64,000 bases of DNA from Phoronis australis. Taxonomy: Eukaryota; Animalia; Phoronida. The stretch is taken from contig NMRA01000048.1 of NCBI GenBank assembly GCA_002633005.1, positions 309,595 through 373,594 on the forward strand, in the 5' to 3' direction. The first letter of the stretch is position 1. Every line of letters starts with the position of its first letter. Under the pieces are notes generated by a model. It worked only from the letters and a program-made list of their open reading frames with translations, did no database searches and was not told the origin of the DNA. Of this stretch, positions 1 to 64,000 are shown piece by piece. Position numbers and translations under genes: made by a program.

Positions 1-344
1 GGCAGACACCTGAAATGTTTTCACCGTTCCATGAATGCTGAGCAGCCCCAAATGCATGGTTTATAAGTTATGAGGGCCGGTACTGTACCGAAAACCGAAA
101 CAAAAGATAACGGAATAAAATCAATACGAAAATTACTTGGTGCCTTATTCAATATCTTGAAAATTGAAAAGCTGGTTGATTTGAAATTTCCATGCTTTAT
201 GTTCCAATTCAGCCAACTTATGACGTGCAAAACCTACAAAAAGTCAAACTCAAGTTCACAAAGGTCCCCCTTTCACAACTTTGTTTACATTGAAGTCATT
301 GCTTCTCTCTGAGGCCAGCCAACGCATGTCATTACGCTGTCATT

Positions 345-482
345 TTGCATGTCAGTGTACGCTGGTACAGTTGCATGTCAGTGTACGCTGGTATAGTTGC
401 ATGTCAGTGTACGCTGGTACAGTTGCATGTCAGTGTACGCTGGTACAGTTGCATGTCAGTGTACGCTGGTACAGTTGCATGC
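345..482 (+). repeat. 26-bp minisatellite (TTGCATGTCAGTGTACGCTGGTACAG), 5 full copies plus a partial
   Basis: Units start at 345, 371, 397, 423, 449 and 475 (partial). The same array with 3 full copies is at 62614-62699. Confidence 0.95.
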
Positions 483-1180
483 ACACTCACGAAAAATGTA
501 GTGTGCAAACAAAAACAATAAAGAAAACAAAAATATGGAAGAGAAACAGACTTGATGAAAAAAGTTCATCTGAAGTAACAAACAGACTTCCACACAGAGC
601 CATATACTTGACAAAATTCTTTTTTGCCAAATAAAAATAAATCTACCATGTGGGCAATAATTAAACTAAGACTTGCGCTTTTAATTATTCCAATCCCACA
701 CGCACATAGATAAGACTGCACTATAAACAAGGCACATGTAGATAAAACATGAAACATGAAAAGCCACTTCCACTGGCATGAACAGGATATGAAGATTGGT
801 TACATAATACCACACATGCTTTATGACTTGAGGAAGGCTATATATTTGCAAACTTATAGTACATGTGAAGTTTACTACCCCCAAATTTTATGCGCAAAAG
901 TAGTGAAATCATTCCACCTTTTTCCACATCAAAAGCTTCCAACAGAGTTGTGATGGACCACAACCATAAGTTACCGTATCAGAACGATTTGTCTGGTGAG
1001 TACTATGGTGCAAAACATTATGTGGCATTATGCTTATCCTTTATAAAAAAGAAAAAGATAAACTTCACTGGTCCACCTTACTGTATCATAAATTGTCACT
1101 GTTACCATTAACATTTATTATAATGCTTACTGTTCAGTATTGTTACTGAATATTCTACTGTCGATATTATACTCTACCAT

Positions 1181-1838
1181 CAGGCATCCATCTAGAGGGT
1201 GTCCAACTTTAGACACTCTACAGCGATTGATACTTAAGATAAACACCAAGTCGAGCGACCTGGCAAAAATCCCAGGTCACCAAACGAGATCTGAGGTCGC
1301 CTAAATCAATTCCCCAGGTTTCTTCTTCAGCGCCGTAAAAGTTCGTAGACCAAAAAAAGGTCGGATGGTCGTAGCACCACCGAATTCGTCCAATTTCCCT
1401 AAATGTAGGTGTACCTTCCCTACCCAGAGAACAAACATAGAATGCAAATGATCGAATGGGCTAGCGGTATGAATTTCGCCGATCTTGATCTTAGCTAAAC
1501 AATTCTGACCTTCTGTCTGTTTACTTCCTCTTGTAATTTAAACAAGGTGGCAAACGCACAGGCGTCCTCAGCTTCTCATGGTGCTCAATAGTGGGGATGA
1601 TCGGAAGCCGAGGACGCTTGTGGGCAAATGTGCTGATTTCACAAATTAAAACAGAACATTTGTGAATCAAAGGTGATAAAACGTGGAAAACTGTCCGTAA
1701 CTTAAAGTTTCGAAGTCAACAGAACTTTGAAATGAATTGAGAGGGAATTGTTGACTTTGATACTCATAGTGGCGAATAGTGCCAAATACAATCTTAGGTT
1801 GCATTGGCGATGGTCGCCAAATCGAGCGCTGCTCTAGC
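1181..1838. mobile_element. Decayed non-autonomous CA...TG (hAT-like) element within the duplicated block
   Basis: Left end caggcatccatctagag (1181) matches the reverse complement of ctctagctaggatgccctg, which survives only in copy B (~63738-63756). Confidence 0.45.
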
Positions 1839-3409
1839 AGTCAGACCCCCAAGTAAAGTGAACAAGTATGGGTGTCTCTTAACTTGCCAGCAGCAACTCT
1901 CAGGGAGCTCAATGGCCTCAGAGGAATAAAATATAAGTTAGTATAAAAAAACTTTATTGCAAAACCATATCTCCACAGTACAAAACACACTACAACAGCA
2001 CCCAGAAAACAGTTATTGGTCATGGATGCCCGAAAAATTAGGAAACCCATTTTGGACGTCATATTTTTGAAATTCTGGATGAACCCCAGTGACAACCATT
2101 TACATATTCCCACAAGATAACACCAGCACCCTTTTACACAATTGAAATTTTATGAGTGCATTTATTCGTAAAATCAAAATTCAGTACACCAAATAATTTT
2201 GAGGTCTTTACCATAGCTAACACAATTCTTCACCTACAGTAAATTTTCCTCAAATTAAAAAAATAATCAGAAAAATTACGATTTTTTTCCAGTTCTCAAA
2301 AGCTGTATGCATCATGTGTTTGTTGAGTTGACAGCAGCACTACGTAAACGATGCAAATATTTCTCTCTGAGTTATTTTTCAAGAAATTTTCATATAATGT
2401 GGCTTCACTGTTATACCACATTGTGTTCTAAATTAAAGGAACCTTACCATAGTTAGCACTCACTGTGTCAGATAAGTGCAATGTTTATCTTTAAGTGTTA
2501 AATTTCTCAACATTAGGAATTTTTAATCCACTATGAGCTTGACTCCAACTGGGTAGTTGTCTAAAACAAGTTGGTGAAATCCATCGCTGCAGAGTAGTAT
2601 GCAGTCTTTAAAAATGGAAGAGTGGCAATTTTGGAATTATTTTAGTGGAAAATAAGTAACTAACTGCCATGCAATCAGCTCTTAAGAAATTGTTAGCATA
2701 ATCTCAAAATTGTTAGTCCTTGAGACATGAAAAAAGAAAATGTTTGAAATTCATTTTTGTCTGAACTAACGAAATTTTACCTTAGTTACTCAATGGTCAG
2801 GTGCTTTTGACTTCATGCTAGGTCAATTAATGAATTTTGTGACGGAAATTCCCCTGCTGCTTTTATACTGCTTTGTTACGTCGTCAGTGCAATGAACAAA
2901 TTGTGTTTGAACACTCTATTGTAGAGGCCATGAAAGGACAGGTTGTACTACACATGACAAAATGCAAAGATTTTATTCTTCCTTGGAACAATATTGATAG
3001 AGACTCAATAATGTTGATGGTCAATTTCACATGAGAAAGGGTCAGTTTGATATGGACAAATAACAAGATGACTATTAAAGCAATAATAGGAAAATCGAAA
3101 ACCAATTAACTGTTTACAAACCCCTTCTGGGCATGCAATATACACAGACACATCTTGTGCACAGAAATACATGGAATCACACTAGTGCTATGTATTTCTC
3201 AAATACTAATCATTAGTGCCATCCAAGAGGTGGAAGGTATACACACTAGAATGCACTAGTAACTATTTGGCGATAAGGGCTATTACACAAGTCAAGTGGC
3301 CCGGCAGATGGAGATAGTGAACTGGGTGGGAGAAACCCAACCCTTTCTTTATGGGAGAAGCTGAGAAATTAGGATACCGACCCATTTAGAAATTGGACCT
3401 CAAAAAGGG

Positions 3410-3476
3410 CATAGGCGGATCCAGGAGAGTCAAAGGGGTCCGGACTCCCCATTTAAATATCCTGGATCCATCCCTA
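3410..3476. mobile_element. Very short MITE related to the CAGGGGCGGATCCAGG family
   Basis: cataggcggatccagga ... tcctggatccatcccta inverted ends; imperfect flanks aaggg/aagag. Confidence 0.45.
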
Positions 3477-5640
3477 AAGAGATCCATTTGTAAGGAGCTT
3501 TCATGAGGAATTTCTTTTCACATGAGTTAATTATAAAACACTGTTGGTACCCTTTCATAGGAATTTTTGCAAAGATCTCTTTTTTAAGATTAGGCAAATC
3601 TTATGCTGACAGGATTTGCCCACAAGTGGACGAGAAAGCGCGCACATTTTACCCCACAGTATCCAGGGAATTCCTTGGCACATCAAGGCTTGATTGCGCT
3701 GCCACGGATTTAAGTGAGCTAGTCGCTATTCATGGGCTTCGCTGTACCTGCTGGATGAGACAATTGCAATCAAAAACCAAGATGCCTGTTTAACGTACAA
3801 GTGTTAAAGTAAAAAAGTGAACAATAAGTAAGGCAAGCAACCAACATGACTGTTTTTAAAATTGAAAAGTAAATATTACGTCTTTGAAATGTTAAAGTCA
3901 AGGCATCATAAGAGAAATTAGCAAAAGGATTTCTAAGCCACAAGCATTAATTTATGAATCAATTAGGACAGGTTAGTCACAGTCATGCTTAGGGGCTGGG
4001 GTAATAAAACCATAGCGTAGGTGTTGTCTCATGAGCCTGAACCAGACAGGTGGTAACAGGTGCTAAAAAATGAGTATGTCTTGAAAAAAAACAGACAATG
4101 TTGAAAACTTTTCTGTATATTTTTAATTAAGAGAAATGTAAAAATATAAGCTTTAGTGCAGTTTATAACCCTTAAAATGTGAAAACTTTTGTAGATAAAA
4201 TTAAAATTGAAAATAGCAGTATTTCATGAAAAAGTCACTTATGAAAGCTACACATAACCCGCGAACAATTTCTTTAGTATTAACTCCCACTGCGTTAAAA
4301 TTAAATGCATGGCTAATCGCCTTGATTTTACTAAATCACATGAAAAATGAGATTTTACAAGATTTGAACAGGTGACATCCGGATTTCTGTGGCATCTAAG
4401 AAAAGTCTATTTTGTCTAGTTACAGTCAATTTTACAAAATACCACAAGTTGTATACAGACGTTTTGTGAAACTAAACTTCTTGAGAAAAAAAATGGTATT
4501 AAATTTGAACTTTTCAGTAAAATGTAGGAAGATGAGGAAGTTACCATAACAACTTGATTATTTGTGTAATGTGATCAGCGCTTCAATATTTAAATGGTTA
4601 ACTTGGGTCCTGGATCAAAGTAAACCTGGCCAGTTAAGGATACACTAAACACATAGATTTGACAGCCAAGCATCAATGCTTTGATTCGGTGAACGATTAA
4701 CTTTGGTGTCATCACAGCATGACACGTCTTGTTATTATTGTTACATATACTTTTTCAATTATTCACCATTCTAAGCATTCCATTTCATTTACAGTTTGGC
4801 CATATAATAACTTTTTATTTGCACAAGTGCCAAGACAATTTTTTTTTTAATTTAAGCATGTTCAAATAACTGTGTAATCCTAGGAATACCTTCTTTTCAA
4901 TTTTGGCATCAGAACTATACTACCTTATGGTATGTGCAACCCCCGTATTTCAACGTAACCCATGGGATTTTGTTTAAGTGCGAGAACTAAAATTTCAACT
5001 TCAGACTGTGGTCCCAAATGTCTTTAAGTGTAAGGTTATTCAACTAAATTCATATTTTGATTAGTGGAAGCTACAGTAAGATACATGAGCAGGGACTTCA
5101 TAGAGTGTGTGTCTTGGAGATATCATGACTGTAAAAATGGCTTTTTAATGAACTTAAATGACCAATCTCAGACATTCACAAGAACAATGAAATTGTGTCC
5201 ACTGCGACTTATTGACGGGTCGGAATATCACTACCCAGACTGGAGGACGAAATTCATCCTGGTACGGGAATTGGGGATAGTTAGGCCTATAAAAGATCTT
5301 TAACCCAGCCGCAGAGCGTCTAAAGCCGCGCACCGTACCAGTGACTGCTGGCAACTCATCGGGACTCAACTTTAACATCCTTCGCCGCAGAGATAACAAC
5401 TATTGGGCTATCTCCGGTGAGTCCATTCTTTGTTGAATGATGTTTAGATAAAAAAATTTTACAAAAGAGAAAAGTTAAGATTGTCACACAAATGCAATAT
5501 GCACAGATACTGAAGAAGTATTCGTTTTGGTGGAAACCATTTAACCAGATAAACTGAACACAACCAATGGTTTGTTACAAACTCTTCAACTGTTTCACAA
5601 CACCTCTTACTTCCTTAGTAGATTTGTACAACCATGGGTG

Positions 5641-5993
5641 TCATCAATTCTCCCTATCATGAGTACTGATCTGAGATCCGTTTGTGTGGATCATCAATTC
5701 TCCCTATCATGTGTACTGATCTGAGATCCGTTTGTGTGGATCGTCAATTCTCCCTATCATGAGTACTGATCTGAGTTCCGTTTGTGTGGATCGTCAATTC
5801 TCCCTATCATGAGTACTGATCTGAGTTCCGTTTGAGTGGATCATCAATTCTCCCTATCATGAGTACTGATCTGAGTTCCATTTGAGTGGATCATCAATTC
5901 TCCCTATCATGAGTACTGATCTGAGATCCATTTGTGTGGATCATCAATTCTCCCTATCATGAGTACTGATCTGAGTTCCGTTTGTGTGGATCA
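5641..5993 (+). repeat. 50-bp minisatellite, 7 copies
   Basis: Unit tcatcaattctccctatcatgagtactgatctgag(a/t)tcc(g/a)tttg(t/a)gtgga starts exactly every 50 nt from 5641 to 5941, with no unique spacers. Confidence 0.97.
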
Positions 5994-6791
5994 CAGCAAT
6001 TACCCTTCACTAGCCATGACTTTACACGGCTAAATCACAATCAAGGTCCATATTCGAGAGTTGGCTGTGTTACGGTCTAAAATAATTTTTGGTCACTTAC
6101 TAGATGCCAACTGAATCTCATTATGCAAAGAATTATTTAGTTATGCAAATTAAAAAAAGAATCATCAAAATCGGACAATGTTTGAGAAATTTATGTATGT
6201 TTTTGTCTCTGAATTTCATGCATTTTTAGCGTTACCAGTGGCCCTTTTAAAAATAACAATTTTCAACTGTCAAGAGTAGAAAAGAAAATTATTTTATCAA
6301 GCAATCAATTGTTTAGATATGACTGGGAATAACTTGAGTCACTTTCAGAGTCAATTAGATGAAGTTGTGCTTAATCATTGAGAAATGGTAGGGTTCATCA
6401 TAAAACAGGCACTCGTTACAAAATTCGTAAATTCTGTGTTTCTAACCCTCACCTACTGTAAAGAAGGTTAAAAACTAAAGTTCACACTCTGTAACGAAAT
6501 AAAAACTGCAAAATATGTCAGCCTAGGCAACACAGCAAATTATTCAATACCTAAACAAACCAAAAATTTGGATATTGAATGGGTTCTGCTGTGTTGAAAA
6601 CGGGCCAAAAGGCTAAAAAAATGTAGTGTACGTACCCCCACGTGGAATTCAGTAATACAAATGGTCGTTGCAAATGAAATTATTGCCTTTTAAATAACAA
6701 CATGGCACTTATTATCACCAAAGAAAAATAAATGGCCATACAACATTATGTTACCATGTGATGCAGAAACAGTGATGTAGTGTACGTATTC

Positions 6792-8419
6792 CAGGGCTCA
6801 ACACTAACGGGTGCCCGATTGCCCGTGTACATGTAGATTTTGCGTCGGGCAAGTGGAATTTGAAAAGTACTTGCACGATGGGCAAGTTAAAACGCTGGCC
6901 GCATAGGCAAATAGATCCTAAGATTGTCTGCTCGACATTGCTCCAAAGTATCGAACCCCGACACAAGCCTAAAAACCATCGAAAAAGCACCTGTGGCCGT
7001 CAAAGAAACTCCCGTCTTCAAATGAGCACCGAAAGGAAAATAGAACGAGTGTGATGCAGCGTGCACAGATGACGCCCGAGGTCAAATCCTTTCGATTCTC
7101 TAAACATGCTCTGCAGTTTCTGAATAAGTTGTCACGTGATACTACTGATCGTCTGTACTCTGGAAAAACGTCCAAACAACTGGACGGCATTGGTTTACTT
7201 GTTAAAAAACGAGTTCAGGACGAATCAAAGCAACAATATGAAACGAAAAGAGTGCGGGGTGGGTTCCGTCATGGAAAATTAGGTTTCTTGGCCTGCGAGA
7301 CAGTGAACAAGGGATGACATGTGATTTTTACTGGCGTTTACCCATGTACAGCTGGAAGCACCGCGTTCGTCGGCAGATGTAAGTCATACAGATAAGCGCA
7401 AAAGAAAAAATGTGAATGATTGACCACATATTTTCTACACTACACCGTAGTTTTAAAGGCCTGGTATTTATTCAGGAGGAATTCCAAAGGAAATTCTTCT
7501 GAATTCCCAGCTCCCGGAGGAGACTCCCAAAAGAAGAGGAATACGGTCTTCGGGATTGTCGCTCTGAAGGGTGACTTTTTCGCTATTTTTCAAAAATGTA
7601 ATTATTTATTGAAAATAAAAGTATATGTGGCATTATTATATGTTAAAATTTGATTTTAATTTAATACAAGGTACCGATGACCAAAACTGCAAGATTTTTA
7701 CAAACAGCAAAAATTAAAATTCAGGTTAAGCAACAACTCAAGTTTAATGCATGAGGGCGTAGGCCTATAAACTAATGAATACACAGAAGTGTCTAGAGTT
7801 CATGTCCTAGCTCATCTCGGCGCCTGTGAACGTGAGACAATGGTTCAGGTACCATAGTTACTCTTCTAATTTGTCTCTCTAGTGTTTTGACACAACTTGT
7901 AAATAAATGTTCTATAAGAAGAATTGTTAAAAAAATAGCAACCAAGGGCGGATCCAGGATTTTGAGTTGGGGGGGCCAGGGCACGGAATAACCAGTTTCG
8001 GCAGATGCACGTGCCCAGGCTAAATTGTGGGGACGCAGAGGCCTCGAATGAGGACCTGTTGACTAAGAAAAAAAGGTTAACAGGGTTTGTTCAGTTTGTT
8101 CAGGGCCTATGCGTTGTATATCACCCCCGATGAGCCCCTGCTTGCGCGCACCCGAACTCCCAAATGGTATCTGGTAGACTTTTAGGGGGAGCCATGGCCC
8201 CCTTGGCCCCCCCCCCCCTAAATCCACCACTGGCAACTCATGTATATAGCATGCACGACACAAGAAGAGGCACAGCACAGGCAGCCCTATGGTAACACAT
8301 TACCTAGGTGTGCACATGCACGGTTCTATTTGGGATTGTACTTGGGGCAAGTGAATTTGTTGTTCGGGCAAGTAAAAATTTCAACTACTAGTGGCCTAAA
8401 AAGTTAATGTTGAGCCTTG
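6792..8419. mobile_element. Non-autonomous DNA transposon with CA...TG ends and 5-bp TSD (hAT5-like)
   Basis: TIRs CAGGGCTCAACACTAAC / GTTAATGTTGAGCCTTG; TSD TATTC at 6787-6791 and 8420-8424; subterminal GGGCAAGT repeats at both ends. Confidence 0.8.
7943..8232 (+). mobile_element. MITE (CAGGGGCGGATCCAGG...TAAATCCGCCACTG family) nested in the 6792-8419 element
   Basis: Perfect TSD GCAAC (7938-7942, 8233-8237); homologous to 28911-29064 and, inverted, to 60387-60692. Confidence 0.85.
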
Positions 8420-8429
8420 TATTCCCTTT

Positions 8430-9140
8430 TTTAGTGTACGTAACCCCATGTTTACAAATGCCATGAAATTAAAATATCACTTGGTAAGTGAGCAACATCG
8501 GTCATAGACTGTTTTCTTCCTTAAAAATGTTAGGTTAAAACAGTGTTTATTGCCAATACATATGTTTTGAGTGAAATATTAGCATTTGTGTAGTGTACGT
8601 ACCCCCATATTTTAATTTGTGCCTACTTTCAAAGCATGACAGGTATGCACATGAATGCCGTGCTTTTTATTTTTTCTCTTTGAATTGATTTATTAAATCC
8701 CAACTAACTCTCAGTAGATTCTTAGTATTTAGTTACAAACCTGACATGTCATTGAAATGTAGTGTACGTACCCCTGTGTAGTGTCCGTACCCCCATGTGA
8801 ACAAATACCATGAAACAAAAATATTACACAGTAAGTAAGCAACACTTGTCACAGACAGCTTCCTCCATTAAAAATTCTAGATTAAAGGGTGTTAATTACA
8901 AATACATTTGTTTTGGGTGAAATATTAGCATTTGTGTAGTGTACGTACCCCTATATTTTAACATGTGCCTGTTTTCAAAGAATGACAGACAGATATGCAC
9001 ATGAATGCATGTTGTACTTTTTATTTCTTCTCTTTGAATATTAGTAAATGAACTAACTCTCAGTAGATTTTAATTATTTTTTATAAACCTGAGAAGTCAT
9101 TGAAATGTAGTGTACGTACTCCTGTGTAGTGTACGTACAT
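8430..9140 (+). repeat. Two diverged ~345-bp tandem units carrying repeated TGTAGTGTACGTACCCC motifs
   Basis: gtgaaatattagcatttgtgtagtgtacgtacccc at ~8571 and ~8918; aactaactctcagtagatt at ~8702 and ~9051. The motif also occurs at ~6622 and ~6776. Confidence 0.8.
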
Positions 9141-12100
9141 TCAACCTCTGTGGTATAAAGTATTGCCCACTTACATACAGCTGCTGTTCCCATGAACAAT
9201 ACTGAAATTTCCAAAATGCGTAATTACCTGGTGCTCAAATCAACCCACTCATGACTGATACATTCAAAAATCGGCGAATCAGATTAGCGTACCGACACTC
9301 TCTGACACTGTCACTGACTGACTGAATGATGTCGGTGACCAATCACAAATAGGCCATATCCAAATAAAAAGAGTTTGTATGAAATGTTAATGCAGTAGGC
9401 CAAACAAATGATACAAATCCACATAAACTCACAGTCTCAACTTTCATCCAGTTTCCGTTGTCTTTGCGAAAGGCCACGATGAGCATGTGATTGGTTTTCA
9501 AAACATTAACAGCACAGCAGACGAAACTCCAACAACAAGCAGCGACATCTTTTAGCTAGACGGTGAACCTGCTCCAGTCAGCGCTGTTCACTGACGACGG
9601 CCCAGGGAAAATAAAAATTTTCTTTCTCCGCTATAACCACGGCCCCTAAAATATTCTAATGTTTATAAATTTTTTTTAATTTCCATTTTTTTGTTTCCCA
9701 GAAAAAAAATGACTGTCTTTAGTTCGAGACGCAAAAAGCAAATTCATCGCGACGGGGATGAAAATGAATTGAAAGTTGTTCAGAAACAGAGCAATATGTG
9801 AAAATGTTTGTCTTTCAACCGTAGGGCTTCATGAAATAGTGTAATTTTGTCTATATTTACGGCATTTCCAATCGCCAGGTTGTAACTAGAAGAATTTCGT
9901 TATGAGTTAGGTAAGATGGCAGTAGGCCTACGAACCTTTTGTAAACAGTAGTTTTACGCCACTGAGCTGCCTTTCATACACTTACCTGCCTTCTTAAAAC
10001 GGGGAGTTCCACAGTGAATGCAAAAGCTTAGTGGACATTTAAATTTAGTTATCTTTCCACTCATTTACAGTTTCCATAATACAAACGCGAGTCATTTTCT
10101 TGAGGCCAACCCGGATACACTCATTACACGGATTCGGGGGCCGGGACAAGCCCCAGTATATCCGTTTAGGATTATAACAGAGACCGTAGAGAGGCGTCTT
10201 TGATTAAAATGAACCTTTCCCGCCCTTTGAAAAATGTAATCTCTCCCTCGCGACATCACGTGACTTGAGTGCGGCATTGACTGACGCTCAAGAAAATCTA
10301 GTGGAAATACGTAGGGAGCGTGTCGTTACGTGTACAACTGCGTGCACAAACGCTCTAGATTGGCTCCATACATGTACCAGTGTACGCTATCCGTGACATT
10401 AGAGTGTGAGCCCTACTAACCAAGCTACTACCAGGTACTTTCAGTATCTGACATCACGATATCATGCAAATACCGTTCTTTGAGCACTAGGCTGACGTAT
10501 CAGTAGGGATATTTCTTCAGTGAGAAAATATGGCTATTTTCCAAGCTGTTAGCAGGTTCTTAATAACACTGCTCAGCTGTGCATGGAAAAGACACTCGCC
10601 GGGCGCCGCGGGATCGGTGAAAAAACCTTGGCTGGCAATGAGTGAAGCCACGGTGGCCGGCGGCCGGCCTGGGTCGGAAACTGAGGAAACAGATACCCAA
10701 GTTTCCGTGATAAAGGCTGAGTAATAGTTTTTGGACTGCAAGAAAAATGATCTCAACCGACGGCAATGAATAATATACCTCATTGGTCATCAAACACTGA
10801 GAACCAGGCGATGTATCTTCTCACTATACCGGCCGCGAATAATACGCTTACAAGGAAGTCACGCATTTTTAAAGATATGCGGGAATTTTCACCTCTCGTC
10901 CTTCTGAGCGGCTTGCACCAGGATCAAAGAGAGCGCGGCGCCGGAATCAGGTACCCGCATTGCTCGATGCGAGCAAGACCCAATAAAATGTAATTATCCG
11001 ACCATAAACTGTACAGACATCTCTGACTGTACTTAATGGCGAATTTTCAAAATGCATTAACCACTAATTTTCGCTACAAACGAACACCACGGCGGTATTC
11101 AGCTGAAAAAATCAACCCAGTACGGTTTTCGAATTTTAAAAATCGATGAACTAATAATCTAAAAACTACAACCACTGGGCACGATTAAAGACTCAGTTAT
11201 CTACCGCGCGTATTGATATACTCGGTGGATATACAAACGCTGATCAGAGTTAACAATATCATATGGATTCATTTTTAGCAAATTTTCTTTCAATCTCGTT
11301 TAGCCAGATTTTTGACCAGGAAACAGTTGTTATGCCCACTTTTCATTTTTTTATTACTGACAAAGAGCTAGAATAGTTATTTAGTCAGTGCCACCGAAAT
11401 TGTCCAGAGATTCCAAATCTTCAGTTTGGTCATCGCGATATTTGCACTTTTGTATATGATTTGAGTTCTAATAAAGATTTAACTTTAATGACACGTGAAA
11501 TGTTTAGTGTACATGTAATGTGGTAAGTTTAGGGATGGGCTCACAATGAACTTAACTAATTAAGTTTTAGCTGGCGATCAAAATCTACCACTGTTTTGGT
11601 ACTTCAAGTTCAAAACTTAGATAAAAAGTATCAACCCGTTTCCGGTAAGAAAAAAAAACAAGTAGGCAGAAGCATTAAAAATTCAATAAAGAAAACCAAT
11701 GTGAAACTTATCGTTCCTTTGGGTAATGGCCCTTTGTGAAGATAAGCACAAGTTAACCTTTTTAGTCATTTTGTAGTATTTATAATGTACCAAGTTAAAA
11801 TTATGCTCTCCGGAGTTGCAGGCTATAGCCTAACTCTGCGAATGTCAGAGGAAACCAAAGTGGGGGTACTAGCAACAACGAGTATTGAGACAGTAATGCT
11901 AGCAATTACCTTTCCACTTTATTACCTCAGATCTACTTCAATCATAAAGGGCGCTGGCGAATAGGCATGATCGTAAACTAAAAGTTGTTGGGGGCTTAGG
12001 GAATCAGTGTAAGCGAGAAATTCTCCACATGCAGCCCGCTGCGGCTGACTCAACTGTTCGAATTGCTGATATGATCTGTTTGTGCGTAAAGCTTACAGCC

Positions 12101-12310
12101 ACACAATCAGAATTTATTTCTTCATCATTCTTATCACATTTATCACCGCGGCTCTCGGGCCAAGCTCCCTCCCACCGCCGGGCACCGACCGCCTCAGTCA
12201 GTCCGCCGGCCGCCCGGCGTCGTGGTGAGCTGCAACCGCGATTCCCGCATTCGTTGTGAGCACATCTCTTAAACACCGTGGCCGGGAGTACTCCGGCGGT
12301 TTTGAGGGTA

Positions 12311-12426
12311 CATGGGCGGCAAAGCACTGAAAAAGTGGCGGGCTAAAGCNCACCGCCTATAGACCACGCACTGAAGAAAGTGGGGGGGGCTATAGCCCCC
12401 CAGCCCCCTACGGTGCGCCGCCCATG
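12311..12426. mobile_element. Short MITE, CATGGGCGGC...GCCGCCCATG, 5-bp TSD
   Basis: TSD GGGTA (12306-12310, 12427-12431); related inverted copy starting at 58877. Confidence 0.8.
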
Positions 12427-14314
12427 GGGTACCTGCCGAACGAATCCTCGCCCATCCATTTCGCTCTGCGGTGCATTCAGTTTATCGATTCAGTTCCGAA
12501 TGTGCCTGGACACCGAGAGGCTGTAAACAGGGCTGCATTTCTTAAAGGTAACAGTACGTCACAGGTCAATTTCTTTTGGATACCATGAAAAAATCCTTGT
12601 TATTCGGAATCTTTTGCATGCATTGTGCGTAAACCTGAACTCAGACCACTAAACAACTGTTTAGTAGACCTCATGTGGATCGCCGAATCATGGCGATTAG
12701 TCGCTGCTCACTTGTTAGGGGAACATCATCAAAAGAGCATCGTGATTCTTGCCCATGCGCACTAGTATTTAGTTTTTGCTTCCGTAATAGAACCAAAACA
12801 TTCCAAGATCTAGAGTGATTTGAGACGTATTGTGCTCGCAGAGTGTCCCACAAGCGAGAAGTAAGCGTGAAAGCCGTGAAATTAAAGGTATGTGTACCTG
12901 GTTGTCACTAGAGATTTGCGGAATATCGTACCATGAGTTTGCTTTTGGTTTCAAAACATTTCGACTTTCATGGGTGTGTTAGCAAACGTCGTAAGTGACA
13001 TCGGTTGTTCAGCGAATGACGTAACGACAGTTTATGCAATACATTAGAATAAGAATCTTTGAACTCAGCGTTCTTTCATTATCTAGTAATGCCTGCACGA
13101 TTTTTTTTTTTTGAAGCATGACTGACAGTGTCACATATGAGTCTCATGAGCAACTTTGGCCTTGATGATTATTTTGTACTCTTTTTCTCCTGACCTGGCT
13201 GAGTGCTGTAATGACGTAAGACGCAGACTTGGAAAAGTTCCAAAATTTCATCGTTGGGCTTCATTGTTGTTTCTATGGGGAGATTGCTTGTAGACTCAGT
13301 TTGTTAATAGGCCTACTAGTACTTCCATGTTAGCGGCTGTGAGCCATATATCCCGATTTTAGATTCTTTTATTAGTAGTCGTCATGGGACTAATGTCATG
13401 TGACAATCATCCCTTTTGTTGAATATGACACCCTTCAGGTAATGAAACTAAGCGTTCAGTTTATAAAATAAGCGAGCCCATATGATTTTGTGTATAGAAA
13501 ATGTGTAATTTACTGTATGAGATGTCTGTTTACTAAACAGCAAATGATCTGCCAGAGTTCAGTTTTTGTATAGGTTATAGGTTAAATCATGCCCCATGTT
13601 AACCAAATGCAGTTCTTTGGAAGCATTTTTGTTTATTAATGTCAGCTCTTGTGGACTAGTAAGTTGGAGGTTTCTTTAATTATTCTGGCATACTAGATGA
13701 GCCCTAATAGTGTTTTGTGGGTTTGTCTTGCCTAGTCAGTGTTATGAAGGGAAATTATTGGTTTTCACCGATTGTGATTGTTGTTGTTGTATGGGATAGA
13801 CTTATTTAAGTTATTAGCTTTGACAAGAGCCAAACAACAAAGTTTACTGTGTTTTGTGATTATATTGCTGTCTGCCAGGCTTTCAATGAAATCGTGGCTA
13901 GTGACTTTATCAATAAATACACTACTCTGCTAATTTCAAGTGAGATTTTGCTTTACAGAGAGCTGTTAGACTGCAATTGGAAGGGTTTGGTGCCTCGTTG
14001 CGCGTTGAGTCTGATATAGGAAATAATTTTTTTTCACACTCATTTATGCAACGGACAAAGAAGAATCCAGGCAAATTTCAGAGGCGTAAATTTGTGTAAT
14101 GTTCATTGTCTGCGCTTTCGACTTATTTCTGCCAGAAAGGCTGCTGGCAAGCCCCTCAAAACACCATCTTTATATCGGTTATAAAAATATTTCACGTTAA
14201 ACTAATGTTTTTGCCTGTTTCGTCATTTGGAGATCGGTAAGATTAGTTCACTGATCTACACTTACTCTCTCTGTTTCAATACACTAATTTCAATTGCTTT
14301 CTTACAGCGTCACC

Positions 14315-14463
14315 ATGGAGATATCAAAGGATGCAGCTCCCGAAACCCTTACTGCACCTACCTCCAGGAAAACCGTACGCTTCATCGAGTCAATAAAAAC
14401 ATCTGCCTTCGTTATAGGCTCAGCTCTGGTGATATTTGCTGCTGCTAGGAATACAATTACATG
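14315..14463 (+). CDS. FAXDC2: FAXDC2 (fatty acid hydroxylase domain-containing 2, sterol desaturase family), coding exon 1 of 6; spliced CDS 1017 nt, 338 aa, span 14315-20944
   Basis: Acceptor ttacag at 14307, CACCATGG start, MEISKD...SIKTSAFVIGSALVIFAAARNTIT(W) resembling the FAXDC2 N-terminus; donor gtatgt at 14464 (phase 2). Confidence 0.85.
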
Positions 14464-15595
14464 GTATGTTTAAAGTTGTTATGGATAGTATTTTACCATG
14501 TTTTGACGTGTAACCACATTGCCTCTGTCCTTGAGTCTTTTTACCGTGCATGTTCTTGTTTAAGCTCATGCACAAAGCTTCACCATTATCCATAACTAAG
14601 CACATGAAGGACCAGAGTAAAACTAAGCAGGACTATGATTAACATATTGTGTCAAGTGAACCTGGACTTATTTGTTATAATATGGGACATGTTATCGTGT
14701 ATTCACTGTAACACAAACTATTAACTGAGAAGTGGAGCTTGACTCATTTAACCACCATGGAGAAATTTAAGGCAAAATTACATCAGATTGTATCTTTGTT
14801 TTGTGACTGGCCTCATGCTCAATTGCATTTTCGACTAAGACGGAGACCAGCCTCATCCCTTTTCGTAGCGCTAGGCTTTATCCAGATAGACTCACTAATT
14901 TTTCTCTTGTAAACCACTCCTTCCCTGTCAAGTAAAGCTACGTTTGACCAATCATGATTGTTCTTGTTAGCAGGATCTGTAGCTCAACTTATGTTGATGA
15001 AACAGCTAGAAGTTTTGGCTGTCATCTGCAAGTGCATTAAAAAGACGTTAAATCAATAACTGACTATATGCCTTGTATGAGAATTGAAAAACTAGGTCTT
15101 AAATGAGTCAGCTGTCGCAGATGGGGGCAACAAGAATACTCATGTGGTTGATTGGACAAACGTAGCCCTGATTGGTAGGGAAGCACAGGACTGCTAGACA
15201 AAAAATTGTGAGTCTATCTGGATAAAACAAACACTTAATTACATATAGAGATGATGGTGGTGTCTGTCTTACTCCAGTATACAAGGCATTGTTTTCCACG
15301 CCGCCTGACGTGAACACTCAAAATCATTGAGAAACATGTTAGCCACAGAACATCCAAATAATTTGAGGTATTTTGCCTTAAGTTCTCATGAGAGGTACGG
15401 TAGTTTTTTTTTTGACTGGTCTTGCAGAAAGTCCCGAGTTCAAACCCTTGTTCGGGTAGAAGTCTTTTCAGACTTAACAGCAGGTCACGTGATATGATCA
15501 GCATGTGGAGTGTGAAAGATTAGTTCATCTTACTTTTGCCAGTATCATCACACTGATTTATGTAGCACATCGGAGTACAAAAATGAGCAATAATT

Positions 15596-15685
15596 GGATA
15601 TAACGTGCCCACATTTTGAGAACCAGTTTGCTGCTTGTTATTCAGTGGAGAAAACTGGTTCTCAAAATGCAGGCACGTTATATCC
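15596..15685. repeat. ~90-bp inverted repeat (hairpin, probable MITE remnant) in FAXDC2 intron
   Basis: ggatataacgtgcccacattttgagaaccagttt pairs with aaactggttctcaaaatgcaggcacgttatatcc around a ~20-nt loop. Confidence 0.8.
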
Positions 15686-15961
15686 GACCATTACCCCCAA
15701 GATACAGTGTTTTTAATGCATTTTTTGCTTTGATGATGAATGTCAGTTTAGAACTTGCAGATGTTAGTGATTTTTAATTTTCATCTTCAGAAAAATTTTT
15801 AATGACTAAGCAACCTATTGTAATGTTGTTGGAAATTTATGTGAAATGTCTGGCAAAAGTTTATTACGAGTCTGTTTTAAGATAATTCACTCAGATCCTT
15901 TATTGACTATATAATAATTAAGCTAAAAAATATTTATGCTAGAGCATCCACCTCTCATTAG

Positions 15962-16065
15962 GTATTTGGAACACCTGTGGGGCTTTTCTGGACATTTTTG
16001 GGAAAGTCGCTGGCAGTTCATTGACAACCTGTTTGGACAAGATGACTTCCTTATTGCTTCTTTAG
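15962..16065 (+). CDS. FAXDC2: FAXDC2 coding exon 2
   Basis: ag|G...YLEHLWGFSGHFWESRWQFIDNLFGQDDFLIASL G|gtaag; phases consistent with neighbouring exons. Confidence 0.9.
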
Positions 16066-16491
16066 GTAAGTCACCAAAACATTCCACCAACATTTTTGCC
16101 GTTTCTGTATTGTATCATAAAGTAGTATTTTGTCATTGTAGTGTTTAAGCTCAGACACACACATAGGTATGGTATGTCAACAATGGAGCTGATGTCTTTC
16201 GTATTGGACATACCTCTCAACACAGTGTGGGCGAAAAGGATTTTGAAGGCCACTTACTCCACTGAGCAAACCTTGTAGCAGGAGGTCAGGTAGCTGGCAG
16301 TTATGGTGCAATCTATGAGCAGGTAACATCCACCATACAAGTCCTGCCAAGGGAATGAGTTGCCTTCAGAATCCGTTTTGTCAGTGTATACAGTATGAAA
16401 GGCATAATGGTACTAAGAAGATAAACTCCCGTGCATTAAAGCTACATCCATGGGTTACACTTCGAAACCTCATGCCCTTTTGTCTTCACAG

Positions 16492-16613
16492 GCACATGTA
16501 TTGTCACTACCCTTGCGTTCTGGCTGTTCAACGCCCCCTTCCTGTACCTTGACGTCACTGGTAACCCTGGAATTCTCCTTGCTTACAAGATACAGCAAGC
16601 AAAGCAGGTCCCT
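16492..16613 (+). CDS. FAXDC2: FAXDC2 coding exon 3
   Basis: cacag|..TCIVTTLAFWLFNAPFLYLDVTGNPGILLAYKIQQAKQVP|gtaagt. Confidence 0.92.
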
Positions 16614-17136
16614 GTAAGTGTTCAGCCGACTCGGTGAAAATTGAACTTAAAGCTCTTGAAAAAAAATTGAATTGTGCCTATAATTGGCCATCTTAGCTAT
16701 GGCTGTCTTTCACTTGATGATGGTGGAAAAAATAATTCAGTGTTGACTGAAACATCATAGCAAGTCTTGCATGGAAGTTTGTGAATCATACATTTATTCA
16801 AATTGATTACATCAAAGTGTTTACAGGAAGTCTGTACTTAGATGAGGTCCCCCTTCAGTATACGAGATCATATGCCATGGGTGGTTTCGCATCTTAGCAA
16901 AAATGCCTACGTTGGCGTATTTTCCTCAACTAATTCTATGTCATCATGCCTAAAAAGTAGGTTCAGCGACATTTCCAGGAACAAAAATTGTGGAAGTCAT
17001 ATATACTGTTGGTATGTACAGGACAAAATGTTGGTAATTGATATAGGAGCGTTAATAAATTTCAGATCTCTGGTGGAATACTTGCGCAATGTTATTTACT
17101 ACCAGCATTGATTTACATTTCATTGCCATGTTTTAG

Positions 17137-17345
17137 GTGGACTGGCAGAAATTTTTAAAGGCTTTGAAACGCGTCACCTTTAACCAGTTGGTCCTTGCCT
17201 CTGTCTTCACTCTGGTGATGACTAAGCCTTTCTTGATGCGGGGCTGTGGTTTCCGCGCCGACCAACTGCCCAGTTTCCATTGGGTGCTGCTAGAGATCTG
17301 CGTGTTCTCATTGGTCGAAGAGGTGCTGTTCTACTATGGTCACAG
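17137..17345 (+). CDS. FAXDC2: FAXDC2 coding exon 4
   Basis: ttttag|VDWQKF...LPSFHWVLLEICVFSLVEEVLFYYGH(R)|gttcgt; the LPxFHWxLLE and EEVLFYYxHR motifs are characteristic. Confidence 0.95.
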
Positions 17346-18799
17346 GTTCGTGTTACTTGTTGCCAGTAAATGTTGTGTTGCCCTATATTAATGTTCTTTA
17401 ATGAGCTTTAAATAACTGGTGTTTGTCATTTGAGTGCTGTTTAACTCATGAGTGAGGTTTAATTGGACTAAATTTAAAACTGCGAATCATGTGATGGATT
17501 AGAGCAAATTAATTTTAATGGAAATTTTTACTGGATTGTGGACTGCCAAGTCAATCTTCATGAAATCTGCCATTAGTCAATCACAGTAAACGTAATGCAC
17601 GGGTGTGTATCTATATACCTGTACAGGAGTGGCAGTAGTCTCTAGAAAACTTATAATTTATTTGTAACATGTGGTCAATGGACATCAAGACTGGGATTAC
17701 AATATCTCAAAGTACGGTAAATCTCCCACTGTTAGTGGATTTTTTTACTGTCCCATAAACAAGAATCATGAGTGTTCCACTGTGTAATAGCCAACTTGTC
17801 AGTTTTCGTGATTTAACCCAAAACCATTCTATCCATCTGCTATGGCACACTGAGACATTAATTGGCTAAGTCTTTCCCATTGCTCCATGAAATGGTTTGT
17901 GGTTCAATGCATGCTGCAGACCGCCATTAAAGTTGATGGAATGACATCAATTAAATAAAATGAAACTAGAAATTTCTAATTTTTTATTGTGTTTATCTAA
18001 ACTGCAATTAGGTATGCAACACACAACCATTTTTATGAAAATAAGTTCTTATTTGATAGCAGACAACCTCTTTATGTTTTGTTTGTCTAACTATAGCTGG
18101 TACCAACATGGTCACTGCCTCGTTTGCACAAGAGATTCCCTGGGTTGCTTATATCTCACTAATATACTCTATAGACAGTGGGCACATCCTAATCCGTCCT
18201 GTACGAGAGATTTTCCAGTTAAACGTGGCTGCACTATCATTTCACTTCTATTCTGTCAAATTTCTCCACTAGCATAAAAAATTTCTGAATTTTTATTCTA
18301 ATTTTTTATCTATTACTAGCCCAGTTTGTATGTGTCGTAAAATGACAAATGCTTGCTCAGTCGACATAAGAAGGACCTAGTACAGGCGCAAATTGAACCC
18401 AAAACTCAATTGGCGATCTGAAGCACAAGTTTGAATTACACCATTCCCTGCTTACACAATAAAGTGCCACCTGGCTGGGCTGCCAACAGTCAATAGGAAC
18501 CTACGTAGTTTTTTGGCATATTGAGGTGTCGTAAAGAATTATGTTCAGGTGATGAAGCAGTCCAAAAAGCTAGACTGAATTCAATGGGCTCTTGTGTTCG
18601 CTTTAGCAAACTCCAACTGTCGACTGTCAATTTTTACCTGGACTAGGTTCCTCATGATTTTTTTTCTAAGTAGTCCTTCATTCTGTCAACAAAATCGAAG
18701 CCTGAACTCCGTTACAGGCAGCCCATGTGGTGCTGGTCATATGGAAACTCAGAAGGTTATGGAGGGTCACTTGTCTCTCAGTCACGCTAAGAGGAGGCC

Positions 18800-19205
18800 G
18801 CACAGACTTGTCTAACTAATCCATTGTCGTCACCATAGTCTATTTCAGGCTGCTCTACCATCCGTCTGTTGCATCACAGACATGTCTAACCAGTCCATTG
18901 CCATCACCGTCACCACCTTTGTCTGTTTCAGGCTGCTCCACCATCTACATCTGTAGCAGTACAGACCTGTTCACTGAACCAGTCCGTTGTCGTCACCTGT
19001 ACCACCATTGTCCATTTCAGGCTGCTCCACCATCTATGTTTGTCCCGTCACAGACCTGTCTAACCAGTCCATTGCGGTCACCGTAACCACCGTTGTCTAT
19101 TTCAGGCTGCTCCACCATCTATGTTTGTCGCATCACAGACCTGTCTAATGAGTCCATTGCGGTCACCGTAACCACCATTGTCTATTTCAGGCTGCTCCAC
19201 CATCC
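18800..19205 (+). repeat. Five ~85-bp tandem units, each spanning the intron 4/exon 5 acceptor of FAXDC2
   Basis: tttcag|gctgctc(c/t)accatc with the AG ending at 18848, 18931, 19020, 19105 and 19190 (the real acceptor). Confidence 0.9.
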
Positions 19206-19463
19206 ACGTCTGTACAAGCATGTCCACAAGATCCACCACGAGTGGACGGCTCCCATAAGCATCGTCAGCATCTATGCCCATCCCATCGAGCACATCCTCT
19301 GCAACATCTTCCCGCCCTTCGCTGGCCCCCTGCTGATGGGGTCTCATGTGGCCACTACCTGGTTGTGGTTCGTCATGGTCATCGGCTCAACGACTGTGTC
19401 ACACTGCGGATACCACCTGCCGTTTTTGTTCTCACCCGAAGCCCATGACTTCCACCACCTAAA
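19191..19463 (+). CDS. FAXDC2: FAXDC2 coding exon 5 (histidine boxes)
   Basis: LLHHPRLYKHVHKIHHEWTAP...YAHPIEH...SHCGYHLPF...HDFHHL(K)|gtaagt; His boxes of the fatty acid hydroxylase/sterol desaturase superfamily. Confidence 0.96.
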
Positions 19464-20784
19464 GTAAGTAGAGATAGGCTATTAAATTTCACCAGATTGA
19501 AGCTTTTTGATGTAATAGAAGCTACAGAACAGGCTGGATGCCGTAGTTGGAGAAAATTTGCATTTCAATCTCATTAGCATTGGCAGCTATAATCTCACTT
19601 AGGTTTAAGATTGCTTTTGTGGAGTTAGGATTCTCGGGATTACACTGGACATTCAGTGATGTTTGCTAGTCAACTGCTGTAAAATATTGCTGGCCTAAAA
19701 TGACGAAAGCGGTAAATAAATTTTGCTGTATAATATATTGACCAGCCCAGCAGCTGCAAACAATATGTTAAGTAAAAGAATTAAGTGAGCCCCTGGTGGC
19801 GAACTATAGCATTATGATTCAAACAGCGCTGTGGTATTTCAGGCCGATGCTGTTACTATCATGATTACAATTTTGTGTCGGTAGTGCATTGTGTAAGGCA
19901 TTCGTTCACTTATCCACATGGATTCCTGTGCTCAGCCACTGATGTATTCCTGTGGTGGAAAACGTACCCCCATGTCTGCTCACCATTACAGCTTTGGTCG
20001 TGATCCTTTATCCATGCCTGTACTTCATAAATTAATGAACAAATATTATTCGAATGTTTAGTGATAATGCATCTGCCACTATCTATATAATGCAATTTGG
20101 AATAGATCTGCACTGGCACATCCCAATGTCAAATAGTCATAGGTCTTGGATGTTTTTACCATTCATGTGTTATCATTGAGCGTTTAACCCCTTTAAAGTT
20201 TTACATAATAATGTACTTGGATTAATTGGTGTGTCTCGACAATGGTTGTTTTTACTGTATGCTCCTGGGGGGGGTCAGAAGGATTAAGACTGACCAGGTC
20301 CATAGTTCGGTAATAAATTTCAAAGTGCTTAGACATTCAAAGCACTGCGTAAAGTCTACTCTAATCATCATTTTTTGATTTTTGGATTGTAATTTATTTG
20401 AGTAAGTCCATCATGTCAAAATGACATCCTACTGAACAGTACTGCATTGAAGACTGCCAAGACTGTCTAAAACATTCCTTGTAGTCAAAGTGACCAAATC
20501 AACTTGCAGCCAATACCATTTGATTGGGACTTCATGGAGTGGAACGTAATGAGGGACTTGAGTGAATGTTATAAACCAAGCTCACATCTCTTGAATTGTA
20601 TAAGATAACATGGTCTTTGGTCAATAGTTCAGTCACGATTATTTCGACGTGCTGCAAATTAGGGACACAAGTCTTGGATCTGTGTTTATATTTACTTTGT
20701 CAGTCTGATTATTTTGCATATTTTAGTATCACTGAATGTTCACATGTCACGAACGAGGTTTCTGATTGGCTAGCGTTGTTTTAG

Positions 20785-20944
20785 ATTCGTCAACTGCTTC
20801 GGCGTGCTGGGCATTCTTGACCGTCTGCATGGAACGGACGAGATGTTCCGCAAGACCAAGAGTTACGACCGTCATATCATGAGTCTCAACTTGATGCCCG
20901 TCAATGAACAGTTTCCCGATAGCCCTGGCAAGAAAGGAGAATAA
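20785..20944 (+). CDS. FAXDC2: FAXDC2 coding exon 6 (last)
   Basis: ttttag|..FVNCFGVLGILDRLHGTDEMFRKTKSYDRH...PDSPGKKGE, stop TAA at 20942-20944. Confidence 0.93.
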
Positions 20945-23220
20945 GATTTTGGGGAAACCCTTGGGAAATCATGTGATCGAATAATTAAGCTTTATTTACT
21001 TTTAAATTAATTTAGTTGTTATTGTTGCATTTTCCGATATATTTTATCACGGTATTATCTCACCGTTCACTTCCTCTGTTGGTACGAAGCTTACTTCCTT
21101 TCTTCAGGCATTGATGTCAATTGCAATTGTTAAAGTGGCGGAGGCCTTCAAGAGACGAAGTCTTAGTCTGTATTCAAATTTTTTATCAGGTCAACTTCTC
21201 TGTTTTAAGTTTTTAAAGAAATTCAGCACCTGTTTTGTTTTGTTTTGTTTTGATACGTTTGACATAATTTTAACCAGATTGGCAGTGTCAGTGTAAGAAA
21301 TTTTGAATTTACCCATACAGTGTGGTACCCATCATCACATGGTTTCCCAAGTTCCTGTCTGTGTTATGTTAACGTGGTGAATATTTGCATAGTAAGACTA
21401 GTGGCTTGCTACTGTTTATATTATTGCACTCACATAGATCCCTTGAGAACACTGAATGCTCGCACATCAATTAGTTATATGGCATTGCTATTGGCTTGAA
21501 TTTGTGCAAATCCTCTTGCATTACCATGGCAATTCTTCGCCTATTTAGCTCATATGGTTGCCACATGAAATTTCATTTTCTCAACTAAACTAAAGAGTTT
21601 GAGCATTTTTTATTAGCTTGGTTTGCACTGTTTAGGTATCATAAAACATTATGGTATTTGGAAAAGCCTCCATTGCTTCCACTAAAAATGGAAAATACAA
21701 TTTTGGCAACTTTTATGAAATACTAGGTGAAAAACTATGCCTCCGAAAACTTCACCTACAATATTGCTAAAAATATATCTTGTGTTTCTCATGCTCTGAA
21801 CACCTTTATAAGAGATTATATGAGTTAAATCTGAGTAGCTTTTATCCACCTTAGAAACTTCCAGATGTACAGCAATGTTCAATGACGTAAAGTGTGACTT
21901 TTGTTTTGATTTGTTTGGATATTGTCGAAATTCTTTGGATGTTGTCTCTCAGAGGAAGTTAATTTTTGTTTTGATTTTTGATTGTAGATATGTGTTTCCT
22001 CTGTACTCTGTATTTTTAGACATATTTTTTGGGGCAAAACAAACTGGACCAACTAATAGTTACTCAATATTTTCATATTTACATTGCTTTAGCTTACTAG
22101 GTTATCTGCTCAATTGTTTTGAGCTAAAATTGCTTCTCTATTTTCCTTCAAATTACCTTGTACACTGACATGGTAAGCATAGTACCATTTTGGGGGTGTT
22201 TTTGTTATTCTTAGATTTCAAAGTCTCAATATCTTGGGATAATGTTAGAACTTACTGAAACAGAAAATCCATCAGCTTTTCTTTTTCCCTTTCCTCGAGA
22301 ATGTTATTTACTTGTGTACACACTCTGTATTCAGATAGCTTACATTTGCTAACAGTATTTAAGTATCTATTCGAGTTCATAGAAGTGTCTCACCTAGGAC
22401 ACATTGGCCCATTTTGGAGAGTTCATTTGGTACGCTCCAGTTTTGATTTGAATATTTACAGCTCAGTTGATGAATTTTATCTTTAACAATGTGAAAATCA
22501 GGTATTTTGTTTTTAAATATTGGCAACAAACAATGCAACTTAAAGGGTTTAGCTTGAGCACTCTCTCTATAGTCAGCTCACGGGGAAACCGTAAACTTTG
22601 GGAGTGGGGGACTACCAAGCGACTTCAAATTAAAGAAGCTTTTTTTGCCTGATGGATCAAATTTTCAAGTACGTACTGTGGAATCCTCATGACTTGGGTA
22701 GCAAAGAGAGGTGTTATCAAATTATGGTTTAGTAAACTTAACAGACACAGAATTCGTGAACCACAGCCAATACCTTTGGTTGAGTGAGCTACTTGCTTTC
22801 TTGAAAGGTCATCTGACTTGATTAGAGTCCTGAATCAAAACCAACTATAAGGCTGCCTTTTGTTACATCCATAATAGTTGCTGCCACATTTCCATCCGGT
22901 TTGCTTTTGGGCTTCAGGTTCCCAACACGTCTGAAGTCAGTGTCTTGTTAAACCCTTTACTATTTTGCCAAAGTGTGTTAGTGTTGAGATCTGACAGTTC
23001 ATTAAGTGGCCAAGTTTGTTTTATGAAGTTGACTACATGTAACATTTTGTTTTTTGATGTGGATTGTGCATCAACCAGTGAATGAACTTGTTTTACCCAG
23101 TGGTGATGTTTTGTCATCTTTGAGTCATCTAATGCTCAGACGTCACTTGAATTATAATGATTTAGTTTTAGTTAAAATCTCCGATTCTATTGTGCAACTT
23201 TTGGCTTCTAGTGTATTCAA

Positions 23221-23337
23221 AATAAACAATAAAACCATTGTGGTCTTTTTGTCTGATTTTCTTCATTAGCAAAAGATGGCGGTTTAGAGGAAACTTTATA
23301 AAAGGAGGTAACAAAGTGAGTCATTTAAGATGGCGGC
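23221..23337 (+). promoter_or_regulatory. Twin AATAAA signals (candidate FAXDC2 3' end) followed directly by two YY1-type AAGATGGCGG motifs (candidate TEN1 core promoter/5'UTR)
   Basis: AATAAA at 23221 and 23228; AAGATGGCGG at 23273 and 23327; TEN1 ATG at 23390. Confidence 0.5.
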
Positions 23338-23389
23338 CTCCTACAAGAACATTTTGTTAAGGTTTCGAACATAGTTAAAAAGCGTGGCA

Positions 23390-23610
23390 ATGAATGATTT
23401 TATTCAACACGCAGAATTCATTTTCATACCAGAACTCTTGAATTTAAACAGAGAGGATGTTGAAGGCAAAATGTATCGAGTGACTGGGAAAATTACTTCG
23501 TATGACCCTCAGTCGTCTTCAGCTGTTCTGGTGAACAATCCCACGTCTAAAGTCGGAGATGAACAAAGTGCCATCATTACGATATCGACGACAAATGTGG
23601 AGCCATTTCA
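23390..23610 (+). CDS. TEN1: TEN1 (CST complex subunit, OB fold) exon 1 of 2; spliced CDS 417 nt, 138 aa
   Basis: MNDFIQHAEFIFIPEL...GKMYRVTGKITSYD...ISTTNVEPF(Q)|gtgagt; matches the recalled TEN1 pattern (RTFGRLCLYD...CTKLVEPF). Confidence 0.85.
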
Positions 23611-23738
23611 GTGAGTCATATAATTCAGGGTTTAAGGTAAAGAAACGCAGCAACAAAATTAGGAAATTTCTTGTTCTACTACTGCATTACTGGAACTTGT
23701 CACGTGGTATTAGCTATAGACCTAGGCAATGACCATTG

Positions 23739-24656
23739 CCTCTGTTGGCCCGAACCAGAGGCGATGCAGCTCCTATAGGCGCTCCATACGCCGGAAGCTT
23801 TTCGGCGAATTATGCCTCGCACCGACTAAACCATGTCATGTTATAAATACCTTTTGCGTATAGAGGGACACCTTAGGAGGTTGGTGGTGTGTTTAATTCC
23901 TTCCAAAGTTCCAACTCGAACAAATACTTCCGTTATCGAACTTTTTTTTCGAGCAGTCATTCGTTCAGTTCCCAAAATCGTGAACTCAACATTTTTGTAC
24001 TGCGCACGCTCCAATTTTTAACGCGCTTGCTAGGTGATGTGTCTTCATGACCTCAATCTTTAAATAGGCCAAAGGTGAGCCATTGCGGTCTTGTCAGTCA
24101 AATGTTCGTTTCCAAAATGCCACCACTTATACTTGTCTTTAATTGGTGTTACTTGAAACTGATTGTATTTCAATGAATTATTGTTTGTATTTGATAAAAA
24201 TAAATGCTATTGATATGACATTTAATAGTCTTTGTGCACATATTTGACATTTTAATGTTTAACAACACGGCAAATGCACGGCTGGTTCCCGGCAGCACGT
24301 ACGCAAAGGACGGGAACTTCAGCTTTCAAAGTTCACCGGTAGGACCGCAACTTCTGACCTTCGGCCTGGTTAAAAGAATCTCTTGGCGTGTGCCGAGTAA
24401 AAATGTTGAGTTCACGATTTTGGGAACTGAAATAGGGACTGCTCGAAGAAAAAAATTTGACAACGTGAGTATTTGTTCGAGTTGGAAGGAATTAAACACA
24501 TCGACAACCTCCTAAGCTGTTCCTCTATACGCAAAAGGTATTTATAACAACGTGACTTTGATGGTTTAGTCGGTGCGAGGCATAATTCGCCGAAAAGCTT
24601 GCGGCGTATGGAGCGCCTATAGGAGCTGCATCGCCTCTGGTTCGGGCCAACAGAGG
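23739..24656. mobile_element. Fold-back/MITE element with ~270-bp terminal inverted repeats, in TEN1 intron
   Basis: cctctgttggcccgaaccagaggcgatgcagctcctataggcgctccatacgcc (23739) is the reverse complement of the sequence ending at 24656; pairing continues to ~24010/24385. Confidence 0.9.
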
Positions 24657-24662
24657 TGACCA

Positions 24663-25228
24663 CAATGACCACTGTACTACTGGCACCTTCAGTTGGACGG
24701 TGGAGCTTCATATGCCGGAAGCTTACTGGTGAATTATGCCTCGCACTGACTAGAACATCAAAGTCACATTGTTATTAATACCTTTTTGTGCATAGAGGGC
24801 GCCGATGCATTATGCTTCCAACTCAAACAAGTACTCCCGTTATCAAACTTTTTCTTCGAGCAGTCCCTCGTTCAGTTCCCAAAATCAGTAATTCACCACA
24901 TTTTTAACACTGCGCACCATAGGTGGTATGACGTCATAGTCCCTGGCATGCGCAGATTGAAAATGGCGAGTTACTGATTTTTGGAACTGAATGAAGGACT
25001 GCTCGAAGAACAAGTTTGATAACGGGAGTACTTGTTTGAGTTGGAAGGAATTAAATACGTTGACAGCCTCCTAAGGTGTCTCTCTAGGCGCAAAAGGTAT
25101 TTATAACTACGCGACTTCAACATTTTAGTCAGTGCGAGGCATAATTCACCGAAAAGCTTCCAGCACATAAAGACATAAAGTGCCTATGGGAGCTCTACTG
25201 GTGGTGCTAGTATAGACAGTGGTCACTG
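24663..25228. mobile_element. Second, more diverged fold-back element of the same family, adjacent to the first
   Basis: gaattatgcctcgcactgact (24731) pairs with agtcagtgcgaggcataattc (~25127-25147); ends caatgaccactgt / acagtggtcactg. Confidence 0.82.
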
Positions 25229-25866
25229 TCTATGTATTAGGTAGCCTTGGTGCAAAGCTGTATACTACATATACAACTTAATTAGCCTCGATGTGGGTAA
25301 AAAATACCCAAATAAAATCTGACACAAAATTAGTGTCATTAAAACTACATTCTTCCTTGAAATTATTTGCAGCCTACCGGTGTTGGAAAAGATAACGTTC
25401 TACTGTTATTCTGCTGCAGTGGTGCGATCATTTGAGTCGATACACAATTGCAAATTTTGCAATTGACTTTCTATATATAGAGGATGGTCTAATTTTGCAG
25501 TTAATTTTCTCAGAATGAAAACTTATAGAATACTGACCGAAATTTTGCAGTTTTGTCACTTACTTAATTGCGTGTGACTGTTAGAATGCTCGAGGCAACA
25601 TTTTAATCAATAATGACACAATACACATGAACTTAAGATTTCATCATTGTCATTATTTACCAAATTCATTGGAAACCTACTCTCAGATGTGCTTATTAAA
25701 ATGCAGGAACTTTTACATTTGAAATACACACATATGAATTATTTGAAAAACTTTGAATAAAGTTACCAAATCAAAATATTCACATTTATAACCTATTTTC
25801 AAAGCTGTCACAATTCACAGCCCACTGATTTTAAGTTTTGTAACAAATTTTTTTCTTCCATTTTAG

Positions 25867-26062
25867 GTTTTCTGTTGTTGGTCACATGGTTCAGTGTATC
25901 GGTGAAGTCGTGTATAGTGATAAGCTACCCACACTGTTGGGAAGACATCTGCGCTGTGTTGACGGGCTCAACATTGCACTATTTGAACAAACTGTGAAGT
26001 CACAGAGACGGTTTTTGAACAAGGTTCCACGGGAGAAATTTACCAACAATGAGCAGTCATGA
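25867..26062 (+). CDS. TEN1: TEN1 exon 2
   Basis: ttttag|..FSVVGHMVQCIGEVVY...LLGRHLRCVDGLNIALFEQTVKSQRRFL...; matches recalled TEN1 ARVLTCVEGMNLPLLEQAIREQR; stop TGA at 26060-26062; phase 2 matches exon 1. Confidence 0.88.
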
Positions 26063-26433
26063 TGTTTAATCAAAGATCAAGATAATTGTGTTTGTATTCT
26101 TCACTGTAAAGCACACAACGTGACTGACAAGTGAAATTCTGTTTCGACAAATTTCTCCACGTAATAAAGGTTTAGAGAATTTTGTCTATCATTTGCATGT
26201 TTTGTACTGTGTAGATGTCATAAAACATTTTGTAGTAAATTGTCCATGACTTGAAGTAAAGCAGCCAGCATTCGAAAAATAGAAAAATGACAATTTTGCA
26301 AATGTTTCTGTACAAAACAAGTGAAGAATTAATGTAATTTGTTACTCCAGTGACTTTTTGATTTTGAGATGATGGACCTAATCTAAGATCAAGTGAGGCT
26401 AATCAAAGCCTGGTGACGATGGTGCGACATATT

Positions 26434-26762
26434 CAGGGTGTTCCATCGAAACTGGAACCCCGATGTAAAACAGATATCCCAGAGTCGAAAGCAGACTCCA
26501 TCACCTTCAAAACAGCTAACCAGCCCGAAAAACAGGAACCCTGACCTTTAAAACAGGAATCCTGGGGATCGGACAGGAAACCCGGACAATTTTTTTTCGG
26601 TCCCCGGGCTCACTGTCCGATCCCCGGAATTCCTGTTTCAAAGGTTGGAGTTCCTGTTTTTTGGGCTGGTCAGCTGTTTTGAAGGTGCGGGACTGGAGTC
26701 TGCGCACAACTCCAGGATATATCTGTTTTACACCGGGATTTGTGTTTAGAAGGAGCACCTTG
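26434..26762. mobile_element. MITE with CA...TG ends and 5-bp TSD
   Basis: TIRs CAGGGTGTTCC / GGAGCACCTTG with extended internal pairing; TSD ATATT (26429-26433, 26763-26767). Confidence 0.85.
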
Positions 26763-27150
26763 ATATTAGACAGGTTCAGGAAATAAGAGTGGCGATTTTA
26801 AGCAATGACTTAAGTCTGCAGTGAAATTTTGTCTTGGTTACTGTTTTACCACACAAAAAAAACTTTAATAGCAGTTTTAGTGTTCAAACTCCTTTTAGCT
26901 GAGAATTTATGATGATGTTTAGTAGATCTGTCATATGTCTCCAACTTTAAGACTTTTGATATGTACTGGTGCTTTATTGCTCTAGAAGTTCTAGTGTTGA
27001 CCAGTGCACTAGTTTCTTCAACAAACATCACTGATAGCTTCTCCATTTTATCATTAACATAGCATTGGTTTTGGATTTTAATGGTTTATAAACATTAATT
27101 GCTAGCCTTTCAAAGTTCAAGAAATTGACACAGAGAAGAAAGGAGGAAGT

Positions 27151-27232
27151 TAATCTGCTGTCAAATGACCTTTGACCTAATCTGCTGTCAAATGACCTTT
27201 GACCTAATCTGCTGTCAAATGACCTTTGACCT
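27151..27232 (+). repeat. 27-bp tandem repeat x3, each unit containing TGACCTTTGACCT (nuclear-receptor DR1 consensus)
   Basis: taatctgctgtcaaatgacctttgacc at 27151, 27178 and 27205. Confidence 0.92.
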
Positions 27233-27722
27233 CTGTTGTTTTTAGATAATTTGGCATAGATCTGTGTTTTAAGGGAAGCAATGTAGGATTGATAGTTTAT
27301 TTTGTTTTCACATTTAATTGAGATTAAAGTTGCATGATACTCTCAGATAATAATAAATTGGACTTTCAAAAAATATTTGGATCATTTCCTACACCACCAC
27401 ATAATCCACAAAGATTTCTTACTTAAGCAAATATCATGATCAGGGATGAGGGGCTGTTTCATGAACAGTGACTTTTAAGTCAGAAATGGGTTATCCCTTT
27501 TAGGAAATTGGCTTAAGACTTAAGACAGAAATTTGGTCATGTGCACCAACTTTGCAATAGGCCTTTTGCGAGTTTATAACAATAACGCGAGATTATATGA
27601 GACTTAACTGTGACGTCACGGGAAGTGGGGCAAAAGCTTGTCGTTTGGTCATTTGCCCAATACGGTAGCAGAGTGTATTCTGTTATTGTCTTCGAGTTTT
27701 TAGCCGTTTAGTTCGAAAAATG

Positions 27723-28230
27723 NNNNNNNNNNNNNNNNNNNNNNNNNNNNNNNNNNNNNNNNNNNNNNNNNNNNNNNNNNNNNNNNNNNNNNNNNNNNNN
27801 NNNNNNNNNNNNNNNNNNNNNNNNNNNNNNNNNNNNNNNNNNNNNNNNNNNNNNNNNNNNNNNNNNNNNNNNNNNNNNNNNNNNNNNNNNNNNNNNNNNN
27901 NNNNNNNNNNNNNNNNNNNNNNNNNNNNNNNNNNNNNNNNNNNNNNNNNNNNNNNNNNNNNNNNNNNNNNNNNNNNNNNNNNNNNNNNNNNNNNNNNNNN
28001 NNNNNNNNNNNNNNNNNNNNNNNNNNNNNNNNNNNNNNNNNNNNNNNNNNNNNNNNNNNNNNNNNNNNNNNNNNNNNNNNNNNNNNNNNNNNNNNNNNNN
28101 NNNNNNNNNNNNNNNNNNNNNNNNNNNNNNNNNNNNNNNNNNNNNNNNNNNNNNNNNNNNNNNNNNNNNNNNNNNNNNNNNNNNNNNNNNNNNNNNNNNN
28201 NNNNNNNNNNNNNNNNNNNNNNNNNNNNNN
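27723..28230. other. Assembly gap
   Basis: Run of N. Confidence 1.
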
Positions 28231-28910
28231 CCTTTTAGTAAGTTGGCTTAAGACTTAAGACAGAAATTTGGTCACGTGCACCAACTTTGCAATATTGCTG
28301 AATAACGGTTTAGCAAAGAGCAACATAAGCGCGGAAATAATTTAGAGATTATCTCCGAGTCAGTAATTAGCAGTTATGTGCATATTTCCAGAGACTGCCC
28401 TTTTCCGTTAGTGAGATTTAATTATTTTACAGAAATAGTTACGTGGAGTATAAGACCAAAATTCTGACTTTTCATTAAACGGACCCAAAGATTCTTTGGT
28501 GTGTGCCCTGTGCAATCGTCTCCAAACTGACCCACACATTTCCATGTCAACAGGCCAACCGACCAAGCAGTCTTTGTTACATGAACTCCGATAATAAATG
28601 TTGAGAACGTGCTTTAAGTCAGGGATGCACTATTTATCAGGCTGAAAACGATGTTTTTGAGGAATTTAGACAAAAAGTTAATGTACTTTGTTAAGTATAT
28701 ATTTATGGGTGTGGAAGTATGCATTATATATCCTATTCGACCCTTAATCATGCAGTTTCTAGGAAAGAGCTTGTATTAATGCATCTGGTTCTGAATAGCA
28801 GTTATAAACCCTCCTTCTATCACAAAGTACAAATTTTGATTTAGACCCCAAGGTAGCTGAAATTAACCAGATGTGACAGTGAGCTTAATGTGAAGCAATG
28901 ATGACCTGTA

Positions 28911-29064
28911 CAGGGGCGGATCCAGGGTTTTGAGTTGGGGGGCAGGGCAGAGAATTAGCCAAGATTTTGCCCGTGAGACATTGCACTCCCGAACTGCCAA
29001 AAAGAATTTGGGAGAATTTTATGGGAGGCATGGCCCCGTTGGCCCCCCTCTAAATCCGCCACTG
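28911..29064 (+). mobile_element. MITE (CAGGGGCGGATCCAGG family), shorter copy
   Basis: Ends CAGGGGCGGATCC / TAAATCCGCCACTG; perfect TSD CTGTA. Confidence 0.88.
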
Positions 29065-29981
29065 CTGTAAGTTCTTTTCAATTCTAGAAATCATTTGTAA
29101 TTCCATTTATGTGCTCACTACACATATGGAAACAGGGCGGCAGTCTAAAGAATTTGTGACATCGTCTTAGCCACGTAAACACAGCGAAACGTAGTTTTCA
29201 AAACTAACCTGTGACTACGTACAGCAAGCAACACGTTTTACGCATTTGCTATACAGTGATTAAAAGACGATGTGTTCAGGTAAGCATGAGGTTTTCTTGG
29301 GCAAAATGAATTCTTAACTTTTTATTCAAGACATGCAAATTAATTTCATTTTATTTTACTTCATTTACAATGGCCATAAATACGTCTTCTAAAAACAAAG
29401 AACAGCTTTTGATTTAGACTACGTACCGTTTTGAAATTGGTGTCAAATGACGGATTGGAAAAAATGACAGTATATTAGTGCCCAAGACCAAGCTCTACAA
29501 GTTGGCTTGTCACGACGTGTCATTCTATTCGCCGAGCATGTTCTTCAGGAATAAGACTAACAGTTCGTGACAAGTCCAAAAATCTCAGTTATTTTGAAAA
29601 AAGGAACAACTTAACACCAATTTTATAGTGGTGCGTGGTCCAAAATCAAAAGTTCACTTCTTGGAACAGATTGAGGATTTATAGTCGCCTTCAGGGAAAA
29701 GTTCTGATTTTCTACAAAAAACTACTAAGTGATTACAAACGCCTGGGTATTATTTTCGTGCCCGTTAAAACTTGTAAACCATCTGGTATCTGTTTCATGA
29801 AAGTGACTGCTGACGTAACACATAAGATCTGCCTTACACTACCACGTCACAATTGCTGAAAGGTTTAGTCGAGCCATCAGTACCTCATACCCTCGCCGGC
29901 TACATCAATGGATGTACAGTAACCTTTAGCTTAACTTTTTTGTGCGGGCGACATCGCAAACCTCACTAAGTGTCAGCATTG

Positions 29982-31493
29982 TTAGTAAGTTGCTTTTCTC
30001 GCAAAGATTTTAAACGGTTTTGGGACGTTCAGCAGGCCACTTGTTCCCACAACTTCAACTAACTCTTCACTAGGGGTGTAAAATTCAAAGCTTTGTACCA
30101 TCGTGGAAAGAAAGAGAAACAGTTCCATCCGGGCCAGCGATTCACCCAAGCAGACACGTTTTCCCGTTGAAAACGGCATGGTAAAATCCGCCAAAGACTT
30201 CTTGAACTTCCCGGTATGATAATCAAGGAATCTTTCGGGATGAAACTCTTCTGGGTTTGGGAATCTTCTTTCGTCCATGTGAACCGCGTAAATATGAGGT
30301 AAAACAATGGTTTCTGTTGGAATTACGTAGTTTTTGAAAGTCAAATCACAAAGAGTCGTGTGCGGAAGAGCAAAAGGTGCCAAAGGCGGAAGTCTTTGCA
30401 CCTCCGCTAGAAAAGCTTGAGTGTACACCATTTCACTTTTATCGCAAAGCGAAGGTTTTCTGCCTATGCCAACTACCTTGTGTATTTCAGCTCGTAGCTT
30501 CTTTTGCACACCAGGGAACTTGGTTAAATACAGTAGTGCCCATCTCAGAGTACTGGTGGTTGTTTCGGTTCCTGCGAATAACAGGTCTACTAATGTCTTT
30601 CGAAGATAAATGTTTTGCGCCACCGATCTGTCTGCTGCCTTCTGGGAGTCCGACATGGTCATCCGTTCTTCCAAAAAGGCATCAATCAAGTCTGTAACAT
30701 CTCCCTTGGTGTCGTTATTTTCGTGTTCTCTTAAATGTTTGTCAACAATCTCGTCCAAAGACTTCCAAGCCTGAATAATTCTACCCACCTCATTCCGCAA
30801 AATAGGTACGTATTTTATCCAAGGATTCAATATAGCATACGTTGGAATTTCGGCCAGTGCTTCAGATGCCTCGATAAGTTTTAAAAATATTTCATCATCG
30901 TGTTCATATCGCTTCCCAAAGATCAGATTACAAGTGACATTGGAAACGCATCTGGTTAGCAGGTCACTGATGTCAAACTTCCGGTCGCCATTATAAGCAA
31001 TGCCTTGAAGAAGGCACCCCGCCTCTTGCATGATGACGGGTTCGAGACTTCTCTTTCCAAACCCTAGGTCTCCAAGGTGCTTTAAGCAAAATCTGCGGTT
31101 GGTTCTCCATACTTCGCCAACTGACGTAACGACTCCTGTATTTTTAATGAAAACTCCTTCGACTAGATGACTAGAATCGAAACGGCCCGAAAAATCATAC
31201 CTCGACAGGGCTTCCTTGATGTCTTCGTGCGAGTTAATGACTACAATTCTCAAGTTAAATAAGTAGATAGTGAAAATGTCCCCATACGTTTTTGCCAGTT
31301 TCGCCAGTACACGCGCACGTTTGTCTCGTAGAAAGAGGTGTACATTACCAATCAACGGAAGAGGCGTAGGTCCCGGCGGCAAGTAGGCCTTCTCTTTGAA
31401 ACTTCTGTAAATCCACGATATCAATACTGTTAGCATCAATGCAACCACGGTTGCAACACAGTTCTCGAAAATGACTTTGTAGATTACGGCCAT
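29982..31493 (-). CDS. Cytochrome P450, clan 2 (CYP2-like), 503 aa, single coding exon
   Basis: N-terminal anchor, PPGPTPLPLIGN, WRTNR (C helix), LLFAGTETT (I helix), EVQR (ExxR), PERF, FSTGKRVCLG haem motif. Confidence 0.97.
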   Translation of the reverse strand: MAVIYKVIFENCVATVVALMLTVLISWIYRSFKEKAYLPPGPTPLPLIGNVHLFLRDKRARVLAKLAKTYGDIFTIYLFNLRIVVINSHEDIKEALSRYDFSGRFDSSHLVEGVFIKNTGVVTSVGEVWRTNRRFCLKHLGDLGFGKRSLEPVIMQEAGCLLQGIAYNGDRKFDISDLLTRCVSNVTCNLIFGKRYEHDDEIFLKLIEASEALAEIPTYAILNPWIKYVPILRNEVGRIIQAWKSLDEIVDKHLREHENNDTKGDVTDLIDAFLEERMTMSDSQKAADRSVAQNIYLRKTLVDLLFAGTETTTSTLRWALLYLTKFPGVQKKLRAEIHKVVGIGRKPSLCDKSEMVYTQAFLAEVQRLPPLAPFALPHTTLCDLTFKNYVIPTETIVLPHIYAVHMDERRFPNPEEFHPERFLDYHTGKFKKSLADFTMPFSTGKRVCLGESLARMELFLFLSTMVQSFEFYTPSEELVEVVGTSGLLNVPKPFKIFARKATY

Positions 31494-34064
31494 CGCTCAA
31501 CAAGTGACTACGGTTTCCTCGACCTGAAACGCTCGTCAGCGTATGATCGCTACGAACTCAACCCACTGCCTGTAATAAATAGTGGCTCGTCGATCAGCGA
31601 GCGCCTTTCTACAGGTATGAATGCTGTCGTGCCGCTCAGTTTGATCACTTGTGTTCACATGTAAATTAGCACTTTTGCCCCTTTATTGACGACGAGTCGC
31701 TCTTTCAGTGCATGGTGACGCCCCACGAAGGCTTCCAGAGTTGCTTCCGGAGTACAAGTTTGTTGCGAGGAAAGATAGATGACGCTAGTCTTTGCGAGAC
31801 ATTGCCATGCTTTGCAAACGAAGCACTTGATCGCGATAACTTCACTCTCGGATGTCTTGCGTCTACGGAACGCACCCGGTCTTCGCCAAACAAATAGATA
31901 TCGATTCTGTTTTGGTGAACGCGCTCTGGGTTGACTCATTTTCTAACTTTTATACACCTGTGCTCTGGACTTCCCAATAAAAAAAATCTAACTGGTCATA
32001 TCGAACAGATTTAAGGACTCCAATGAAGATAAGTCGCTAGACTTTCTGTGCTATCCTTGGTTTATTTCAGGTGCCACTTTTGTACTTATTTTTGTATTTG
32101 TTTTACTGATGGTTGTTGGTTTTGTATTAGACTTATCAAATTGAATATATCTATCTGTCAATATATTTAGATATTTTGCTTTCTATCGCTATCTGGGCTA
32201 AACCCCAATTGTTGTACATTATATTTTTGTAATAAACGCCATTTTGAAAAATACATCTAAGATAATAAAACCCCGTTCAGTTAAAACCACTTGTGTGATG
32301 CATATCAATTCATCTGGCAAAGGCTTGCGAGATCTCGATTTCTTTTGCTCTGTGGAACGAAACACAGGCTAAAAGGAAACTTTTAAGTTTCTGCATGCTT
32401 TGCAGACAATGCAGGATTTCCACTTCCTGTGGGCGGAGCTTGCGGGTCTGTTTTGTAGCCGATTGGCAAACGAAGTACGTGAGACGTAGTTTACTATCTC
32501 TTTGCAGCCACTGCATAACTTTCCTCAGTGACATTTGTTTATTGAGATAGCGTTTTAGATATTTGGAGGCAGTGTCAGAGCTGGGACGTATAGGGGTTGC
32601 ATTATATCACCGTAAGCTGGCGAAAATACTAGCCAAATTCTCGCCTTTCAACCGCGTGATTTTGTGAGGCCTCTTGCGTGATCTTGCACATTCTCGTAGT
32701 TCTTACGTCAATAGAACGCAACACAGGGTACTTTGTAGCCAGCCTCAAGAATCGCGCTAAGAGGACGATACTGTTATAATAGTCTATAACGTTCTTCGCT
32801 TGTAATGCATGGCGACATCACTTGAAGTCTTCCTAGTTCTTGTGCTTTTTCGCAAGAAACTAGGTCGATGAATATTAATTTAAAATTAAAAGTCTGACAT
32901 AAATTGTCTACGTTTACTCATAAAAAGTACAACACATTCATACAGTATCATTTTAAAGTTTATTTACAGAAATGCAGCGGCAAGTCTGACTTACGGGAGA
33001 CAACTTTTTTTAAAAGGCGCGTTGGAATGAACAAATTCCGTACCCTGAGCACGTTGAAGTTCGATAAACTCTGATACTGATTTTCCCTTCGTCAGAAGTT
33101 TCAGAATAATACCCCTCTTCACGTTCGCCACCGGCAAATTTTGCCCGTGCCTCCGCTATCTCCAACGTAGTCAGTGATAAATTTGCCCTCACTGTCCGTT
33201 TGGGCCTGTACTAACGAAGTCACATTTGTAAGGCTACTTCTCCATATGTTTTTACCTACTTCACTATAAGACAACCAAACGTTTCCTCTGCTGGCCTATT
33301 TCGCACGAATATAGATGAAAAATTTAGTGCGTTCATATTTAGGTTGTTGCGTACGCTTCATTTTGTTCAGTGAACTTCAGAACTGCGACGACTACCCACG
33401 AGTTGGATTGTTCTAGCCTGTTTGTTATAGACGAAACAAACCGTACCATTGATATGTATGTTACTATAAGCTTTTGTCATTAAAAATCTTATTTTTTGTA
33501 CAATGGTACGATTTTTAATGCTTTCCACCAGAGTGTTCATATTAAGTTAATTTCTTCTATCCGTGAAGTCGGCAGTTTGGCAGTTGGCGAGCCTTGTTTG
33601 CGTGTCATTGAATCAAGTTTATCGGCTTCGTGAGCCGTGTTTATAAATGAACTCGGGTTTGTCAACAAGGAAGCCGCGTTGTTCGGGTAGCCTGAAACAG
33701 TAAAGAAATAGGGACTCAACTAAGTTTCCTAAATCTACAGCGTATTTTATTTTTGTGTGCTTGTGAAAACACAGGCGGATCGTCCTTTCTTGTGTTGTAT
33801 TAATTTTATTACTAAGTTAAGTTGACGTTGAACTCTCAATATTATTGAAAATAAATAGGGATCTTTTCATGCAACACGCCTAATTTAAGGATTCAGTCCC
33901 TATTTATTTTCATTGAATTCAGGGCCCAGTCTTTAGTTATATTATGAGAAAATGTCAATTAGTTAAACAGGGACTCATAATAAAGCTGAACCGATAAAAA
34001 AAGATTACATGTGAATGACACAAGTAGGCAAAAAATTCATGCAGCCTGGCATTGGGACCCGTTC

Positions 34065-34270
34065 CAAGAAAACTGATTTAGTTAAGACCAATCATAAATT
34101 TCAGTCAATTTTAAGATAAAACTTAAGGAAGTGAGTTTCAAGAACGAGACCGTAAGTTTGTCTTACTTTTTGTCTAAGTTACCGGATGTGAAAGTTTCAA
34201 AGTTTGGAAATTACAACAAATCTTAGACTTAAAAATGAACTTAAGTCAATTTCTTGATATGCCGGGGGAC
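34065..34270. mobile_element. Possible short MITE remnant
   Basis: ccgttccaagaaaactgattta pairs loosely with ttaagtcaatttcttgatatgccgg; no clean TSD. Confidence 0.35.
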
Positions 34271-34572
34271 CTTGGTTGACTCACCTAATCCGTATTACGG
34301 TATTTTCATTAAGTTTGACAACCAAAATACAGGGTCCATGTGTCGGTATTAATTCGCTCTCCCAACGCTTAGTTTCTTGGCTGTGCACTGTAATATGCTT
34401 GCTACAAACGAGAATTTGCATGAGCCAATTTCATCCAAGTTTTTAAAAGGTCAACAAACTTGAATTAAACTTTATTATCAAAGTCAGTAAGAAAACTGTC
34501 GTGATTTTTATAATGTTCAATACCAATTCTCGCTTTTAGGAACAGTCTATCTTCCAATGAGTGTAAATGTAA

Positions 34573-36075
34573 CTAAGATATTTTTCTAGCACACAGCTGG
34601 AATGCTACTGGAGAATTTATCAAACCGTCTCTTCCTTTAATGTCAACTGAATCTTCGTCTGCTGTGTAAAACTCGAATGTCTGCATCATTGTTGTAAGGA
34701 ATAAGAACACCTCCATCCTGGCCAGTAACTCGCCTAAGCAGACACGCTTTCCTGTTGAAAATGGCATGGTCAAATCAGCCAATTGTTTGTTGAAGCATCC
34801 GAAGTCGTCAATGAATCTCTCGGGACGAAACACTTCTGGGTCGGGGAAGTTTTGAACGTCCATGTGCACAGCGTTGAGATTGGGTAAAATGATAGTTTCC
34901 GACGGAATATGGTAGTTCTTCAATGTGACATCACAAACAGTCATGTGCGGTACAGCTGTCGGTGTCAATGTCGGAAGTCGCAGCACTTCCGCTATAAAAG
35001 CTTGCGTGTACACCAATTGACTTTTGTCAGCAAGCGACGGTTTCCTGTCTGTGCCTATTACCGTATGTATTTCAGTTTGCAGCTTCTTTTGCACGCCAGG
35101 GAACTTGATTAAATACACCAATGCCCATCTAAGAGTGCTAGTAGTGGTTTCTGTTCCGGCGAAAAGTAGATCGGCTAACGTTTTACGGATGTGGGTGTTT
35201 TCCAAGAATGATCCATTTACTTCTTTCTGAGAACCCGATGTCGTCTTTCTTTCTTTCAAAAAAGCATCAATCAAATCATTTATTTCTCCGCTACTTGTCT
35301 GTTCGTTTTCGTGATCTTTCAAATGCTTGTCAACAATCTCGTCCAAAACTTGAGATGCCTGAACTATTTTACCTACTTCACGCCCCAGAATGGGCAAGTA
35401 TTTAACCCATGGGCTCAATACTAAATAAACAGGACTTTCAGTGAAGACATCTGATGCCTTAAGAAGTTTTAAAAACATTTCATCGTTGTGTTTGTATCGT
35501 TTCCCAAATATCAGGCCGCAGGTGACATTAGAAACACAACTAGCCAAGAGGGCGCTGATGTCAAATTTCTGGTCGCCATGTTGTTCTATTCCTGACAACA
35601 GACATTCTGCCTCTTTTATGATTGTAGGTTCGAGGACTCTCTTTCCAAACCCCATGTCCCCGAGATGTTTTAAACAAAATTTTCGACTGTTCCTCCACAT
35701 TTCCCCAACGGATGTTATAACCCCAGAGTTAGCAAGAAAAACGCCCTCCATGAGGTGACTCGAGTCGAATCGACCTGCGAACTCAATCCTCGATAGGGCG
35801 TCTTTGATATCTTCTCGTGAGTTGACGATAACCACTCTGAGATTGAATAGGTAAACTGTAAATATGTCGCCGTATGTCTTTGCCAATTTCGCCAGCACAT
35901 TTGAAGGTTTGTCTAGCAAAAACAAATGAACATTACCGATCAGTGGGAGAGGTGTAGGTCCAGGAGGCAAGTGCGCCCGCTTTTTCTGACCTTCACGAAA
36001 CCAAAATATCCACAATGTCACAACGAAAATGAACGCCGGAACTAACCAATTGTTGACGACGAAAGAAAGAATCAT
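34573..36075 (-). CDS. Cytochrome P450, clan 2 (CYP2-like), 500 aa, single coding exon; tandem paralogue of 29982-31493
   Basis: PPGPTPLPLIGN, WRNSR, LLFAGTETT, EVLR, PERF, FSTGKRVCLG; colinear with the neighbouring P450. Confidence 0.97.
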   Translation of the reverse strand: MILSFVVNNWLVPAFIFVVTLWIFWFREGQKKRAHLPPGPTPLPLIGNVHLFLLDKPSNVLAKLAKTYGDIFTVYLFNLRVVIVNSREDIKDALSRIEFAGRFDSSHLMEGVFLANSGVITSVGEMWRNSRKFCLKHLGDMGFGKRVLEPTIIKEAECLLSGIEQHGDQKFDISALLASCVSNVTCGLIFGKRYKHNDEMFLKLLKASDVFTESPVYLVLSPWVKYLPILGREVGKIVQASQVLDEIVDKHLKDHENEQTSSGEINDLIDAFLKERKTTSGSQKEVNGSFLENTHIRKTLADLLFAGTETTTSTLRWALVYLIKFPGVQKKLQTEIHTVIGTDRKPSLADKSQLVYTQAFIAEVLRLPTLTPTAVPHMTVCDVTLKNYHIPSETIILPNLNAVHMDVQNFPDPEVFRPERFIDDFGCFNKQLADLTMPFSTGKRVCLGELLARMEVFLFLTTMMQTFEFYTADEDSVDIKGRDGLINSPVAFQLCARKIS

Positions 36076-37164
36076 AGCTGTAGTTTAACCGCCTGGGTAG
36101 CTCCTTACAGTTCATCACCTACACACAGCCCTACTGCGCCAAAACTCGTCTAACTGCCTCCGCAACCGTCTGTGGAGATGAATTAGGTCAGTCATTCGTT
36201 GATTAGTGGAACTGGGTCATTCATGAAGTTATTTAACCCCTGACAGACGTAAGAAGGCCGCGGACGACTCATACATCGTAGTCGATTCCATGCGCGCACC
36301 CAGCCTAAAAACGGGGTTCGAATTTTTGAGAATGTGGACCTTTTACTAAGATTCAAAGGTACATTCAGACTGAGCAATGAATTGTGCATTCGCCGAATGT
36401 TGGTAGTCGTTCCTGCCTTTTTCAGTAGTCACTTTTGTCTGTTTAACTCTACTTTTTTCGGACTGGCACTTCGCCATATTGGGATCTCATTCGAGTGTTT
36501 CGTGAGAACTGTTGCGGTGGGGATCCTGTTGTGCATGATCATAGAATTCAATATTCAATACAGAAATCGTGTGGAAATTTTTGTACTTTCTGATTATTGC
36601 CCTCCGATCACCTTTTATCCCTAGTTACCGGAACTTGTGTTACGGACTCGGAGGAATCAGTGAAGGGTTAATCAATTATATTGGTGAATAAGATCGCCAA
36701 TAGTTGAAAAAATAAAGATTGGTTAAAATTAAATTACTTTAATTACTAACTAGGGCTTTACAGAGCGTGAGTGAACGTGATTGGATTGCCGAGCCAAAAG
36801 TAGCTTTAGAGGTGGCTTATCAGTCAATTATCCACGCATGCTGACTCCCAATAGAAGCCTGATAAGAGTGAAGGTGGATAAATGCGGTGTTCCTACAGTT
36901 TCTTGTGCTAGTGGATGTGTTCACGACATGTGAGTGAACTTGCCAAGTTTCCTAGAAGCGTATTCCAAGTTCACGCAAATGTGATCTTGTGCATCATGCA
37001 GAGTGGGTTCCAAGGTCATAGACCGGCAGCCCAGAGCACTTAGCATAGATGAACGAGGTACCGCCAACATCTGACCACGGGAGCATTTAGAGTCCACATC
37101 AGTATGTACAGAAATGGAGGTCTGCCGTTGTCTGCACTCTGGGTGTGACCCCTGGGGGCCTAAC

Positions 37165-37762
37165 AAAGGGCCCAGGAAATGAGCTAGACTAGATATTCGA
37201 GGTACCGGCCAAAACTGATTTAAAACGAACAATAGTACCGCACTGAACACCGAATGACCCGTGACAGACAAATTGCACTCCGGCAGAAACCAGAAAAAGG
37301 ACCCCCCAAAAATGAGCTAGCACGTACATACATTCGACTAGGTACCACAGAAAACCAATTCCATATGATTCAATACCTGTCACAGATTACTAAAACACCT
37401 ATGACAGACAAAATACACTCTGGGTTGTGCCCAGCAGAAAGCCCCAAAAATCTCAACCATGGTATGCCATCAAAAATTTGAGCTAGACTAGATTTTCGAG
37501 GTCACGGCCAAAACTGATTGAAAACGAACAATAGTACCACACTGAACATTGAATGACCCATGACAGACAAATTGCACTCTGGAATGGGTCCGGCAGAAAC
37601 CAAAAAAAGGGCCCCTCAAAAATGAGCTAGCACATACATTCGAGGCACCACACAAAACCAATTCCATATGATTCAATACATGTCACAGATCACTAAAACC
37701 CCTATGACAGACAAATTACACTCTGGGTTGTGCCCGGCAGAAACCCCCAAAAATCTCAACCA
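37165..37762 (+). repeat. ~300-bp tandem repeat, two copies running into an assembly gap
   Basis: gagctagactagat(a/t)ttcgagg at 37181 and 37480, followed by colinear sequence up to the gap. Confidence 0.88.
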
Positions 37763-37950
37763 NNNNNNNNNNNNNNNNNNNNNNNNNNNNNNNNNNNNNN
37801 NNNNNNNNNNNNNNNNNNNNNNNNNNNNNNNNNNNNNNNNNNNNNNNNNNNNNNNNNNNNNNNNNNNNNNNNNNNNNNNNNNNNNNNNNNNNNNNNNNNN
37901 NNNNNNNNNNNNNNNNNNNNNNNNNNNNNNNNNNNNNNNNNNNNNNNNNN
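37763..37950. other. Assembly gap
   Basis: Run of N. Confidence 1.
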
Positions 37951-39599
37951 TGAAACTTTCCAGACTTAATATTTAGTCACCAATCTCAAAAACGCTGTTA
38001 GGATTTTTGATATAAAAGCTTAGTTTTTGTGTAATGTGGCAAAAACGAATACGACTTCAATTTTTTACAAAAATACCTTACGTTTTGCGAGTTTATTTGT
38101 CATAGAAACCAAACAAACAAACTAATCGAAAATTCCTAACAGCGTTTTTGAGGTAATTGATGAAGTTTTCATTTAAAAAAGGTTTCGTTAAAATCGACCG
38201 AGGGGTTATTTTGCTATGAATGTACCTTTCTTAAAAATGGAATTTTTACTTAAAAAAGGTTTTTACGTAAAAATAATAATGACAAATAAATACAAAAAGT
38301 ATATTTATATTTCCTGGTCTTTGTTCTTTCAGAAAATATATACTTTTACTAGTTGACAAAGCTTAGTTTTTTTGATATACGAGTTAGAACAGAGGCCACT
38401 AAATAAGGTTTGAAATAACCTTAAACTGAATTTAGCGGAGAATGTTAATATAATGTGAAGTTCTAATGGTGTATCGCAAAATGGCCGGCGAAGTACAAGG
38501 GCCTCAAACCTCACTTTTCTAAAATGCGAATAACGGGCAACAATTTATGAAAAGTTCATATTTTTCTGAACTTCAGTCATATCCGCTACACAAAAACCCA
38601 TCGTTTTTTTTTCTAAATGCTGAAAACAAAGTCGCACATTATTAGTTTTAGCACGTAATATAATTAAAGATGTTGTCGAGTGATCCATTCCACAGTACGG
38701 CCTTGCGCAACTATTCTTAGCTATGTTATCGAACGGCGAGAACTGCGGTTGACCTCGAAATTGCGGTTTTATCGTTAAAACACGTTACGATAACAATTAT
38801 CTGAGGTTCACAGTACAAACTATAAGTCAATGAATTGAATCACCAGTTTCATTTACGGGTTTAAAAAGCTATTACACGATAATTGTATTTGATGTTAGTT
38901 CGACATTTTAAAAAATTGAATGCTGGGATATTTTTCGGCAAACATTTGAGATTAGTACTTTTGGGTTCCGTAAGACGCCCAAAACTACACCCTTGGTGTC
39001 GGCCATTCACGAAAATGAATAGTCTAGAATGTGATTTTGGTGTCACGCAACAAAACGAAGGCCTGACAATTCGCAAGGTCAATGGTGTTCTAAATATGCC
39101 CGTAGAAACAGCTACACAAATAACATCGAAGTTGCAACAGGGTTGTTTCAAGCCATACTTCGCTTTCATTTGCTGGTGCCTTGCGCCACCCTGCCTTCAA
39201 TGGCAAGACAGTGTGCCACACTGGCTAATCCTCGGTCAAAATTTTCACATCCAGCATTACTATTTCTTGTTCATCGTTATTCGCATGTATTGGGAAAAAT
39301 AAACCTACAACATCAAGCACGAGTATCCTCATAGTGCATGGAATATCAAACGATTAGATGTGTTATGTCTTTATTATTCCCGTGAATGTCGTAACACAAG
39401 AAGCAAGTAATTTGTCAAACAGAACTCTTCTTTCAATAGTGAATAAAATCACCGATCGCTTGAAGTTGCTTGTTTCGTATAATTAGTAATTCGTAGACTA
39501 GCAAAAACTAATTTCGTATCCACTTTTAATTTCACTTTTAAAAATTTAGTCTGTAATCACCTTTGTTCTTGTTTCTTCTTATAAGCGAACTACTGTCTC

Positions 39600-39890
39600 T
39601 GTCCAACCTCCATGTCGGTATTGTGCTTGTTATTACACGAAATATACATCTCGTCACACGTTCAAGCACACAAATAGAATCAAAGTGCACACTTCTCACC
39701 ATCTGAACGTTGCTCTGACAGACTCTTGACAAGGACAATGCTGAATAACTGCCTCGCCGGCCATCGGAAGGTATTGATACACATGGGCGGCGCAGCACTG
39801 AAATAAGTGAGGGTATAATGTCTGCCACTAAACAGTCCGAACAGAAGTGGTGTGGAAATGGAACACACTAACCCTCTGTCGATTATATTT
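39600..39890 (-). pseudogene. Decayed RING/B-box fragment paralogous to the N-terminus of the 40204-41580 gene
   Basis: atggaacacactaaccctctgtcgattat (39858) vs atggaacacactaactctctgtccattat (41516). Frame-shifted remnants IIDRGLVCSI, HHFCSDCL, RRP..SIPSDG and TCDEMYISC, with stops and deletions. Confidence 0.8.
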
Positions 39891-40203
39891 GCCCATAGAG
39901 GTTGCACCTGGCCAAAATATTTGCATTTTGGAGATTGATGTTTTGTATAGACAACAGACGTGACGTCTTTGTGAACGCTCATTTTAAGCGGCTAATTTGC
40001 CCAATCGGACGTCTTCTCCATACACAATTCTACAGCAGAACGCAAAGTAAGAGAGGAACATAATCTGCAGTGAATGATACATTAAGGAGTCAAGTCTAGA
40101 TGAGGATCGGTCTCTGCCTCCTCAATCTTTTCAGTGCACGAAGTGACCATCCCAGTATGTTTCATTCTACAGTCTCCAATTCACCAACCTACCAGTTTGA
40201 CGC

Positions 40204-41580
40204 CTATCGGCGTTTCTTATTTCTTCTATTCTTTGTTTTCGTGGAGTTCGTTTGCTGGTTTCCATTACTCCCGCTGTTCGGCCTCAAAGATTGCGCTGTA
40301 GCACATCCTTCTCGTGGTGGTCGTTCATTTTTCTGTTGGTTGACGAGTACATCAGAAATTTGTGGGAAAATATAAACAAAGTGTGTGTTTGGTCTCGCGT
40401 TCCGAAATAGCTCCTCACAACAAGACGCCCATTCGTTAATATTGTAAACTTTTTCACCAACACAAAAATGAAAATCACGTTGAAATCCATACATTCTCAC
40501 TTTCAACCACGCCTCGCCAGTGGTTGCCTTGTGCGTTACTCCACACTGCACGCAGAAGTACCAGCACGACAAACCAGTGAACAGTGCGCGGTGAAACTCT
40601 TTACATTTCCTGCAAGGAATCAGTATGACCTGTTCATAGCTTCTTTCGCGTGAGCTTGTGCCATACCACACACGTCTTAGGAGAACCATCGGAAAATCAA
40701 AACATATCAAACGTATTGCTGCCAACATGATTGCGCATGTAGTGAAAAATAAAGAAATCAAAGCATACAGCAGCTCCTTTGTTTCAGAAGATTTCTGTTT
40801 ACCTTCTCCATAAAGCCGTAAATATTGAACCTCAGGCATGACAATGTGGTCACTGCAAGTGTTTCCGAGGTTCTCACTGCTTGTCTCGTCAATGTCATCG
40901 ATAGGCAACATGGCTGCAGGCCCACTAATAATTGCCTGTTCTAAATCGTCGTCCAAATACGTAACCAATTCATTCAATCTCTTTGCCGACTTTAGTATGT
41001 CTGATGTTTTGTCATGTACTTTAAGTTCAGAAATTTCATTTGTTAAATCGTCAACTCTTGTCTCAAAATTTCTTTTTACGTGTAAATCAAGTCGAGATCT
41101 CATTTTTGACGTGACCTTGTGCAATTTAGAAACAAGACGTCGTTCATGTATTTCAGTTACTTTTTCAATGCGGACAATTTTGTGACAGTTCGTCTCGTTT
41201 TGGTGTTGTTTCTTACATGAAATGCATATCATCGTGTTATCACACGTTAAACACACCAGCCTGGCTATGCACTCGTGACAACGATCACATCGTTCCCGAT
41301 TTGGATGTTGCTTCACTGAGTCCACCAAATTCTTTACAATGACATTACAGAGAAATTGTTTAGGACCGTCTGGAGGGATTGCTATAGGACGTCGGCAAAT
41401 CGGACAAGGGTAGTAGCCATCACGTGACCTGGCCTGGACGTCTTTCTCCAGACAGTCTAAGCAGAAGTCGTGTCCACATTCGAGCGAGCGTGGATTTGAA
41501 AAGATTTCCGTACATATGGAACACACTAACTCTCTGTCCATTATTTCTTCTTGCTCTTCTCTCAAATTACATGCAGCCAT
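40204..41580 (-). CDS. TRIM-like RING/B-box/coiled-coil E3 ligase with hydrophobic segment and C-terminal Jiv90 (DNAJC14-type) domain, 458 aa, single coding exon
   Basis: C3HC4 RING aa20-62; B-box-like aa98-133; helical region ~140-215; hydrophobic aa270-301; Jiv90 aa~320-404 (CRKCKEFHR...CVQCGVTHKATTGEAW...MYG...KVYNINEWASC...PNTHFV); basic tail. Candidate 5'UTR acceptor ttttttacag at 41600-41609. Confidence 0.92.
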   Translation of the reverse strand: MAACNLREEQEEIMDRELVCSICTEIFSNPRSLECGHDFCLDCLEKDVQARSRDGYYPCPICRRPIAIPPDGPKQFLCNVIVKNLVDSVKQHPNRERCDRCHECIARLVCLTCDNTMICISCKKQHQNETNCHKIVRIEKVTEIHERRLVSKLHKVTSKMRSRLDLHVKRNFETRVDDLTNEISELKVHDKTSDILKSAKRLNELVTYLDDDLEQAIISGPAAMLPIDDIDETSSENLGNTCSDHIVMPEVQYLRLYGEGKQKSSETKELLYALISLFFTTCAIMLAAIRLICFDFPMVLLRRVWYGTSSRERSYEQVILIPCRKCKEFHRALFTGLSCWYFCVQCGVTHKATTGEAWLKVRMYGFQRDFHFCVGEKVYNINEWASCCEELFRNARPNTHFVYIFPQISDVLVNQQKNERPPREGCATAQSLRPNSGSNGNQQTNSTKTKNRRNKKRR

Positions 41581-42516
41581 TTTCGACGTTCAGCTTTAGC
41601 TGTAAAAAACGACATCATTGAAAAAGATCGACTTCACACACTAGGATGGCTCAAAATGGAACCTAAACAGGGAAGTGTACAGGCAGCCGAGGGGCTACCT
41701 GCTTAAAATTCTATTCTTTGAAAGTCATAAGGGATTTCAGCAGAAGAATGAAAGCAGCCTGAAAGTGAAACAAAAAATGACTAAATAACTATAGGGCAAT
41801 AAAGTAGAGTATTGGGATAAGTTTATCTACATTACGGATTAAATACAGCTAAATGAAATAACATGACCTCTTACCGCTGTTTAGTCGATGAACATGGCCG
41901 TCACAACCAAAAGGCATGCCGAAAGGTGGCGATACCTAATTCTAATGATTTTGGTTTATGTTTTGTGTCAGACAGTACAACCTAATGAGACAAATTGGTA
42001 CCGCCGCCTGAAGCAGTCTAGGTGAGACGGTGATCATGCCATAGCCGCCATACTGGGACGTTTTTCGGCTCATTATGCCTCACACCAGGACTGGTTATCT
42101 CTTCCTGCACACACCGGATTAAATCGTGAAAGTCGTGTTGTGGTACTTTTGCCGCATAGATCGAGGGACACCTCAAGAGGTCGTTGGTGTCTTTAACTCT
42201 TCCTAACACGGCCAAATACGTTAGCAATCAGCCTTTTTCTCGAGCAATTTTTCGTTCAGACATCTATACCTGCAAATGGCCGTTTTTGCAATGCTTCTAA
42301 AGCATGACATGTAATTTTGATTTTATGAGTAAGAACAAAGTAGATATAGTAATTGTATTCTGCGTCATAATGCTTGCGCAATAGTCATTAAGACAGAAAT
42401 TGCGCAAACAACGACAAAATTCGACTATTTACAGCAAGGAATGGTAGAATTTAGTTTGGGTAACCAACTAAATTCCATAGAGAAGATAAAACCGTACTCA
42501 CTCATGACAGCGTTTT

Positions 42517-43576
42517 CATTACGGCGTTTTCCCGTTGCTCCCAACTTGTTCGATTCTATAGCCCAACAACAAGTTGGGAAGTTTATCCCCGTAGCCAATA
42601 TCTTACACCACTGATTAACTCCATTCTGGCATTGATGGTTGGAGGGCTAGCTTTCTTTTGTTCGATAATTGCTCAGGCTCTAATCTCCAAGAAGATCCTA
42701 TCTACCCAGAGTGGGTTGTGCTGTTAAAAGTTAAGGTATAACATATTTGAACATAAACCAATAGCATTTCTGAAATCTCCGTCAAATGGTGATCTAGTTT
42801 TTGAATAGCCAAAATCTCCCAACTGCAACCGAAATTACGACAATCTATTCTTTACGAATACACCAATTCACTCTGAGTTTGATTGTGTTCAACGTGGTCT
42901 GTAATAAGCCTGGTAGATAATTGGCCTGCCTGTTGTCGTAAAAGACAAAAGTTTGTGCTTGGCAGTTAACAAAGAAGCTAGATGTTATCACACGCTCAGA
43001 ACTGAACCCCCTACGTATGGTAAAGAGACTGAACGGGAAAACGCAGTCATGTTCCCGTTCAGGGATTTTACCAGAAGAAGGGGGTTCTGAGCGTGTGATA
43101 ACATCTAGCTTCTTTGTTAACTGCCAAGCACAGTCTTTTGTCTGTTATGACAACGGGCACGCCAATTATCTACCAGGCTTATTAAAGACCACGTGTGAAC
43201 ACCGTCAAACCCAGAGTGAATTGGTATACATTCGGAAAGAATAGATTATTGTAACTTCGGTTGCAGTTGGGAGATTTTGGTGATTCAAAAACTAAACATG
43301 ACCACCATTTGACGAGGATTTCAGTAATGCTATTGGTTTATGTTCGAATTAGTTATAACTTAACTTTTATTTTTAACAGCACAGTCCAGTCAGGCTAGAT
43401 ACGATATTGTTGAAGATTAGAGCAGTTATCGAACAAGAGAGAGCTGGCCCTCCAACCATAAATTCCAGAATGGAATTAACCAGTCGTGTAAGATATGCCT
43501 ACAGGGTTGTTCTTCCCAACTTGTTGTTGGGCTGTAGAATCCAACAACATGGGAGTAACGGGAAAACGCCGTAATG
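42517..43576. mobile_element. ~1.06-kb fold-back (long inverted repeat, ~510-bp arms, short centre)
   Basis: cattacggcgttttcccgtt (42517) pairs with aacgggaaaacgccgtaatg (ends 43576); gcagttaacaaagaagctagatgttatcacacgctcagaa (42962) pairs with ttctgagcgtgtgataacatctagcttctttgttaactgc (43085). Confidence 0.93.
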
Positions 43577-44229
43577 CGTCCACACTGTCGACTTCCCTCA
43601 CCAACCCACGTGGACAGTGCTTCCACCGAAACTACTTAAAATTAGTTAGTGACTGCAGTAACTCGTAACGTCTTATCGTAGGCAGGCCCTCAATTAACGA
43701 ACATAGTTACACGTCTCTACCACCATTTAGGACCCAATTGCAACATAAAGGAAATAACAGTATTAGTCATAGTATCCGTCCTTTGATGTTATGCTAAGAG
43801 CACTAGGCTCCTATAAGGACACTCACATTCAACTAGTCAGGGATGGACATAATTGGGTGGGATTATCGTTCTTACTCATGAGATCAAATGTTCATGCTAT
43901 GCTTTACAAGCATTTATGAATTCGTAAGAACGGTAGTAATTATAATAATTGCATGTTTAAAGCTTCATTGTTAACACTTTATTTTACAAACTCTGGGTCT
44001 TAGTGCGTGGGAGCTCAGTCTGTGGTAAAATTTTGAAAGTGTTAACATGGCCCAATTGGCACAGGCTGTTATCTGCCGTACGTGCAGAGGCACCTAAATG
44101 CCTGGCTTTTGAAACTGAAGCAGCTATATAGTTAAATGTGCTTCGAAAATTGAAGTATCAGTTCCGGTTGCAGCCATCTCTTTGAGCCATCGTCCTATAG
44201 AACACGCCACAACCTTTTGAGGTCTGCGA

Positions 44230-45200
44230 AGGTTGTTGTTGGTGTTTGACTACCCCCTTCTTTTCACGTGAAAAGGGGCCCCTTCATGCAGAAAGGGTTA
44301 TGGCTTGGTTGGCCCGTTGGTCTTTGTTATCAGTTCCCAAGGTGAGCTTTGATATTTCGGCTCTGCTTCCGGAACATGTAGTGCCTTGTAAAACGTGCGA
44401 CCACACAGTGCTGATGACCTTGGCGTTGGCTGCTATCAAATCACCTTCCTTCTTTGTGTCTTACAGCACTCGTGACAGGGCGTTTCATTTGTCTGCTATA
44501 CGAGATAGCAGTACTGGTTTGGACAATGAACACCACGGACTGTTCCACCTAGCAAAAGAGCCTCTTCGGGTCAGCTTTTTCTCCCTTACACTAGGCTCTC
44601 TCTAGTTTTTGCCAAAGGGTGCCCAGCGGGCCCTGCTGCTGCACTTATTTGTAACTGTCGTCCGCAACGGACACTGGCTTGTGAGCCGGCGGTGGCACTA
44701 AATCTAGCACATCCTCGTCGCAGGGCGTCGATCACTGTGAGCTCTGGTTAGTGTCATTGTCCGACAATGCGTGTGATAGTAGGGATTCTGTCAGAGCTGT
44801 ACTGGACAAATTCTCAGTAAATTGCTTGACGTCAATGAATGCCCCCTGACGACTGCACCGATTTAACTGCAACCAGATGGTCAAATCTAGCCACCTTAGT
44901 AGGTGAGTTATATGAGCCACCCTCCGAGTAGGAGAATTAGTGACCAGAGGCTGTGCTACCACTCTCACCCTGATCACATGTCTCCTGGGAGCTGGCTTCT
45001 CGATAGGAATCACCGTCAACAACGTTGAAGACTGACCCCAGGCATACAATGTCCTCTGGGACTGAGTCCTGATCATGCACTGGCAGTCACGGAGGGGAGT
45101 CATTACAAGGGGATGTACCGCCGTGTGCTGGTACACCGCCAGACACAGATAAACTGATGTCAGCATCTAAAACACTTGCATTCACTTCACTTGCTGCCAT
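44230..45200 (-). mobile_element. Degenerate DIRS-like retroelement ORF1 (gag-like) remnant
   Basis: Minus-strand translation GPLGTLWQKLERA*...RLFC*VEQSVVFIVQTSTAISYSR..NALSRVL resembles recalled DIRS ORF1 (GPLxxLW...EQSVxLxGQxxxxISYxRR); many stops. Confidence 0.5.
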
Positions 45201-47647
45201 AATGACAGCAAACTTACCCCACCAAGGTGGATGTATGAATTTAGAATAGGAATTTTTCGATTAGGGTCTTGTAAAATAGGCGAATTGAAGATACGTGCGC
45301 AAGTATTCTGACGCAGAATGTTATTATTTTAACTACCTTCTGTTCTTACGAAATGATTTTGGAAATTTTTGTTAAAATAATTGATTATTTCTCAAAAAGG
45401 CTTGCCAGATTCTTGTTCTGAAGTGACAGATACCACTTTTAATTAAGTTTGTGTTACATGATGTATCAGTCGATGCTTTGTTTCTCTAAATTACATACAG
45501 AAAATGTTAACAGTGTCACAGTAACAAGTTGAATTTTGGCACAAATCACCGCAAAATTTATTTCACTAGCAAATAATTGCTAAACGTAAATAACAATAAG
45601 CAGGAATTGTTGGTCTTTACACACGCCATGTTGGTCACATTACGTGAGTGAATAGATCTCTGTTTCGATCGGGGTTTGACTCCAGACTTTCTGCTAACGT
45701 GGCTGATGGGATTCAAATAAAACTTTAGGATATTGCGCCTTATGCACTTTTCCCCAAGAGCTTTTAGAGGTTGTTGTTTTTGGATTGCATGAGGCGCTAG
45801 CCAAAAGTAGTAGTTCCATGAAAACCGTAAACAGTGCATAAAACGAAAAAAGTGTGGCGTAGAAAACAGTATCATCGTTTATGAGATTTCGTCTTGAATG
45901 TTTACATCAAAAGAAAATTGGTCGCGTTATCTTAATAACAACGGTGTTAAAACACCGTTGATTTGCTATGAGTGTATCTCTCTTTTAATTAAAAATCTCT
46001 TTTTCCGGGATATTGTTAAAAATTTGGTCAAGTGAACCAGATTGGCCCGTTAGGTCAAAATATGCTGACTTTCTACTTTCATGCAATATAATACTTTTAG
46101 AAAGTTAAATTGCAGTTTTGTCGATTTGACTAAAGGTGAGGTCCCACATAAATGTACGTCCTGACATTAATGTTTGGAGTAACTTTTATTTTATCCCATA
46201 AATGTGTGAATACAGCCACGTAATACGCCGTGAAATACGCTATTGAATACTGGAAAGTAGTACCAATCCGTATTCAAAGGTTGAGACCGTATTTCACGGT
46301 TGGGGTACAGTATCCTGGTGGAGTAAATTCCCGTCCACGAAGGCAAATTTTGTTAGTCTTGTTCACTTGGCCCTCAAAATTCACTAAAGATGTAGTTCCT
46401 GGAAAATTTTCACTGTTCTAAAAACTATAAGCAAAGATTTTCCGACGAGAATTCCGCCGCAAGGTGATCGGGGTGTAGTTCTTAAGCGCTGCTATTCTTA
46501 ATCTGTGTCATCAAACATAGATTAATTTGCCTATACATGAACGTACACAACAGAATCAGGCAAGAATTTATTTCGAATCAAACGAAAACGTTATGTTATG
46601 AATGCATACTTGTGCGTTCCCGGCCATGCAGTTCAAGTGTTCAGTCCGGTCTTCTGGGCAAATTCTGCCGTTTGTCGGAGTGACGCAGTCGGGTCCTACA
46701 GTTTTTGGAGCTTCATCGCACTGGGCCATGTCTAGCACCTTAAGATGTCGAAGGTAGGGCAGCACCTGTAGTAGGTTTTCAGGTGTTTGGGGGCCAGTAC
46801 AACACCACACGGGCACTAATCTGTGATTTTCAGGCGATACGGGTGGGAAAGGAGCTGACAGCGGCCAGTTCTCCGCCTAAAGATGGCGACTTGTTATTAC
46901 CGGTCTAGTTAGTTGATATAGCCTTCTTCAGTCCGAAGACGTAGACGTTAACTCCAGGCATTTCTTAAGTGGCTTCATAGCAAAGTCTATACCTCTCCAT
47001 TGATGGGTGGGTTATTATGTTCCAGTTTGCTTCCTGCCTTAGTGAGTGCTTCCTCGTTTCCGCTGATATTGCAGTGGGGGAACCCCTTGCAGCAAAACAG
47101 TGGTTGTGTTGCTGAAAATTATCTCTGCTTGATGTATTGCCAAAATCTGGTCTCTTCCTCTCATCTGGAGATCGGCAGCCTGTGAGGAAGACTGTCTGAT
47201 CCAGCAGTCTTGTTTGCTGGTTTAGTGTCTGGGCTGCGAGGTACGCGGAGTTTGCCTCAGGTCGGTAGTTGGTGGAGTGAAAGCCTGTGGCGATGGGCTT
47301 GCGTAGAGAGCTGCCGTCTGGGTATATGATTAATGCCCCACCTCTCTCATTTCTAACAGCATTCTCAGCAGAGCTATCTGTACAGACTTGGGTCCAGGTC
47401 GTGGTGCGGTAGTTTCTGTCCTGTTTTTCCAGGATCAGGGGCCTTCAAAACCGCCCCAGTGTCTGCTTCGCTCCAGTCCCAGGGAAGTTAAGGACGATGG
47501 AGGAGCGTCCAGTGACCATTGCACAACGCCATGGAGAATTTGTAGTGGGTAATGGTTGAGGGTAGGTGCTGGTTGGTGTATCTGCTGAAGCACCTTGATT
47601 AGGTGGTTTGGGCTCTGCCTCTTGATGCGGTTTTTGGTTGGTGCTTA

Positions 47648-49250
47648 TAGTCTAGACGCATTTCCTGCAAAGAGCCCTGTATAAGGTTCTAGAAGCATTT
47701 TTTAGTAAAAGTTGGGAACAAGACTTTTTCACACAATCAAGGTATGGCGAATTCAACTAACCCTGTTCCCAAGCCGAATTTTGCATTTTTGACCATCTAA
47801 TTTGCATAAACAAAATGGCGGCCAAATAGTCAAGTTCAGATGTATTTTTGTAATACAAATCACCATATACCATTTAAAAAGGTGAAATGTCTCACCTGTA
47901 TACTTCTAATAAATACTTCTTGAGCAATAAATCACTTATCAATACTAAAAAATGCAACTCTGAAAACTAATTATGCAAATTAGGTGCCGCCATTACCATA
48001 CAATGTAATTTGCGTCTTAAGTTTGTGTTCCTGCAGGCTAACTTGAAAAATGAGGTGTTTATACTTATATTTTCATGGTCAACAAACATGCTAAAGACAT
48101 TTTTGGAGCAATTTATTTCATATTTATTGGGTTATAGATGTATACTTACAGAATGTGGAAAAAATAGTCTTTAATCTGCAATGCTCGTCAAGCAAGGTGT
48201 CACTATTTTGATGGAAAATAGGACAAATGTTCACACTATCCCGTTATCTTCCATTCATAAAAAATCAATATAGTTATTGTTATTGAAGGCATTAAATTCT
48301 CAGTTGCATGAATTGTTTTCAGGCCTGCTGAACACAGTTTTAGCATTCACTTTTTGGTACTTTTTAACATGCCTAAAGCCAGGCAAATCAAACTGTTTGC
48401 ATACAAGGAATCTGATCATCATTGTGCTGCTGGCATGAGCATAATAATATGCATTGAAATCCATATTTCTTGCATTTGCATTGTCTGCTGTTGCGTTGTT
48501 TCTGGCATGCACATAATACCATCTCTAGGCAGCTGTCTGGGATAGAACTATGTGTCATCAGTATGGGCTGCAAGCATAAGTTTGTGTGTNNNNNNNNNNN
48601 NNNNNNNNNNNNNNNNNNNNNNNNNNNNNNNNNNNNNNNNNNNNNNNNNNNNNNNNNNNNNNNNNNNNNNNNNNNNNNNNNNNNNNNNNNNNNNNNNNNN
48701 NNNNNNNNNNNNNNNNNNNNNNNNNNNNNNNNNNNNNNNNNNNNNNNNNNNNNNNNNNNNNNNNNNNNNNNNNNNNNNNNNNNNNNNNNNNNNNNNNNNN
48801 NNNNNNNNNNNNNNNNNNNNNNNNNNNNNNNNNNNNNNNNNNNNNNNNNNNNNNNNNNNNNNNNNNNNNNNNNNNNNNNNNNNNNNNNNNNNNNNNNNNN
48901 NNNNNNNNNNNNNNNNNNNNNNNNNNNNNNNNNNNNNNNNNNNNNNNNNNNNNNNNNNNNNNNNNNNNNNNNNNNNNNNNNNNNNNNNNNNNNNNNNNNN
49001 NNNNNNNNNNNNNNNNNNNNNNNNNNNNNNNNNNNNNNNNNNNNNNNNNNNNNNNNNNNNNNNNNNNNNNNNNNNNNNNNNNNNNNNNNNNNTTTGTTTA
49101 TGCAAATTAGATGGTCAAAAACTCAAAATCCAGCTTGGGAACAGGCATAATCGAAATCAGCACACCATAATTATGCTAAAAAGATAGATTCTCCACTTTT
49201 ACTAAAAAATGCCTCTAACATGCACATTTTCCAGAAAAGCGTCTAGACTA
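47648..49250 (-). mobile_element. Academ-like DNA transposon remnant (contains an assembly gap)
   Basis: Long TIRs TAGTCTAGACGC...GCGTCTAGACTA (~165 bp of pairing); 3-bp TSD TTA (47645-47647, 49251-49253); internal ORF 48388-48573 PDSCLEMVLCACQK..CKCKKYGFQCILLCSC resembles the Cys-rich C-terminus of Academ transposases. Confidence 0.78.
48590..49092. other. Assembly gap
   Basis: Run of N. Confidence 1.
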
Positions 49251-51629
49251 TTAGGGTTTGGAATGCAATGGATGTGACACGAGTCTCTTTATCTTCTTGC
49301 TCTTTCTCACGAATTTCTCAGTCCGCCTTCTTTCTAGTGAAATTAAGCCTACCGTCCTCTTTATATTGCCGTGATGGGGTTGGTCTTCGTGTCTCCTGTG
49401 ATTAAGCGTCGGCTAGAGAGAATTCTGGACCCTGGCTAAGTTGTTTGCGTTGGTTAAGGCAGCAGTAAACCATGCGTTCGAGGAGTACTCTCCATCTGGG
49501 GTTTGACAGTTCAGAGCCTGTGTAATCCTGCTGTCAAGATCTTCATGTTAGCGCCACCTAGTACCAGGCAGTTTCTTCATCACAGCAATTTTCTTAGTAG
49601 CTTTGCTGTGCATGGCAGCAATGTGCGGGCACCGAGTAAGCCTTTTTGTCCAGTTTAACCCCGATGAAGGTTGGGGTTGCTTATTGGGCAATTTTATGGC
49701 CTTCTAGCTGCAGGGAGAAGAGAAGGGCACGTGGCTTCGGTTCTGGCTCCGCTAATCGCGACCACTCACACTTAAGCCCAGTCTAAGATCAACTTCATGA
49801 CTTTCTACAACCTGCATGCCGCTGTGGTGATGTACTCTGCTTTTGTCCATGCAGTCAGGCCGTCTGAACGAAGCGTCCTTAAAATGGTCAACAATTTCAT
49901 CCATTAAAATAATAAAGAGCGTGGGCGCAATTACGCTGCTCTGGTGTACTCCTCCTCAAATCCTAACCAACGTGCTTTGCTTGTTTGTTCGCCCAGCTTT
50001 ATTGGCGCTGATCTTTGGAGCTGGTAACTTAATCCGCACAGGCATTTTGCCGCGTGCTTGTTTTTGAAAGAGCTCGAGCAGCAGACCTTCCTTCAAGACC
50101 TTTACGAGCTATTCAACACCATACGTGAATTGTATTACAGCTTGTTGCTTAACCGGCGCGTGTACACTTAGTGTATATACGACGTCGCATACCCACACGC
50201 CAAAGAACATAATGGCAACAAGATGAGTTCGTATACATGAGATAAATATTCACGGAAATCTGACCGTTTATCTAGAAACTATTTTATAACACAAATGATG
50301 GTGGATACAACTTCCTCCACGCAATTTGGCTGCATTTTATTTTTTAGTGTCCACTGGTAGTGGACTAGGGTTAGAAATAAGAAAGTACGGTGGGTTGTCA
50401 TGTTTAAGCAAGCCACATTTGTTGTCTCGTAACATATGTTCCACGGATTCAATTCTTTTATATCAGATTATATTAGGTACAGGCTTTCTGACGCTCTTAA
50501 AATTCCTTAACAATTTTCCTTGATTGTTTCCCAATTTTGAGTGTTTCCCTAAACCTTTCCTGTTTTTTCATTCTTTACGTGATGTAGATCACATGACAAC
50601 GGGTCTATAATATCGGTAACTGGAAAAGAATGACCAGTTACACTTGAGATCTAGGTGTTGCTCCTGTTCACTCCTTACGGACATTCGTCAGCTACCACCC
50701 ATGTCACCATGTAGCATTCCGGGTTTGGAGTTGCTTCGTACCAGGCTGGTATGTCCTCATGATCGTACAAGATCTCGCGAGATATAGCTGAGTATTTTCA
50801 ATGACACTACGTGATTTTGACTAGAGTTTTGATTGTCGCCGTAAAACAGATATTGAACTCTACCCAGGGGTGTATACCACCTGGCCATCAATCTCTCCAA
50901 TATTATGGACTTCTGTTCTGTTGCATTGGTTAACTATAAGTGACTCTTGGTCCACCAGGTTGGAGTTCTTGGGATATACGAGCTGGTATCTTCTGTCAAA
51001 TTTTGCATATAAAGCTATGTTCTTATGTTCTTAGATTTTTAGTTTTTCCCAGGACACGCATTATTTTGCCTGTAGAACCATCTTCGTCATTTTGAACTTG
51101 ACAGCACGTTCTGTTTTATTTTCTTATTTAATCTCGTTTTAACCAACCCATATTTTGTTAGCTTTCACTATAGTGCTTACCATTGTGGTCATAGCTGATT
51201 GGCAGAAATATAATGAATGGTCTTACATCTGAAAAAGACATAGACTTACATTCCGATACAAGCGCATGGCTTTATGTCTGGGAACGTTGGATTCAAAGTA
51301 TTCGTAGGAAGTGCATACTTTCTCGTATAAGACCATGTGTTTTAAGTTTCATTTAAAAGAGAACAGATGATTTCATCAGAGAGAGTAAAGCTTTTTCTAT
51401 AGAAGGATATCAAAAAACTCACTTTGCAACATTAAACAGTGATGTAATTGTACTTTGAATATATCGACTTCAGCGCACGCAATCGCAATTTCCCACACGC
51501 AGCCAAGGGTATTTAAGCTTTTCCGTCGATGTATAGATGGCGCAGTAGTCAAGTCCTCCCTCATTAGCATATCAAATTTGCATGCTGCAAATGGGAGTTT
51601 TCGAGATTCTCGTCAGTTGTTACATCGAA

Positions 51630-54269
51630 ATGGCGTCCTTACGTGAGTTTGTGATAAAAAATCTCGTTGTGACGGATTTTATCCAGCAAGGAAACTTCTG
51701 TGAGACACGTTTGTCTCGACTCCGTTTAGTGAAGTAATATTTGAGGAGTTGTCCGACCTCTTCCATGAACTAAAGCGGAATATTGCGGATCGAATCGCCA
51801 GGAAACAGGTGACGAAGAGCGAGGCCGACGTAGTGTTTCGCGCACCAAGTGAGGTCATGCTCTGCGTGAGAGAAAGTTCACAGAAAATTTATTCGACCAT
51901 CTGTTGCTACCACAATTGGACTTGAGGAGTAAATACGACACTGACTTGCAATGCAGTGCAGTGTGCAATGCTGCTTTTTGAATATGCACCGCGAGCCCTC
52001 TGGCTTCGTCACCGTGTCCTCAGCTGGTGGTGCTGCTGTTAGTACCATTACAGCCACTACCAGCACTGAAAGCACCAATGTCGGAAGTAGACAGAATCTT
52101 TTTCCCGGCCTCAGTTTAATTAGTCGTGCCTCTGGACTCCCACCCCAGCCTGATTGGGGTTTACACGTACTGGCAGGTGGTTGTATTGGAGAGATGTTCC
52201 GTATATACAAGAAGAACAGGGGTGATGCATCATACAATCAGAAAAGAGAAATTCTGGCTGTTGTGACCATTCTGCAGATGACAAAAAGAAGTAAGTTTTA
52301 TTTTGATATCCTGGGAATAAAAACATGAAATTGGGAGTTATAAGATTATTCATGTCCTTTGTTTTGTATTAATGGTCATATGACTGGGTCTAATTCTCAT
52401 CAATTCCTGTTATTGTCAAAACTGAATTGTTGCAAACTTTCCTCAGTTTACTCTAATGAACCTCATTGCAAAGCAGGTGACTTTCTCAGTGATTGAAAGC
52501 AAAACGATGTCCATGATTAGTTTCACAATAGAAGAGTATGCGAATCACAATATTCACAGGTTTCTTTTGATATCGGGACAAGCTGAACATAGGCATTTTT
52601 AAAGATGCCATGTTTCATTAAAACCGTGAAGATTTGTATTTTAGCAACTGCTACCCAATGACTTCCTGGAGAACTGTGAGTACAGAAAAAGAAACAATTG
52701 GTAAATAACATAAAATAGTAAAACTAGTAAAACTAAAACGACGAGCGTCGGTACTAAAACATATTAAAATATCCCCCACGTTTAGAGCGATGCACTCTTT
52801 GTCAAGGGTGTGCTACAGACTGCTTAGTACATGTAGATGGATTTATAATAAAATGGCACAGGAGACCACATAGTGACATACAATTGACAATTTGCTGTTT
52901 TAAAGAAAACACTACAACTGAAAGCTTAAAATTAAATGTGAACATACAAAACCCCAGTAATTTCAAATATAATGCAATTGTTATTTGATAGTAAAATAAA
53001 CAAATATAAAAAACTGTGCCTTGTTTCATTTGGGCAACAATGAAATTTGCATAAAAACAGTCTCGCAAAATGAGACTTTCGCGATACAGTAATTTTAACT
53101 GGTTCTGGGATGGTTTCCAGTACATTGATATGGGAAGACCCAGGGTAGTTTGTAAATTAGTACTTCATTTGCATATTCACTATTTAATGAGATGATGTAT
53201 CTTTTAAGTATGTAGTTCGACTTTTTTGTACCAAAACGCAATTTGACATGCAACTTTTCTTTGAATTGCATATTTAAGTACTAAGTACTAAATTAGACAA
53301 AGGATATGTACACAACAAACACCCATTTAAGTGCATGACTTGACTTTAAGTGAAGCATGCTAGCATATGCCACATGAATATGCCTTCAGGATGAAAGGAC
53401 CTTAAAGAATTTTTTTATTGAAAAAGTATACTGTACCCAATGAATGAACTTTCAGTTTTACTTGTACAGTACTAGTTCAGTGTTGTTCTTGTGATTTCCT
53501 AACTTCCGTTTTTCTATCTAGGCTTGGCATCCTTCTTCCAGTACAGCAGAAGTGCAGAGAAAGAGGTAATTTACTGTACCTACACCATTCCTTCTTGCCA
53601 TTTCGGAGCAGGCTGGATAATTCCATACGAGAAGAGTTCGTTGGTAACCATAGACACAAAATCGTGAAGGTGAGCATATGACAGATTTAAAATAAGAGAC
53701 TAAATCATGCCACAATTCAACCTTTCCCTGCCTCCTTATGTTAGATTATGTGAGACTAGGTGGTAAAAGACTGAATATATATATTCACTAGAATATCAAG
53801 CCTGTCACAGTAGTACTTGATTTAGGAATGAGATGTAAAGCTTGGGGTTTCCAGGTAGTGGTAGATTTCGGAATGACCTGTTATGTTCACTAGTCCTGCT
53901 TGTGGGTCCAAATCGTGCTGCCGATACATCATCGCTAAACATCCTAATTGTGAGCTTCTGGATATCCCTCACACACTTTAAATTTTACCATGTTTCCCTT
54001 TGCAGATAATACAATCCAAGGTAAAAGATGATATAGAGTTAGTGACAATGGGTGTGACAATTACAAAGTCAAGACCGACAAAGTCATCCTACATTTTTGA
54101 TTATCGACTTTGTAAGAACAATTCTTGTCGTAAATATACCAATGCACGTATTGGTGGTTTCCTCAGAGGAGAGGCAGGCAGAAGCTTTGAAGGCAGAGGT
54201 ATGCGAATAAAGGGCACCGTGGGATTGCGTGATGAACTTTATCGTCAAGTAGCAGTTAATAAAACGTGA
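51630..54269 (+). pseudogene. Three-exon decayed gene of an uncharacterised, probably transposon-carried family (exons ~51630-52290, 53522-53669, 54006-54269)
   Basis: Donor gtaagt at 52291; exon ctag|..LGILLPVQQKCRERGNLLYLHHSFLPF..KIVK|gtgagc; phase-0 acceptor tgcag|IIQSKV...KYTNARIGGFL...GLRDELY..stop. Exon 1 has stops, and the exon 1/2 phase is mismatched. Confidence 0.55.
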
Positions 54270-55489
54270 ATTAAATTGATGTATATCATATCATTTGCTC
54301 AAATTGTCCAAACAGTTTTCTGTGATCTGTTTCTAAATTTGTGTAGCAATTGTCCTTGTAGTGTTGTAGAGCACAATAGAATACTCATGTACTTTAAGAG
54401 TTATTGTTGTTGCATTTTCCAGATCTATGAATATCACAACCATTATGATATCACATTAACTCAGCTAATGTTAAACAACAAAATCAGTCATAATAATGCA
54501 AAGTACACCAATAATATTTGCACACAGAGAGGTGCTATTCGAACCAAAAAAATGCACTTGTAAAATACTTGAAGCAGTCTTATCATATTCAGACCACTAG
54601 TAGGCATGTTACTACTGTGACTATGTCATAGGCAGTACATTGTTGTGTCCCTCAGTCCTTTTTTGCTTTTTCCTGAGTGGAATCTCATGGGTTGCAACAG
54701 TACCCCTGACCTCTCTATGCAGTTTCTTTGTCAGCACGGTATGTGGAAAATTTACTTATGTCAGCTATCTACTTGGTACTTGTACTGGCTAAAAAAGTTT
54801 CAACAGCACTGCCCTTCAACTGCAGTGGAGAAATGTAGTTGAAAAAGATTGAGAGTTATAATACACATACTATATTGTGGTTTTCTCAAAACTAGTCAAC
54901 ATGTTGTCATTAACGTCACTTCAACTACACACTGTAGTGATTTACACAGGAAATCAACAATATCATAGCATTTCTATTATAATATTAATCTTTTATCACA
55001 CATACCTCAAAATTGGTCTTACAAAATTATATAAATATATTTATAGGGAAATCAACAAAACAAATCCATTGAAAATTTCCAACGACTTACTTTTGGAATG
55101 TATTAGACTAAATCATCACTGAATCATAGACAATGTATTTAGGACTGATTGATAGTATAAGTCTCTCACAGGAAATCAACTACAGTATGAAAGCAATTTC
55201 TACACTAATCATAGACATGTATTTTCATTCAAAATACTCATTGGTCAGAACAATTGTATGTAAGTATTGCCCATTGACACTTAGTATGCCCATTTAAATC
55301 TACCTAAACACTACGAAAATGTACTGGTTCTGGTAAAGATCCTTTTGAAATAACACAAATATAGAAAGAAAAGGTTCAAAACAAAATGTCAAAATACTAT
55401 CACATCAGACAACTATCAACCACAGACTTTGTAAATCTGAATAAACTATAGTGACTTAATAACCTTCAGCACTGGACTTAATGATTTCA

Positions 55490-55885
55490 TTCATGACGTT
55501 TCTGCTTGCTATGCCTGTAGAAGGAGGCACACTGTTTGCATGGCATGCCACATTTACCACAAAAAGGAGTGTCCTCGTGCTGTGACGCAGTGTCGCATCA
55601 GGCTTACTCTTTCCGTGAAACGTTGATCACAGATAGGCCACTGAATCGACTTGGTTCCTGAGCACGACTGCTTCGAGCTGTGTTTTATTATATTGGTAAA
55701 AAAGCTCTTGGCGCATGCAACGCGTAAATCACAGGGCTGGTAACGCGTCAACCACAGGGCTGGTAAAGGTCTTGTTTTGTTGTAGTGTCACTGTATTTTA
55801 TTGCCATGTGGTCATACTAAGTCGATTTCTTAGTTCCTGAACGAGGCTCCACAACACACACACACACCCTGTTGTGACGTGCAGC
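55490..55885 (-). pseudogene. Decayed C2H2 zinc-finger coding remnant
   Basis: Frame-shifted pieces C.CCGASFR..ST*YDHMAIK, QWPICDQRFTERVSLMRHCVTAH and FCGKCGMPCKQCASFYRHSKQKRHE*. Confidence 0.6.
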
Positions 55886-58876
55886 AGTTGTACTACTCTT
55901 TTTGAAGGCGTGGACGTTAACAACGTGAAGGACTCGTCGTGTGGCTACAGTTCAACTGAAAAAAATCAAGTGCATTCACTTATGTTTGTTAGACTAAATC
56001 TCACTTAGAAATAATGAAAAAACGATGAAATGTAATTAATAATTAACCTATCAACTAATTCAGGCTCCGTATTATTCTAAACTTATTGACATAGTACCGT
56101 AACTTGAACGACTATTCAGGCCAATGCAGATAAAAAAATGTAGTTACGTTCACGATCGCCATAGAGAATTAACGACATCGTTCCCGATCGCTGTGTCACC
56201 CAAGGACCTGCTTGTATTGGTAAATATCTCAAATTGTTTCACAAATCATAACTAACAAAGATGTCACCAGGGACGATTAAACTATAAACGTCACGCGTTT
56301 CTTCTTAAGAACACTGGAATAGCTAATAACAAGTAGAAATTGTCGATTTTACGAGGCGCAAGGCATTTTACCGAAAGCCATTGCTTTCTGAGCTCTTTAT
56401 TTTAAAAAATAAGCAAAAGCCAAGTATTATTTCAGATCCACAACAAAGGTTACACTCTGAAGCTTTTCTGTGAGTAGCGTTCGTACCAAAGTGGCCTCTA
56501 TTTAAGCAGAAAATGATGGTGCAAGGTCTTGTTCTCGATCGCCTTCCGGGCGTTCTCGATCGCGTGTTGGCCGGGATGTATCGTGTTGACAAAAGTTTGA
56601 AGTGTCAGAACCATAAACTGAGCGCGCGGGAGGTCTATGATTCCTGTTCTTCTTCAGTTGACGAAAACATTGCTATTGGCATAAAGAACGACCGTGAGAA
56701 ATTCATTTTGATGTGGACACCTGCATCCAAGAATAAATATTAATATGGACAGCTTGACACAAACGCAATAGTTTGAAAGCGTATAATTATGTCAATAGAT
56801 ATTATAGTACCATGCATTTTTCATTAATTTATTACTCACGGTTTCGCTCCTGTTCTTCAAAGAAAGCAATCTTTAAAGCTTCCTTTCCTCTCCGTGTTCT
56901 CCTCGATATCCTTACCGTCGCATTCATCTATAACTTCAGTCAACTTCTCAACGGAAAATTTAACGTCTTTAATAAACGATAGCTCAACACTGAGTTTTCT
57001 CAAGCTCAACTGTCAAATCATTCGCTAGTTGTACTCTTAATATCTCACCCTCTGCGTTTCGTTTCTTTGACGTTGTTTGAGGTTGCGGTATCGTGAAACA
57101 ACGCCGTCGGGTGAGAGAAGTTGCACCGGATAATTGATATTGGCTGCAGTTCTTTCCTTTAGAGTGCCCGGATTCAACTGCGCCGTTTTCTTGGCAAGTT
57201 ACCTTGCCTGCCTAATTTTTTCTGAGCATTGAAGACATCGACCTTCTCCTGCGCTAATCAACCTTTTATCTGCTATAGAAATGTTACGCCTAATTTTCTA
57301 CCATTTCAACACACTTTGTAGCTCTCAAGCATATCCCGGGCCTGCTGTAAGTCTAACGTTTGACATTTCGGTAAAAATCAAACACAGCTACAATTAGCAA
57401 TGCGCATTTCTTAATTCCGCTACAGTATGCATACTTGGAAGTTAGTTTTGCTTGGTGTTCTCCCAAATTAATCCACAACAATTGTTCATCATTAAATGCA
57501 TCAAATTCCTCGCCAAGGACAGTTCCGTCAACACAAAACGCTTCCTTGCCATACTTCAAAATTCGTGTTTATGCGCTTGCTTCGAAGAACCCGCAAAAGC
57601 TGGCTGGAATGTCGGCAGCTTCACGACTAAGTCTACAGCTAACTCCTGTTGAAATTCTTCATACTTCAAAATTCTTGTTTGCAGGTGCTGATAGTTGCCT
57701 TCAATGGTTTTCATAATAAGAGACTAGAAATCCGAGTTATCACACACGCCCACTGGCCCGCTGCTACCTTCCATTTTCACTGGCCACCCTGGTACCGCTG
57801 ACTTGCGCAATAGCCGAATTAGTGATCACGTGCCGGATACAGGCCCATCAGACAAGTTGCAGCAACAAATTAAGTACAAATTCACAAACCCTTATACACG
57901 CACAATTAAATGCGCAAAACTGCTCCTGTATTTCTTAAACCTTTAATTTAATGCTCAAGCTATACAACGAGTGCGTGTTGAAACACAACATTGACCTTGG
58001 ACCACCGATGGACTCCTCGCATCAGGACTGTAGTAAGCGGGGGGAGGGCGCTTGCCACCCAAAAAAATTTCAGGCCTCGGGGTCAAATCGTGGCAACTGA
58101 CAAAGGCGTGGGGCTGAGGAAAGACAAAAAAGAAAAAGAAAGAGAAAATTCAAGAGAACATTTGACAACTCAGTATCAGTGTATGGTTTACATTTTGAGG
58201 GCCCTGGCCAGGACAATTGTTGTTAGGGTATCCGTTTTTGCAGCATAGGTCGTCTAAACGCACTTGAAAACGTGCACTTAATCATTCATACATGTATTTC
58301 GAAAATTCGAGAAAATTTGTAAAGCGAAAGTTTTGCGGAGCGTATTAATTCAGTCACTGAATTTTTAAATTCAGTAAAGCAAATTTTGCGAATGCAAAAC
58401 TTTATTTTTCCAGAGGTCTCTCTCTTTGGCAAGGGAACGGACACAACTGTAGCTCTATTTTCTTCGTTTTTTCGAAATTGTAAATCACTTGAAAAATTTG
58501 ATGACCTTACGAATAACATTAATTGCTGCGCATTTCCTGACTTACTGAAAATATAGATATTTTCGTATTTAGGGGCAAAGTCCTTGAAGGGGGTCATTGA
58601 TGACATTTAAAAGACCACCTTTTTCGTGTTTTTATTGACAAATTATTAAGGGCCGCTCACGGAGAGAGGGCCCAATGTAGGAAGTGATTACCTCTATTTT
58701 CCTGTTTTTTTGTGAAATCGCACAACCGCCTTTCAGGTTGAGGAAGGTCATTTCTTGCAGAGTCACACGATGTGTAAAACAATGAACTGTCACAGTTTCC
58801 CAAGCTTAATGATTTCATTCCATTTAGACGGGATCCTCTCTCGGTGGGGCGGTTCGGGAGAATTGTCCTTTTGGTC

Positions 58877-59071
58877 CATGGGCGGCGAACCATAGGGGGC
58901 TGGAGGGCTATAGCCCCACTTTTTTCAGTGCTACGCCATAAATGGTCTATAGGCGGTGCACTACAGGGGGGATGAGGGGCTTTAGACCCCACTTTTTGCA
59001 GTGCTGCACCCTCTATACACCTCCAATGCGCGCACCCNTTGAAGGCTGGGTGTGCGCATGCCTCCCACATG
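58877..59071 (-). mobile_element. MITE related to 12311-12426 (inverted, longer)
   Basis: catgggcggcgaaccatagggggctggagggctatagccccactttt..cagtgc..ggtctataggcggtg is the reverse complement of 12351-12426; no TSD seen. Confidence 0.7.
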
Positions 59072-60217
59072 ACACTGCCAAATACTGAAGAGGGGAATTT
59101 GAGATTCCAAATTCATCAAAAACACAAAACATACGTGCACAGCACATAGTCTATTTTGTAAGAAATGACGATGCGCGTCGCTGAACTTAGTTGAAGGCTG
59201 ACTTGGAAAAATTCGATCTATCATTAAACCACCATATCGCTATGAAGTACACTCAACGATAGCAGTGATATTCATGAATGTCGGGCAGCTCTAAATGCTT
59301 TTTGAATTAAAAACTAGGCTAGTGAAATTTAAAAATTTACAAACCGTAGATGGAAAAAGAAGTTCAAGTCGTTGCTCATAAATTTGGAAAGATTGTCTTT
59401 GCAGTTCCTTGATGCTTGTAATTCCCAGTAGTATTGTTCAATGAATTTTGTTTCTTTTAAACCGAATCGTTTGCTTGTCATTCCCGTGCATACTGTACAG
59501 ACTGGGCACGTCATGACTCAGTGACGCAACCACGTTAAAAATAAAGTGCAGTCATGCAGCAGGCCCCGCGTAAAATCGCAGTGGTTGACGAGAAATGAAC
59601 TTGAACTGCAGGCGTTGAAATGTGTACATTTTTGGGACACACGTTCATTTTCAACAGCCGCCCGCCAGAAGCTGGACCAGTGGCGTGTTTCAACGAGGAA
59701 TTTTGATACAGCTCTATAGGCCAAGGACTTCCGGACCAGCCTTTCAAAAAAGTCTTCAGGGAATGACCATACCAAAATTAACTTTTCCCGAAACTGTGGA
59801 TCAAAAAACGCCCTTTGGAGCCAGAACACGGGTATAGGTTCGAGCTAAGCCGCACGTCTCAAATGAATCATACCGGAGCTGACCAGCGACTACCATTAGT
59901 TCATCGAACTGCACATGCATGGATCAGACTTCACGGCGACGCCGACACCGGCCACCGTGGCTTAGGACTAACGCTAATTTCTCGACTAACACCTGTTTCT
60001 AAATCTGGATTTAAGCAAAATGACAAAGTCCACGCATACACACATGCAAGTACAATCAAATGTTTTTTCATGTGAAACCATATCCAATGTTCTTTGAACA
60101 TTGACTTGGGTGAGTTCTTAGTTTTCTTGGAATGAGATCTCAGTGCCCAATCAGGAAGAACTGCGCTTCAAGTCATACACTACAGGCACCTGACGGTTCA
60201 AATTGGAAGCTCGCGTC

Positions 60218-60256
60218 GTATGACCCCGTATGACGCCGTATGACGCCGTATGACGT
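60218..60256 (+). repeat. 10-bp microrepeat (CGTATGACGC) x~4
   Basis: cgtatgaccccgtatgacgccgtatgacgccgtatgacg. Confidence 0.85.
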
Positions 60257-60386
60257 AGGCGAGGCGAGCCTCATTTGCATATGTTAGTGACATCTGTTGG
60301 TTAAAAAAGAGGATCATGCCCGAGTGCATGCCTGGGAAGAGGCATCTTTTGTAAGGGTAAAACATGTCATGTTCAAAGCATCTCAG

Positions 60387-60692
60387 CAGTGGAGGATTTA
60401 GGGAGGGGCCAAGGGGGCCATGCCACCCCTAAAATTCTACCAGATACCATTTGGGAGTTTGCGTGTGAATTGCTGACTAGCACATGCGCGCAACCAGGGG
60501 GGGGGGGTGAATAAACGATGCATAGGCCCTGACGAAACCCGTGAACCGCTTTTTTTTAGTCAACAGGTACGCAAACATAAAAAATTCGAGGCCCTGCATC
60601 CCCACATGTGAGGCTGGGCGCGCGCATCTGCCGAAATTCTGGTTATTCCTGTGCCCTGGCCCCCCTAACGCAAAATCCTGGATCCGCCCCTG
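60387..60692 (-). mobile_element. MITE (CAGGGGCGGATCCAGG family), inverted copy of 7943-8232
   Basis: Ends CAGTGGAGGATTTA / GGATCCGCCCCTG; perfect TSD CTCAG (60382-60386, 60693-60697). Confidence 0.88.
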
Positions 60693-60939
60693 CTCAGTGC
60701 CATTAATATGCAGTCTTTGGGGACCAACGGTGTCGTTTTATAGCTAAAGAGTTAAGCTTTCAAACACAATGTTTGGATTCCAGACAACTTGAACATTTAC
60801 TTTTGAAATCACGTTTGAAAACACGTTAAAATGCGTTAAAACAATTGTCCCTTCCTGGTTATCTCTTCCTGATGACAGGTACTTTTATGTAGCGCGCGCT
60901 TCTTGGCCACGTGCTTTTAACAGGTCATGTTTTTATTAG

Positions 60940-61380
60940 TCTTCGACTCGCGGTTTTCACAATATACAGAAAATTTGGATTCCTGTTGAGGGAGAAGATC
61001 TGTACGGGAAAGATACTGTAATACCACAATCCCGTTGACAAGTACACTCTGAAAGACCAGACCATAATGGAACAAGTCCCTCGCAAGATCAGCAAAACTG
61101 CGTTCTTTTTAAAGCACGGCGGAAGTTTGGAGTCTATATTTACGGCTAATACCGACACAACGGCGAGGCTCGTGGTCTACAAATTTCGCCCACAATGATT
61201 TTTTCAGGACTGTCCGTTCTTATTGATAAATTGAAGACGTTACTATACAATTTTAACTGTAGGTAAGGCATTTTTCGCAAGTACGGCGGCGTTCATGCAC
61301 TGGGCACTTATTTTAGCAGTCAGAAAACACTAGGGGGGGCGCTTATAGGGGCATGAGGGCTTATAAGGGCGAATTCGGTA
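60940..61380 (+). mobile_element. pogo/Tc1-like element remnant carrying a decayed HIRAN-like coding fragment
   Basis: RGFHNIQKIWIPVEGEDL..NPVDKY..QVPRKISKTAFFLKHGGS..GLQI resembles the recalled RGxHVY..W.P..GE.L...GHVPR.IS...FL.HGG...GLEIP motif; right end gggcttataagggcgaattcggta resembles TACCGTATTCGCCC-type TIRs. Confidence 0.55.
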
Positions 61381-62232
61381 ATTAATCTCTCCAACACATG
61401 AAGCTTGCACGCGCGCACTTCTGCACTGTTGCCACGTGAGAATTAGTAGCAATCCAAGTGGAGCGCTGCATGGTCACTTGTCGTCTGCGCACTACAGTCG
61501 GTTGTCAATGGGCAAGAAAATAGTTCTCAGTCAATTCCATAAAATGCGAAATAATTAACCGTTTCTTGGCCCTGTTACACAAAAAGTAGCACATCAAGTT
61601 TTAGGTATCTTCAGAATAACATTTTCAGTTTTTTTGAGCTTTAACCGACCATTTTTGTCAACTGAATGGGAACGCATCACATGCGTATGTGCAATATTTT
61701 TATTAATCGGGAAGTTGTGCATCAAATTTCACCGCTCGAACGCAAACAGATATGTTTTTGATCGGCAATTTTAATGGTATACATGAAATTAAGAATAAAG
61801 GGCTAAATTTAGGAGTATGACATTCTCGTTTTCTGCAGGCACCAGTTTTTTGTTCAGCAATCAGGTAATCCCCAGCTGGTGTGGTGGCTGACTCACAATA
61901 GCTCCACTGAAACTATTGTGAGGAAGCTCTATTCATGAGCGACTGGCAGTAACAAAGGGTTAGTCGCGGGCGCTTTCTGACCACGCTGACCCAGACCACG
62001 GGTTTTTATGCTCATATAAATATATTTAACAAGTGTCACGGGTGAGAAACAACATGACCGCCGGTCCTCTTAAATCGGACCGACTCACCCAAAACAGGAC
62101 CTCCAGGGATCAAATGGGACCGTCGCACCAGAAAATGGGACTGGGGGAGATAGGTGGCGCTTCGAAACATGGCGGGTGTGTTTTAGAATTCGAGAACATA
62201 GCCTGCAAAAATACCAGCCCTAAAGCCTAACC

Positions 62233-62475
62233 ATGGAAGCGAACACTTTTATTCAAGCCATGAAATCTGCACTCCAGGACTCGGATATAAAGGGAGTGTT
62301 CATAGAAATGTTTGAACGTACTCTCAATGAAGCCTGTCTTCACTTAACCGAAGGGTTCAAAGACTATGCTACAGAAACAACAGGACGAAATTGACAGTCT
62401 GAATAGAAAGGTGAACGAACTGGAGGAGCGTTTAGACGACAGTGAGCAATATTTCAGACGAATTGCCTGAGAACA
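62233..62475 (+). mobile_element. LINE ORF1 remnant (CR1/L2-group-like coiled coil)
   Basis: MEANTFIQAMKSALQD..., then frame-shifted QKQQDEIDSLNRKVNELEERLDDSEQYFRR/NCLR, matching the DDLEQYSRRNCLR motif. Confidence 0.6.
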
Positions 62476-62613
62476 CTCAGGAGCTAGTCTTAAAGGCGAA
62501 GGCAACCTTTTTTCATGTCACTTTTAGCAAAAATAAGGTTCGTTGATTATTCCAGACACATTTTTCACTTAATTACAACTTTTCGTAATTTGATTAATTT
62601 CTCGTCCTCTAAG

Positions 62614-64000
62614 TTGCATGTCAGTGTACGCTGGTACAGTTGCATGTCAGTATACGCTGGTACAGTTGCATGTCAGTGTACGCTGGTACAGTTGCATGCA
62701 CACTCACGAAAAATGTAGTGTGCAAACAAAAACAATAAAGAAAACAAAAATATGGAAGAGAAACAGACTTGATGAAAAAAGTTCTCCTGAAGTAACAAAC
62801 AGACTTCCACACAGAGCCATATACTTGACAAAATTCCTTTTTGCCAAATAAAAATAAATCTACCATGTTGGCAATAATTAAACTAAGACTTGCGCTTTTA
62901 ATTATTCCAATCCCACACAGGCACATAGATAAGACTGCACTATAAACAAGGCATATGTAGCTAAAAGAAACATGAAAAGTCACTTCCACTGGCATCAACA
63001 GGATATGAAGATTGGTTACATAATACCACACATGCTTTATGACTTGAGGAAGGCTATATATTTGCAAAAATTTATAGTACATGTGAAGTTTACTACCCCC
63101 ACATTTTATGCGCAAAAGTAGTGAAATCATTACACCTTTTTCCACATCAAAAGCTTCCAACAGAGTTGTGATGGAAAAATCCCAGGTCACCAAACAAGAT
63201 CTGAGGTCACCTAAATCAATTCCCCAGGTTTCTTATTCAGCGCCGTAAAAGTTAATAGACCAAAAAAAAGGTCGGATGGCCGAATTCGCCCAATTTCCCT
63301 AAATGTAGGTGTACCTTCCCTACCACCAGAGAACAAATATAGAATGCAAATGTTCGAATGGGCTAGCGGTATGAATTTCGCCGATCTCGATTTTAGCAAA
63401 CAATTCTGACCTTCTGTCTGTTTACTTCCTCTTGTAATTTAAACAAGGTGGCAAACGCACAGGCGTCCTCAGCTTCTCATGGTCCTCAATAGTGGGGATG
63501 ATCGGAAGGCGAGGACGCTTGTGGGCAAATGTGCTGATTTCACAAATTAAAACAGAACATTTGTGAATCAAAGGTAATAAAACGTGGAAAACTGTCCGTA
63601 ACTTAAAGTTTCGAAGTCAACAGAACTTTGAAATGAATTGAGAGGGAATTATTGACTTTGATACTCGTAGTGGCGAATAGTGCCAAATACAATCTTAGGT
63701 TGCATTGGCGACTTATAGGTCGCTAAAACGAGCGCTGCTCTAGCTAGGATGCCCTGTTCAGCAGTCAGTCCCCCAAGTAAAGTGAACAAGTATGGGTGTC
63801 TCTTAACTTGCCAGCAGCAACTCTCAGGGAGCGCAATGGCCTCAGAGGAATAAAATATAAGTTAGTATAAAAAACTTTATTGCAAAACCATATCTCCACA
63901 GAACATAACACACTACAATAGCACCATGGATGCCCGAAAAATTAGGAAACCCATTTTGGACGTCATATTTTTGAAATTCTGGATGAACCCCAGTGACAAC
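62614..64000 (+). repeat. Copy B of the long direct duplication (partner 345-2096); runs off the window end
   Basis: Colinear with 345-2096. Lacks ~957-1264 of copy A, has 3 rather than 5 minisatellite units, and retains taggatgccctgttcagc missing from copy A. Confidence 0.95.

What the first reader, a model, noticed from the sequence alone, without database searches (positions are those of the whole stretch)
40204..41580. TRIM-Jiv90 fusion: a RING/B-box E3 ligase ending in the DNAJC14 viral-cofactor domain (candidate TRIMCyp-like antiviral decoy)
Seen: an intact single-exon 458-aa ORF with RING (41395-41523), B-box-like zinc motif, helical region, hydrophobic stretch (aa270-301), then CRKCKEFHR...CVQCGVTHKATTGEAW-x18-KVYNINEWASC...PNTHFV (~40369-40623) and a basic tail. 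Established (from recall): human DNAJC14 Jiv90 reads CSRCQGKHR...CAECNRLHPAEEGDFW-x18-KVYDITEWAGC...PDTHRV. Both CxxCxxxH motifs, the W-to-KVY spacing and the GDFW tryptophan (Jiv90 W39, needed for pestivirus NS2 activation; W358 here) are conserved. Jiv90 normally follows a J domain in DNAJC14, binds pestivirus NS2 and affects flavivirus replication complexes; no J domain or HPD motif is present here. I know of no TRIM whose C-terminal domain is Jiv90. Inference: a host cofactor exploited by flavi/pesti-like viruses was grafted onto a TRIM ligase, giving a possibly membrane-associated bait that ubiquitinates viral non-structural proteins, analogous to TRIMCyp. An alternative is a ligase for normal DNAJC14 clients.
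Basis: partly seen in the sequence, partly recalled or inferred. Interest (0 to 1): 0.92.

Follow-up and report, generated by a model that had tools for sequence, protein, structure and literature searches.

The report
Ubiquitin ligase carrying captured Jiv90 domain
This animal gene joins the front of a TRIM-type ubiquitin ligase to an intron-less, strongly diverged copy of the DNAJC14 chaperone domain that pestiviruses need, so it likely tags whatever docks on that domain, possibly a virus protein, though no partner has been shown.

Summary
The fusion is real. The 458-codon ORF (40204-41580, minus strand) has a TRIM-type RING and a Pfam Jiv90 domain (E 2e-13) with no J domain. One separately assembled DNA contig from the same sample spans it, and low-level RNA of the right strand covers both ends. 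Corrections: the B-box is type 1 only, no coiled-coil dimer is shown, and 5' exons exist. New: the captured part runs to DNAJC14's basic tail and lacks an intron found in 13 of 17 DNAJC14 loci, which points to retrocopy capture as in TRIMCyp. All 8 conserved Cys/His and Trp358 (Jiv90 W39) are kept, but 13 of 22 other deeply conserved residues are replaced. Between two likely alleles, Jiv90 carries 7 amino-acid changes to 1 silent, the RING/B-box 1 to 4 (p=0.03). That fits a fast-evolving bait but also relaxed constraint. No other RING+Jiv90 protein turned up in databases, papers or this scan's notes, although the scan noted TRIM-eIF4G captures in this genome. Against: no read links RING to Jiv90, 4 reads splice past the coding region, and no partner is shown. 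Verdict: a new TRIMCyp-like variant; the antiviral role is plausible but unproven.

The parts
40204..41580 (-). Intact 458-codon ORF, coding region in one exon
   Evidence: spanned by one DNA contig 40106-41661 in run X3
41395..41523 (-). C3HC4 RING, aa 20-62, TRIM2/TRIM56-like
   Evidence: Pfam zf-RING_UBOX E 5e-10; best PDB sequence hits TRIM2 and TRIM56
41182..41289 (-). B-box type 1, aa 98-133; no B-box 2 follows
   Evidence: pattern match and own B-box-1 HMM 16.9 bits, B-box-2 HMM no hit; Pfam zf-B_box 18 bits, below cut-off
40927..41160 (-). Predicted helical segment aa 141-218, possible short coiled coil
   Evidence: helical only in a low-confidence model; no TRIM_CC hit; weak heptad signal, best a/d fraction 0.43
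40675..40773 (-). 33-residue hydrophobic segment aa 270-302, likely membrane anchor, origin unresolved
   Evidence: no likeness to the arthropod DNAJC14 membrane segment, 441 of 1000 shuffles score as high
40375..40620 (-). Diverged Jiv90 domain aa 321-402; keeps C323 C326 H330 C343 C346 H350 C387 H400 and W358 (codon 40507-40509)
   Evidence: model pLDDT 82.5; only significant fold matches are 4 BVDV polyproteins
40518..40519 (-). Site (T354|G355) where genomic DNAJC14 loci have a phase-0 intron; absent here
   Evidence: AG directly before GDxW in 13 of 17 loci that cover the site
40207..40374 (-). DNAJC14-like C-terminal tail ending in a basic patch
41874..41960 (-). 5' exon with donor GTAAGAG at 41874 (its 5' end is not mapped)
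   Evidence: RNA depth 2-5 and splice joint 41875 to 40332
40332..40333 (-). Alternative acceptor inside the ORF (Q416|K417); splicing to it skips the RING through Jiv90
   Evidence: 4 reads from 2 starts in run X6 (frame)
41700..41758 (-). 5' UTR exon starting at acceptor 41759, joined to an upstream exon ending near 43640
   Evidence: 4-read loose end in X6 that matches the window near 43640-43669; the donor near 41700 is predicted only
39518..39971 (-). Degraded tandem copy of the RING/B-box start, with frameshifts and stops, no Jiv90
   Evidence: local alignment score 102 against a maximum of 49 in 30 shuffles; no second Jiv90 or J domain in the window

Best explanation
This is an expressed chimeric gene in which a TRIM-type RING/B-box-1 front is joined to the intron-less 3' end of DNAJC14, likely captured as a retrocopy, and its protein likely works as a membrane-anchored ubiquitin ligase whose Jiv90 domain acts as a fast-evolving bait for a pathogen protein. 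Steps: (1) Shown: domain order, intact frame, two likely alleles with only in-frame indels, RNA over the RING and over Jiv90. (2) Inferred: the 3' part came from a reverse-transcribed DNAJC14 mRNA (Jiv90 through the basic tail, no J domain). It is old: the branch is very long, yet the zinc core is fully kept. (3) Inferred: with no J domain or HPD motif it cannot hand clients to Hsp70, so anything that docks on Jiv90 is brought to the RING instead. The 33-residue hydrophobic stretch would need to form a hairpin or re-entrant anchor to keep both zinc domains in the cytosol. (4) Inferred, least certain: the docking partner is a protein of an RNA virus or other parasite that exploits DNAJC14, and the remodelled, polymorphic surface records that conflict.
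For: Jiv90 and RING Pfam hits, no DnaJ. One contig spans the ORF; depth is even in X1; both indels are 3 nt. RNA reads in the ORF lie only on the strand expected for this gene. The DNAJC14 intron is present in 13 of 17 loci that cover the site and absent here. The basic tail is DNAJC14-like. All 8 Cys/His columns are among the 17 of 30 deeply conserved columns kept (hypergeometric p=0.004). Whole ORF between alleles: 13 silent and 19 changed codons, no stop, pN/pS 0.39, p=0.014. RING plus B-box 4 silent to 1 changed, Jiv90 region 1 to 7, Fisher p=0.032; three of the changes lie 2-6 residues after W358. Jiv90 alone activates pestivirus NS2 (PMC12908451, passages); W39A is inactive (PMC9364808, passages). 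TRIM-CypA fusions arose by retrotransposition and are antiviral (PMC3137616, PMC2279257, passages). Flavi-like viruses occur in marine invertebrates, including an acorn worm and a cnidarian (PMC9854234, passages).
Against: No partner, ligase activity or induction is shown. The Jiv90 polymorphism does not differ from neutral (p=1.0) or from the rest of the gene (p=0.10); it rests on 8 codons in one sample, with regions chosen after seeing the data. A bait should resemble the host target, yet 13 of 22 non-Cys/His deeply conserved residues are replaced, and the VxYxI motif (Y617/I619 in PMC3020928) reads V-Y-I-F-P. For yellow fever virus the J domain and the C-terminal 77 residues mattered, not the Jiv90 cysteines (PMC3020928, section 25), and one pestivirus does not need DNAJC14 at all (PMC9364808). 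RNA depth is only about 1-4 in 2 of 3 runs and near zero in the third. No read lies at 40640-41125, so no transcript is shown to link RING and Jiv90, and 4 reads splice past the coding region. B-box 2, needed by TRIM5 for restriction (recalled), is absent.
Confidence: 0.4

Rival explanations
1. A housekeeping ligase for host membrane clients. Jiv90 keeps DNAJC14's client-binding role (for example receptor tails at the ER), and the RING sends those clients to degradation instead of Hsp70-assisted folding.
For: The Jiv90 zinc fingers bind the dopamine D1 receptor tail (PMC3020928, section 25). The zinc core and a membrane segment are kept. The RING shows purifying selection (4 silent to 1 changed with the B-box, p=0.007).
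Against: A domain with fixed host clients should stay conserved, as DNAJC14 does (51-57% identity across distant animals). Here it is 29-37% identical and carries most of the amino-acid polymorphism.
Confidence: 0.25
2. A lineage-restricted chimera under relaxed constraint. The RING part is still useful, while the Jiv90 tail is now drifting; TRIM chimeras arise often in such genomes and most are short-lived.
For: Jiv90-region pN/pS is about 1.75 but not different from 1. Expression is low and an isoform skips the coding region. A decayed tandem copy lies next door. No orthologue was found.
Against: After very large divergence (tree) all 8 Cys/His and both Trp remain (p=0.004), with no stop or frameshift in either allele; P(no stop among 33 changes by chance) is only 0.17, so that last point is weak on its own.
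Confidence: 0.25
4. An assembly artefact joining a TRIM gene to a DNAJC14 fragment.
For: The window has N gaps and many repeats; all four DNA runs come from one sample, possibly the assembly's source.
Against: One contig of the other allele spans 40106-41661 without a break. Depth over the ORF is even, about 38-61 in X1. The frame is open for 458 codons, and the Jiv90 is too diverged to be a canonical DNAJC14 piece.
Confidence: 0.02

Closest known systems
TRIMCyp (TRIM5-cyclophilin A of owl monkey and macaques; zebrafish ftr52 RanBD/CypA); PMC2279257, PMC3137616, passages read
   Same: A RING-bearing TRIM front joined to a host protein that viruses exploit; an intron-less captured part consistent with retrotransposition; alternative splicing at the locus.
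   Different: The captured domain is Jiv90, not CypA. The whole coding region is one exon rather than a spliced-on retro-exon. B-box 1 only, no proven coiled coil, an added membrane segment. The captured domain is far more diverged from its parent family, and no antiviral activity is shown.
DNAJC14 / Jiv / DRiP78 (Pfam DnaJ + Jiv90); PMC3020928, PMC9364808, PMC12908451
   Same: Jiv90 zinc core, W39, basic C-terminal tail, a hydrophobic segment upstream.
   Different: No J domain or HPD motif; a RING/B-box front; no intron at the conserved E|G site; 29-37% identity only; the membrane segment shows no likeness to DNAJC14's.
Invertebrate TRIM56/TRIM2-like RING-B-box proteins, including amphioxus RING-B-box-MATH (P0039, P0155, Branchiostoma lanceolatum)
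   Same: Closest relatives of the front half. P0039 also has B-box 1 without B-box 2, followed by a borrowed substrate-binding domain.
   Different: None of the 149 RING hits carries Jiv90.
Integrated-decoy immune receptors (definition in PMC11781737, passages)
   Same: A copy of a pathogen-targeted host domain attached to an effector module. Fast divergence and allelic variation in the integrated domain resemble plant NLR-HMA cases (recalled, not read).
   Different: The output here would be ubiquitination, not inflammasome or NLR signalling; the decoy role is untested.

Membership tests
TRIM/RBCC | N-terminal C3HC4 RING | tested here: met
   (all RING ligands invariant in a 28-row alignment)
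TRIM/RBCC | B-box; when single, type 2 (PMC2533329) | tested here: not met
   single B-box is type 1; no B-box-2 pattern or HMM hit. 19 of 149 invertebrate-type relatives also showed only the type-1 pattern under a simple regular expression
TRIM/RBCC | Coiled coil after the B-box that forms a dimer | tested here: inconclusive
   helical in a low-confidence model; no TRIM_CC Pfam hit; weak heptads
TRIM/RBCC | E3 ubiquitin-ligase activity | not testable with these tools
   inferred from the intact RING
DNAJC14 / Hsp40 | J domain with HPD motif | tested here: not met
   no DnaJ Pfam hit; own DNAJC14 HMM matches only aa 321-403
DNAJC14 / Hsp40 | Jiv90 domain with two CxxCxxxH motifs | tested here: met
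TRIMCyp-type capture | Captured part lacks the parent's introns | tested here: met
   intron present in 13 of 17 DNAJC14 loci, absent here; this animal's own DNAJC14 was not available
TRIMCyp-type capture | Poly(A) tract or target-site duplication of a retrocopy | tested here: inconclusive
   no A-tract within 1.5 kb downstream of the stop; such marks decay in old copies
TRIMCyp-type capture | Captured domain binds a viral protein and restricts the virus | not testable with these tools
   no data
TRIMCyp-type capture | One mRNA carries both parts | tested here: inconclusive
   RNA on both parts, none at 40640-41125; no splice that separates them was listed

The most novel reading that the evidence does not exclude
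An invertebrate independently built a TRIMCyp-like restriction factor against flavi- or pesti-like viruses by retrocopying the very DNAJC14 domain that cattle pestiviruses steal into their own genomes. Host and virus would thus have captured the same 90 residues for opposite ends, and the polymorphic surface beside W358 would map an ongoing arms race.
Probability: 0.2. Interest if true: 0.9.

Novelty: new variant of a known kind. Interest (0 to 1): 0.7.

Why it matters
If the bait reading holds, Jiv90 joins cyclophilin A as a host cofactor turned into a TRIM sensor, and DNAJC14 dependence would be an ancient feature of RNA viruses in invertebrates. The gene also offers a natural mutational scan of Jiv90, a domain with no solved structure found here: it shows which residues hold the fold and which can change. 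Even under the housekeeping reading, it would be a chaperone's client-binding module rewired from folding to degradation.

Tried and rejected
Word-index homologue searches with the C-terminal region (0 of 48 candidates) and the whole protein (0 of 1941) found nothing; these searches are insensitive. Single-sequence folding of the whole protein failed (pLDDT 37). P0105 scored 17.6 bits against the C-terminal part, but the match is to its B-boxes and Pfam finds no Jiv90, so it was rejected as a second fusion. The idea that the hydrophobic segment is DNAJC14's own membrane segment with the J domain cut out found no support (441 of 1000 and 734 of 1000 shuffles score as high; only arthropod rows were available). 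Homodimer prediction for aa 92-220 gave no verdict (0.17). No solved relative of Jiv90 was found by sequence (0 hits), Foldseek or VIA-align (best Z 4.5). No RNA holder was listed in the run index; RNA came from same-species raw reads. No whole genome is held, so a separate canonical DNAJC14 and paralogues could not be sought. The Jiv90 tree cannot place the long branch. ESM Atlas gave leads only, all under 0.9: TRIM-like clusters for the whole protein and DnaJ+Jiv90 clusters for aa 262-420. Paper searches: Jiv90+RING, 2 papers, neither describes a fusion (passages); Jiv90+TRIM, 1 paper; DNAJC14+retrocopy, 0; DNAJC14+positive selection, 18 listings, none on this by title, not opened. Subscription papers, supplements and InterPro architecture tables were not searched.

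Full report
Observation. The ORF at 40204-41580 on the minus strand translates to 458 residues without a stop. Pfam finds a RING at aa 20-62 and Jiv90 at aa 321-402 (E 2e-13, 50.8 bits, cut-off 27), and no DnaJ. The best solved relatives of the front are TRIM2 and TRIM56. The zinc motif at aa 98-133 fits B-box type 1 with all eight ligands; no B-box 2 is detected. PMC2533329 (passages) states that a single B-box in a TRIM is always type 2, so this is TRIM-like, not canonical. A 33-residue hydrophobic stretch lies at aa 270-302.

Is it one real gene? A contig of run X3 spans 40106-41661 in one piece with 34 other letters and a 3-nt insertion. Run X1 shows even depth over the ORF and a 3-nt deletion at half depth. 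These fit two alleles of a single-copy locus; all four DNA runs are one sample, and such contigs can mix haplotypes. RNA from two other samples (about 18-19% of each run read) lies on the expected strand at depth about 1-4 over the RING, B-box, Jiv90 and tail (17 and 23 reads laid on 39830-42240). A third RNA run gave almost none. No read lies at 40640-41125, so the link between RING and Jiv90 in one mRNA is not shown. Four reads from two starts splice from a donor at 41874 to an acceptor at 40333 and skip nearly the whole coding region. Five reads in X5 carry a different start in front of the RING, which suggests a paralogue or a divergent allele. A degraded copy of the RING/B-box start lies at 39518-39971 (score 102 against at most 49 in 30 shuffles). 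No other Jiv90 or J domain lies in the window.

Origin. Of 18 DNAJC14 loci from metagenome contigs, 17 cover the HxAxE|GDxW site. Thirteen have an AG directly before GDxW, and 8 of those also show the GT donor; the other 4 are continuous and look like transcripts. The loci with the intron fall into a termite-like group and a second, distant animal group whose taxon I did not determine. The window's gene has no intron there. Its tail is DNAJC14-like (72 of 80 DNAJC14 rows against 3 of 149 RING rows have a basic end). The simplest reading is capture of the 3' end of a processed DNAJC14 mRNA. Intron loss in this animal's own DNAJC14 cannot be excluded, because no genome is held. The hydrophobic segment shows no likeness to the DNAJC14 membrane segment.

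State of the Jiv90 domain. Two viral contigs with a mammal-derived Jiv90 insert fix the numbering: W358 is W39, the residue whose change to alanine inactivates Jiv90 (PMC9364808, passages). Of 30 columns conserved in the mammal-derived row, one row of the second group and at least 90% of 80 mostly arthropod rows, 17 are kept, including all 8 Cys/His (p=0.004; detection by HMM favours cysteines, so this is somewhat inflated). Thirteen are replaced, many of them charged. Identity to any DNAJC14 compared is at most 37%, against 44-57% among distant DNAJC14s, and the tree branch is by far the longest. With a 39-row alignment the domain folds at pLDDT 82.5. Its only fold matches with E under 0.001 are four BVDV polyproteins; the model leans on the DNAJC14 rows, so this is partly circular. 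Y617 and I619, needed for full pestivirus NS2-3 stimulation (PMC3020928, section 25), map by my count to Jiv90 Y82 and I84; here the motif reads V-Y-I-F-P and is shifted or altered.

Selection. The 33 listed substitutions in the ORF (of 34 in the contig) fall in 32 codons: 13 silent, 19 changed, no stop, pN/pS 0.39, p=0.014 against neutrality. RING plus B-box have 4 silent and 1 changed; the Jiv90 region (aa 311-405) has 1 silent and 7 changed (Fisher p=0.032). Jiv90 does not differ from neutral (p=1.0) or from the rest of the gene (p=0.10). The regions were chosen after seeing the data. Diversifying selection and relaxed constraint both fit.

Novelty search. phmmer against 1.84 billion representatives gave 6155 hits, of which the best 150 were listed (cut-off 57.8 bits). 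A protein with both parts should rank high in that list. One listed hit matched the Jiv90 part and is a DnaJ+Jiv90 protein; none of the other 149 has Jiv90. A Jiv90 profile search gave 82 proteins: 79 DnaJ+Jiv90, 3 Jiv90 only, none with a RING. That set is almost all arthropod, so it is a biased census. None of the 18 metagenome loci has a RING hit. The paper searches listed under Tried and rejected found no description. This scan's notes hold no Jiv90 finding and no look-alike sequence. They do report TRIM-eIF4G captures in this genome and TRIM-USP15 and TRIM-RanBP2 captures elsewhere (unchecked AI notes), and one of my own hits is an amphioxus RING-B-box-MATH protein. TRIM domain capture therefore looks recurrent, which makes the kind known and this cargo new.

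Mechanism. Most likely the protein sits on a membrane through a hairpin anchor (inferred; a single pass would separate the two zinc domains). It would bind a partner through Jiv90 and, lacking a J domain, ubiquitinate that partner rather than pass it to Hsp70. A kept core with a remodelled, polymorphic surface favours a pathogen-facing bait (0.4) over fixed host clients (0.25) or drift (0.25). The narrow pestivirus-NS2 version is a less likely sub-case (about 0.1). Flavi-like viruses do occur in marine invertebrates (PMC9854234, passages), but nothing here ties one to this gene.

Verdict. Observation confirmed with corrections; interpretation partly supported; new variant of a known kind; interest 0.7.

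Noticed in passing
window 29982-31493 and 34573-36075 (-): Two tandem, intron-less, intact cytochrome P450 genes (503 and 500 aa; Pfam p450 E 9e-114 and 2e-111; 72% DNA identity).
   Followed up: partly
window 42517-43576: A high-copy fold-back element, nearly a 1-kb palindrome of nested inverted arms, lying between the gene's 5' exons.
   Followed up: partly
window about 43632-43640 (-): The upstream exon used in X6 reads ends where the assembly reads TTAAGT rather than GT, so this donor is likely polymorphic or misassembled.
   Followed up: no
window 40332-40333: The skip acceptor falls in frame just after Jiv90, in the linker where genomic DNAJC14 loci also break between exons; it might be a remnant, untested.
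   Followed up: no
window 41562: Five RNA reads of run X5 carry a different N-terminal start in front of the RING: an expressed paralogue or divergent allele whose C-terminus is unknown.
   Followed up: no
window about 46700-47500 (-): A stretch transcribed on the minus strand (depth about 4-8 in X5 and X6) that by eye resembles a broken RNase H region of a retrotransposon (motif recalled, not tested).
   Followed up: no
window 39782-39813: A roughly 30-bp very high-copy repeat end sits inside the degraded RING copy.
   Followed up: no
proteins P0039, P0155: Branchiostoma lanceolatum RING-B-box-MATH proteins, one named USP7 by its source: a parallel TRIM capture.
   Followed up: partly
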